Source: Synergistaceae bacterium (GTDB lineage: Bacteria > Synergistota > Synergistia > Synergistales > Synergistaceae). From it: DNA of 48,425 nt. The DNA is taken from the NCBI GenBank assembly GCA_045642965.1, contig JAZUJX010000101.1, positions 1 through 48,425 on the forward strand. The letters are read 5' to 3'. The translations under genes and the position numbers were made by a program. The notes below the pieces were generated by a model. The model saw only the letters and a program-made list of their open reading frames with translations. It did no database searches and was not told the origin of the DNA. Positions 1 through 48,425 of this stretch are shown piece after piece; position 1 is the stretch's first letter; each line of letters begins with the position of its first letter.

Positions 1-945
<945 letters not shown>

Positions 946-1185
946 TTAGTTTGCTACCTTTACCATGCTGTGACGTACGACGGTGTCTTTGTACATATAA
1001 CCCTTCTGAAGCTCCTCGGCTACGATGTTTTCGCCAAAGTTCTCATCCTCTACATGCATCACCGCGTTGTGAAAATCCGGATTGAATTCCTGTCCGACTG
1101 CCTCTATGCTCTTTACGCCGGCTTCTTCAAGGCCGGAGATAAGCTGCGTGTATATCTTATCCATACCGAGTGCCACGCCGCTTTC
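946..1185 (-). pseudogene. grpE: grpE 3' remnant: last ~79 codons plus stop. It lacks the N-terminal ~100 codons that encode the long dimerisation helix and first bundle helix.
   Basis: This is the same reading frame as ORF 946..1650. GrpE similarity starts only around residue 156 of that ORF, and there is no independent start codon or RBS for a full GrpE. Confidence 0.6.
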
Positions 1186-1650
1186 TTTTTCCTCTGCCGT
1201 TTCATCCGGACAGAAGCGCCTTGCGTATTCCGCAAGCGCGGTATTTGCGCCTGAAACGTAGGAGTGCATGCTGTTTGTGGCAAAGCCGAAAGCCGGTATG
1301 CCTGTGCGCTGTTCGACAAGCTTTGCGACGGCTTTGAAATCAGTGCCTAACATTGAAGGAATTATGGTTCCCGCTATTGCTATGAATTCAGGCTTAAGCT
1401 GCACGGCAGTTTCCGCAATGTCGTTTATCAGTTTTTCGTCGCGTCCGAGGAGCGCGTCAAACTGCTCAAGCGCAGAGATATAGACGGCTGACGGCTTTGT
1501 AAACCAGCGCGGCTCGTCGTGCGTCGCGTAGGTTGAGTTGCAGCCTGAGGGGTCGTGCATTACAATCAGCCCTCCAAGCTCATAGAGAGCCGAGGAAACA
1601 CCCATTACGTCGGCGGTATAGGTTGAGAGTATTCTGTTAACCTGCTTCAC
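946..1650 (-). CDS. Chimeric 234-aa ORF. Residues 1 to ~147 are the N-terminal part of a nitrogenase component-1-type (NifD/K-fold, Oxidored_nitro) protein; residues ~156-234 are the C-terminal domain of GrpE.
   Basis: GTG start at 1650. The N-terminus, [45 protein letters not shown]...[16 protein letters not shown]...[26 protein letters not shown], matches my recollection of the Firmicute nitrogenase-component-1-like family, whose members are normally ~430 aa. The C-terminus, [77 protein letters not shown], aligns nearly residue for residue with the B. subtilis GrpE C-terminus (..[57 protein letters not shown]). The position upstream of dnaK is the canonical grpE slot. Confidence 0.8.
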   Translation of the reverse strand: [234 protein letters not shown]

Positions 1651-2950
1651 AGCATCCGCACCCCCAGCCTTTTATCTGTATCAGGTTAATGTCTTTTTCG
1701 TTTTCCGCGGCATCGCGCATTTCGCGAAGAAGCCTGATTATTCCGTCAAAGCCCCACAGCCCTGCGCCTTCGACAATGTTCACAAAGTGCGGCGTTCTGT
1801 TGAAAAATGCCGCTTTCTGCCCCACCGCAAGCACGTTTCTTTCGCCGTGCGGAAGGAACTGCGCAGCAGGATTGAGTGTGGAATATATTTTGAGCTGCGG
1901 CGCGCTTTTTTTCAGCCGTTCAAACGCCGCACTGTCGCCTTCGGCGAATACGTTGCCGTAAACGCCCGTGACGTTGAAGCCGTGCGCAAGCAGATATTCC
2001 GCAAATTCAAGCGGAAGCGGCACCGCAGTATAGTCTGTTTCTACCGGCATGTCTTTTACAATTTTCTTTGTTTCAAGCGCTTCTATTTCGGTTTCTTCTT
2101 TCAGCTTTTCAACGTCGGGCATTTCACAGCCGAGCGTTTCCGCAGCAAGGCGGAGAGAACCTTCAATTTTCGCGTAGTCAAAGCAGAGAGGAAGTATGAG
2201 AGCCTTCTGTCCGAGTCTTTCGCTCAGCGCAAGGTTTCCGCTGTCCGAATAAGGCATTGTGCTGATGTTTGCAACGCTTCCGCCCATGCTCTGAAATTCT
2301 TCGTAGGTTTTGCAGCTGCATACGTCCTTTATTTCATATCCTGCGTTTTCAAGCATCTGCACAAGCTCGCAGCTTTCGGGAAGCGCCTTTACGTTTCCGA
2401 GGATATTGACGCTTTTTCCTTTTGCTTCCGGTTTCAGCAGGGTGTACATCTGCTTTCTCAAAAGCGGCTCTGCCTGCCCTGCTGTCTTGCGCATTATGAG
2501 GTTCATATAGCAGTCGGCAAAGTCAACGTCCGGAAATTTCTTCCGCAGTTCGGAATAGACAAAATTTAAATCGCATCCAATGAAATTGTGTATGCAGGTT
2601 GTAAAAAGAAGTACGGCTTTCGGGCGTTTCGGAAGCTTTTCAAGTATGTCCGAAACACCGTCGATAATCAGCGCGTCTATTTTTCCGTCAATCAGATTTT
2701 TTTCTTCCACCGCTATCGTTGAGAAACGCTCCATACAGCCCATTTCGGCGGCGGTCAGAACAACTCCGCGAAGGCACGCCTGCGCCGCGGCATAAATCTG
2801 ATGGCTTTCGGGAACCAGCATTCCCACGTGGACGATATTCCAGTTGCCCCGTGCAGGCGGACTGTATTCGAGCGACGATTTGAAAGGCGCAGGGAACTGC
2901 GCTTCGGCTATATTCACGACAGCGTTTCTTTCGTTTAGTGCCCTTAACAT
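1637..2950 (-). CDS. Nitrogenase component-1-type oxidoreductase (NifD/K/E/N fold), function unknown
   Basis: The ORF-track protein contains ..SLEYSPPARGNWNIVHVGMLVPESHQIYAAAQACLRG...LLFTTCIHNFIGCDLNFVYSELRKKFPDVDFADCYMN.., typical of the uncharacterised Oxidored_nitro family. I trimmed the start to the ATG at 2950 (MLRALNE), 1 nt after the upstream gene's TAA (2944-2946). The longer track ORF would overlap that gene by 115 nt. The 3' end overlaps the next ORF by 14 nt. Confidence 0.8.
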   Translation of the reverse strand: MLRALNERNAVVNIAEAQFPAPFKSSLEYSPPARGNWNIVHVGMLVPESHQIYAAAQACLRGVVLTAAEMGCMERFSTIAVEEKNLIDGKIDALIIDGVSDILEKLPKRPKAVLLFTTCIHNFIGCDLNFVYSELRKKFPDVDFADCYMNLIMRKTAGQAEPLLRKQMYTLLKPEAKGKSVNILGNVKALPESCELVQMLENAGYEIKDVCSCKTYEEFQSMGGSVANISTMPYSDSGNLALSERLGQKALILPLCFDYAKIEGSLRLAAETLGCEMPDVEKLKEETEIEALETKKIVKDMPVETDYTAVPLPLEFAEYLLAHGFNVTGVYGNVFAEGDSAAFERLKKSAPQLKIYSTLNPAAQFLPHGERNVLAVGQKAAFFNRTPHFVNIVEGAGLWGFDGIIRLLREMRDAAENEKDINLIQIKGWGCGCCEAG

Positions 2951-3855
2951 TTTATTCCCCTGCCTGCCTGTATTTTTCTCATTTTGCATACAAAGAAGCC
3001 TTCGTAAAGCTCTGTCGGCTTTACGCACAGGGCGCCGCTGATTTTTGACGGAAGACACGGGATTGTTTCCATGCCTTCAAATGAGAATGGCACAATTTCA
3101 AATCCGCTGTCCAAAATTTTCAGCACGTTGTCTTCGTTTTCGCTTTCAAGCACGGAGCAGGTGGAATAGACAAGTTCCCCGCCTTTTTTCACAAGCCCCG
3201 CCGCTTTTTTCAGCAGTGAAAGCTGAAGTGCCGCGCTTTTTGAAACAAATTCTTCCGTAAAACCTTCCGGAAGTTTTCCGCCGCTTAAATTCAGGGTTCC
3301 GCTTCCGCTGCACGGCGCGTCAAGCAGTACTTTGTCAAACGAGAGGAAATTATCAAGACGCCTTGCGTCCTGCACCATTACGTACACGGAGTTTGCGCCC
3401 TGCCTTGCAAGGTTGAATTTAAGTTTTTCCGCGCGGATTTTATTGCGTTCGCACGCCGTAACGTGAGCCCTGTTCGCCGAAAGCGCAGCAAGCTGCGTTG
3501 TTTTTCCCCCGGGGGCTGCCGCCATATCCAGTATGTCTTCGCCTGCCTTAGGGTTAAGGACTATCGGCGGAAGCATTGAGGAAAGGCTCTGCAGATATAT
3601 TTTCCCTTCCATGTATTCCGGAAACTCCCATACGGCGCTTTCACGCGCATTTTTTAGAATAAACGCTTCCCTGCTCCACGCGGCGTTCTCAAATTCAATT
3701 CCGGCTGACACAAGCGTCTGCGCAATTTCTTCCGCGCTGCTTTTCAGCAGATTGGCGCGAAGCGTGACGGCACGGTTACATGACAGACCGCTGAAAATTT
3801 CTCCGGCCGTTTCTTCCCCGTACTGCTGTTCAAGAATTTCGCGCAGGAATTCCAT
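2944..3855 (-). CDS. RsmB/RsmF-family SAM-dependent RNA cytosine-C5 methyltransferase, with no NusB-like N-domain
   Basis: Motifs present: DMAAAPGGKTTQLA (SAM motif I), LLDAPCSGSGT (motif IV, catalytic Cys) and LVYSTCS (motif VI). The track start at 3873 is a TTG that overlaps the divergent promoter, so the ATG at 3855 (MEFLREIL) is preferred. Confidence 0.88.
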   Translation of the reverse strand: MEFLREILEQQYGEETAGEIFSGLSCNRAVTLRANLLKSSAEEIAQTLVSAGIEFENAAWSREAFILKNARESAVWEFPEYMEGKIYLQSLSSMLPPIVLNPKAGEDILDMAAAPGGKTTQLAALSANRAHVTACERNKIRAEKLKFNLARQGANSVYVMVQDARRLDNFLSFDKVLLDAPCSGSGTLNLSGGKLPEGFTEEFVSKSAALQLSLLKKAAGLVKKGGELVYSTCSVLESENEDNVLKILDSGFEIVPFSFEGMETIPCLPSKISGALCVKPTELYEGFFVCKMRKIQAGRGIKC

Positions 3856-3867
3856 ATCCCCAACCCC

Positions 3868-3895
3868 TTGCAAAATAGCGTATATGCGCTAAACT
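3868..3895 (+). promoter_or_regulatory. Candidate sigma70-type promoter for the malic enzyme gene
   Basis: TTGCAA (3868-3873), a 16-nt spacer, then TAAACT (3890-3895). An AAGGAG RBS lies ~10 nt before the ATG at 3935. Confidence 0.4.
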
Positions 3896-3934
3896 GTACA
3901 GGTCAATTATACAGGAATAAGGAGATTTGAGACC

Positions 3935-5107
3935 ATGAATTATGCTGACGAGTCGCTTAAACTGCACAGACAGTGGAAAGGCAAGATAGAGGTTGTTTCC
4001 GCAGTAAAGCTTGAAACGAAAGAGGATCTGTCGCTTGCCTATACGCCTGGCGTCGCGCAGCCGTGCCTTGAAATTCAGAAGGACGTGCAGAAAAGCTACG
4101 ACCTGACGCGCAGACACAATCTCTGCCTCGTCGTAACCGACGGAAGCGCGGTGCTGGGGCTTGGAAACATAGGGCCTGAAGCGGGAATGCCTGTTATGGA
4201 AGGAAAATGCGTGCTTTTCAAAACCTTCGGCGGCGTTGACGCTTTTCCTCTCTGCGTAAAATCAAACGACGTTGACGAAATCGTCAACACAATTTACATG
4301 ATTTCGGGAAGCTTCGGCGGCGTTAACCTTGAAGATATTGCCGCACCTCGCTGCTTTGAAATTGAAAAGAAACTGAAGGAAAAATGCGACATACCCATTT
4401 TCCACGACGACCAGCACGGAACGGCGATAGTTACCCTCGCAGGGCTTATCAACGCTCTCAAACTGACCGGCAGAACCAAAGATAACGTTAAAATAGTGAT
4501 TAACGGGGCAGGGGCTGCCGCCATTTCGATTACAAAGCTTCTGTTAAGTTACGGCTTTAAAGACATTACTCTCTGCGACAGAAAAGGCGCAATATACGAA
4601 GGGCGCGGCGGGCTTAATCCTGTTAAAGAGGAAATCGCTCTCCTCACTAACAAAAGCAGAACTTCCGGCGGGCTTTCCGAGACAGTCAGGGGCGCAGACG
4701 TGTTTATAGGCGTTTCGGCGCCGAATGTGCTTACGACGGAAATGGTAAAAACAATGGCGAAAGACTGCATAATCTTTGCCTGCGCCAATCCGACGCCGGA
4801 AATTTTCCCGGAAGACGCAAAAGCAGGCGGTGCAAAAGTCATCGCGACAGGCAGAAGCGACTATCCGAACCAGATTAACAACGTGCTCGCCTTCCCCGGC
4901 GTATTCAGGGGCACCTTTGACGTACGCGCTTCGGACATCAACGAAGAGATGAAGCTCGCCGCCGCTCACGCAATCGCGAACCTTATTTCGGACGAGGAAC
5001 TTAACGAAGATTACATTATCCCCGCCCCGTTTGACAAACGCGTTGCGCAGACGGTCGCAAAAGCCGTTGCACAGGCGGCAAAAGACAGCGGCGTCGCAAG
5101 GATATAA
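3935..5107 (+). CDS. NAD(P)-dependent malic enzyme (oxaloacetate-decarboxylating malate dehydrogenase), short form without a PTA domain
   Basis: Motifs LSLAYTPGVA, VVTDGSAVLGLGNIG, GGVNLEDIAAPRCFEIE, FHDDQHGTAIV and INGAGAAA. Confidence 0.95.
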   Translation: MNYADESLKLHRQWKGKIEVVSAVKLETKEDLSLAYTPGVAQPCLEIQKDVQKSYDLTRRHNLCLVVTDGSAVLGLGNIGPEAGMPVMEGKCVLFKTFGGVDAFPLCVKSNDVDEIVNTIYMISGSFGGVNLEDIAAPRCFEIEKKLKEKCDIPIFHDDQHGTAIVTLAGLINALKLTGRTKDNVKIVINGAGAAAISITKLLLSYGFKDITLCDRKGAIYEGRGGLNPVKEEIALLTNKSRTSGGLSETVRGADVFIGVSAPNVLTTEMVKTMAKDCIIFACANPTPEIFPEDAKAGGAKVIATGRSDYPNQINNVLAFPGVFRGTFDVRASDINEEMKLAAAHAIANLISDEELNEDYIIPAPFDKRVAQTVAKAVAQAAKDSGVARI

Positions 5108-5122
5108 ACTTTATCGCAAACG

Positions 5123-5154
5123 AAAAAAGCCTTCGGTCTCCCGAAGGCTTTTTT
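5123..5154. terminator. Bidirectional intrinsic terminator between the convergent malic enzyme and tpiA genes
   Basis: AAAAAA-GCCTTCGG-tctc-CCGAAGGC-TTTTTT: a perfect 8-bp GC-rich stem flanked by an A-run and a T-run. Confidence 0.85.
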
Positions 5155-5173
5155 CGTTCGTTTGTTTGCAATG

Positions 5174-5953
5174 TTATATCGCGGCTTTGCAGATTTCGAT
5201 AAAGCTGCCGTATTTGAGCGAGGCGCCTCCGACAAGGACTCCGTCGATGTCCGGCTGTGCCATGATGTCTGCGGTGTTGTCAGCCTTGACGCTTCCGCCG
5301 TAAAGTATGAGGACGTTTTCGGCAAAGTCCGCACCGTAAAGTTCTTTTACCGTTTCGCGCACAAATTTGCATATTTCTTCGGCATCCGCAGGGGTAGCCG
5401 TTTTGCCGGTGCCTATTGCCCATACCGGCTCGTATGCGATTATGAATTTGTCCGCCACAGTCTGAATGTCTTTCATTCCTTCGACAAGCTGTGCTTTGAT
5501 TACGTCAAACGCCGTGCCGTTTTCTCTTTCTTCAAGCGTTTCGCCGACGCAGTAGACAGGCGTCATTCCGGCTTTGACCGCGGAAAGAAGCTTTCTGTTA
5601 AGGAATTCATTGGTTTCGCCGAATATGTGGCGTCTTTCCGAATGTCCGATCAGAACGTAATTTATTCCGAGTTCCTGAAGCATCGGTATCGAAACTTCGC
5701 CCGTGAATGCTCCCGATTCTTTGTCGTTAACGTTCTGTGCACCGACAATCATAAGCGGGTCAGGTTTGCATTCAAGCGCTTTAGCAAGCGAGAGGAACGG
5801 CGGAAAAACCGCAATCTGAAGCTGTTTTGTGCCGACTGCCCTGAAAAGCTTGTCATCGTTTTCAAGCAGCGAGCCGAAGCCTTTCATAAAATCTTCGGCA
5901 GCGGCTGTTCCGTTGTTCATTTTCCAGTTTCCGGCTGCAAATATTTTTCTCAT
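5174..5953 (-). CDS. tpiA: Triosephosphate isomerase
   Basis: Motifs AGNWKMN, IGHSERR and AYEPVWAIGTG. Confidence 0.97.
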   Translation of the reverse strand: MRKIFAAGNWKMNNGTAAAEDFMKGFGSLLENDDKLFRAVGTKQLQIAVFPPFLSLAKALECKPDPLMIVGAQNVNDKESGAFTGEVSIPMLQELGINYVLIGHSERRHIFGETNEFLNRKLLSAVKAGMTPVYCVGETLEERENGTAFDVIKAQLVEGMKDIQTVADKFIIAYEPVWAIGTGKTATPADAEEICKFVRETVKELYGADFAENVLILYGGSVKADNTADIMAQPDIDGVLVGGASLKYGSFIEICKAAI

Positions 5954-5964
5954 TTTTCTGCCTC

Positions 5965-5991
5965 CAAAAAATGCTCCGCTGCGCGGAGCAT
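5965..5991 (-). terminator. Terminator-like hairpin with U-tract between pgk and tpiA; possible partial terminator or processing site
   Basis: The minus strand reads ATGCTCCGC-gca-GCGGAGCAT-TTTTTT, followed by GGAGG and the tpiA ATG. Confidence 0.5.
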
Positions 5992-5995
5992 AAAA

Positions 5996-7186
5996 TTACT
6001 CTTTAATTATATAGGGCTCTATGCCGGGAAGCATTTTGCCTTCAAAGAATTCAAGGCTGGCGCCTCCGCCGGTTGACACGTGCGATACCTGTTTCGCGAA
6101 ACCGAAAAGGGTGGCCGCCGCCGCTGAATCCCCGCCTCCGGCTATTGTCAAAGCGCCTTTTTCCGTCGCTTCGGCTATTGCCTTTGCCACCAGACGGGTT
6201 CCCTCCGCAAAAGCTGGCATTTCAAAAACTCCCATAGGGCCGTTCCAAAGCACCGTTTTTGCGTTGTGAATTATTTCCGTAAATTCGGCAACAGTTTTTG
6301 GCCCGATATCAAGCCCGATTTTGTTTGCCGGCATATTGTCGGCATCAACCGTGATATAAGGAGAATCGGCTCTGAATTCGTCCGCAAAGATAAAATCCTT
6401 CGGCAGGACTATCTTTACGCCGAGTTTCTCCGCCTTGCGGAGCATTTCCGCCGCAAAGCCGAGTTTTTCCGTTTCGCAGAGCGATCTTCCTATTTCGTAG
6501 CCGAGTGCCTTCATGAAGGTAAATGCCATTCCGCCGCCTACAAGCACGTAATCGGTCTTGTCAAGCATGTTCTCAACCACACCGATTTTGTCGGAAACTT
6601 TTGAGCCGCCCAATATCAGAACGTAAGGCTTTTCAGGCTTTTCACACGGTGCGGAAAGCATTGTTATCTCTTTTGCCATAAGATGTCCTGCAAAGGAGGG
6701 AAGTATTTCCGTGAGAGCTCTTGTTGACGTGTGCGCTCTGTGCGCAACGCTGAAAGCGTCCATTACGTAGGCGCAGAACGGTGCTGCAAGCTTGCGCGCG
6801 AATTCCGGTGAATTTTTGCTTTCATCGGCATGGAAACGCACGTTTTCAAGCATAAGTATTTCGTCAATCTGGGCGGCGACAGCGTCTTCGACGAGGGGAC
6901 CTGTGCAGTCGCGCACAAAGCGGACTTTAAAGCCTGAAATTTCGGCGAATTTTTCACCGACCGGCTTCAGCGAGCATTTTGGGTCCGCAACGCCTTTAGG
7001 TCGTCCGAAATGGGAAAGCAGAGAAACCCTCGCGCCCATGTCCATCAGCGCTTTAATTGTCGGAATGTGCGATTCAAGGCGTGTAACGTCGGTTACCTGC
7101 CCGTCCTGCATAGGAACGTTGAAATCTACCCTGACAAGAACCTTCTTTCCTGCCACGTCAGACGGCGTAAAGGTTTTCAGCCGCAT
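5996..7186 (-). CDS. pgk: Phosphoglycerate kinase
   Basis: Motifs VRVDFNVP, LSHFGRPKG, IAGGGDSAAA and STGGGASLEF. Confidence 0.97.
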   Translation of the reverse strand: MRLKTFTPSDVAGKKVLVRVDFNVPMQDGQVTDVTRLESHIPTIKALMDMGARVSLLSHFGRPKGVADPKCSLKPVGEKFAEISGFKVRFVRDCTGPLVEDAVAAQIDEILMLENVRFHADESKNSPEFARKLAAPFCAYVMDAFSVAHRAHTSTRALTEILPSFAGHLMAKEITMLSAPCEKPEKPYVLILGGSKVSDKIGVVENMLDKTDYVLVGGGMAFTFMKALGYEIGRSLCETEKLGFAAEMLRKAEKLGVKIVLPKDFIFADEFRADSPYITVDADNMPANKIGLDIGPKTVAEFTEIIHNAKTVLWNGPMGVFEMPAFAEGTRLVAKAIAEATEKGALTIAGGGDSAAAATLFGFAKQVSHVSTGGGASLEFFEGKMLPGIEPYIIKE

Positions 7187-7189
7187 AAT

Positions 7190-8206
7190 TTAGACTCCTT
7201 TTGAAAGGATGTAATCCGCAAGGTCAACAACTCTGTTGCTGTATGCCCATTCGTTGTCATACCACGAGAGGATTTTTATCATGTCACCCATGACGTAGGT
7301 ATGCTCAGGCGCAAACACCGATGAGTTGGCGTCTCCGCAGAAGTCCATTGAAACCGTATCTTTTTCGGCATAGCCGAGTATGCCTTTGAGTTCGCCTTCA
7401 GAGTATTCTTTCATAGCCGCGTTGATTTCTTCGACCGTTGCAGGTTTCTCAAGCACGGCTGTCAGGTCAACGACGGAAACGTCAGGCGTTGGAACGCGGA
7501 GCGCAAAGCCGTTGAGTTTGCCTTTGAGTTCCGGCATTACGAGAGAAATGGCTTTGGCTGCCCCCGTCGTTGTCGGGACTATTGACAAAGCCGCCGCACG
7601 TCCGCGTACAATTTTGGGACGCGGTATGTCAAGAATTGCCTGGTCGTTTGTATATGAATGAATTGTGTTCATAAGACCTTTGACAATGCCGAATTTCTCC
7701 TGAAGCACCTTGCATACGGGGGCAAGGCAGTTCGTCGTGCAGGAGGCGTTTGAAACGATGCTGTGTTTCGCAGGATCGTATATTTTCTCGTTGACGCCCA
7801 TAACTATTGTCGCGTCTTCATTTTTCGCAGGCGCGGAAATGATGACCTTTTTCGCTCCTGCTTCAATATGGGCCTTCGCTTTGTCTGCGTCCGTAAAACG
7901 TCCGGTTGACTCTATAACGAGGTCAACGCCCATTTCCTTCCACGGAAGCTTTGCAGGATCCGGCTCAGCGACAGCTTTGATTCTCTGTCCGTTGACGACA
8001 AGCGTGTCGCCGTCGAGCTGTACGTCTCCCTGGAATCTTCTGAAGGTTGAGTCGTATTTCAGCAGATACGCTAGCGTTTCGGGCGGTGTCAGGTCGTTGA
8101 TCGCCACAATTTCAAAATTGTTTTCCTTGCCGTTCGTAAAGAAAGCCCTGGTCGTAAGACGACCTATGCGTCCAAAACCGTTGATTGCAACTCTGTACTT
8201 TGTCAT
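7190..8206 (-). CDS. gap: Glyceraldehyde-3-phosphate dehydrogenase
   Basis: Motifs [21 protein letters not shown] and WYDNEW. Confidence 0.97.
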
Positions 8207-8266
8207 TGCCGTTTCACTCCCTGTTCGTCATCGGACTAAACGTCCGGTAAATTTTTGGTATGCTGT

Positions 8267-10222
8267 TTATTTGTTCTCAAGGTTCTCATAGAGTACCCTG
8301 AGCATTTCGCCGTGAGCCATTGCGTTCAGAACGTCTCCGTGCGGTTTGTAGGGCATTGTGCCGTCAAAGAATTCCGCTACGCAGCCGAGACCGCCATGAC
8401 GGAGATGCGAGCTGAACGGGCGTATGAACATCCACGCAACGCGTTTGTTTTCCGGATATGCTTTCGTATATGCCGTAATGAACTGTCCGAGAAGCCACGT
8501 CCATGCCGTTCCGCGGTAACGGGCCTTGTTGAGAGTTTCTTCGCTGCCTTCGGCGCGGCCTTTGAATTTGTCGTCCTTCGGGTCAAGCGTACGGAGTCCG
8601 TAGGTTGTGTAAAGCGCATCCCAGCAGACGCGGATAATTTTATTAACGGCTTCTTCGGAAAGCGCCGTGTAAGGAAGCGATGCAGCAAGAATCTGGTTGG
8701 GGCGTACGCTTGAGCTCTTTTCGGAACCGTCTGCAAGTATCCAGTCGCAGAGGCATCCGTGTGCATTGTCCCAGAACATTTTTTCGAATTCTGCTTTGAA
8801 TTTGTCCGCCGTTTCCGCGTATTTCTTTTCTGCCGCGGCATCTCCGAGTTCTGCCGCACATTTCTCAGCCGTTCTGAGAGCGTTGTACCAGAGAGCGTTG
8901 AGCTCTACAAGGCAGCCTTTTCTCGTAACGACGTTTTTGCCGGAAACGACAGAGTTCATCCAGTGGCGTGCCGGATTTTCGCTGTTTACGCTGAGGAATG
9001 CGCCCTTTTCGAACGTAAGGTCAAGCACTTCAATGCCCTGCATGTAACGGTCAGCTATATCCATAACGCCCTTTGCTATTTCGGCGTCCTTTGTGCCTTT
9101 AAGGTATTTCTCTGCAGCGTAGACAAACCAGAGACCGTTGTCGGCGCCTGCGGTCGCAAGCTGTCCGTCTTCGGCAATGCGTTCGGGCATTACCGTGTCG
9201 TTTTCGCGGCATTTCTTGAGCCAGTTGTGCAGTGCGGATTCGACTATATCAGCCCTGCCCGTTGCAAGAGCAAGCCCAGGAAGCGCCACAAACGTGTCGC
9301 GCGAACGGCGTTCTGTTGAAGGGTAGCCTGAATATATCTTGGCGGGTTTGTCTTCTTTGTTGTCTATAAGATGATACGCGGCAACTATCATGTCGCATGC
9401 CGCAGTATTCGAAGGTTCAAAACTTGCTTTTTCGAGAAGTTCTGAGTAGCGTTCGGTTTCTTTGCGGAAAAATTCTTCCAGCTGCTCAGGCGTGTAATCC
9501 TGTTTTTCCCCGGACAGCACTATAAACGCAACGTCGCCTTCGTTCATTTCAAGCGTGAGCGTTCCCGGTGCCCAAAGGCTGTCGCCCGACGCGTTCTGAA
9601 CGTCGTCCTGCTCGTACATGACGTTTTCAAACCAGAGAGGCTTTATTTCCCATTTGCCTTTTGTGGCAGTGCAGAAGCTTGACAGCCCGTAGCCTTCAGC
9701 TTTAATCGTCTGTCCGCCGCTTGTCGCAACCGCGAAATCGTTCTGCTTGTATTCCGAACGTATTTCGGAGTTAAGTCTGTGCGCAAAAAGAGGACGCAGT
9801 TCAAGCTGGATTTTCTGCGGGGCCGATACTGCTTCATAACGGATTACCGTGCAGGTTTCGCCCTGCGGCATAAATATTGATTTCTTAATAAACGTTCCGT
9901 GAATGACAAAAAGCATGTTCGGGAACGGATTGCCCTTGTATTCCTGTATGTAGCGGAACCCGTCCGGATAGACAAGATCCTTGTAACGGTTTGTGGAGAG
10001 CTGATATTTTTTGCCGTTTGACAGAACCGTTTCTTCGACTTTGCTTACAAGCACGGAATGACGCACTTCACCCGTGGGTCTTACGACCAGAAGCCCGTGC
10101 TCTCTTCTGGTATTTGCTCCTATGACCGTTGAGAAGCCGTAGCTTCCGAGTCCGTTGGAAACGAGAAATTCCCTTCCCGCTCCTTTTTCGTAGGTGTTGA
10201 CGTCAACCTTCCCTAAGTACAT
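8267..10222 (-). CDS. Glycogen debranching enzyme / amylo-alpha-1,6-glucosidase family protein
   Basis: 651 aa. The N-terminus, REFLVSNGLGSYGFSTVIGANTRREHGLL, and the C-terminal barrel region, YRGTAWTWLLGQFITAY, are typical of bacterial/archaeal GDE proteins. Confidence 0.85.
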   Translation of the reverse strand: MYLGKVDVNTYEKGAGREFLVSNGLGSYGFSTVIGANTRREHGLLVVRPTGEVRHSVLVSKVEETVLSNGKKYQLSTNRYKDLVYPDGFRYIQEYKGNPFPNMLFVIHGTFIKKSIFMPQGETCTVIRYEAVSAPQKIQLELRPLFAHRLNSEIRSEYKQNDFAVATSGGQTIKAEGYGLSSFCTATKGKWEIKPLWFENVMYEQDDVQNASGDSLWAPGTLTLEMNEGDVAFIVLSGEKQDYTPEQLEEFFRKETERYSELLEKASFEPSNTAACDMIVAAYHLIDNKEDKPAKIYSGYPSTERRSRDTFVALPGLALATGRADIVESALHNWLKKCRENDTVMPERIAEDGQLATAGADNGLWFVYAAEKYLKGTKDAEIAKGVMDIADRYMQGIEVLDLTFEKGAFLSVNSENPARHWMNSVVSGKNVVTRKGCLVELNALWYNALRTAEKCAAELGDAAAEKKYAETADKFKAEFEKMFWDNAHGCLCDWILADGSEKSSSVRPNQILAASLPYTALSEEAVNKIIRVCWDALYTTYGLRTLDPKDDKFKGRAEGSEETLNKARYRGTAWTWLLGQFITAYTKAYPENKRVAWMFIRPFSSHLRHGGLGCVAEFFDGTMPYKPHGDVLNAMAHGEMLRVLYENLENK

Positions 10223-11114
10223 TGGTACCCTCTCCCTTCAAGATTTGAGAAGCCAGTTTATAGATTTTCTGCCACCTATATTCTACCGTACTTTTGCCGA
10301 TTGGACGTGATAATTTTTTGCCAAGTTCACATAAAGTTGCTTCCGGATATTCTTTCCTGAGTCCAATCAGCTCTTTCAGAGCTTCCGGAAGCTTTCCGAA
10401 AGCGTCTTCTTCCTCAAGCCGTTTTATCAGCTGAAGCTGTTTTGCCGCGGTTTGAGCGGTTTTGCCTATGTTTGCCATATCGCAGTTCATCATTCTGTTC
10501 TGCACGTTCTGCGTCTCGCGCATTATCGATTTGTCTTCGAGAGCGAGAACAGTGTTCACACAGCCGGTCCAGCCGATAAAATCAACAATCTGCTGTCTGT
10601 CCCTGAGGATAATTTCCGTGTTGCTGTTTTTCGTCCGCACGGATGCGTTTATCTTAGCCAGCCGCAGAAGCTCAAGCATCTCTTCTTCATGTCCGTTCTG
10701 CGGAAAACGCATTACAAGATAATAGCCTGTTTTCGGAATGTACAGCGAGCCTGTACTTCCGAAAAAGCCCCGTCCCCACGACCAGAAACGTTTTTTGCCG
10801 GCGTCAAAGCCTGAAGCACCGTCGCATATTTTTTCAACCGCCCTGCCGTGCACGAAGAAAAATATTTTCCCGTTCTGCTGGCTCGAAACAAGTTTGACGT
10901 CATCTATAAAGAGACTTCTGTCCTCAGCAGCGATTTTCCCCCACAGTGCAAGCAGCCTTCTGTAGACAAAAAGCCTGGAGGTCTGAAACATCGCGCCTTC
11001 CGTCATTTCTGTCTGAGGAAGACCGCAGAGTATGCCGTACATTTCATCTTCGTACGGTCTGCAGGCTTTCACGCTGCTCCATTCATACCATAAATCCTTG
11101 TTAAGGCTGTTCAT
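10203..11114 (-). CDS. whiA: DNA-binding protein WhiA
   Basis: 303 aa. It contains ..NRMMNCDMANIGKTAQTAAKQLQLI.. and a C-terminal HTH (ATLCELGKKLSRPIGKSTVEYRWQKI). Its ATG overlaps the yvcK TGA as ATGA, and it sits in the conserved rapZ-yvcK-whiA context. Confidence 0.9.
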   Translation of the reverse strand: MNSLNKDLWYEWSSVKACRPYEDEMYGILCGLPQTEMTEGAMFQTSRLFVYRRLLALWGKIAAEDRSLFIDDVKLVSSQQNGKIFFFVHGRAVEKICDGASGFDAGKKRFWSWGRGFFGSTGSLYIPKTGYYLVMRFPQNGHEEEMLELLRLAKINASVRTKNSNTEIILRDRQQIVDFIGWTGCVNTVLALEDKSIMRETQNVQNRMMNCDMANIGKTAQTAAKQLQLIKRLEEEDAFGKLPEALKELIGLRKEYPEATLCELGKKLSRPIGKSTVEYRWQKIYKLASQILKGEGTNVLREG

Positions 11115-12232
11115 CAGTCGCCTTTACGCTCTTTATACTCCCTGGCAAGCAGCATAATTGTCTCTGCAAGATTCTGCGCGTTGTGTCTCAGATATTTCCC
11201 GTCTTTGACAGCGATATAATTGCCGTATATAACTTTTGTACCAAGCGAACTGAGATATTTTTCCTCTTTCGCCGAAAGATAAAGCGGCTCAGCCCCTATC
11301 TTCCCGTAACGTTTCAGAAATTCCCCGGGCACGGGAGCCTGGTTTGCAAGCAGATAATTCGGAACAGAGCCTGTAACCCCGGCAATCCAGTCTATGTGTG
11401 CAAGGATATTCATGCCTTCAGTTTCTTTGGGCTGCGTAACAAGGTTTGCCACGTAAACAACCGGAGCTTTTGCTTCATGCAGCAGATCTGCGATTTCTTT
11501 AAGCAGAAGATTCGGCATTACGCTTGTAAAAAGGCTTCCTGGCCCAAGAACTATAATATCCGCGTTTTTGATTGCGTCTTTAACCGCTTCGACAGGCTTT
11601 GCGGACGAAGGCTCAATCCAAAGCTTTTCCAGGCGGCTTCCGCTGTTTGAAATCTCAAGTTCCCCGCTCAGTTCTTCGCCGCCCCGCGCAATGCCTTTGA
11701 GTTTAATATTCTCCGTAGTGACCGGCAGAACCCTGCCTCTTATCGCAAGCAGTTTGTTAAGTTCCTCAACCGCGCGCTGAAAATCGCCTCTCAGCTCCGT
11801 AGCCGCAAGCAGCACTAAATTGCCGAGACTGTGCCCCTGCAGTTCGCCTTTGTCAAAACGGTAATTCAGAAGCGCGTTCAGCGAACTGTCGTTTTCCGCG
11901 AGAGCCACGATGCAGTTGCGTATATCACCCGGAGGCAGCATTCCCCATTCGCTGCGCAGTCTTCCCGAACTTCCGCCTTCGTCGGTAACGGCGACAACCG
12001 CCGTTATGTTTCTCGTATAGGCTTTAAGCCCGGACAGAAGCGTTGAAAGACCTGTTCCACCGCCTATGGTGACTATGTCCGGCATTGCGGAAGAATCCAC
12101 TCCTATTGCGTTTCCAATAATCTTGGCTTTTCCGAGCAGCATTTTTTTTGTCCTGCCGCGGAAAAGATACGCGGCAAGAACTGCAAGCAGCAGGGCAAGA
12201 AGAAATCCGCACCAAAAGGCAGACATTACCAC
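11114..12232 (-). CDS. yvcK: YvcK/CofD-like gluconeogenesis (cell-shape) factor with an N-terminal TM helix
   Basis: Motifs IVTIGGGTGLSTLLSGLK and VAVTDEGGSSGRLR. The track start is a GTG; the ATG at 12226 forms a TAATG overlap with the rapZ stop and is an equally likely start. Confidence 0.92.
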   Translation of the reverse strand: MVMSAFWCGFLLALLLAVLAAYLFRGRTKKMLLGKAKIIGNAIGVDSSAMPDIVTIGGGTGLSTLLSGLKAYTRNITAVVAVTDEGGSSGRLRSEWGMLPPGDIRNCIVALAENDSSLNALLNYRFDKGELQGHSLGNLVLLAATELRGDFQRAVEELNKLLAIRGRVLPVTTENIKLKGIARGGEELSGELEISNSGSRLEKLWIEPSSAKPVEAVKDAIKNADIIVLGPGSLFTSVMPNLLLKEIADLLHEAKAPVVYVANLVTQPKETEGMNILAHIDWIAGVTGSVPNYLLANQAPVPGEFLKRYGKIGAEPLYLSAKEEKYLSSLGTKVIYGNYIAVKDGKYLRHNAQNLAETIMLLAREYKERKGD

Positions 12233-13107
12233 AAATTCTCCTTGTTGATATCCCTGTGATTGACCACTACTTTATTGCCTCCGCGCGCAAGCTCTTCCGC
12301 CAGTCTCTCGCAGACTGCGACAGACCTGTGTCTTCCGCCTGTACAGCCAATTGCAATGTGCAGATGTCTTTTGCCAGTGTTTCCGTAAACGGGAACCACA
12401 AAGGAAAGCATTGTCAGCGCTTTTTCTATAAACGCGGCAAAATCACCGTATTTTGAAAAATATTCTTTCACTTCCGCATCGCGTCCCGAAAGGTCGTGAA
12501 GCTCGGGAACATAGTTAGGGTTCGGAAGGAAACGAACGTCAATAACGTAGTCGGCATCCTGCGGTATCCCGTTTTTAAAACCGAACGAGCTGAGCAGAAC
12601 AACGGTTTTTTCACGCGCAACGCCTGCGATATCCAGCAGTTTGTTCTTGAAATCGCCGGTTGTCAGTTCGGAAGTATCTATGACTGCGTCGGCACTTTTC
12701 TTTATATCGGCAAGCAGGGTTCGTTCCGCGGCTATACTTTCAAGCAGCGTGGAATTTTCCGAAAGCGGATGCCTGCGCCGCGTTGTCTCAAAACGTCTTA
12801 CAAGCGTCGAATCGGCAGCATCCACGTAGATAATTTTCAATTCTTTCATTTCGCTTCTGAGTACGTCAACAACCTTGTGCAGATCGTCAAGCAGTTTTTC
12901 CTCGCGCACGTCAACAACCGCCGCCACTCCGCAGGTAACTGCGGCCTGGTTGTTTTCAAGCACGCTGATAAGCTGCGGAAGCAGGGTGGGCGGTAGATTG
13001 TCTATTGCATAATACCCCTGATCCTCAAAAACCGTCAGTGCGGAGGATTTTCCCCCTCCGGACATTCCGGTTATGATTACGCATTTTTTAACCTGGCTGT
13101 TTTCCAT
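12226..13107 (-). CDS. rapZ: RNase adapter / nucleotide-binding protein RapZ (YvcJ)
   Basis: P-loop VIITGMSGGGKSSAL and C-terminal IGCTGGRHRSV. The start was trimmed to the ATG at 13107 (MENSQVKK), which has a GGAGG RBS 9 nt upstream. The track start at 13149 is a GTG. Confidence 0.93.
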   Translation of the reverse strand: MENSQVKKCVIITGMSGGGKSSALTVFEDQGYYAIDNLPPTLLPQLISVLENNQAAVTCGVAAVVDVREEKLLDDLHKVVDVLRSEMKELKIIYVDAADSTLVRRFETTRRRHPLSENSTLLESIAAERTLLADIKKSADAVIDTSELTTGDFKNKLLDIAGVAREKTVVLLSSFGFKNGIPQDADYVIDVRFLPNPNYVPELHDLSGRDAEVKEYFSKYGDFAAFIEKALTMLSFVVPVYGNTGKRHLHIAIGCTGGRHRSVAVCERLAEELARGGNKVVVNHRDINKENLW

Positions 13108-13167
13108 GCAATCAAGCCTCCAAGCATTCAGTCTGCATTTGAAGAACACTCATTCGGGGAAAATTTC

Positions 13168-14088
13168 CTACTGAATTTCCACCGTATATACTTCGTAACC
13201 CTTGCTTTTCAGTTCGTCGGACAGTTTTTTCGTTTCCCCGCGGTCTGACGAACCCTTCACACGCACTTTGCAGCACAAGGCAGAGTTCACCGTCTCCTCG
13301 GCAGTATATGCCGTGTACCCCTGTTTTTTCAGCGTTTGGACATGCTGTTCCGCGTTCTTTTTGTCAGAAAAAACGCCAATCTGGACGTCATAGCGCTTTG
13401 CCGCGCTCTTGGTTTCCTTTTTGTCCGTTTTTGTCTCAGTTTTTTGTACCGTTTTCAAAGCAGTTACTGTTTCTTTTTTCTGAACCGCTTTCTGTTCCGT
13501 CTTTACAACAGCTTTTTGTTCCTGTTTTACTGCTGTTTTCTGCTCTGTTTTTGCAGCAGTTTTCTTCTGCTCAGTTTTGGCGGCAGGCTGTTCATTAACA
13601 ACCGTTTTCACGCTCTTTTTCTGTTCTTCCGGTTTATTCTTTGCTCCGGCATTTTCCGTTTTCTTTGTTTTGCTTTCCGGCTGAGCGTTTTCAAGCGTTT
13701 TTTTCACGGCTGTTTCCTCGGCGGAAACAGCTTTTGACGCCGATTTAACAGGACGCGCAGGAGCTATCGAAACATGCCCCAACTCTTTGCGGGTTTCGTT
13801 CTTTTTTTGTTCCTGCTCTTTCTTCACTGCAGGAATTTCAGGTTTATCCAGCGTTTCTTCCTGCGCTGCAGTCCGTTTTTCCGTTCTTTCGCGGATAATC
13901 TGCGTAATCTGCCGGTCTTCCTGCTCTGCAATATCCTCCGTGCGAATTTCCGGCGGAGAATAGAAGAACAGCTTTATGCTGAAAAACAGCAGAGCCAGGG
14001 CAACAAGGACTGCCAGCGGAAGAATAAACTGTCCGAAGGTAACCATCGTTTTGCCGTTCTGCAACGTTTTGTCTTTTCTTGAAATCAC
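13168..14088 (-). CDS. SPOR-domain (septal peptidoglycan-binding) membrane protein with a Lys/Glu/Thr-rich repetitive linker
   Basis: N-terminal TM helix (FILPLAVLVALALLFFSIKLFF), a low-complexity linker, and a C-terminal SPOR-like domain (YDVQIGVFSDKKNAEQHVQTLKKQGYTAYT...CKVRVKGSSDRGETKKLSDELKSKGYEVYTVEI). GTG start with an AAGGGGTG RBS. Confidence 0.8.
   Translation of the reverse strand: MISRKDKTLQNGKTMVTFGQFILPLAVLVALALLFFSIKLFFYSPPEIRTEDIAEQEDRQITQIIRERTEKRTAAQEETLDKPEIPAVKKEQEQKKNETRKELGHVSIAPARPVKSASKAVSAEETAVKKTLENAQPESKTKKTENAGAKNKPEEQKKSVKTVVNEQPAAKTEQKKTAAKTEQKTAVKQEQKAVVKTEQKAVQKKETVTALKTVQKTETKTDKKETKSAAKRYDVQIGVFSDKKNAEQHVQTLKKQGYTAYTAEETVNSALCCKVRVKGSSDRGETKKLSDELKSKGYEVYTVEIQ
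13474..13584. repeat. Imperfect 24-nt (8-aa) tandem repeats inside the SPOR-protein linker
   Basis: The protein reads AAKTEQKK/TAAKTEQK/TAVKQEQK/AVVKTEQK/AVQKKETV. Coordinates are approximate. Confidence 0.6.
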
Positions 14089-14105
14089 TGCTTACACCCC
14101 TTATG

Positions 14106-15614
14106 CTATGCAAACTGTCCGAGTTCGCGCAGAGTTCTGTCCCTGTCCGGGCAGTTAAATTTTCTTTTTCCGTATTTTTCAACGTCGTCAGCAAGCATTC
14201 TGCTTTCCGTACAGCCTGCCCACGCAAGTACAAACTCCGTCTCCGCCTCTTTGGCGCTGGTCAGCCTGAGTTGCGGAGTTTTTTTCTTTATTTTTCTGAC
14301 TTCTGCCGTAAGCAGTCTGTAACGTCTCTTTATTTCAGCCGCTCCTATAAACGCTTCTTTCTGCCATTTTGTCCACGGTTTTGGAATAAATGCTCCGGCG
14401 GAAATCACCAGGCTCTGTCCGGTCGCTTCAATAATTTCCGCGCACAGTTCCGCTATGCTTTTCACGTCGTCGTCGGTTTCGCCCGGCAGTCCGATCATGA
14501 AATACAGTTTCACGCTGTTTATGCCGTATTCCGCCGCCATCTTCAGCTTTTCAACAACAAGCGCATTGCTGAATTTTTTTCCGCATGACACTCTGAGCTT
14601 CTCGTTTCCGGTTTCAGGCGCCACGGTTATGCTGTGCCGTCCGCCCAAGGAGAGAGCTTCAAGCATTTTTCCGTTAAGCCTGTCTATTCTCAGTGAAGCA
14701 AAAGACACTGATTTGCCGTTTTTATGCAGCATATCAAGAATTTTGTCTATATCAGGATAATCCCCTGCTTCCGGTGTAATAAGCCCCACCTGGTCAAACT
14801 CAAGTTTTCGGCACAAATTTTCAAAACTTTCTTCAAGCAGGGAGAAATCCCTGAATCTTGCCTTACCGAAACAGGCAGGCAGCGTACAATAGCTGCAATT
14901 TCTGATACAGCCTCTCTGCAGTTCAAGCAGAAGAGTGCTGCCGAAAGCGCCCTTTTCAGTAATCCAGCTGCTGTGCATCGGATGTTCTCCGTCAATCAGC
15001 TGTTCCCTGCCGATTTTCTTTTTAGCGGCGACTCCCATGTCCGTTGCTTCAAGCGGCGGGACAAACACTGAGTCCGTCTCCGAGAGTTTTTTCCAGAGCT
15101 TTTCCCTGTCCTTGTCTTCGTCGTATTCTTTTACGGCACTGAGAATTTCCGGCATTATATCCAGTCCGTCCCCGAGTATCACCGCATCTGCCGCCGACGA
15201 AACAAGCAGCGGATTTATATAGGTTACAGCCCCGCCGACAAAAATTACCGGATAATTGTTTTCTTTTCTTTTAAAGGGATCCAGCGGTATATTTGCGTTG
15301 TGCAGCCACTGAAAAAATTTCTCAACGTCAGGTTCGTAAGCTATGCTCGCGCTGATAACCGGAAAGCGTTCAAGCAGCGTATCTCCGTCAACAGAACGGT
15401 AAGGAACTGGGGTTTCAAAAAAACGCTCCGCGGCAATCCCGCTTTCCCTAAGCATGCGGAAAACATACTGATAACCAAGGTTGGCAGAGCCGATAGAATA
15501 GTCTGCCGGATAAAACATTGCCCAAGGAAGCTTTCCCCCCTTAGGCAACGAAACAGACCATTGTTCACTGCTGCGGTACTCTTCCCAGCTCTTCCACTCG
15601 GTTATTCTGCCCAT
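14106..15614 (-). CDS. Radical SAM protein with a B12-binding-domain-like N-terminus (TIGR03960-like family)
   Basis: CxxxCxxC cluster motif in ELQRGCIRNCSYCTLP. The N-terminus, FYPADYSIGSANLGYQYVFRMLRE, resembles the conserved start of that family. Its ATG directly abuts the ftsZ stop codon. Confidence 0.75.
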   Translation of the reverse strand: MGRITEWKSWEEYRSSEQWSVSLPKGGKLPWAMFYPADYSIGSANLGYQYVFRMLRESGIAAERFFETPVPYRSVDGDTLLERFPVISASIAYEPDVEKFFQWLHNANIPLDPFKRKENNYPVIFVGGAVTYINPLLVSSAADAVILGDGLDIMPEILSAVKEYDEDKDREKLWKKLSETDSVFVPPLEATDMGVAAKKKIGREQLIDGEHPMHSSWITEKGAFGSTLLLELQRGCIRNCSYCTLPACFGKARFRDFSLLEESFENLCRKLEFDQVGLITPEAGDYPDIDKILDMLHKNGKSVSFASLRIDRLNGKMLEALSLGGRHSITVAPETGNEKLRVSCGKKFSNALVVEKLKMAAEYGINSVKLYFMIGLPGETDDDVKSIAELCAEIIEATGQSLVISAGAFIPKPWTKWQKEAFIGAAEIKRRYRLLTAEVRKIKKKTPQLRLTSAKEAETEFVLAWAGCTESRMLADDVEKYGKRKFNCPDRDRTLRELGQFA

Positions 15615-17012
15615 CTATTCCTCATCCTGCTTTTTCAGACGGCGGCGGAGAATTGAAGGCGTATCGTAGTTGTTTGCGTCATTTCCGCTCTGGAAAAGAT
15701 TTACGTTGGTTCTGGCAGGATTTTCCTGGACCTGCACGGCTTTATACTGAATATTCTCAGCTGCAGACCGCATTTCCTGTGCAGGCTCACGGGTTTCATT
15801 CCCGCGATACTGGACAGGCTCTGCAAACTGTTCTCCGCGTATCAGAGGTCTTACCTTTTCGCTGAAATTGGCAGGATCATCAGGAACTTTATTGTTGTAA
15901 ACGAGTCTGTGCGAAGTGCTCCTGTGCATACCAAACGGCACCGCTGTTTCTGTAACCGCCGGTCTTTCCGCAGTTTTTTCCTGCTGCTGTACAGGAACCC
16001 TGACGGCATTGTATCCTCCGTCATACTGCTTTGCGTAATCAGGAAGTTCGTCAAAACCGGTTGCTATAACCGTAATCTGCAAATTGTTTCCCATATCCGG
16101 ATCATATACGTGACCCCAGATTATATATGCGTTCTCGTTGGCAGCTTCGGTAATGATCCTTACTGCCTCGTTGACCTCGTGAATACGGACGTTGGCGCCT
16201 GTTATATTGACAAGTATGCCCCTTGCACCGTTCATCCTTGTATCCATAAGGCGGCTGTTTATCGCGTTTGTCGCAGCAAGCTGCGCTCTGTTGTCTCCAT
16301 ACCCTTCGCCTATTCCCATAATTGCGGGGCCGGCATTTGACATTACCGTGCGCACGTCTGCAAAATCAACGTTGACAATGCCCGGACGGAGAATAAGATC
16401 CGTTACTCCCTGTACTGCCTGATGCAGTATGTTGTCTGCTTCGCCGAATGCTTCGTTGATAAGAGTTTTATGGTCGGAAATATTTAAAAGTTTGTCATTG
16501 GGTATTACTATCAGCGCGTCAACTTTGTCTTTCAGCACTTCTATGCCGTGAAGCGCCTGGGCGATGCGCCTTTTTCCCTCAAACGTAAACGGAAGCGTAA
16601 CAACGGCTATAACCAAAGCGTCAGCTTCACGGGCAATCTGCGCAATAACGGGCGCGGCGCCTGTTCCCGTACCCCCGCCCATGCCTGCCGCCAAAAAAAC
16701 CATATCGGCACCTTCGACGGCCGCACGTATGTCATCTCTTGATTCCTGCGCGGCTTTGAAACCAACTTCGGGATTAGAACCTGCGCCCAGTCCTTTGGTA
16801 AGTTCTTTTCCGATAACCATTCTGTTCTGTGATTCGGAAATCTCCAGATGTGCCAAATCCGTATTAACGGCAATAAACTCTACTCCGCTGACACCGCCGC
16901 GGATAATGTGGTTCAGCGCATTATTGCCTGCCCCTCCGACTCCGATAACCTTGATGACCTCACGGGTTGGATAATTAGACTTATCAAGCTGGAAAATATC
17001 TGTGTTTGCCAT
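15615..17012 (-). CDS. ftsZ: Cell division GTPase FtsZ
   Basis: Motifs GVGGAGNNA and GMGGGTGTGAAPVIA, with a C-terminal DTPSILRRR peptide. Confidence 0.98.
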   Translation of the reverse strand: MANTDIFQLDKSNYPTREVIKVIGVGGAGNNALNHIIRGGVSGVEFIAVNTDLAHLEISESQNRMVIGKELTKGLGAGSNPEVGFKAAQESRDDIRAAVEGADMVFLAAGMGGGTGTGAAPVIAQIAREADALVIAVVTLPFTFEGKRRIAQALHGIEVLKDKVDALIVIPNDKLLNISDHKTLINEAFGEADNILHQAVQGVTDLILRPGIVNVDFADVRTVMSNAGPAIMGIGEGYGDNRAQLAATNAINSRLMDTRMNGARGILVNITGANVRIHEVNEAVRIITEAANENAYIIWGHVYDPDMGNNLQITVIATGFDELPDYAKQYDGGYNAVRVPVQQQEKTAERPAVTETAVPFGMHRSTSHRLVYNNKVPDDPANFSEKVRPLIRGEQFAEPVQYRGNETREPAQEMRSAAENIQYKAVQVQENPARTNVNLFQSGNDANNYDTPSILRRRLKKQDEE

Positions 17013-17030
17013 AACGCAGACCGTCCTCCT

Positions 17031-18401
17031 CTAAAACAGATCCGAAAACAGACCTTTTATCTTGCCGCCGATATTTTTTGTCTCAGTTTTCAATTCTTTT
17101 TTAATCGTTTCGTTCTTTTCAGCCCACATATTTTTAATTGCATCAGTCTGCAGTGTTCTGCCGCTTTTCTTTACAGAGTCCGCAGCAGAATGACCGTCCA
17201 TAAAGCGGTACGGAGCACGCTGCTTTTCAGTTACGTATTTTATTATGCCTGCCGCTCCGGAAAATTCTCCGCCGTTTTTGCCGCGCGGCATCTGCGAAGC
17301 AGCAGAGGGCACTGCCGTTCTCACAGAAAGTTCAAATATGTCGCGCATCAGGCTGTCAATTCCTCGCATTTCAGCTATGCCGCCTGTCAAAATTATTCCG
17401 CCGTCCAGTGATTTGATTCCTGCTTCGTTTATCTTTGACATAACAAGTTCCTGGCAGAGTTCCTCTATTCTGCAGGAAATAATTTCCACGGCTTCACAGC
17501 GCAGAACTTTGCACAGTCTGTTGTTGAACGAAAATTCAACATACTCGTTTTCATCTTCCTCGTCCTGTCCTTTAGTTCCGAGAAATACCTTGCGTTTGAT
17601 GTCTTCCGCACAAATAAGAGGTATTTTGAGAACCGACGCCAGATCATTGGATATATGGTCACCGCCGATAGGGATCGTTGCCATGTATACCGGATGTCCG
17701 TTGGAATAAACAGTTACGTCAGTCGTTCCCCCTCCGATATCCAAAACCGCAGCCCCGTTTCTTGCTTCCTCTTCCGTAATTACAGACAAAGAGGCCGCCA
17801 GCGGTTTAAGGACAATGCTGTCTATTTCCACTCCCGCTCTTTTTATGCAGTTTACCGTATCCTGTATTACCGCGCTTGGAACCATAACGCTCAAAAGCTC
17901 AACCTGAAGAGTTTTACCGGTCATGTCCAATGGATTTTCAATCTCTTTGCCGTCAAGATTAAACCTTACGGGAATCGTATGTATTATCGTCTTGTTCGAA
18001 GGAACCGCAAGATCATCCTTTGCAATCTGAACCACCCGTTCGATATCGTCTTCCGAAACAGGGCGCGCGTTGACTCCGAGCATAAATCTCCCCTGCGTTG
18101 TAACACACTGCACGCCTTCGCTGCATGAGAACGAAACGGATACTGTTTTCAGCGGCTGGCCGACAGCTGTTTCCGCACTGTTCAAGACCTGTTTTATTGC
18201 CCTGGACGCCAGATCGGCATTAATAATGCCGCCCTTCCTGATACCGGACGACGGGCACTCTTCCACTGTAATTATATGCGGTTCTTCAGAGCCGGTTTCT
18301 TTTTCCGCAACTATCACGGAAATTTTGCTCGTACCCAAATCAAGAGCCGTAATAATTTCAGGATCATTCATGTATTCAGATGCAAAGGAGTTTCCAAACA
18401 C
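17031..18401 (-). CDS. ftsA: Cell division protein FtsA
   Basis: Actin-fold motifs ALDLGTSKISVIV and VLDIGGGTTDVTVY, plus a C-terminal amphipathic tail (KIKGLFSDLF). Confidence 0.95.
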   Translation of the reverse strand: MFGNSFASEYMNDPEIITALDLGTSKISVIVAEKETGSEEPHIITVEECPSSGIRKGGIINADLASRAIKQVLNSAETAVGQPLKTVSVSFSCSEGVQCVTTQGRFMLGVNARPVSEDDIERVVQIAKDDLAVPSNKTIIHTIPVRFNLDGKEIENPLDMTGKTLQVELLSVMVPSAVIQDTVNCIKRAGVEIDSIVLKPLAASLSVITEEEARNGAAVLDIGGGTTDVTVYSNGHPVYMATIPIGGDHISNDLASVLKIPLICAEDIKRKVFLGTKGQDEEDENEYVEFSFNNRLCKVLRCEAVEIISCRIEELCQELVMSKINEAGIKSLDGGIILTGGIAEMRGIDSLMRDIFELSVRTAVPSAASQMPRGKNGGEFSGAAGIIKYVTEKQRAPYRFMDGHSAADSVKKSGRTLQTDAIKNMWAEKNETIKKELKTETKNIGGKIKGLFSDLF

Positions 18402-18437
18402 AGCAGTTTACCTCCGCTATTTCATTTTCTTCGCTTA

Positions 18438-19259
18438 TTATTGTACAACAGTTTTGACCAAAATTTTATTTTTATATGTTGCGTCAATAAAATCTGTTTG
18501 CGGCAAATCCTGCAGATCGGGACAGATCTTGTTTACGGCAAGCCCCGCGACTATCCAGTCGTCGCAATTTTCCGGCATTAGGACTGAAGCCCCGCAGTTT
18601 CCGTTTTTCTTTCTGAATATTATTCTTACGGCTGAAATACCGTCATTGGTTTCCGTTTTTACAGCCGCAATTTTATCCAGCCAATCCACAGCTTTCAGAT
18701 TTTCATACCATTTGTATATATTCTCTGCCCTGACAGAACTGCTTTTAATATTGCCGCCTGAACTTTCCGTACTGCACGGCGGCATTTTGTCATCGCTCCA
18801 GTAAATCAGAGGTTTGTCTTTAAGTTCCGATAAGTCAAGTATACTGTTTTCTTCAATATTTGTCTGCCATATCCTGCCGTCCGAAGAAAGATACCAGTAT
18901 TTTCCGTCCCAATAAATCTTCGCTGCAGGCTGCAGCACGCTAAGTTTAAGCTTTATCCTGCCCCATCCTGCGATATTCATTCTGCAGATCAGCGGATACT
19001 GCGACTCAATTTTTTTACAGTATTTTTCGCGCTGAATATAAAATACCGGCCAAAAACGCTGCTGCACTGCCGTTATACCCCGCATTACGATCCGTTCAGG
19101 CAGTATTTTGCCTGGCTCAGCGGTTATCTCTTTCAGTCTGAACAGATGCATTCTTGCTTCAAGCGAAAACAAGACCCCTGCCAGCAGCGCCGCAAACAAA
19201 AATATTATTTTTACACTGCGCTCAGTTTTTCTTGAAGTCGCCGATGAAGCGGATCTCAT
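18438..19259 (-). CDS. ftsQ: FtsQ/DivIB-like cell division protein
   Basis: A single N-terminal TM helix (IIFLFAALLAGVLFSL) followed by a POTRA-like region. The call rests mainly on its position between murB and ftsA. Confidence 0.7.
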   Translation of the reverse strand: MRSASSATSRKTERSVKIIFLFAALLAGVLFSLEARMHLFRLKEITAEPGKILPERIVMRGITAVQQRFWPVFYIQREKYCKKIESQYPLICRMNIAGWGRIKLKLSVLQPAAKIYWDGKYWYLSSDGRIWQTNIEENSILDLSELKDKPLIYWSDDKMPPCSTESSGGNIKSSSVRAENIYKWYENLKAVDWLDKIAAVKTETNDGISAVRIIFRKKNGNCGASVLMPENCDDWIVAGLAVNKICPDLQDLPQTDFIDATYKNKILVKTVVQ

Positions 19260-20100
19260 ATTCCAGTTTTACCCCGAACTTTTCAAGCACTTTGCCGCGG
19301 CACAGCTCACACAGTTTGTATATTTCTTCTGCGGAAGCACTTCCGCTGTTCTCGATAAAATTCGCATGCGCGGAAGATACGACGGCATCCCCGATTTTCA
19401 TGCCTCTGCATCCGCATTCGTCAATCATCTTTCCTGCGCTTCCGCCGGACGGATTTTTAAAAACACAGCCTGCAGTCGCCCTGCCTATAGGCTGCCCTTT
19501 CTTCAAATCGGCGAAACTGCGGATTTTGTCTGTAATCTGTTTTTTCTCCGTTTCCCGCAAAAGCATTTTACAGGAAGCAATAAGCAAATCTTCCGTATCC
19601 ACGGGAGACTGCCTGTACTGCCAGTTGATTTCATTTCCGGCATATTTCCTGGTATTGAAATTTTTGTCGATAGTGGTAATTTCCGTTATTATACGGTTAA
19701 ATCCGTCATCCGACCGTCCTCCGGCATTTCCTCTGAGAGCTCCTCCCAAAGTACCTGGTATGCCGGTAAGGAATTCCAGTCCGGTCAGTGAGTTTTCCAG
19801 GGCAAACGCCAAAAGCTGTTTTGTCGTACAGCCGCATCCGGCTTCAATTTCGACAAAACCTTCACGTCTGACAGTTTTTATGCCTTTTATGTGTCCGGTA
19901 TAAAGCACCGCGGCATTAATAAAACCATCGGCGATAAGCACGTTTGTGCCTCCGCCGAGAATGTAAAAGCTTCTTTTTTCGTTTTTGCAGCATTTCAGAA
20001 AATCAACAGCCTCGTCAACGGTGTGCGGGGCAATCAGGAGTGCACAGCTTCCGCCGGTTTTCCAGCTGTTAAATTCTCTGAGGGAATAACCTTCAGGCAA
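19222..20100 (-). CDS. murB: UDP-N-acetylenolpyruvoylglucosamine reductase
   Basis: FAD-binding N-terminus (FYILGGGTNVLI) and GCVFKNPSGGSAGKMIDECGCRG...SSAHANFIEN. Confidence 0.95.
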   Translation of the reverse strand: MPEGYSLREFNSWKTGGSCALLIAPHTVDEAVDFLKCCKNEKRSFYILGGGTNVLIADGFINAAVLYTGHIKGIKTVRREGFVEIEAGCGCTTKQLLAFALENSLTGLEFLTGIPGTLGGALRGNAGGRSDDGFNRIITEITTIDKNFNTRKYAGNEINWQYRQSPVDTEDLLIASCKMLLRETEKKQITDKIRSFADLKKGQPIGRATAGCVFKNPSGGSAGKMIDECGCRGMKIGDAVVSSAHANFIENSGSASAEEIYKLCELCRGKVLEKFGVKLEYEIRFIGDFKKN

Positions 20101-20101
20101 T

Positions 20102-21517
20102 TTAATTTTCTCCTCTTAAGGTGCCAAGCGTTTCGCAGATTCTTTTTCCGAGAGTGCCGACACTTCCGGCGCCTATGGTCAGTATGATGTCCCCGTCATT
20201 TGCCACCCTGCAGACTGACTTAAGCAGACTTTCAAAATCTCCGCACAGTTCGTAATGTGACCTTCTGTCCTGTGTTATCGCGTCAAAGATCAGCTGAGAA
20301 GAAACGCCTTCCATCGGCGTCTCCGATGACGAGTAGATTGGAAGTATAAAAGCGTTATCAGCATAGGAAAGAGCCTCTGCAAATTCTTTGTAAAGCGCCG
20401 CTGTTCTGCTGAAACGGTGCGGCTGGAAAACAGCTATCACCCTTCTGCCCCTGAAAATCTGCCGCACAGTGCCGAGCGTTGCCTTTATTTCATTCGGATG
20501 ATGTCCGTAATCGTCGTAAATTAATATGTCTCCGACCTGACCTATTTTCTGGAGGCGTCTTTTTGCACCGCTGAAACAGGCAAGCGCGCGTTTTACGCTT
20601 TCAAACGGTATTCCCATCTCAAAAGCCGCCGCGCAGGTTGCAAGCGAATTGAGAATATTGTGCTCGCCGGACACCTTGAGTTCTATTTCGTCAACAGGCT
20701 GCCCGTCATGGAAAAGCTTGTATCTTGCGCCGCCGCCGTCAATATGCTTAATGTCGGCTGCACCCCAGTTCCAGTTTGTACCCCAGCCGTACGTTACCAC
20801 CCCGTCTTTGACGCCGTAATCGCTGAACAGTGTCTTGACTCCCGAATCTTCCATGCAGAGAATACTTTTGCCGCCTTTTTTCCTGTTGGAAAGAAATTCG
20901 TTAAAGGCGTCGGTCACTGCCTTAAACGTCATGTAATGATCCCTGTGATCCCAGTCAATATTGGTAACAACGGCGATTTCAGGATGAAAATACACGAAAG
21001 ATCTGTCGCTTTCGTCAAGCTCGGCAACCATGTATTTTCCTCTGCCCAGCTTTGCGTTTGTACCTATTTCCAGCACCTCTCCGCCTACGGCTATGGACGG
21101 GTCCATACCTGCCATTTCTGCTGTCAGCGAAATCATTGAAGAAGTCGTGGTTTTTCCGTGTGTACCGGCAACGCCGACACCGCAACGGGCATTAAAAATT
21201 ATACTTAAAATTTCCGCACGTCTTGAAACCCGTACGCCTCTCTGCCAGGCTGCAGTCATTTCGGGATGATCCTGCGGGATGGCGCTTGAAAATACTATTA
21301 TGTCCGGATTGTATTTTTCAAAATGGTCAACAGAATGTCCCTGTTCAACAGGGATGCCCTGTTTTTTCAGTTTTTCGGCATAAGCACTTTCTCCCTCATC
21401 ACAGCCGGAGACATTGGCACCAAGCTGGTCCAAAAGAACTGCCAAGCCGCTCATTCCTGCACCGCCTATACCCATAAGATGTATATTTTTAGTTTTCAGT
21501 TCAACGTCAGGCTGCAT
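20102..21517 (-). CDS. murC: UDP-N-acetylmuramate--L-alanine ligase
   Basis: Motifs HLMGIGGAGMSGLA and GVAGTHGKTTTSSM. The start was trimmed to the ATG at 21517 (MQPDVELK), which has an AAGGGAG RBS. The track start at 21571 is a TTG inside murG. Confidence 0.93.
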   Translation of the reverse strand: MQPDVELKTKNIHLMGIGGAGMSGLAVLLDQLGANVSGCDEGESAYAEKLKKQGIPVEQGHSVDHFEKYNPDIIVFSSAIPQDHPEMTAAWQRGVRVSRRAEILSIIFNARCGVGVAGTHGKTTTSSMISLTAEMAGMDPSIAVGGEVLEIGTNAKLGRGKYMVAELDESDRSFVYFHPEIAVVTNIDWDHRDHYMTFKAVTDAFNEFLSNRKKGGKSILCMEDSGVKTLFSDYGVKDGVVTYGWGTNWNWGAADIKHIDGGGARYKLFHDGQPVDEIELKVSGEHNILNSLATCAAAFEMGIPFESVKRALACFSGAKRRLQKIGQVGDILIYDDYGHHPNEIKATLGTVRQIFRGRRVIAVFQPHRFSRTAALYKEFAEALSYADNAFILPIYSSSETPMEGVSSQLIFDAITQDRRSHYELCGDFESLLKSVCRVANDGDIILTIGAGSVGTLGKRICETLGTLRGEN

Positions 21518-21531
21518 AGCAACTACTCCCT

Positions 21532-22605
21532 TCAGCAGCGCGAGGAAACCTCTGCCCATAATCCGCTGCAAATGCTCTCTGCATTATTATACAATTTTGA
21601 AGACGTAATTTGCTGTTTTTCTTCACTTAATTTTTCAAGCTGCAAAAGTTTTTTTGCAAACTGTCTTTCGTCTTTCCCGTTCCACACCAGCGCTGCGTTG
21701 TCAGAGGCAAAAGCGACGGCATTGTGAAACTGATGATTGTCTGCCGCTTTTTCCCACGGGATAACAAGAGCGGCAATTCCAAGGGTTCCAGCTTCCGTCA
21801 ACGAAGATGCGCCCGCACGCATAACTGCCATATCTGCCAAACTGTAGAGAAGTTCAGTATTCCATACCTTTGGCAGCAGATATACGTTGTCTGCAGCCTG
21901 TTCTCGGCTTTCCGACGCTGCCGGAAGTATAAACGTCCAGTTGTTGAATGGGGACTGTGCCGCAATTCTGCATATCTGTTCTTTTACCGAGCTGCTGCCG
22001 AGAGAACCCGTAAAAACAACAACTTTTTTGCCGACAGGCATTGCAGAACTAAATCCAAGTTCTCTCCAGGCTTCAGTCTGCCTTGGAAATTTAAAATTTC
22101 TGACAGGCACACCCGTTCTCACATATTGTCCTGATTTAAGTGGAGCACAATCCTGCCATCCGCTGAATACAGGAATTTTTTTTGCGGCAGCAAAGCGCGT
22201 AACTTTTCCGGCAAATGCGTTTTGTTCCTGTATCGCAACGGGTATTCTGTACATTCGGGCTGCAAGAAGCACTGGGAACGAGATATATCCGCCGAACAGA
22301 AGTATAAAATCGGGCTTTGTGCGGTTAAGTATTCCTCTGACCTCGCTGAAAGCCTTAAACAAAGCCTTGATTCTCCTGCATTTTTCTTTAAAGCCGCCGG
22401 ACAGCGGAGAACCAGTCATGGAAAGCACAAACGGCTCACGTTCAGCTGCTGAATATATTTCCTTTTCAAGCGGACGGTTTCCGCATATAAAATCAACCTT
22501 TACTTCAGGTTTATTCTCTTCAATCCATCTGCCGAACGAGACAGCCGGCCATATGTGACCGCCAGTGCCTCCGGCAACAAGGAAAATCCTTTTTTCAGTC
22601 TTCAT
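21532..22605 (-). CDS. murG: Undecaprenyldiphospho-muramoylpentapeptide beta-N-acetylglucosaminyltransferase
   Basis: Motifs GGTGGHIWPA and C-terminal MRAGASSLTEA. The ATG at 22605 (MKTEKRIF) is preferred over the GTG at 22617. Confidence 0.93.
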   Translation of the reverse strand: MKTEKRIFLVAGGTGGHIWPAVSFGRWIEENKPEVKVDFICGNRPLEKEIYSAAEREPFVLSMTGSPLSGGFKEKCRRIKALFKAFSEVRGILNRTKPDFILLFGGYISFPVLLAARMYRIPVAIQEQNAFAGKVTRFAAAKKIPVFSGWQDCAPLKSGQYVRTGVPVRNFKFPRQTEAWRELGFSSAMPVGKKVVVFTGSLGSSSVKEQICRIAAQSPFNNWTFILPAASESREQAADNVYLLPKVWNTELLYSLADMAVMRAGASSLTEAGTLGIAALVIPWEKAADNHQFHNAVAFASDNAALVWNGKDERQFAKKLLQLEKLSEEKQQITSSKLYNNAESICSGLWAEVSSRC

Positions 22606-23704
22606 AGTCAGGTTCACTCTCCTTTTCCAGCCGCATTATTATCCCTATACGCGACCACATCATCAGAAGTGACGTTCCTCCGTAACTTAAAAACGGAAAC
22701 GGCATTCCGGTCAGCGGAATCAGCTTTGTTACCCCGCCTACGTTGATCACTAGAGGGAACAGCACCGTCAGTGCAAGCCCCCATGTAAGCGATGCCATGT
22801 ATCCCTCTTCACATCTGAAATAGACTCTGTTGACCTGAGAAAGCCAGTATGCCACAGCCATCAGCAGAACCAAAGCTCCTATCAGCCCCATTTCTTCGCT
22901 GATTGCCGCATAGATAAAATCCGTGTACGCGGCAGGAAGATAATTCAGCTTCTGGAAACCGTGTCCAAGCCCGCTCCCCCAAAAACCGCCGTTCGCAAAA
23001 GCAATAAGTCCCTGTATCGTCTGATACCCCTTGTTAAACGGATCTGACCATGGGTCAAGCCAGGCCGCCAGACGCCTAATACGGTATGGCTGAAGCAAAA
23101 TCATTCCGTAAAATCCAACCGCCCCTATCAACAAACCAAGTAACGGAAATTTCCAGCCTTTTCTTTCCACGTACATTCCCATACTGATAACAAACATCAC
23201 CATTGTTGTACCCATATCAGGCTGCATCATAACGGGCAGTGCACAAACAAGAAACAGTCCGGCTACTTCCAAAAACTGTATCCAGTCAGCTTTTTGCGTC
23301 CGCCGTGACAATATTTTGGCAAGATGAAGCGCAAGCGACAGACATAACAGTTCACTCGGCTGTATCGAAACAGAAACACCCGGTATATGTATCCAGCGCC
23401 TTGCACCGCCTATAGCCATGCCTATTCCCGGCACTTTTGGCAGCCACGTCATAATCCAGCTGCATATCAGCATATACGGACTGATCCTGTACCAAATTTT
23501 GAGCGGCACATTATACATGAATAATGATGCGACAATTGCCATACACAGCCACAGAAGCTGTTTAAGGCCAACCTGGTACGGGGTGCCGCTGATACTGAAA
23601 GAAGAGGGGCCCGTTGTTGAAACTATAAGCAATATCCCGATGCCGCTCAGCACAAGCGGCACTCCCCAAAGCACAGGATTTATTTTGAATCTGCTTTTAT
23701 CCAT
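22595..23704 (-). CDS. ftsW: SEDS-family peptidoglycan glycosyltransferase FtsW
   Basis: A polytopic membrane protein with QPDMGTTMV and TDFIYAAISEEMGLIG. Confidence 0.93.
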   Translation of the reverse strand: MDKSRFKINPVLWGVPLVLSGIGILLIVSTTGPSSFSISGTPYQVGLKQLLWLCMAIVASLFMYNVPLKIWYRISPYMLICSWIMTWLPKVPGIGMAIGGARRWIHIPGVSVSIQPSELLCLSLALHLAKILSRRTQKADWIQFLEVAGLFLVCALPVMMQPDMGTTMVMFVISMGMYVERKGWKFPLLGLLIGAVGFYGMILLQPYRIRRLAAWLDPWSDPFNKGYQTIQGLIAFANGGFWGSGLGHGFQKLNYLPAAYTDFIYAAISEEMGLIGALVLLMAVAYWLSQVNRVYFRCEEGYMASLTWGLALTVLFPLVINVGGVTKLIPLTGMPFPFLSYGGTSLLMMWSRIGIIMRLEKESEPDYED

Positions 23705-25046
23705 TCCGCTCCCTGCTTATAATTTCAGCGGCAGCTGCGCAGAAATCCCTGCCCCTGGCTTCAAAATCAGGATACATGTCCCAGCTTGTACAGGCAGGCG
23801 ATAAAAGTACTGTCTCGCCTTTTTCGGCCATTGCATATGCTGTTTCAACAGCGTCCTTCATCTGCGCCGCAAATTTAAATTCATGATAACCGGCATTGTC
23901 AAGCGTCTCGGCAATCTTTTCTTTTTCGCTGCCGATAATAACTGCTTTTCTGGCATATTTTTGCACAGTTTCAGCAAGCAGAGCATAATCCTCACCCTTG
24001 CCCTGTCCTCCGAGTATAACCACTTTTTTCCCCGGCAGAGAGGACAAAGCGGTAACGGATGCCGCAACATTTGTGCCTTTGGAATCATTTACGAAAACAA
24101 TACCGTTTACTTCTCCGGCATATTCACAGCGATGTTCGGGAGCCTTAAAAGCGGCAAGCAGTTTTTTATCCGTAACAGCATCTGTCAGTTTCAAGGCAGA
24201 CATTGACATGGCAGCGTTCTCAAGATTATGGTCGCCAAGAAGCTTCACATCGGAAAAATCAAAAAGCTTTTCTGAATCAAGATAGGCGGCAGAGCTGTCT
24301 CTGTCCATAAAAATTCTGCAGTCATTCTGCCAGCCAAGCATATACACGCTCGTTTCAGCTGAAGGTTTAAGCAGCTCCGTGTCTCTTTTCTGGCAGATTG
24401 CCGCACCTCTTTGAATTATGCAGTTGAAAAGATTCGCTTTTGACGCCACGTAATTCTCGTATGACCCGTGCCAGTTTAAATGGTCAGGCGCCAGGTTTGT
24501 AATTATTCCGGTATTGCATCTGAAACTTTTTGACCAGTAAAGCTGGAAGCTGCTCAATTCCATAGCGATATAGTCAAATTCTTTATCGGCAAGTTCGGCA
24601 ATGCCAAGCCCTATGTTTCCGGCAGCCGTCGAACGGTAACCGCTTTTTTCAAGAAGCTCAGCAATCATTGAACAGGTCGTAGTTTTCCCGTTGCTGCCCG
24701 TTACAGCTATTATTCTGCCTTTGAGATACGGGTACGAAAAATCAAGTTCGCCTGTCAGTTTCAGTCCTTTATCCCGTGCCGCTTTTACGGCAGGTATGTA
24801 AGGCGGTATTCCCGAACTGACGACGATTTCATCGCATTCAAGCAGTTTTTCGCTGTTCTGATTTTCTTCCCATTTGATATTTTCCGCTTCAAACAGTTCT
24901 TTTTTGTCTTCGGCTATCTGTTTTCCGTCAGATACAAAAACATCAGCGCCGTGTCTCGCCGCAAGTCTGGCAACTGCGCAGCCGCTGACGCCTGCTCCGA
25001 TTATACTTATTTTTTTGCCTGTGAGATCTTTATTCATTACATTCAC
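23697..25046 (-). CDS. murD: UDP-N-acetylmuramoylalanine--D-glutamate ligase
   Basis: Motifs IIGAGVSGCA and VTGSNGKTTT. The GTG start overlaps the mraY TGA; an alternative ATG lies at 25037. Confidence 0.94.
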   Translation of the reverse strand: MNVMNKDLTGKKISIIGAGVSGCAVARLAARHGADVFVSDGKQIAEDKKELFEAENIKWEENQNSEKLLECDEIVVSSGIPPYIPAVKAARDKGLKLTGELDFSYPYLKGRIIAVTGSNGKTTTCSMIAELLEKSGYRSTAAGNIGLGIAELADKEFDYIAMELSSFQLYWSKSFRCNTGIITNLAPDHLNWHGSYENYVASKANLFNCIIQRGAAICQKRDTELLKPSAETSVYMLGWQNDCRIFMDRDSSAAYLDSEKLFDFSDVKLLGDHNLENAAMSMSALKLTDAVTDKKLLAAFKAPEHRCEYAGEVNGIVFVNDSKGTNVAASVTALSSLPGKKVVILGGQGKGEDYALLAETVQKYARKAVIIGSEKEKIAETLDNAGYHEFKFAAQMKDAVETAYAMAEKGETVLLSPACTSWDMYPDFEARGRDFCAAAAEIISRERNG

Positions 25047-26020
25047 TTTGAAAGATACATTTCAATTACTGAAAGCAGCATTGTCCCCATAAGGGCTCCC
25101 AGCATATGCATAATCCAAAAACGCATTACAACCTGGTTTTCTCCCCAGCCCTTAAGCTCAAAATGGTGGTGAATCGGGCTCATCAGGAAAACTTTTCTGT
25201 GCAGCTTCCTTATTGCAAAAATCTGTATTGCTACGGAAAGTATTTCAATCATAAAAATAAAACTCAGCGGTATCATATACAGTACTGCGTTGCAGTCAAG
25301 GCAAATTACAAATATTACTGCTCCGAGGAAATGTGAGCCGCAGTCTCCCATAAACACCTTGGCAGGATTTGCGTTATGCCACAGAAATCCGAGACAGATG
25401 CCGGCAGTTACCGCCAGCATTACGTAGGTTACCGGATCCAGCGTCATGAATGCCTTTATGCCTGCGAACGTAATCAGCGTACATCCGGTGGATAATCCGT
25501 CAAGCCCGTCAGTAACATTAACGGCATTCAATATAGTCACACCCAAAACACTTACAAACAGAACTCCTGCCCAGCGCGGCAAAACAATGTCTGCAATCAG
25601 CACGAACTCTCCGTCAACCGCATAAACGGCAAGCGGAACGGTTATCAGTATCTGAAGGAACAATTTTTGAAGACTTTTCAGTCCTTCGCTTGAATTGCTT
25701 TTGTATTTCAGCCAGTCGTCTGCAAAGCCGACTCCAAATGCCGCAAGCGGATACATGACAGAAGCAATACACAAATCGGCAGGAAAATTACAGTAAACCG
25801 CGATTGACACAAACATCACCAGATATACAAGCACAAAAACAACTCCGCCCATAGAAGGCGTCCCCATCTTTGCTTTGTCGTGCCAGCTCGGCCCGTACAT
25901 TTTCGTAACCTGTTCAATTCTCATTTTCAGCATCTGGGCTATCCAGAAATGCTGCAATACTGCTTCACTGAATAAAGCCGTCAGGAGCATGCCAAGGAAA
26001 AACACGAATGGAAAAAACAT
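25043..26020 (-). CDS. mraY: Phospho-N-acetylmuramoyl-pentapeptide transferase
   Basis: Motifs GTPSMGGV, NAVNVTDGLDGL and MGDCGSHFLG. Confidence 0.96.
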   Translation of the reverse strand: MFFPFVFFLGMLLTALFSEAVLQHFWIAQMLKMRIEQVTKMYGPSWHDKAKMGTPSMGGVVFVLVYLVMFVSIAVYCNFPADLCIASVMYPLAAFGVGFADDWLKYKSNSSEGLKSLQKLFLQILITVPLAVYAVDGEFVLIADIVLPRWAGVLFVSVLGVTILNAVNVTDGLDGLSTGCTLITFAGIKAFMTLDPVTYVMLAVTAGICLGFLWHNANPAKVFMGDCGSHFLGAVIFVICLDCNAVLYMIPLSFIFMIEILSVAIQIFAIRKLHRKVFLMSPIHHHFELKGWGENQVVMRFWIMHMLGALMGTMLLSVIEMYLSK

Positions 26021-26022
26021 TT

Positions 26023-27405
26023 TTAACCCTCCGTCAGTACAGTTACAAGCCTTTTAAGACCGTAGGAATTTGAACCTTTGATTAACAGCACAGTGTCGGA
26101 CAAATCCTCGTTTATTACGTCATCTGTCAAATCTTCGAAGCTGTCGTACAGCTTTGCATTCTCCGGAATTGCGGCATCACGCCATTCTTCACCCAGGAGG
26201 AACAGTCTGTCACAGCGCTTCGCCAGAAAAAGTATCTCCTTATGCCAGTACAGGCTGTCTTTCCCGAGCTCGCGCATTCCGGCAAGCACGGCTGTTTTTT
26301 TCATACTGCCTGAAATTTCGTACAGATTTTCTATTGCTGCTCTCATTGAGGCTGGATTGGCATTATACGCTTCATCGATCACCCATGAATTATCCGGCAG
26401 TTTTTTGCAAACCCCGCGTCCGGCAATAGGATTAAGTTCCGCAAAAGCGCTCTTTATATCTTCATCGCTGACTCCGTAATAAAGCGCTGCTGCCAGTGCG
26501 TAGCCGATATTGTATGCATGCTGTTTGCCGAACAGCCCTGCACTGCATTCAAAATCCGCATCTTCTGATCGGTATACAGCGGATATTTTTGCGCCGCAGC
26601 CGCCAAGAGAAATTTTTGTCTGCACTATTTTCAGATCGGCATCACCGGAATAACCTACGCCGATAAGTTTCTCAGCGTTAACCCCTGCCTGCAGGGATTC
26701 TTTAAGCAGCACATTGTCTGCATTATACACCAGCACCCTTACTCCCCGCGAACAAATCTCAAGCTTGGCCTTAAGCACTCCGCCGATACTGCCGAAACCT
26801 GCAAGATGGGCAGGAGCAATTTCCGTTATCAAAGCTGTTTCAGGCGGGAACAAATCTGTCATTTCGCTTATTTCGCCAAAATGGTTCGTTCCGAATTCAA
26901 GCACAAGCATTTCCGTATCGGCAGGCATTTCCAAAACAACAAGACTGCATCCAAGGGACGTGTTAAAACTGCGTATTGCGCTGTGAAGTTTGTATTTTTT
27001 GCCGAGGGCAGCAACAAGCAGTTCCCTTGTAGTGGTTTTACCAACGCTTCCTGTTATGCCAACAATCTGCGGTGATACTTTTTCAAAATATGCGTGGGCA
27101 AGTGCGCTGAGAGCCTTGAGCGTATCATCAACGGCGATAGTACTCAGACCGGCATAATCGGGAGAATCAAGTCCGAGTTCAGACACTTTGTTCTTCTGCA
27201 CAAGAAGCATTTGAGCTCCGCGGTCAATTGCCTGGCGTACAAAAAGATGTCCGTCGGTATTCCCGCCCTTTACGGCAACAAAAGCATCCCCGAAAGTTAT
27301 ATCACGGCTGTCTGCACGCCATCTCCGGCAGATATCCGCGTCACTTCCGTACAGTTCTCCTTTGCATATTTTTGCAGCTTCCGAAGCGGTCATGATACAG
27401 TTCAT
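26023..27405 (-). CDS. murF: UDP-N-acetylmuramoyl-tripeptide--D-alanyl-D-alanine ligase
   Basis: Motif GITGSVGKTTTRE. The start is set to the ATG at 27405, which forms an ATGA overlap with the murE stop. The track start at 27432 lies inside murE. Confidence 0.93.
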   Translation of the reverse strand: MNCIMTASEAAKICKGELYGSDADICRRWRADSRDITFGDAFVAVKGGNTDGHLFVRQAIDRGAQMLLVQKNKVSELGLDSPDYAGLSTIAVDDTLKALSALAHAYFEKVSPQIVGITGSVGKTTTRELLVAALGKKYKLHSAIRSFNTSLGCSLVVLEMPADTEMLVLEFGTNHFGEISEMTDLFPPETALITEIAPAHLAGFGSIGGVLKAKLEICSRGVRVLVYNADNVLLKESLQAGVNAEKLIGVGYSGDADLKIVQTKISLGGCGAKISAVYRSEDADFECSAGLFGKQHAYNIGYALAAALYYGVSDEDIKSAFAELNPIAGRGVCKKLPDNSWVIDEAYNANPASMRAAIENLYEISGSMKKTAVLAGMRELGKDSLYWHKEILFLAKRCDRLFLLGEEWRDAAIPENAKLYDSFEDLTDDVINEDLSDTVLLIKGSNSYGLKRLVTVLTEG

Positions 27406-28889
27406 TCTATCTCTCTCCCTTCTTCGGTACACCAGTCAGAAAGAACTTCTTTATCGTTGAACGGAATTTTTCTACCGTTAATTTCCATATAAGTTTCCGG
27501 GCCTTTGCCTATTATCGCAACTATATCGTCTTTGGTCATCATTGACAGTGCGTAATAAATCGCTTTTCTTCGGTCGGTTATTCTCAGGCATTCAGCTGCA
27601 TGTTGCTTTGTACCTGCTTCCAGGGCATCTATAATTGCCTCAGGATTTTCGCTGCGCGGATTGTCATTCGTCAAGATGACACAGTCTGCAAGTCTTGAAC
27701 CGATTTCTCCCATCAGAGGTCTCTTTGCTTTATCCCTGTCCCCACCTGCGCCAAAAACAGCAATAAGTTTTCCGCTGCACACAGAACGCAGCGCTGTAAG
27801 CAGTTTTTCCATTCCGTCAGGAGCATGCGCAAAATCAATTACACAGCAGCCTGAATTTTTAATCATATATCTTTCCAGACGTCCTGGAATCTGCGGCATT
27901 GCTTTAAGCGCTTTTACGGCAGTCTCTGTTTTTACGCCGGAAAAACCTGCAAGCGTAAGCGCCTGCATCGCATTCAATATGTTATGCGTGCCTATTACCG
28001 GCAAAACCGTTTCATAAACCTGTCCGTTAATTTTAAGTCTGATGTCAGTACCGGCGGCAGACACGGACAAAATTTCCGCGCTGCAGTCTGCATCTGAATT
28101 TGCAAGACTGTAGGACACGGCATGATTTTTATATTCAGTACATATTCTTCTGCTGTATTCGTTGTCGGCAAAAGCAGAAACCTTCCAACTGCCGCGCATA
28201 TATTTTTCAAAAAGCTGTTTTTTTGCTTCAAAGTAACTTTCCATGGTACCGTGATAGTCAAGATGATCCTGTGTAAGATTGGTAAAACCGGCGGCGTCAA
28301 AAAGACAGCCCTCAAGCCTTCCCTGCACAATCGCATGCGAAGATGCTTCCATGACACACGCTTTGCATCCGTTTTCAGCCATTTTTGACAGCTTGTACTG
28401 AATAATGTCTGCTTCGGGAGTGGTTCTCGGCGCTTCAGCCCTTTCTGCGCCGTCGTCATAACAGACAGTGCCCAGCAGTCCGCATTTTATGCCTGCGTAA
28501 TCAAGAATGGCTTTTGTCATAAACGTTGAAGTCGTTTTTCCGGTCGTCCCGGTTATTGCAAACATTTTTAGCTTTTCTGCAGGTCTGCCGTAAAGAACTG
28601 CCGCAACGAGCCCCATGTTTCTTCTTACGTCAGCGCAGATAATCTGCGGTACGGCAATGTCAAGTTTTTTTTCGCACACAAGCGCGCATGCCCCGCATTT
28701 TACGGCATCGGAAGCATAATTATGTCCGTCAGAATGTTCGCCTTTTACACATGCAAAAATTGTTCCGCACAGCACCTTTCTGCTGTCAGCAGTCAGGAAA
28801 TTAATGTCAGCACAGTTTGCGTCTTCATTTAAAACTGTGAAATCAAGCGCTGTTTTTTTCAGTTCCTTCACCAATTCGCCAAATTTCAT
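27402..28889 (-). CDS. murE: UDP-N-acetylmuramoyl-L-alanyl-D-glutamate--2,6-diaminopimelate ligase
   Basis: Motif ITGTTGKTTSTF. A DNPR motif (LTNDNPRSE) indicates meso-DAP specificity. Confidence 0.94.
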   Translation of the reverse strand: MKFGELVKELKKTALDFTVLNEDANCADINFLTADSRKVLCGTIFACVKGEHSDGHNYASDAVKCGACALVCEKKLDIAVPQIICADVRRNMGLVAAVLYGRPAEKLKMFAITGTTGKTTSTFMTKAILDYAGIKCGLLGTVCYDDGAERAEAPRTTPEADIIQYKLSKMAENGCKACVMEASSHAIVQGRLEGCLFDAAGFTNLTQDHLDYHGTMESYFEAKKQLFEKYMRGSWKVSAFADNEYSRRICTEYKNHAVSYSLANSDADCSAEILSVSAAGTDIRLKINGQVYETVLPVIGTHNILNAMQALTLAGFSGVKTETAVKALKAMPQIPGRLERYMIKNSGCCVIDFAHAPDGMEKLLTALRSVCSGKLIAVFGAGGDRDKAKRPLMGEIGSRLADCVILTNDNPRSENPEAIIDALEAGTKQHAAECLRITDRRKAIYYALSMMTKDDIVAIIGKGPETYMEINGRKIPFNDKEVLSDWCTEEGREIE

Positions 28890-30595
28890 TCTGACACCTC
28901 CGAGCTGTGCTCTTTCGGAATCTTTGTCTCTATCTCTTCCACAATTGCTTTAAAAACAGGCGCCGAAATTACGCCGCCGTAATATGCGCCCTGCGGCTCG
29001 CCTATGCTTATCAGCATTGCGTATTTAGGATTTTCGACAGGCCAGAAGCCCACGAACGAACCTACGTAGCGCCCTTCCTGATAATGTCCTCTTTCCGAGA
29101 CCTGTGCTGTGCCAGTTTTGCCGGCTATGTGCACTTTGTCTGATTTTGCTTTCTGTCCGCCGCCTTCAGCGACAACCATTCCCATCGCGCTTCTTATAAA
29201 CGCAGCTGTTTCTGACGACATAACCTGCGCCCGAACCCTCGGTTTTCCTTTGTGTACCGTTTTGCCGTAATGGTCTGTTACTTCCTTTACTATATACGGC
29301 TTCATAAGTGCCCCGCCGTTGGCTATTGCTGAAATTGCCATTATTTCCTGAAGTGCCGTAACGGAAATACCCTGACCTATAAACACGTTGGCAGGAACAG
29401 TTCCGAGCCATTCCTCGGGCGGCTTGATCTGTCCTTTTTCTTCTCCTGTCATTTCTATTCCTGAACGCTCGCCGAAACCGTACTGCTTCAGGAGCCCGTA
29501 CGCCTGTTCGCGTTTGACGTCGCGGGACATAATCGACATCCCTACGTTGCAGGAGTTCATAAGCACGTGCATCAAATCTTCGCTGCCATGTGCTTTCTGG
29601 TTGTTGCATTTAATAATTTTGTCCGCATACGGAATTGTTCCGTTGCAGAAAAAATGACTTGTGTTCTTGTTGGCGGCGCCGGTTTCCATGGCAATAGACA
29701 TCATTATAGGTTTAAAAACAGAGCCGGGCTCATAGTTCCTGCCTATTGCGTTATTTCTGCGAACATCCTCTCCCCTGAACGAAGTCCTGTCATTAGGATC
29801 CGCTGCAGGATAACTCGCCATCGCCAGCACTTCCCCCGTACGCGGATTGACGCATATTCCTGCCGCCCATTTTGCCTGTGCTTTTTCAGCGGCATCCGTA
29901 AGATTTCTTTCCACAATCTCCTGAATTTTCGTATTTACAGTCAGTTTAAGAGATCCCGAAGTCCCTTTTGAAGAACTCTCCATTCCGTTCATGGGGTCAC
30001 TCATATTTCCGCCGCCTGAACGCGTCATAAAACGTGTACGCGGAGGCGAATACAGAATGTGATTCCATGCGTGTTCAACCCCTGCCTGACCATAACCGTC
30101 TATATCGCAGTATCCGAGCAGATGGAATGCCATTGCGCCATTCGGATAATTTCTTACGTATTCTGTCTTTGTGTACAGCCCGGGAAGCTGCATTCCCTTA
30201 ATTTCAGCCGCAAGGTCCATTTTTACGTTCCGTTTCAGCCAATAAAAACGTCCTGGCTGCTGACGCGAAAATTTCCGTGCCGCATCTTCGCCGAAATACC
30301 TTGCAAGGTAATGGGCGTTTTTTGTTTCCCAGCTTTTGGGGTCAATAAAAAAACTGGCCGTCGGAACGGAAACTGCAAGCGCGGAACCATTGCGGTCCAT
30401 TATGCTTCCGCGTGTCGCACTTACCGAAACGTTCGCCCAGTACTGACTGTGAGACTGATTTATAATTCTGTAATCAGGCTTTAAGGTTACCCAGGCCGTT
30501 TCAAGTGCGAGAACAAGAATGGCCGTATAAGCAAAGAACCAGACTGCTTTGGAAAAATGCGGAGTTCTCCTGTTCTCCTTACTAATTCTTTGCAT
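28886..30595 (-). CDS. ftsI: Class B penicillin-binding protein (division transpeptidase, FtsI/PBP3-like)
   Basis: N-terminal TM helix plus SxxK (GSVFKP), SxN (NSCNVG) and KTG (GKTGTA) motifs. Confidence 0.92.
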   Translation of the reverse strand: MQRISKENRRTPHFSKAVWFFAYTAILVLALETAWVTLKPDYRIINQSHSQYWANVSVSATRGSIMDRNGSALAVSVPTASFFIDPKSWETKNAHYLARYFGEDAARKFSRQQPGRFYWLKRNVKMDLAAEIKGMQLPGLYTKTEYVRNYPNGAMAFHLLGYCDIDGYGQAGVEHAWNHILYSPPRTRFMTRSGGGNMSDPMNGMESSSKGTSGSLKLTVNTKIQEIVERNLTDAAEKAQAKWAAGICVNPRTGEVLAMASYPAADPNDRTSFRGEDVRRNNAIGRNYEPGSVFKPIMMSIAMETGAANKNTSHFFCNGTIPYADKIIKCNNQKAHGSEDLMHVLMNSCNVGMSIMSRDVKREQAYGLLKQYGFGERSGIEMTGEEKGQIKPPEEWLGTVPANVFIGQGISVTALQEIMAISAIANGGALMKPYIVKEVTDHYGKTVHKGKPRVRAQVMSSETAAFIRSAMGMVVAEGGGQKAKSDKVHIAGKTGTAQVSERGHYQEGRYVGSFVGFWPVENPKYAMLISIGEPQGAYYGGVISAPVFKAIVEEIETKIPKEHSSEVSE

Positions 30596-30977
30596 GCGCC
30601 TTATTTACAAACGGATTAAACTGATCAAAAAATCTGCTTCCGGAATCAGCCGAAGGATTAACCGAAGCTCTGGCGGCAGTTACAGAACCCGAGTCAACAT
30701 ATATCACCGGCGTATCCGCGCTGTTTGTCATGTTCAGATGCTCTACTGCATAAGCATATACGTTTTCGGCAGAAAGCAGTTCACCGCAGCGGCGTTCCAT
30801 CAGCGCATTCTGATTTCTGCAAGCTTCAATCTTTCCTGCGGTTTCCGCTGCGCGGCATTCCAAATTCGCACTGTAGAGCCTCAGCATAAGGAGTAAAACC
30901 GCGCTGAGAAAAACGCTCAAAAAGCAGAAAAGTATTGCAGGCGTGTTCACCCCGCGATCTTCTTCATTGCAGCGCAT
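30582..30977 (-). CDS. ftsL: Small bitopic membrane protein in the FtsL position
   Basis: 131 aa with a single TM helix (ILFCFLSVFLSAVLLLMLRLY) followed by a short coiled region. It sits between rsmH and ftsI; the call is positional only. Confidence 0.5.
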   Translation of the reverse strand: MRCNEEDRGVNTPAILFCFLSVFLSAVLLLMLRLYSANLECRAAETAGKIEACRNQNALMERRCGELLSAENVYAYAVEHLNMTNSADTPVIYVDSGSVTAARASVNPSADSGSRFFDQFNPFVNKAHAKN

Positions 30978-30988
30978 TTTTCCCCTCC

Positions 30989-31894
30989 TTACTGCTGTTT
31001 GACAAAAATCCTAAGCTTTGCGCTTCTGGATTTTCTGTTGCGTTCAATTTCTTCTTCTGTCGGTATCAGGGCTTTTCTCGGGCTTAATTCGCCCCAACCC
31101 TTTTCTTTCCATTCCCTGAAACGTTTCTTTGTCATCTTGTCTTCAAGCGAATGGTATGAAATTACCAAAATTTTTCCGCCGGGAGCCAAAATTTTCAAAG
31201 CTCCGTTCAATGCCTCGTCAAGCACGTCAAGCTCGTGGTTAACTGCTATGCGCAGCGCCTGAAAAACACGCCTTGCAGGATGTCCGCCCATCTTTCTCTG
31301 CACCGGAGCAGGCAGTATCTTCCTTATAAGTTCAACCAGTTCCGCCGTAGTGTGAACGATTTCCCCATGTTCTCTCGCCCTGACAATACCTTTGGCAATC
31401 TGATAGGCAAAACGTTCTTCGCCGTAATCCCTGAAAATTTCCGTCAGCTCTTTGATTGACCAGCTGTTGACAATATCATCTGCCGTCAGTTCTGCTTCAA
31501 TACCGTCCCCTCTGTCCATTCTCATGTCCAAAGGCCCGTCTTCCTGAAACGAGAAACCTCTTTCAGCTTCCGTCAGCTGAAGATTCGACACTCCCAAATC
31601 AAACAGCACTGCGTCAGCACGGAAATTTTCTCTTTCCAGCAAACCTGAAATGTTGCGGAAATTGTCTGCTATGATTTCAAATCTTCCGCCAAATTTCGCC
31701 AAATTTTCCGCTGCAATTCTTCTGGCATCCGGATCCTGATCAAAGCCGATAACGCAGACATCCGCACATTTTGCGAGAACCGCTCCCGAGTGACCGCCAA
31801 GCCCCAGTGTCGCATCAACAAAGGTATTAAGTTTGTCCCACGGCTGAACTGCTTCAAGCACCTCAGCAAGCATCACAGGGGTATGTTCCGTCAT
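30989..31894 (-). CDS. rsmH: 16S rRNA (cytosine1402-N4)-methyltransferase
   Basis: Motifs HTPVMLAEV, DATLGLGGHS and DLGVSNLQL. Confidence 0.96.
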   Translation of the reverse strand: MTEHTPVMLAEVLEAVQPWDKLNTFVDATLGLGGHSGAVLAKCADVCVIGFDQDPDARRIAAENLAKFGGRFEIIADNFRNISGLLERENFRADAVLFDLGVSNLQLTEAERGFSFQEDGPLDMRMDRGDGIEAELTADDIVNSWSIKELTEIFRDYGEERFAYQIAKGIVRAREHGEIVHTTAELVELIRKILPAPVQRKMGGHPARRVFQALRIAVNHELDVLDEALNGALKILAPGGKILVISYHSLEDKMTKKRFREWKEKGWGELSPRKALIPTEEEIERNRKSRSAKLRIFVKQQ

Positions 31895-32313
31895 AGACCT
31901 TCAAGTTCCTCGGAAAGCTCCGCCAAATCAGGCAGACTGCTGTTGTATTCCCTCCACCGCTCCGAATCCCAGATTTCGATATGGTCCTCTACGCCGACGA
32001 CCGTTATCTCCTGTCTGATATTTCCGTAACTGCGGAGCTGCTGAGGAAGCATTATGCGTCCGGCAGAATCTATCTCCTGCTCCATCGCATTGGAGAACAG
32101 AGCCCTGCGCAGATCGCGCGTTGACTTTTTGAACGAAGGAAGTGTATTCAGCTTTCCTTCAAAATCCTTCCAGCGCTGGACAGTATAGAGGATTATGCAG
32201 TGTTCGAAACCGATGGTAGCCACAACGACATTGCCCAGCTCGCCTCTGAAACGGGCTGGCAGAACGACTCTGCCCTTGCTGTCGAGTCTGTGCTCAAAAC
32301 TGCCGGCCAGCAT
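31891..32313 (-). CDS. mraZ: Transcriptional regulator MraZ
   Basis: Two SpoVT/AbrB-like halves (LDSKGRVVLPARFR and IDSAGRIMLPQQLR). The start is set to the ATG at 32313 (MLAGSFEHRLD), with a GGGGGA RBS. The 15 extra track codons cover the predicted operator and the -10 region. Confidence 0.93.
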   Translation of the reverse strand: MLAGSFEHRLDSKGRVVLPARFRGELGNVVVATIGFEHCIILYTVQRWKDFEGKLNTLPSFKKSTRDLRRALFSNAMEQEIDSAGRIMLPQQLRSYGNIRQEITVVGVEDHIEIWDSERWREYNSSLPDLAELSEELEGL

Positions 32314-32318
32314 CTTAT

Positions 32319-32349
32319 CCCCCACTTTCTTCCACATATCCACCACTTC
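32319..32349 (-). promoter_or_regulatory. Three direct GTGG boxes with 10-11 bp period in the mraZ 5' leader; candidate MraZ operator
   Basis: The minus strand reads GAAGTGGTGGATATGTGGAAGAAAGTGGGGGATAAGATG. On the plus strand the CCAC cores lie at 32322, 32332 and 32343. Confidence 0.55.
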
Positions 32350-32356
32350 GTGACAC

Positions 32357-32385
32357 AATTTAACACGATAACATTAATTTTGCAA
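32357..32385 (-). promoter_or_regulatory. Candidate dcw-cluster promoter (Pmra-like) with an extended -10
   Basis: The minus strand reads TTGCAA (32385-32380), a 17-nt spacer ending in TGt, then TAAATT (32362-32357). Confidence 0.55.
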
Positions 32386-32438
32386 GGGGGAAAATACAAA
32401 AAAGCCTTGAAAAATCAAAGAAAATTGAGAAATTTTTA

Positions 32439-32463
32439 TGTGAAAACTGTGGAATTTGTGGAA
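32439..32463 (+). promoter_or_regulatory. Distal triplet of TGTG(G/A)AA direct repeats, 9-bp period, inverted relative to the proximal GTGG boxes
   Basis: TGTGAAA-ac-TGTGGAA-tt-TGTGGAA on the plus strand, ~55-80 bp upstream of the predicted -35. Confidence 0.4.
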
Positions 32464-32543
32464 AACTTGCCGATAACGACGAAATTTACAATTAAATGCG
32501 GACACTGCGGCGTATTCTGCAAAACGCAGCCTGTAAAAATCAC

Positions 32544-32569
32544 AAAAAAATTACGCCCTTAAGCGTAAT
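32544..32569 (-). terminator. Intrinsic terminator downstream of rnpB
   Basis: The minus strand reads ATTACGC-ttaagg-GCGTAAT-TTTTTT. The stem is AT-rich, so strength is moderate. Confidence 0.55.
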
Positions 32570-32574
32570 TTTTA

Positions 32575-32912
32575 ATGAGCATGCCGTAAGCCGGGTTTTG
32601 TGGGAGAAAACTCCTCCGGTCATTTATCTGGACCGCTTTTCGCAAAGCGGCTCAAGCAATCATACCCGGGAATCAGCGGGCAGCCTCAATTTCCCCTATT
32701 TGATCTTGCACCGGATGGGGCTTGCAAGGCAGCGCCATTACTGACGCTCCGGTGAGCTCTTACCTCGCCATTTCAACCTTACCCGAAGGCGGTATATTTT
32801 CTGCTGCGCTTTCCCTGGACTCGCGTCCGCCTGATATTGTCAGGCATCCTGCCCTGTGGTGCCCGGACTTTCCTCTTACAGATGCCCTGCAAGCGACCGG
32901 ACTGCATACTCG
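32575..32912 (-). ncRNA. rnpB: RNase P RNA, bacterial type A
   Basis: The reverse complement contains GAGGAAAGTCCGGGC, ..AGTCCAGGGAAAGCGCAGCAGAAAATATACCGCC.., GGTAAGAGCTCACCGG and ACAAAACCCGGCTTA. A P1 stem forms between GAGTATGC (5') and GCATGCTC (3'). Ends are accurate to within a few nt. Confidence 0.93.
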
Positions 32913-32917
32913 TCTAA

Positions 32918-32926
32918 ATTATAACA
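32918..32926 (-). promoter_or_regulatory. Extended -10 element for rnpB
   Basis: The minus strand reads TGtTATAAT, ending ~6-7 nt upstream of the P1 5' strand. The -35 is weak. Confidence 0.5.
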
Positions 32927-33050
32927 TATGGAACAGGGATTGGTACCCTATAATAAACTCACTTTAGCTGTGCAGCCCTTAAAAAAGATTCACCTTCGCT
33001 CTGCGATACTTTGGGAAAAATCACCTCTGCTGCGCGATACTTATAATTCT

Positions 33051-33141
33051 TCTCAAGTGAACACTTTTATAAGTGAAAGTTTCTCAAGTGAAAGTTTCTC
33101 AAGTGAAAGCTTCTGCAAGTAAATATTCTCAAGTGTCTCTT
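33051..33141 (+). repeat. Six tandem copies of a 15-bp unit, consensus TCTCAAGTGAAAGTT
   Basis: Units: tctcaagtgaacactt / ttataagtgaaagtt / tctcaagtgaaagtt / tctcaagtgaaagct / tctgcaagtaaatat / tctcaagtgtctctt. The array lies in the rnpB-dCMP deaminase intergenic region and ends ~20 bp upstream of an extended -10. Confidence 0.85.
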
Positions 33142-33158
33142 TTATAAACTGTAATTCA

Positions 33159-33167
33159 TGCTACAAT
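33159..33167 (+). promoter_or_regulatory. Extended -10 element upstream of the dCMP deaminase gene
   Basis: TGcTACAAT at 33159-33167. There is no good -35, only an AT-rich stretch. Confidence 0.4.
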
Positions 33168-33182
33168 GTAACAACCTTAATA

Positions 33183-33653
33183 ATGGAAGTGAAACTTATG
33201 GAACGCACAACGTGGGACGAGTATTTTCTTCAAATTGCACGGCTGGTGGCAAGCCGCTCAACCTGCCTCAGAAAGCAGGTCGGCGCAGTCATCGTAAAAG
33301 ACCGCCATATTCTCGCAACAGGCTACAACGGAAGCCCTCAGGGCACAAGACACTGCACGGAAATAGGCTGCGTCCGTGAAGAAATGAAAATACCTCACGG
33401 CGCACGGTATGAAATGTGCCGCGCCTGTCACGGGGAAGAAAACGCGATACTCCAGTCAGCGAGACACGGCGTTTCAATCGAAGGCGCGGACATATACTGC
33501 ACACATAAGCCGTGCATCAACTGCACAAAAATGATACTCAACTCCGGCATAAAACGCGTTTTCTACGAAACGGACGACCTTCCGCTCAACGAGCTTCAGG
33601 AAGACTTAATCGCTCAGGCAGCCGTTGAATTTATACAATTAAAACTGGGGTAA
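33183..33653 (+). CDS. comEB: Deoxycytidylate (dCMP) deaminase, ComEB family
   Basis: Motifs WDEYFLQIARLVASRSTC, zinc motif CHGEENAI (HGE in place of the usual HAE) and KPCINCTKMI. An alternative start at 33198 (MERTTWDEYF) has a GGAAGTGA RBS. Confidence 0.92.
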   Translation: MEVKLMERTTWDEYFLQIARLVASRSTCLRKQVGAVIVKDRHILATGYNGSPQGTRHCTEIGCVREEMKIPHGARYEMCRACHGEENAILQSARHGVSIEGADIYCTHKPCINCTKMILNSGIKRVFYETDDLPLNELQEDLIAQAAVEFIQLKLG

Positions 33654-33809
33654 AAACATTTCTGATTTTTAATAAATATTACAGAAGACGGCGGCATAAG
33701 CCGCCGTCCCTGCACAAAATTAAAGAGGAGTAGGTTGTTGTTATGTACCACACAATGCAAGTATAGTATTCAGATAAGTTTTATACCTCAGTAAAATTAC
33801 CGATTTTTC

Positions 33810-33842
33810 AAAATTAAACGGTCTCCCGAAGGAGACCGTTAT
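33810..33842 (-). terminator. Intrinsic terminator of the V/A-ATPase operon
   Basis: The minus strand reads AACGGTCTCC-ttcg-GGAGACCGTT-TAATTTTG, immediately after the subunit D stop codon. Confidence 0.8.
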
Positions 33843-33845
33843 GTT

Positions 33846-34472
33846 TTAGTGGTTTCTGACAATGTCTTTGATTACCATAAGTCTGCTGAGTGTCGAGCGC
33901 TCCTGTTCTTCAAGCTTCATCGAGATGGAGTGAACGGCATCGGTAAACTGCGGTATCATAACGTGTTCAAGCGCGTTGACGCGCCGTCTCGTGCGTTCGA
34001 TTTCAAGAGACATTGATTTCAGCGCCTTTTCGTCTGCGGCAAGTCTGACAAGCCGCGGCATGAGCGTAAGGAACTGCTCAAGCGCGACATCAAAGCTTCC
34101 CGGCGATATTCCAAGTCCGTAGCTGAGCTCCGTTGACTGTTCAGGAATTTCAAAGACAGGCACTTTAACACTCATTATGTTGTTGTAGGTCGCATTCACC
34201 TTGAGGTTGCCGCCGGAGTTCATCAGCGTCTGATCAAGGATTTCAGGCAGGGTCTGGGCGCTTGCGAGCAGGAAGCCTTTGTAGCAGCTTCCGATTTCGC
34301 CTTCTATTTCTTTGCGCATTTTCCAGACTGCTTTTGCGCGTTCAAGGAATTCTTTGACGAGCGCGTCCTGTTTGTCCTTAAGCAGTTTGTGTCCGCGTTT
34401 GGCAACCACGAGCTTTCTTTTGATGCGTGAAAGCTCCATGCGGTTGGGGTTAACGTTCAGTGCCTTTACCAT
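33846..34472 (-). CDS. ntpD: V/A-type ATPase subunit D
   Basis: 208 aa, coiled-coil. N-terminus VNPNRMELSRIKRKLVVAKRGHKLLKDKQDAL, typical of subunit D. It is the last gene of the operon. Confidence 0.92.
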   Translation of the reverse strand: MVKALNVNPNRMELSRIKRKLVVAKRGHKLLKDKQDALVKEFLERAKAVWKMRKEIEGEIGSCYKGFLLASAQTLPEILDQTLMNSGGNLKVNATYNNIMSVKVPVFEIPEQSTELSYGLGISPGSFDVALEQFLTLMPRLVRLAADEKALKSMSLEIERTRRRVNALEHVMIPQFTDAVHSISMKLEEQERSTLSRLMVIKDIVRNH

Positions 34473-34482
34473 TTAAGGTCAC

Positions 34483-35889
34483 CTAAGCTTCTTTGTCCAA
34501 TACTGCACCAAGCAGATATTTTTCGATGTATTCGTCTCTTACGCGTTTGAGTTCGCGTCTCGGAACGATTGTGAGAAGCTTCCAGCCGAGCGCAAGCGTC
34601 TGTTCAATCGTTCTGTTCTCGTATTCGCCCTGACGCACGTATTCGTCTTCAAAGCGGTCGGAGAATTTCGCAAACGCTTTGTCTTCGTCGCTGAGCGCCG
34701 ATTCGCCGAGGATAACAGCAAGTTCTTTTGCTTCTTTTCCGCGCGAGTAAGCCGCGAAGAGCTGGTTCATAAGGTCGGCGTGGTCTTCGCGCGTTTTGCC
34801 TTTGCCTATACCCTTGTCTTTAAGACGCGAGAGCGAAGGCATAACGTCGACAGGCGGATAGATGCCTTTGAGGTGAAGCGCGCGGGCGAGGATTATCTGT
34901 CCTTCCGTGATGTAGCCGGTAAGGTCAGGAATCGGGTGCGTTTTGTCATCTTCAGGCATTGTGAGTATCGGAAGCTGCGTGATTGAGCCTTCTCTGCCGC
35001 TGAGTCTTCCTGCGCGTTCGTACATTGTCGCAAGGTCGGTGTAGAGGTAGCCCGGATATCCGCGGCGTCCCGGAACTTCTTTGCGCGCTGCAGAGATTTC
35101 ACGGAGCGCTTCGCAGTAGTTCGTAAGGTCGGTAAGGATAACGAGAACGTGCATGCCGTGTTCAAACGCGAGATATTCTGCGCAGGTCAGGGCAAGACGC
35201 GGCGTTGCGATACGTTCGATTGCAGGGTCGTCCGCAAGGTTGACGAACATAACCGTGCGTTCGAGAGCGCCCGTTTTGCGGAAGTCTTCCATGAAGAAGC
35301 TGGCTTCTTCATACGTGATGCCCATTGCCGCGAAAACGACTGCGAAGTTGCCCGCACTGCCGCCGAGAACCGTCGCCTGACGCGCGATCTGCGCCGCCAT
35401 GCGGTTGTGAGGCATACCCGAGCCTGAGAATATCGGAAGCTTCTGTCCGCGGACGAGCGGGTTCATTCCGTCTATTGTCGAGATACCTGTCTGAATAAAT
35501 TCTGACGGATAGTCTCTTGAGAACGGGTTCATCGGGTTGCCGTTGACGTCAAGGCTTGTTTCGGCAAGAATTGCCGCGCCGCCGTCGATAGGGTCTCCGC
35601 GTCCGTTGAAGATGCGTCCGAGCATGTCTTTTGAGACAGGAAGTTTCAGAACGTCTCCGAGGAAACGAACCTTCGTGGAAGCAACGTCTATTCCGGAACT
35701 GCCTTCATAAACCTGTACAAGGGCTTTGTCGCCGTCAAGTTCGAGGACTTTTCCGCGGCGTTTTTCGCCGTTGGCAAGACGAATTTCTGCAAGTTCGTCA
35801 TAGCTTACGTCTCCGACGCGTTCGACCATCATAAGAGGACCTGAAAGGTTGGAAACTGTTTTATACTCCTTAGGCAGCATTTGTATCAC
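34483..35889 (-). CDS. ntpB: V/A-type ATPase subunit B
   Basis: 468 aa with ..[15 protein letters not shown].., [22 protein letters not shown] and [30 protein letters not shown]. Confidence 0.96.
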
Positions 35890-37663
35890 CTCCGGTTGTT
35901 ACTTTACCGATTGCACGCTTGATTTCGTCTTCGAGTCTGTCAAGCTTGTCAAGCTCTGTTTCGAGCGTATAGCGCATACGGGCGATTTCGTCGCGGACGT
36001 CAAGCTCCGTTACCGCTGAAAGCTGCGCGCCGCGTTTGAGCGCCTGCATTGCGAGATGATGGAACGTGAGGATATTTCTGAGCATTTTGAACTGCTTGTC
36101 CATTGACGCAAACGTGTCTATTTCATGGAACGAGTTCTGATGCAGGAAGTCTTCGCGTATTGATTTTGACGTTTCAAGCACCATGCGTTCTTCTTTTGAA
36201 AGAGCGTCGATACCGACAAGACGTACGATTTCGTTGAGTTTGTCTTCGTCTTCGAGAAGTCCCATCGCTTCCGTGCGGCACGTGCTCCATTCTCCGTCAT
36301 AGATTGCGTCCCAGTATTCGCCGAGCGTTTGCGCGTAGAGCGAGTAACTCGTCAGCCAGTTGACTGCCGGGAAGTGGCGCTGATATGCGAGTGCCGAGTC
36401 AAGTCCCCAGAATACCTTTGTAACGCGGAAAGTGTTCTGCGTAACAGGCTCTGAAAGGTCTCCGCCCGGAGGCGAAACTGCGCCGATAACGGATACCGCG
36501 CCTTCGCGTCCGTCCTTTCCGCAGCATATAGCACGTCCTGCGCGTTCGTAGAAGGATGCAAGACGCGTACCAAGGTATGCGGGATAGCCTTCTTCACCGG
36601 GCATTTCTTCAAGTCGTCCTGACATTTCCCGGAGAGCTTCAGCCCAGCGGGATGTCGAGTCTGCCATAAGAGCGACCGAGTAGCCCATGTCGCGGAAGTA
36701 TTCAGCGATTGTAATTCCGGTATAGACCGATGCTTCACGGGCGGCAACCGCCATATTTGAAGTGTTCGCTATAAGCAGCGTACGTTTCATAAGCGGCTGG
36801 CCTGAGTTCGGGTCTATAAGTTCAGGGAATTCGCGAAGAACGTCGGTCATTTCGTTTCCGCGTTCGCCGCAGCCTATATAGACGACTATTTCAGCGTTTG
36901 CCCATTTTGCAAGCTGGTGCTGGATAACTGTTTTTCCGCTTCCGAAAGGTCCAGGAACACAAGCAGTGCCTCCGCGGGCTATCGGGAAGAACATGTCAAC
37001 AACGCGCTGACCTGTTGTAAGAGGAATTTCAGGAGCGAGCCGTTTTACAACGGGACGCGCTTTACGGACAGGCCATTTCTGAAGCATTGCCACTTCGTGG
37101 TCTTTGCCCTTTTCGTCCGTTATAACGGCGATTGTTTCTTCAACCGTGAATTCTCCGCTCTTGATTTCTTTTACTTTGCCTTTAAGTCCTACAGGAACCA
37201 TTATTTTGTGGTCAACGAGAACCGTTTCCTTGACCGTACCGAGGAAATCGCCTTCGCCGACCTCATCGCCCGCTTTTACGACAGGCTTAAAATCCCAGCG
37301 TTTTTCGCGGTCAATTGCGGGAACCGTGATTCCGCGAAGGATATACGGTGATTTTGCGGCGCGCTCAATGCTTTCAAGCGGACGCTGAATACCGTCGTAG
37401 AACTGTTCAATGAGTCCAGGCGCAAGCTCAACGCTGAGCGGCTGGCCTGTTGAAACGACCGGTTCTCCAGTGGCAAGTCCTGATGTTTCTTCGTAGACCT
37501 GAAGCGATGCCGTATCGCCTTTAAGTTCGATAATTTCACCGACAAGCTCTGCTTTGCCAACCTTGCAGACGTCAGACATACTTGCGCCTGTCATGCCGCT
37601 GGCAATAACAAGAGGGCCGGATATTTTTGAAATATAGCCTGTAATGTTTTTAGGAGCAGCCAT
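35870..37663 (-). CDS. ntpA: V/A-type ATPase catalytic subunit A
   Basis: 597 aa with Walker [35 protein letters not shown] and [10 protein letters not shown]. There is no intein. Confidence 0.97.
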
Positions 37664-37686
37664 ATATTTCGCCTTCCCTTTCTCTG

Positions 37687-38022
37687 CTATTTGTCGCCAA
37701 AGATGTCCATGCCGACCGCGCGTTCGACTGTTTTGCGAATCGCTTCAAGGCCTATGCCCATGGAACCGCTCTGGTTTGGCACGGGTATGATGCACATATC
37801 CGTGCTGTTGTCAGTTTCTTTTATTGCTTCCTGATTTGTCGCGTAAACAGCTTCTTCGACAAAAACCGCAACGTAGCCGTCCTCAGCAAATTTGTTGAGG
37901 ATAAAGCCGAACTGATTACGGTTCTCTTCGGTAATGACAACCGTGTCGAGCCCTATGGCCTTGAAAGGAAGTACGCTGTCATAGCCGCCTATTGCAGCCA
38001 TTTTGGATGTTTTATCCGGCAT
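37687..38022 (-). CDS. V/A-type ATPase subunit F
   Basis: 111 aa with [18 protein letters not shown]... Size and position between subunits C and A support the call. Confidence 0.85.
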
Positions 38023-39025
38023 AACGCAGCAGCCTCCTTACCTGAGTATTGTCATTTCCGTCTTTTGAAACCAGAATCATGCGTATATTTTTGATTTCGG
38101 TTTCTTTCCTTACGAGATACGCCAGCGCGTTTTCGGCGGCAGGCGCTCCCCGGCAGGATTTTTTCAGCTGTTCGGTATTGAATTCGTCAAGCGCTTTTTC
38201 CAAATCAAGAATCAGATCGGCAAAGCTGTTTGAAGCTTCAATGCTGCCGAGCACAGCTCCGAGATCGGAGAAAATGACCGCTCTTGACCAGCTTTCAAAC
38301 GGCTCTGCGATAAGCGCCGAAAGCAGCTGCGCATCGATGTATCCTCCGTCGTAGAGGAAAGGCAGAGCGCGGGCTGCGTCGTAACCGAAACGTTTGAGTC
38401 TGAGCAGCGAACGAATATTTTCACCGTCGATTTTTGTGCGAATCCAGGAAATTACCCCAGGTATTCCAAGACCTTCAGCCAGCTGAAGCATTGCGGCAAA
38501 AAGTCCCTTGTCAAGCAGCCGTTCGATTTCGAGTATGTCGTGATTCTGTTCCCAAAGCGCGACAGCTTTCGGAACAAGTATACTAAGACCAAACGGAAGC
38601 AGTGCATATTCTTCTGTCTCAATTTTGGAAACAAGTTCGTCAACCGGATACGCCGCAAGTGAAGTGAGCAGATCGAGTCTCTCTTTTCCGCCTTCCTTTT
38701 TGTTAAAGGCGCTCTTCAGCATAACCTTAACGTTGTGGAAGTCGTACTGAAGCCTGAGTATTGTTACAAGCTCCCTGTCCGGCACAAACGAACTGATTTC
38801 TTCATAGGTTGCAAGCAGATCGGCCTCAAGCGCTTTTTCGTAATTCGTCCCGCCTGACTGAGCCGCCAGCGATGCGGAATAGGAAGTTTCTTCAAGTACC
38901 TTGAGCGCTGCCTGAATATCTTCCGCGTCGAGCATCCGCTGTATTGCCGCGGCGTCAAGAAGGCGGAGTTCCATCGCACGGATACGTGCAGAGCTGTAAC
39001 CGTAGGCTTCCTGACGTGACATCAA
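38012..39025 (-). CDS. ntpC: V/A-type ATPase subunit C (eukaryotic d homologue)
   Basis: 337 aa, all-helical, starting YGYSSARIRAMELRLL. It sits between subunits E and F. Confidence 0.85.
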   Translation of the reverse strand: MMSRQEAYGYSSARIRAMELRLLDAAAIQRMLDAEDIQAALKVLEETSYSASLAAQSGGTNYEKALEADLLATYEEISSFVPDRELVTILRLQYDFHNVKVMLKSAFNKKEGGKERLDLLTSLAAYPVDELVSKIETEEYALLPFGLSILVPKAVALWEQNHDILEIERLLDKGLFAAMLQLAEGLGIPGVISWIRTKIDGENIRSLLRLKRFGYDAARALPFLYDGGYIDAQLLSALIAEPFESWSRAVIFSDLGAVLGSIEASNSFADLILDLEKALDEFNTEQLKKSCRGAPAAENALAYLVRKETEIKNIRMILVSKDGNDNTQVRRLLRYAG

Positions 39026-39033
39026 AGCACCTC

Positions 39034-39615
39034 CTATGCCGTCGGGAAAAGACGTTTGATAACGTCAGTTTCCTTCTGTTCCTGTGCAACCTGAAGCAGC
39101 ATATCCCATGAGCAGTTGGAAATTATCTTATTCTGTTCAAGGATAAAACCGCCGCTGATATCTGCTTTTTCCTCCGAAAGCGCAAGGGCTGAGCCGGCTT
39201 TTTTGTTGTAGGCGTCAATCCACGCTTTATCGATATATTTTTCGTCAGCAGACAGCTGAATTTCTCCTTCTTTTGCTCCCGTTTCCGCCAGCAGTTTTTC
39301 GCAGAAGGCGAGATAGTCTTCTTTTGAAAGGCTGCAGAGACTGTCAAGAGCTGTTTTGTAAACGTCAGCTATAAGATTGCGTTTTGCCTGAAGCTGCATT
39401 TTGTTGATATCAAGCTTGGCAACAATCTCTCTGCGACGGAAAATTTCCGGACGCTCCGCGTCAAAACGGGCTTTGAAATCGTCGCGGATACGTTTGCATT
39501 CGGCTTCTGATTTCTCAAGCACCGCGGCAGCGTCTTCCTTTGCCTGCGCAAGGATGGCGTCTGCTTCGTTCTGAGCGTCCTTCTTAATTTTTTCCGTAAT
39601 CTGAGCCAAGGACAT
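39034..39615 (-). CDS. ntpE: V/A-type ATPase subunit E (peripheral stalk)
   Basis: 193 aa with an N-terminal long charged helix (ITEKIKKDAQNEADAILAQAKEDAAAVLEKSEAECKRI) and a globular C-terminus. Confidence 0.85.
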   Translation of the reverse strand: MSLAQITEKIKKDAQNEADAILAQAKEDAAAVLEKSEAECKRIRDDFKARFDAERPEIFRRREIVAKLDINKMQLQAKRNLIADVYKTALDSLCSLSKEDYLAFCEKLLAETGAKEGEIQLSADEKYIDKAWIDAYNKKAGSALALSEEKADISGGFILEQNKIISNCSWDMLLQVAQEQKETDVIKRLFPTA

Positions 39616-39633
39616 AGTCTTTACCCGGCTTTG

Positions 39634-40146
39634 TTAGAATTTACCGATACCTGTCAGCATAAGGATACTGACGAGAAGTCCGAAAACGGCGTAGGTTTCG
39701 CACATTGCGGGAAGGATGACCGCTTTACCGATTTCTCCGGGACGTTTTGAAATCATAAGGATTGATGCGGCAGATGATTTGCCCTGCCAGATTGCTGAAT
39801 AGAAACCGACGATGGCGATAGCAAGGCAGGAAAGACCGATTCCGAGACCTTTCCAAAGTCCACAGAGTTCGCCGCCGCCGAGAAGTCCTGCATTCTGAAG
39901 CGCGAGGACTGCTACGAGAAGTCCGTAAATGCCCTGTGTGCCGGGAAGTGCGAGAAGAACGAGCGCGTAACCGAATTTTTTCGGATCTTCGGTCATAATG
40001 CCTGCTGCCGCCTCATTGGCGAGACCGATGCCCCATGCAGAACCTGAGCCTGCAAAACCAACTGCCAAAGCAGCGCCGAGAACTGCGAGTACGGGTCCGA
40101 GTTGCTGTGTCATTGCTGAAAGAACGTCCATAAAATTTACCTCCAT
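39634..40146 (-). CDS. ntpK: V/A-type ATPase proteolipid subunit K (4-TM, duplicated hairpin)
   Basis: Aligns along its length with my recollection of Enterococcus hirae NtpK: ALPGTQGIYGL, SAIWQGKSSAAS and PAMCETYAVFGL. The start may be the internal ATG (MDVLSAM). Confidence 0.93.
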   Translation of the reverse strand: MEVNFMDVLSAMTQQLGPVLAVLGAALAVGFAGSGSAWGIGLANEAAAGIMTEDPKKFGYALVLLALPGTQGIYGLLVAVLALQNAGLLGGGELCGLWKGLGIGLSCLAIAIVGFYSAIWQGKSSAASILMISKRPGEIGKAVILPAMCETYAVFGLLVSILMLTGIGKF

Positions 40147-40193
40147 TGCTTTGAATTGAATTTGTGTTGTATTTTGAAAATTGTGTTGCCTTA

Positions 40194-42197
40194 CTAATCA
40201 GTTATTTTTGCAAACTGCGTTTCTTTTCTGAGCGGTTTGAAATCCATTCCGTTAGCGTCGTAGAATTTGCCGAAGAATTCAACGTACTGCAGACGAAGCG
40301 GGTGGATAAACGCTCCGAGAAGGTTAACCGCAATACTGAAAGAGTGTCCGAATACGAACAGCGCTATAGCAAGCGGAATACCCACGAAACGCGTCGGGGC
40401 TATAAGGTTGCAGAGCAGGTTTATAACAAGACCGACGGCTGCGGAACCGAGCCCGAGAGCAAGAAGTCTGCTGTAACTGAGAACGTCGCCGAGATATCCG
40501 GTAACGTTGTAAAGGCTCATAAGACCTGAAAACGCTTTGCCGAAAATCGACGGTTTGTCTCTTCCCTGCGTAAGGAACAGAAGCAGCGCTCCGCCTATCG
40601 CAAGCAGTTTTGAGACAAGTGCGAGGGACGCAGGAAGCTTTCCTGACATTGTAAGACCGACCATAACAAGTCCTACAAGGAAAATTATCCAGCCGCCCTG
40701 GTCAGCTATTGCGGCAAACTTTTCGCCGTTTTTCCAGTTCATGTAGAACGCAAGACAGATTCCGAAAATAACCTGAATGAAGCCGAGTATCAGGGAAATC
40801 GTAAGCAGCGTCATCGGGTCGTTCATCGGGTCAAGCAGCTGAAGCTTCTTGGCAAGCGGAACAACCGGCTTCATAAAGCCGAATGCCGTAATCGCGTCGC
40901 CGAAGAAGGAACCGGAAATTGCGCCGAATATTACGGTGCAGACCATACCGACAAAAAGCATGATGAAGAATTTGCGGAGCGTAGGCGAGAGTTTGTAACG
41001 GACAAGATAATATCCGAACAGAGCAGACAGAATAAGTCCGTAGCCTGCGTCGCCGAAGCACATGCCGAGGAACAGGAAGAAGAACGGCGCCATAACGGTC
41101 GTGGGGTCCACCGCGCCGTAGGTAGGAGTTCCGTACATGAGCGTCAGAGGCTCAAGCGAATTTGACCAGCCCGGATTTTTGAGCAGGGTAGGTGCCGTTT
41201 CGCCTTCTTCAGGTTCAATTTCCGCAAAATCGGTCGTATCTTCGTATTCCTTGAAAACAGCTTCAACGTCTTTGAATCTGTCCCGCGGAATCCAAAGATC
41301 CCAAATGTAAATATTTTCCGTAGGTTCGCCTTCAAGAATTGCAAGCGCCCTGTCGCGGCGTATCGCAAGAAAATCGCTTGCAATACGGATAAAGCCGAGC
41401 ACTTCGTCAGCTTTTTCGGACAGTTCTTCGGAAATTTTCGCGTCCTGTTTTTCAAGAACGGAAATTTTTGCTTCAAGCAGTGCTTTCTCGACAAGAGCCG
41501 TATCCGTAAATTCACGGGCGATTTCAACCTTTGTCAGAGAGAACTCTGAAGCTGTTTCGCGAAGCTTTTCAAGGTCACAGTGTCTGCAGAGCACCGCAAA
41601 AATCAGCTGAGACTCTTTGTCCTCGCCTGCGTAGCGCTTAAATTCAACCATTCCGTCAAAGCGCTCGTCAAGCGCCGTTTCAAGAGCGTCGGAAACGTTT
41701 GCGGGAACAGTATATATGCTCCCTGAAATTTCCTCTGTTCCTGCGGAAAACAGTTCAAGCGGATATTCAATTTTCTCAAGTGCGGAAAGCTGCACTACCT
41801 GAGCTTTTAATTTTGCAAGCTCAGAACGCAGATCCGTACTTTCTTTTTCTTTCTTTCGCAGCCAGGCGACCTGGGTTGCAAATTTGTGTTCGTTGGTAGT
41901 TGCCGCATAAAATTTCTTGGAACTTACTTCAGGCATATCGCCGAGCATTTTTGCCATTCCGCCCGCTTTGTTCTGCTCATACGGTTCAAGAACACGGCAG
42001 ACAAATTTCGCGTCCGCGATGCGTTCTTCAATCAGTTTCAGCGCGGTGCGGATATTCTGGGCAACTGCTCCGTCCTTTATGCCTTCAGTTTTGGAAGCAA
42101 ATTGACAGCATCCGAGGTTCTGCAGCTTCTGGGTAACTTCCGTGAGCACAGATTTGTGCACAGCCGCTCTGGCTTTGCACATTTTAGCAAGTGCCAT
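40194..42197 (-). CDS. ntpI: V/A-type ATPase subunit I (a-subunit; stator/ion channel)
   Basis: 667 aa with a soluble coiled N-half and a polytopic C-half containing LSYSRLLALGLGS (conserved Arg) and GHSFSIAVNLLGAFIHPLRLQYVEFF. Confidence 0.93.
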   Translation of the reverse strand: MALAKMCKARAAVHKSVLTEVTQKLQNLGCCQFASKTEGIKDGAVAQNIRTALKLIEERIADAKFVCRVLEPYEQNKAGGMAKMLGDMPEVSSKKFYAATTNEHKFATQVAWLRKKEKESTDLRSELAKLKAQVVQLSALEKIEYPLELFSAGTEEISGSIYTVPANVSDALETALDERFDGMVEFKRYAGEDKESQLIFAVLCRHCDLEKLRETASEFSLTKVEIAREFTDTALVEKALLEAKISVLEKQDAKISEELSEKADEVLGFIRIASDFLAIRRDRALAILEGEPTENIYIWDLWIPRDRFKDVEAVFKEYEDTTDFAEIEPEEGETAPTLLKNPGWSNSLEPLTLMYGTPTYGAVDPTTVMAPFFFLFLGMCFGDAGYGLILSALFGYYLVRYKLSPTLRKFFIMLFVGMVCTVIFGAISGSFFGDAITAFGFMKPVVPLAKKLQLLDPMNDPMTLLTISLILGFIQVIFGICLAFYMNWKNGEKFAAIADQGGWIIFLVGLVMVGLTMSGKLPASLALVSKLLAIGGALLLFLTQGRDKPSIFGKAFSGLMSLYNVTGYLGDVLSYSRLLALGLGSAAVGLVINLLCNLIAPTRFVGIPLAIALFVFGHSFSIAVNLLGAFIHPLRLQYVEFFGKFYDANGMDFKPLRKETQFAKITD

Positions 42198-42522
42198 ACG
42201 TCGTCGTCACCTCTTTGACAAGCCAGTCCGCCGCAGCCTTGACTGACGCTTTTTCTTTTTCGTAGAAAGCGTCTGCTTCCGCTTTGCCCTGCTTAAGCAT
42301 TTCAACTGCCTTCTCTTCCGCCTCTTTTTCGGCTGCCGCAATCGATTCGCGCCACTGTCTGTGGCTTTCCTGTTTTGCTTTTTTCACAGCCTGTTCAGAA
42401 TCAACCTGTGCGGCAGCAAGCATCTTACCCGCCTCAGCTTTTGCGTCAGCGACAATATTCTTTGCTGCCTCTTCCAAATCCCTGATTTCCTGTGCCATAT
42501 TTTCTGCCAACACGTTCACCAC
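42184..42522 (-). CDS. Small coiled-coil V/A-ATPase stalk subunit (archaeal H, eukaryotic G-like)
   Basis: 112 aa, Ala/Glu/Lys-rich single helix (..EAAKNIVADAKAEAGKMLAAAQVDSEQAVKKAKQE..). It is the first gene of the operon, as in aha/ntp operons. The start is a GTG and its exact position is uncertain. Confidence 0.6.
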   Translation of the reverse strand: MVNVLAENMAQEIRDLEEAAKNIVADAKAEAGKMLAAAQVDSEQAVKKAKQESHRQWRESIAAAEKEAEEKAVEMLKQGKAEADAFYEKEKASVKAAADWLVKEVTTTYGTC

Positions 42523-42794
42523 CTTTCGTCGTTTAAAAATTTATACTGCGTAAAACCTTAATCTGTGTTTTTGCAGACCGGAGCCGGTATCCAAACGCCC
42601 GCCTGCTCAAAGCATGCCGCCGATAAAATTTCGGTGTAACGATAACAGATGGAAAAAGCCAATTTCCACCCACAATTATTTTACTCTAAAAAAGACCAAA
42701 ATGGGACATACAATAAAAAAAATTTACCAAAAATTTGCCCCAAAACGGACTCTTTTTTATATAATTGTCCTAACAATTCGGAAAGGGTGATTTT

Positions 42795-43352
42795 ATGAAA
42801 CAGACATGGAAACCGGGGACACTGCTTTATCCTCTTCCGGCAGTGCTTGTTTCCTGCGGTACCGTTGAAAAACCAAACGCAATGACCGCTGCCTGGACAG
42901 GCACAATCTGTTCAGACCCTATCATGGTGTACGTTTCAATCAGACCTGAACGTTATTCATACGGGCTAATCGAAAAAAGCGGCGAATTCGTACTCAATCT
43001 CACTACGGAAAAACTTGCGAGAGCGGCAGACCTGTGCGGCGTCAAATCTGGACGCGACACGGACAAATTCAGGCTGTGCCGTCTGACGCCTGAAAACGCC
43101 TCAGAAATTTCCGCGCCGCTCATCAAGGAGAGCCCTGTAAATATTGAATGCAAAGTAGAGAAAATCGTGCCTCTCGGAAGCCATTCAATGTTCATAGGCA
43201 GGGTGCTCGCCGTTGACGTTGAGGAATCCCTGCTTGATTCAAAAGGCAGGCTGCAGCTTGAAAAAGCCAATCTTCTTGCATACAGCCACGGGGAATATTT
43301 TGCTCTCGGCAGAAAGCTCGGAACTTTCGGCTGGACAGTTCGCAAAAAATAA
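42795..43352 (+). CDS. Flavin reductase-like (FMN-binding split-barrel, flavoredoxin-type) protein
   Basis: 185 aa with LLYPLPAVLVSCGT..PNAMTAAWTGTICSDPIMVYVSIRP and GSHSMFIGRVLAV, typical of the Flavin_Reduct family. Confidence 0.85.
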   Translation: MKQTWKPGTLLYPLPAVLVSCGTVEKPNAMTAAWTGTICSDPIMVYVSIRPERYSYGLIEKSGEFVLNLTTEKLARAADLCGVKSGRDTDKFRLCRLTPENASEISAPLIKESPVNIECKVEKIVPLGSHSMFIGRVLAVDVEESLLDSKGRLQLEKANLLAYSHGEYFALGRKLGTFGWTVRKK

Positions 43353-43390
43353 TATTTAATATATACGTCATCCGAAGGGGGAAAAAAACG

Positions 43391-43534
43391 ATGCTCGTAT
43401 GTGCGCTTTGCGGTAAGGTTCTTAAGGAATGCTGCGACATTTTCTACGAAGCCGAAGACGAAAACGGAAACTCCGTAGTAGTCTGCGGAGACTGCGCGAC
43501 AGAACACAATCTTGAATTTGAAGACGACGAATAA
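43391..43534 (+). CDS. 47-aa zinc-ribbon-like small protein with an acidic tail; not in the ORF track because it is under 60 aa
   Basis: My translation is MLVCALCGKVLKECCDIFYEAEDENGNSVVVCGDCATEHNLEFEDDE, with CxxC at residues 4-7 and 32-35. A GAAGGGGGA RBS lies 9 nt upstream, and a strong terminator begins within ~15 nt of the stop. Confidence 0.6.
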   Translation: MLVCALCGKVLKECCDIFYEAEDENGNSVVVCGDCATEHNLEFEDDE

Positions 43535-43545
43535 ATAAGCTTTCA

Positions 43546-43586
43546 AAAATAAAACAGAACGCCGCTCAGGCGTTCTGTTTTATTTT
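43546..43586. terminator. Bidirectional intrinsic terminator between the small ORF (+) and the MBL-fold gene (-)
   Basis: AAAAATAAAACAGAACGCC-gctca-GGCGTTCTGTTTTATTTT: a 13-bp stem with A/T runs on both sides. Confidence 0.85.
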
Positions 43587-44427
43587 ACTGCCTGATTTCG
43601 ATTTTTTCGCCGTCGCAGGTTACCGTTATTGCCCCGTTCCGCTGGCGGTAAAGGGGCGCGTCGTCAAGCATGAACATAAAGCTCGGCGCGTTGTTGATGT
43701 CGTATTTCGGAGCATCGGTAATTACTCCGTATTTGGGTTTGCACGCGTAGTACAGATTTTTGAAAGGTTCGCTTTTTGTCAGGTAAAAACCGTGGTGCGG
43801 CAGTTTCATAAAATCAACTTCGCCCGTGAACTGCTCTGACAGATAGGTTTCCATTCTTTTATCCAGAGCGTCTCCAAGGAAAAGGAAGCGTTTCCCGCGG
43901 AATTCAAGCAGAAGAACCAGCGAAGAATCGTTTGATACCATTCCCTCGTAAGGCTTCGGCGGATAAATCGTAAATTTCAGTTCGCCAAGCTCAAATTTCG
44001 TCGTTTCCCTGACAACTACAGGATTTTTTGAGAGTTCGCCGAGCGTTTTTCTGTAACGGTCTATGTGTTTGCTTTTCTTTTTGTCGTAATCGGTTTCATA
44101 CACCTCTCCGACGGGAATGGCTGTCAAAAGCTTTCCCGCTCCGCCAACGTGGTCTTTGTCGTAATGGCTGAGTATCAGGCAGTCAAATTTTCCGACCCCA
44201 AAGGAATTTTGAAGTTCTTCAAGTACGGCGTCAATCGTTTTTTCATAGCCTGTGTCAAGCATAACGTTGTATTCCGCCTGCTTAATGAGAATACAGTCTC
44301 CCTTGCCGACGTTAAAGAAATGTATTGTCAAATCGTCGGACGCCCGAACGGGCAGCGAAAGAAAAAGCGTCAGAAGTACCGCTGTCAGCAGACAAGACAG
44401 TATTCTTGCACAGCATCTGTTTTTCAT
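43585..44427 (-). CDS. Secreted MBL-fold metallo-hydrolase (ComEC C-terminal-domain-like)
   Basis: Signal-peptide-like N-terminus (CCARILSCLLTAVLLTLFLSLPVRA). It carries the motifs IHFFNVGKGDCILIK, LILSHYDKDHVGG (HxDxDH variant of HxHxDH) and LKLPHHG. Confidence 0.75.
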   Translation of the reverse strand: MKNRCCARILSCLLTAVLLTLFLSLPVRASDDLTIHFFNVGKGDCILIKQAEYNVMLDTGYEKTIDAVLEELQNSFGVGKFDCLILSHYDKDHVGGAGKLLTAIPVGEVYETDYDKKKSKHIDRYRKTLGELSKNPVVVRETTKFELGELKFTIYPPKPYEGMVSNDSSLVLLLEFRGKRFLFLGDALDKRMETYLSEQFTGEVDFMKLPHHGFYLTKSEPFKNLYYACKPKYGVITDAPKYDINNAPSFMFMLDDAPLYRQRNGAITVTCDGEKIEIRQ

Positions 44428-44447
44428 AACCTGCCATCTCCTTTAAC

Positions 44448-44473
44448 AAAAAATCCGCGGTGAACCGCGGATT
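44448..44473 (-). terminator. Intrinsic terminator of the tRNA operon
   Basis: The minus strand reads AATCCGCGG-ttca-CCGCGGATT-TTTTG. Confidence 0.8.
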
Positions 44474-44482
44474 GAATTTTCA

Positions 44483-44559
44483 TGGTGGCGCTGACTGGAC
44501 TCGAACCGGTGACCGATCGGGTATGAACCGATAGCTCTAGCCAACTGAGCTACAGCGCC
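44483..44559 (-). tRNA. tRNA-Met (CAT), elongator type; Ile2/lysidine type not excluded
   Basis: The reverse complement is GGCGCTGTAGCTCAGTTGGCTAGAGCTATCGGTTCATACCCGATCGGTCACCGGTTCGAGTCCAGTCAGCGCCACCA. It folds as a cloverleaf with an encoded CCA and a G1-C72 pair. The T-stem has one C-A mismatch. Confidence 0.88.
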
Positions 44560-44563
44560 ATAT

Positions 44564-44640
<77 letters not shown>

Positions 44641-44658
44641 ATTTGCAAAACTCTCAAA

Positions 44659-44744
44659 TGGTGCCGAGAGCGGGACTCGAACCCGCACGAACTTGCGTTC
44701 AGCGGATTTTAAGTCCGCAGTGTCTACCATTCCACCACCCCGGC
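44659..44744 (-). tRNA. tRNA-Leu (TAA), with a long variable arm
   Basis: The reverse complement is GCCGGGGTGGTGGAATGGTAGACACTGCGGACTTAAAATCCGCTGAACGCAAGTTCGTGCGGGTTCGAGTCCCGCTCTCGGCACCA. Confidence 0.92.
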
Positions 44745-44759
44745 GCTCAACAGAAAGAT

Positions 44760-44787
44760 ATTATACCAAAAAAATTTACGCCGTCAA
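44760..44787 (-). promoter_or_regulatory. Near-consensus sigma70 promoter of the tRNA operon
   Basis: The minus strand reads TTGACG, a 16-nt spacer ending in TGg, then TATAAT. The -10 ends ~15 nt upstream of the tRNA-Leu 5' end. Confidence 0.7.
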
Positions 44788-44832
44788 GTACGCAGAATAA
44801 CTAAAATTGAATTGCAGCGTCCTGCCGCGAAA

Positions 44833-45543
44833 TTATTTTGCCGTTTTCGCTTTCTTTTTCAGTTCGGCTTTTCCGAATTTACACCACTGAGCTACTGCAC
44901 ACTCCGCGCATTTCGGTTTTCTTGCGCCGCAGACATTGCGGCCGTGTTCAAGAAAATTCAAATGTCCTCCGCGAAAACGGCTTCCGTCAAGCACTGCTTC
45001 AAGATATTCCTGTATTTTTGCCGGAGTCCAGTTTTCCGGAACCCAGCCGAGTCTTTTTGTAATGCGCGTAATGTGCGTATCCACGGGAAACGCTTCGCGG
45101 CCAAGATCAAAAACAAGAACTATGCCTGCCGTTTTAACGCCGATGCCCGGAAGCGAAACAAGAAACGCGCGGATGTCTTCCGTTTTCCAGTCTTCCAGAG
45201 CTTTCAGGGAATAGCTGCCGAATTTTTCTTTGACGATTTCAAGCACAGACTTCATGTGCTTTGCCTTTGTTTCGCCGAGCCCCGCAACCCTTATGCAGTC
45301 AATAACGCTTTCAACAGGCGCTTCCGCGACCTGCTCCCAGTGCGGATAGGTTTCGCGCAGCTTCGCATAGGCTTTGTCCCTGTTTTTGTCGTTGGTATTC
45401 TGCGACAAAATTGTCAAAAGCAAATCGTCAAGCGGTTCGTCGTAACGAAAATCCGACGCGGGACGGGCTTCCCTGCCCCACTGCTTTTCAAGTTCGTCAA
45501 AAATTTCCTTTGCGTGAGCCGGTTTTTTCATCTTCAGGTTCAA
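44833..45543 (-). CDS. Endonuclease III-family HhH-GPD DNA glycosylase with a [4Fe-4S] cluster loop
   Basis: HhH motif LPGIGVKTAGIVL (Lys present), catalytic Asp in FPVDTHITR, and Cx6Cx2Cx5C (CGARKPKCAECAVAQWC). The start is either the TTG at 45543 or the ATG at 45531. Confidence 0.88.
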   Translation of the reverse strand: MNLKMKKPAHAKEIFDELEKQWGREARPASDFRYDEPLDDLLLTILSQNTNDKNRDKAYAKLRETYPHWEQVAEAPVESVIDCIRVAGLGETKAKHMKSVLEIVKEKFGSYSLKALEDWKTEDIRAFLVSLPGIGVKTAGIVLVFDLGREAFPVDTHITRITKRLGWVPENWTPAKIQEYLEAVLDGSRFRGGHLNFLEHGRNVCGARKPKCAECAVAQWCKFGKAELKKKAKTAK

Positions 45544-45544
45544 A

Positions 45545-48019
45545 TCAGTTTTTCTTTGTCTTCCTGTCTTTTTTCGGCTCGTATTTCGCGGAAAGCATTG
45601 CTTTGTTTTTGAAACTCAGTTCTATTCGGTCAAGCAGTTTCTGTTTGACTATGCCGTGTACGGATTTTTTCGGATATTTCCCGTCCGCTCCGGCTTTGCC
45701 CGCCTTAACACCCGTAAGTATCTCAATACCCTCGTCAATGGTTTTGACGCTCCATATATGGAATTTTCCTTTTTTAACCGCTTCAACCACCTCATGGTCA
45801 AGCATAAGGTGCTGTTCGTTCTGGTAAGGTATCATAACGCCCTGCGTTCCAGTAAGTCCGTTCAGTTTGCAATAACTGTAAAAACCTTCAATTTTTTCGT
45901 TCACGCCGCCGATAGGCTGAATATTGCCGAACTGGTCAACGGAACCGGTTACGGCTATATCCTGTCTGAGCGGAAGCCCTGATATGGCGGAAAGCAGACA
46001 GTAAAGCTCTGTTGACGACGCGCTGTCGCCCTCAACGCCTCCGTAGGTCTGCTCAAACGTGATTCTCGCCGCTATTGACAGCGGGAAATCCTGTGCGTAC
46101 ATTTTTCCGAGATACGATGAAAGTATCAGCAGTCCCTTGTTGTGTATGGGGCCGGTCATATTGACCTCGCGTTCAATATTGACAATGCCTTCCTGTCCTG
46201 TAAACACGTTTGCGGTAATGCGTACCGGGGTTCCGAAACAGGAATCAATAAGCGTCAGCACCGTAAGACCGTTAATCTGCCCCACGGCTTCGCCTTTGGT
46301 GTCAATTTTGATTACTCCGTTTCCGTATTCCTCGCGGATTTTTTCTTCAATCATGCCGAGCCTGTATTTCCTTTCGGAAATTGCCTTGCGGACGTGTTCC
46401 ACACCAACGCGCTTTTTCTCTGCCTGACGCGCCCATGCAGTTGACTCGACAAGCAGATTGGCAATTTTGTCAAGCTGCGTGCAGAGCTTGTGTTGATCCT
46501 CCGCTTCGCGCGACGCCCATTCAATTATTTCGGCGACCGCCGACGACGAGAAATTCAGTTTTCCCTCGCGTTCGACAAATCCGGCTACAAATTCTGCAAG
46601 TTCTAGTTCAGTCTTCTTTGTGCGGGGCATATCGGTATCAAAATCAGCACGGATTTTGAACACTTTTTTAAATTCAGGATCGTAATAGTTCAGCAGCGAA
46701 TAGAACCACGGCGTGCCGACAACAACAACCTTCATGTTGATGGGGACAGGCTCCGGACGCAGTGACGAAACAGGAATATAGCCAAGCTGCTCGGCAAGGT
46801 TTTCAATTGAAAGCTCATGGCAGCGCAGAACACGTTTCAGAACGTCCCAGGACATGAACTGACGCAGCAGTTCGTCCGCGTCAAGCAGCAGATAACCGCC
46901 GTTTGCCCTGTGGATTGCGCCGGAGGTAATGCGGCGGAAGTCCGTATTGAGGTTTCCGAGTTTGCTCTCGTATTCCACTTTGCCGACGAGATTGTAATAA
47001 TTCGGGTTCGTTTCCCTGATTACCGGCGCGCCGTTTTTGGGGTCGTTGCACACGAAAGGATTTATCGAATAGCGGCTGAAATCAACCTCTGCATTTTCGT
47101 CGCGCGCCGCGGCAAGAAACATATTGAAATTTGCCACTATGTCCTCGGTATATTCGTCGAACCAGCGCTCAAGTTTTTTGTTCGGGACGTATTTGGCGCG
47201 GAACTCCGCCATAACAGGGTCTATCGCCGTGCGGCAGATTTCGCCTTCCAGCTCGCGTATTTTTTCTTTGAGCTGTTTTTCATATTCTCGGATAACGCGG
47301 AGCGTTTCCAGCGTTTTCTGCGAAATAGCCTCCGAAACCCGCTGAAGCTTTGCCTGTTCCTTTGAAGACAGCGCTTCAAACTCATTCTGCTGCATCTCGC
47401 GAAGCACAGGCTCTGCTTCCTCATCAAGAGTGCCGTCCTGTTTCAGCGGTTTCGCATAGAACAGCGGAAGATTTATAAAGCCCTGCGGCGTGCGTTTCAC
47501 CGCGAATTTTTTCTTCTCCGCCCAGCTGCGGAGATCATCCATAAGCCTGTTAACCTCGTCCTGAAACGCCTTAACCAAAACGGCTTTGTTGTCTTCGTAT
47601 TCGCTGTTGTCAAAGGCTTTTGAAAGTGTCTGCTTAATGTCGTCAACCGCCGCTTCGGCGTCTTTTGCAAGCTTTTTGCCCTGTCCGGCAGGGAGGTTAA
47701 TCGCTATCGGTGCATCTGGCTCGTCAAAATTGTTGACGTAGACCCAGTCGTCAGGCGCAGGCATATTTGCCGCGCGGCGTTTGAGTTCCTTAACCGCATA
47801 AGACGTGCGCCCGCTTCCGGCTTCTCCGACTATAAAAATGTTGTACCCCTTTGAATTTACGTCAAGCCCGAACTTAACCGCGCTTGTGGCGCGTTCCTGT
47901 CCTATAAGTCCTCCTCCGAAACCGGAAAGACTTTTTGTAGTTGCGAAGCCGAGCGACGCAGGGTCGCAGCAGTTGCGAAGCTGCTCAGCCTTCAGCATTT
48001 TATTTTCAATAAGAGACAT
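45545..48019 (-). CDS. Lon-like protease (COG1067/LonC-like): AAA-like domain with a large helical insertion plus a C-terminal Lon S16 protease domain
   Basis: 824 aa. Walker A-like GEAGSGRTS (Arg in place of the usual Lys), a long Glu/Lys-rich helical insert (~aa 120-330) and LLLDADEL. The protease domain has GVEGDSASSTELYCLLSAISGLP (Ser nucleophile) and GGVNEKIEGF (Lys). A GGAGG RBS lies 7 nt upstream of the ATG. Confidence 0.88.
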   Translation of the reverse strand: MSLIENKMLKAEQLRNCCDPASLGFATTKSLSGFGGGLIGQERATSAVKFGLDVNSKGYNIFIVGEAGSGRTSYAVKELKRRAANMPAPDDWVYVNNFDEPDAPIAINLPAGQGKKLAKDAEAAVDDIKQTLSKAFDNSEYEDNKAVLVKAFQDEVNRLMDDLRSWAEKKKFAVKRTPQGFINLPLFYAKPLKQDGTLDEEAEPVLREMQQNEFEALSSKEQAKLQRVSEAISQKTLETLRVIREYEKQLKEKIRELEGEICRTAIDPVMAEFRAKYVPNKKLERWFDEYTEDIVANFNMFLAAARDENAEVDFSRYSINPFVCNDPKNGAPVIRETNPNYYNLVGKVEYESKLGNLNTDFRRITSGAIHRANGGYLLLDADELLRQFMSWDVLKRVLRCHELSIENLAEQLGYIPVSSLRPEPVPINMKVVVVGTPWFYSLLNYYDPEFKKVFKIRADFDTDMPRTKKTELELAEFVAGFVEREGKLNFSSSAVAEIIEWASREAEDQHKLCTQLDKIANLLVESTAWARQAEKKRVGVEHVRKAISERKYRLGMIEEKIREEYGNGVIKIDTKGEAVGQINGLTVLTLIDSCFGTPVRITANVFTGQEGIVNIEREVNMTGPIHNKGLLILSSYLGKMYAQDFPLSIAARITFEQTYGGVEGDSASSTELYCLLSAISGLPLRQDIAVTGSVDQFGNIQPIGGVNEKIEGFYSYCKLNGLTGTQGVMIPYQNEQHLMLDHEVVEAVKKGKFHIWSVKTIDEGIEILTGVKAGKAGADGKYPKKSVHGIVKQKLLDRIELSFKNKAMLSAKYEPKKDRKTKKN

Positions 48020-48052
48020 CAGACTACCTCCGTGTATGATTTTCCGCCGGTT

Positions 48053-48081
48053 ATGATATATTAAAAGTCCTTTGTTGGCAA
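48053..48081 (-). promoter_or_regulatory. Candidate promoter of the Lon-like protease gene
   Basis: The minus strand reads TTGCCA (48081-48076), a 17-nt spacer, then TATCAT (48058-48053). Confidence 0.4.
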
Positions 48082-48287
48082 ATACAAATCTTGACTAATC
48101 TCTCACAACGAATACTCTTGGACGTCCCCCTGCATGGACAGATGTGTTTTTGTGTTCTTTTTCAGAAAATTGGTTACCATTTAGAATAGCTTTACACCTT
48201 CCGTAAATATATCGGCAAAAAATGTTTATACGGTGGTTGCTTGCAAACAAACTTCTGAACCTTCGGAAATTTGTGAAAGTCTTATTC

Positions 48288-48321
48288 AAAAAAAAGAGAA
48301 AGCAGCTCACCCTGCTTTCTC
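48288..48321 (-). terminator. Intrinsic terminator downstream of the cold-shock protein gene
   Basis: The minus strand reads GAGAAAGCAG-ggtgag-CTGCTTTCTC-TTTTTTTT. Confidence 0.85.
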
Positions 48322-48359
48322 CTGTAGATTTCTTTTTTAATCGCTAAAAGAGAAATATA

Positions 48360-48425
48360 CTAAAGTTTTTCGACGTTTGCCGCCTGCGGACCTTTGCTGC
48401 CTTCTGTGATTTCGAAGGAAACTTT
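48360..48425 (-). CDS. Cold-shock protein (CspA family), last 21 codons plus stop; the 5' part lies beyond the window end
   Basis: Reverse-strand translation gives KVSFEITEGSKGPQAANVEKL*, the conserved CSD C-terminus. Confidence 0.8.
   Translation of the reverse strand, partial: KVSFEITEGSKGPQAANVEKL

Follow-up and report, generated by a model that had tools for sequence, protein, structure and literature searches.

The window analysed here is an entire contig of 48,425 nt (JAZUJX010000101.1), deposited as part of a Synergistaceae bacterium assembly, and the ORF under study lies close to one end of it, on the minus strand at 946..1650. A sequence-only reading had described this ORF as a single uninterrupted frame that begins as a nitrogenase-fold protein and ends as GrpE, directly upstream of dnaK. 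That description holds: the ORF runs from a GTG start through 234 codons with no interruption, and the deposited sequence passes the junction between its two parts in frame, without a break or any N. The junction lies 1.2 kb from the contig end, which itself falls inside dnaK. This end of the contig carries the following features:

1..906, minus strand: dnaK, first 302 codons, Lachnospiraceae-type (HSP70 Pfam, E 1e-137), cut by the contig end
907..945, minus strand: grpE-dnaK spacer with an AGGAGG ribosome-binding site, within the 81-82% DNA alignments to the Lachnospiraceae grpE-dnaK loci L005, L007 and L008
946..1177, minus strand: grpE 3' end, last 76 codons (V159-N234) plus stop, Lachnospiraceae-type (Pfam GrpE profile positions 83-164 of 165)
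1178..1200, minus strand: crossover zone, 23 nt, purine-rich, coding for AEEKESG and readable as either parent
1178..1650, minus strand: nitrogenase-component-1-like gene, codons 1-158 (378 aa when intact), Synergistaceae, 98% amino acid identity to the protein P0002
1637..3058, minus strand: upstream Oxidored_nitro partner, intact, host DNA (PF00148 profile positions 37-394 of 399)

The domain search that the sequence-only reading had proposed returned two half-length Pfam matches, in keeping with its view that two protein families meet in this ORF. Oxidored_nitro (PF00148) matches ORF residues 28-154 at profile positions 17-144 of 399 (E 3e-13), scoring 49.7 bits against a gathering score of 28.6, with the full domain of about 400 positions and three Rossmann-like subdomains not covered. 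GrpE (PF01025) matches residues 152-233 at profile positions 83-164 of 165 (E 1e-23), scoring 84.1 bits against a gathering score of 25.8. The ORF stays under the cut-off of every NCBIfam GrpE equivalog (at the top, 94.9 vs 137 bits) because just half of GrpE is present, and its top solved-structure match, the Geobacillus kaustophilus GrpE 4ANI, is matched at residues 123-212 of 213. An exact look-up found no other gene on record with an identical 234-aa product; the fusion protein is a singleton, seen in one contig only, and no second protein combining PF00148 and PF01025 was found among the best 120 matches listed.

The ORF resembles GrpE in that residues 152-233 correspond to its C-terminal part, with 75-88% identity to Lachnospiraceae GrpE, and in that it stands directly upstream of dnaK as in an hrcA-grpE-dnaK operon. 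The segment at 946..1177 encodes the end of the GrpE four-helix bundle and the beta domain, and the complete architecture of N-terminal long helix, four-helix bundle and C-terminal beta domain is absent. The ORF has no long helix, as had been noticed from the letters, and the bundle is missing its first half; the conserved NFERGL segment is gone with them. In published GrpE-DnaK structures, the N-terminal helix and this part of the bundle serve in dimerisation and make some of the contact with DnaK. The dnaK gene starts at nt 906, 39 nt past the ORF stop, and exits the window start after 302 codons; between the two there is too little space for a separate grpE, and tblastn found no second GrpE encoded elsewhere in the 48,425-nt window, so that the earlier statement that no separate full-length grpE lies between the ORF and dnaK stands.

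On the other side of the junction, the nitrogenase-fold piece is the first subdomain of a protein that is NifD/K/E/N-like and uncharacterised. The closest relative of ORF residues 1-158 is P0002, a complete 378-aa protein with 98% amino acid identity, and its contig, L001, is 95-96% identical to the window at the DNA level from 1178 to 11651 (96% in the nitrogenase-like gene). Below nt 1178 there is zero similarity between the window and L001: on the window's sense strand the sequence reads ...GAGGAAAAAGAAAGCGG up to the breakpoint at nt 1178 and CGTGGCACTC beyond it, and the L001 counterpart reads ...GAAAGCGG and then AAGCGTCAAT. The gene is intact in L001 and in the related loci L083 and L084 (376-378 aa; 98, 90 and 73% amino acid identity, respectively). 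Compared with these relatives, about 58% of it is missing from the ORF; the family and the loss of the C-terminal part had thus been recognised correctly from the sequence, and the expected full length of about 430 aa and the two-thirds extent of the loss need revision.

Comparison of gene order with close relatives, also proposed beforehand, gave a uniform picture. All three loci carry, in order, genes for a malic enzyme, an RsmB/F-type methyltransferase, an Oxidored_nitro protein of 436-437 aa, the intact Oxidored_nitro protein of 376-378 aa, a lysA-type decarboxylase and an amino-acid kinase, and no grpE or dnaK was found downstream of the nitrogenase-like gene in the 6-10 kb read in each. 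In the 90%-identity cluster to which the nitrogenase-like protein belongs, 13 members of 227-378 aa are listed, and a GrpE tail is found on no other member. The locus resembles the nitrogenase-component-1-like pairs of Synergistaceae and Clostridia (NifD/K/E/N- and BchB-like, PF00148) in ORF residues 1-158 and in the intact upstream partner, and differs from them in lacking residues 159-378. Even the intact nitrogenase-like protein falls well short of the cut-off of every NCBIfam equivalog (NifE, BchB, NifD, CfbD).

Several further observations concern this gene pair and its surroundings. The pair (window 1178-3058, minus strand; L001:8701-11137; L083:2293-4720; L084:4704-7131) is conserved in Synergistaceae between the RsmB/F-type methyltransferase gene and lysA, with a 14-nt overlap of start and stop, and no NifH-type partner gene lies adjacent to it in the loci read. 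The partner ORF at 1637-3058 (minus strand) is 473 aa long when read from an upstream GTG, and its relatives are called at 436-437 aa; its true start probably lies some 36 codons downstream of that GTG. Past lysA and the kinase, L001:14780-20965 holds two DNA methyltransferase genes and an AAA_5 / DUF2357-PDDEXK_7 pair, which looks like an McrBC-like restriction system. L083 and L084 have glycosyltransferase genes in place of these, and the region is strain-variable.

The remainder of the contig agrees in lineage with the nitrogenase-like gene. Phosphoglycerate kinase (PGK), GAPDH, an AAA ATPase, V-ATPase subunit I and PBP2, spread over nt 3935-48019, fall into 90%-identity clusters with NCBI proteins named Synergistaceae bacterium or Ca. 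Equadaptatus faecalis, as does P0002. Ca. Equadaptatus is a genus of MAGs from horse faeces that has been placed in Synergistaceae (PMC8957277). Judged by these matches, window 1178-48425 is a Synergistaceae genome fragment of a Ca. Equadaptatus-like organism. The far contig end, at 48345-48425 on the minus strand, also stops within a short conserved gene, whose last 63 nt encode ...KVSFEITEGSKGPQAANVEKL followed by the stop, which we take to be the C-terminal end of a CspA-type cold-shock protein. It appears, then, that the contig breaks off in widely conserved genes on both sides, and such genes are expected branch points of assembly graphs.

The grpE-dnaK side points to a different phylum. 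The best protein matches of the DnaK head share 86-90% identity, and those with names are Lachnospiraceae; most of them are incomplete proteins, several labelled partial. When the GrpE tail was scanned as a 77-aa query against one genome per species for 185,579 species (GTDB representatives), the best 80 loci had 70-88% identity and were almost all labelled Lachnospiraceae or other Clostridia, with Sporofaciens at the top (88%) and Roseburia, Dorea, Faecalicatena, Mediterraneibacter and others following. No Synergistaceae occurred among these best 80 loci. At the DNA level, the grpE-dnaK loci L005, L007 and L008 were best, with 81-82% identity over window 6-1173, and in none of about 160 grpE-dnaK loci does the alignment continue past nt 1199. 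The grpE ORF was read in eight Lachnospiraceae loci; each is uninterrupted, has 215-244 codons and stands directly upstream of dnaK. By all of these comparisons, window 1-1178/1200 is a Lachnospiraceae-type grpE 3' end followed by the 5' half of dnaK, and is foreign to the contig body.

The source of this foreign stretch has relatives at some distance. Protein-guided scans did not find the donor grpE-dnaK itself, the nearest loci being at most 88% identical at the amino acid level in genomes, at most 84% in metagenomes, and at most 82% at the DNA level. A degenerate 10-residue protein pattern for the true donor grpE gave 0 matches in the species-representative genomes, and the JGI metagenome collection contained no exact copy of a 24-mer taken from just below the junction. 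Queries made from gene fragments returned mostly short or partial targets (GrpE 72-134 aa, DnaK 300-530 aa), and the fusion protein, P0001, was not listed for the GrpE-tail-only query; candidate choice seems to favour targets of similar length, and closer full-length relatives may therefore have been missed. We also considered whether the short GrpE entries of 72-134 aa represent a natural truncated family and rejected this, because their starts are Met codons inside ordinary GrpE and the genomic loci read have ORFs of 215-244 codons; more likely they reflect alternative start calls or partial entries.

Codon usage changes at the junction. We scored genes by a codon log-likelihood ratio of a host model against a Lachnospiraceae model, with the nitrogenase head kept out of training. 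Host genes of the window scored +0.13 (SD 0.08) and Lachnospiraceae genes -0.14 (SD 0.09); the nitrogenase head was host-like at +0.19, the grpE tail scored -0.07 (72 codons) and the dnaK head -0.19 (296 codons). Six codon families differ between the foreign part and the host genes (Fisher p 7e-4 to 4e-14): Lys AAG makes up 28/30 (93%) of lysine codons in the foreign part and 254/963 (26%) in host genes (p 4e-14), followed by Ala GCA (71% vs 31%, p 5e-6), Arg CGT (69% vs 17%, p 1e-5), Val GTA (53% vs 20%, p 6e-5), Gly GGT (45% vs 14%, p 9e-5) and Ile ATA (8% vs 39%, p 7e-4). High expression of dnaK does not explain the difference, because the highly expressed genes of the host (GAPDH, PGK, TIM, V-ATPase) prefer AAA for Lys (71-75%), the opposite direction to the foreign part. 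GC content is uninformative alone (48% in the foreign part vs 50-52% in host genes).

The two lineages overlap by a few codons only. Synergistaceae homology, followed in L001, reaches down to nt 1178, and GrpE homology, followed in L005, reaches up to nt 1200 (tblastn), with the L005 GrpE alignment beginning at residue 134 of 217. The 23-nt overlap is purine-rich (sense GCAGAGGAAAAAGAAAGCGG...) and codes for AEEKESG (ORF residues 151-158 region). The junction is thereby placed at nt 1178-1200, residues 151-158, instead of at roughly nt 1183-1209 and residues 148-156, as had been estimated from the letters. At the crossover L001 has a native inter-domain linker, variable and acidic, with CVPCERETNTINLLGV in L083 and CIPCKKEKDTINLLGV in L084 at the same place, and the nearest Lachnospiraceae GrpEs have a colinear, same-frame segment, ...NFERGLATVPEEEKNGAFAQGIEKIYKQL; AEEKESG is colinear with the acidic GrpE loop EEEKNGA, gap-free and in the same frame. 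The switch of lineage thus falls within a Glu/Lys-coding, purine-rich stretch that both parents have at the equivalent site. The two genes translate this stretch in one and the same frame, so no selection is needed to account for the preserved reading frame. We infer that the donor grpE, whose best matches found have 82% DNA identity, would have shared about 17-23 nt with the Synergistaceae gene and so have offered the assembler a bridging k-mer. About 23 shared nt is borderline for the smallest minimum k usual in assemblers of this kind.

Together these data argue that ORF 946..1650 arose artefactually, through the joining of DNA from two unrelated organisms in one sample, and that this end of the contig is an inter-genome chimera, a reading to which we give a probability of about 0.9 because of the switch of phylum, the sharp break at nt 1178, the intact parental arrangements, the switch in codon usage, the shared motif, the singleton status of the fusion and its position at a contig end. 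Four of six features considered for chimeric contigs were found here, namely different lineages on each side, a codon change-point, intact parental arrangements and a junction that was found nowhere else. The assembler path, or less probably a chimeric library molecule, would have crossed from one genome to the other via a shared k-mer at the (A)EEKESG stretch, followed the Lachnospiraceae grpE-dnaK for about 1.2 kb, and ended at a branch in dnaK. This gene is so highly conserved that many contigs break there. The uninterrupted ORF would then be the automatic outcome of a common frame, and no fusion protein would be expected in any cell; the Synergistaceae organism should have the gene whole, at 378 aa and with lysA after it, and the hrcA-grpE-dnaK operon should be intact in the Lachnospiraceae organism.

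Misassembled chimeric contigs are a recognised class of MAG error, and misassemblies are rarer than mis-binning (GUNC paper, PMC8201837). The present contig resembles inter-genome chimeric contigs of the GUNC class (PMC8201837) in that lineage and composition switch at the same point of one contig, and in that the junction lies at what is probably a short shared sequence, near a contig end in a conserved gene, and is unique to one assembly. It differs in that the frame is kept, so that a plausible two-domain ORF results and not a truncated gene or a frameshift.

The same sequence could have arisen if a Lachnospiraceae grpE-dnaK fragment had entered the Synergistaceae genome very recently through microhomology-mediated illegitimate recombination, replacing the 3' part of the nitrogenase-like gene and the genes downstream of it and leaving an in-frame fusion gene. 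Foreign codon usage and foreign lineage are equally expected after such an inter-phylum transfer and do not by themselves separate it from an in-silico chimera; junction microhomology is also used by illegitimate recombination, and the continuous, in-frame deposited sequence without Ns fits as well. We nevertheless judge this very unlikely, since the fusion is a singleton, with no GrpE tail on the other listed members of the 13-member cluster, and the best 80 GrpE loci include no Synergistaceae. Moreover, lysA and the amino-acid kinase, which directly follow the gene in 3/3 relatives, would need to have been displaced or deleted, two truncated and probably non-functional proteins would be left behind, and no more than 1.2 kb of foreign DNA precede the contig end, which lies in a gene conserved across many bacteria. 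There is a correspondingly slight chance that the ORF is real and expressed, in which case cross-phylum recombination would have given a product that links a nitrogenase-fold protein's first Rossmann-like domain to GrpE's DnaK-binding beta domain.

A physical chimera made during library preparation, when PCR or MDA switched templates at the purine-rich stretch, and then faithfully assembled, would share the switch of lineage and codon usage at a short motif, the singleton status and the position at a contig end, but a single chimeric molecule is rarely deep enough to support a 1.2-kb extension, and we consider this route highly improbable; having the same sequence features as a mis-join in the assembly graph, it is in practice a sub-case of the artefact. 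Least probable are the two remaining explanations, a deletion within one genome that fused neighbouring genes, or recruitment of the GrpE beta domain as a DnaK-binding module in a conserved family. The ORF is indeed uninterrupted and directly upstream of a dnaK with a good ribosome-binding site, and the junction lies in linker or loop regions of both parents, but both the phylum and the codon usage differ between the two halves. We reject a same-genome deletion on the switch of lineage and codon usage and because in L001, the 98% relative, the 10 kb downstream of the gene contain no grpE-dnaK, and a conserved fusion family because the best 120 matches include no second PF00148+PF01025 protein; recruitment is also disfavoured because the GrpE part is without its N-terminal helix and half of the bundle, the first, and stays under every NCBIfam GrpE cut-off. 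The sequence-only reading had offered an assembly chimera, a deletion fusion and a recruited module without choosing among them; the first is retained, and the other two are set aside on account of the phyla, the codons and the intact relatives.

For the chimeric contig end that we favour, the main relevance is one of quality control, and the first 1.2 kb of the contig should be trimmed. The ORF, as far as comparative sequence data can tell, almost certainly does not reflect real biology. The 234-aa singleton is already present in a large protein collection as a PF00148+PF01025 protein and is not to be counted as a new domain architecture; nor does the ORF provide evidence for an unusual DnaK chaperone cycle, and the question of how DnaK obtains nucleotide exchange becomes moot because dnaK would be foreign to the organism of the contig body. 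The locus illustrates how unrelated genes that have a short, low-complexity stretch of Glu and Lys codons in common can give rise to an in-frame, plausible fusion ORF in a MAG. Were the junction true, it would be an unusual inter-phylum gene fusion, and nothing that we found favours this.

Finally, the GrpE searches brought up other unusual entries. P0014 (L002:6329-7195, an ENA scaffold) is a 288-aa GrpE with a tandem duplication of about 80 C-terminal residues, in which residues 117-196 and 209-288 each align to the query tail; this may be either a real internal duplication or another grpE assembly artefact. Two contigs placed in MAGs of unrelated taxa, L030 (JAMPBI010000067.1, 'Alistipes sp.') and L043 ('Agathobaculum sp.'), have a Lachnospiraceae-type grpE with 76-77% identity to the query, and are probably mis-binned.
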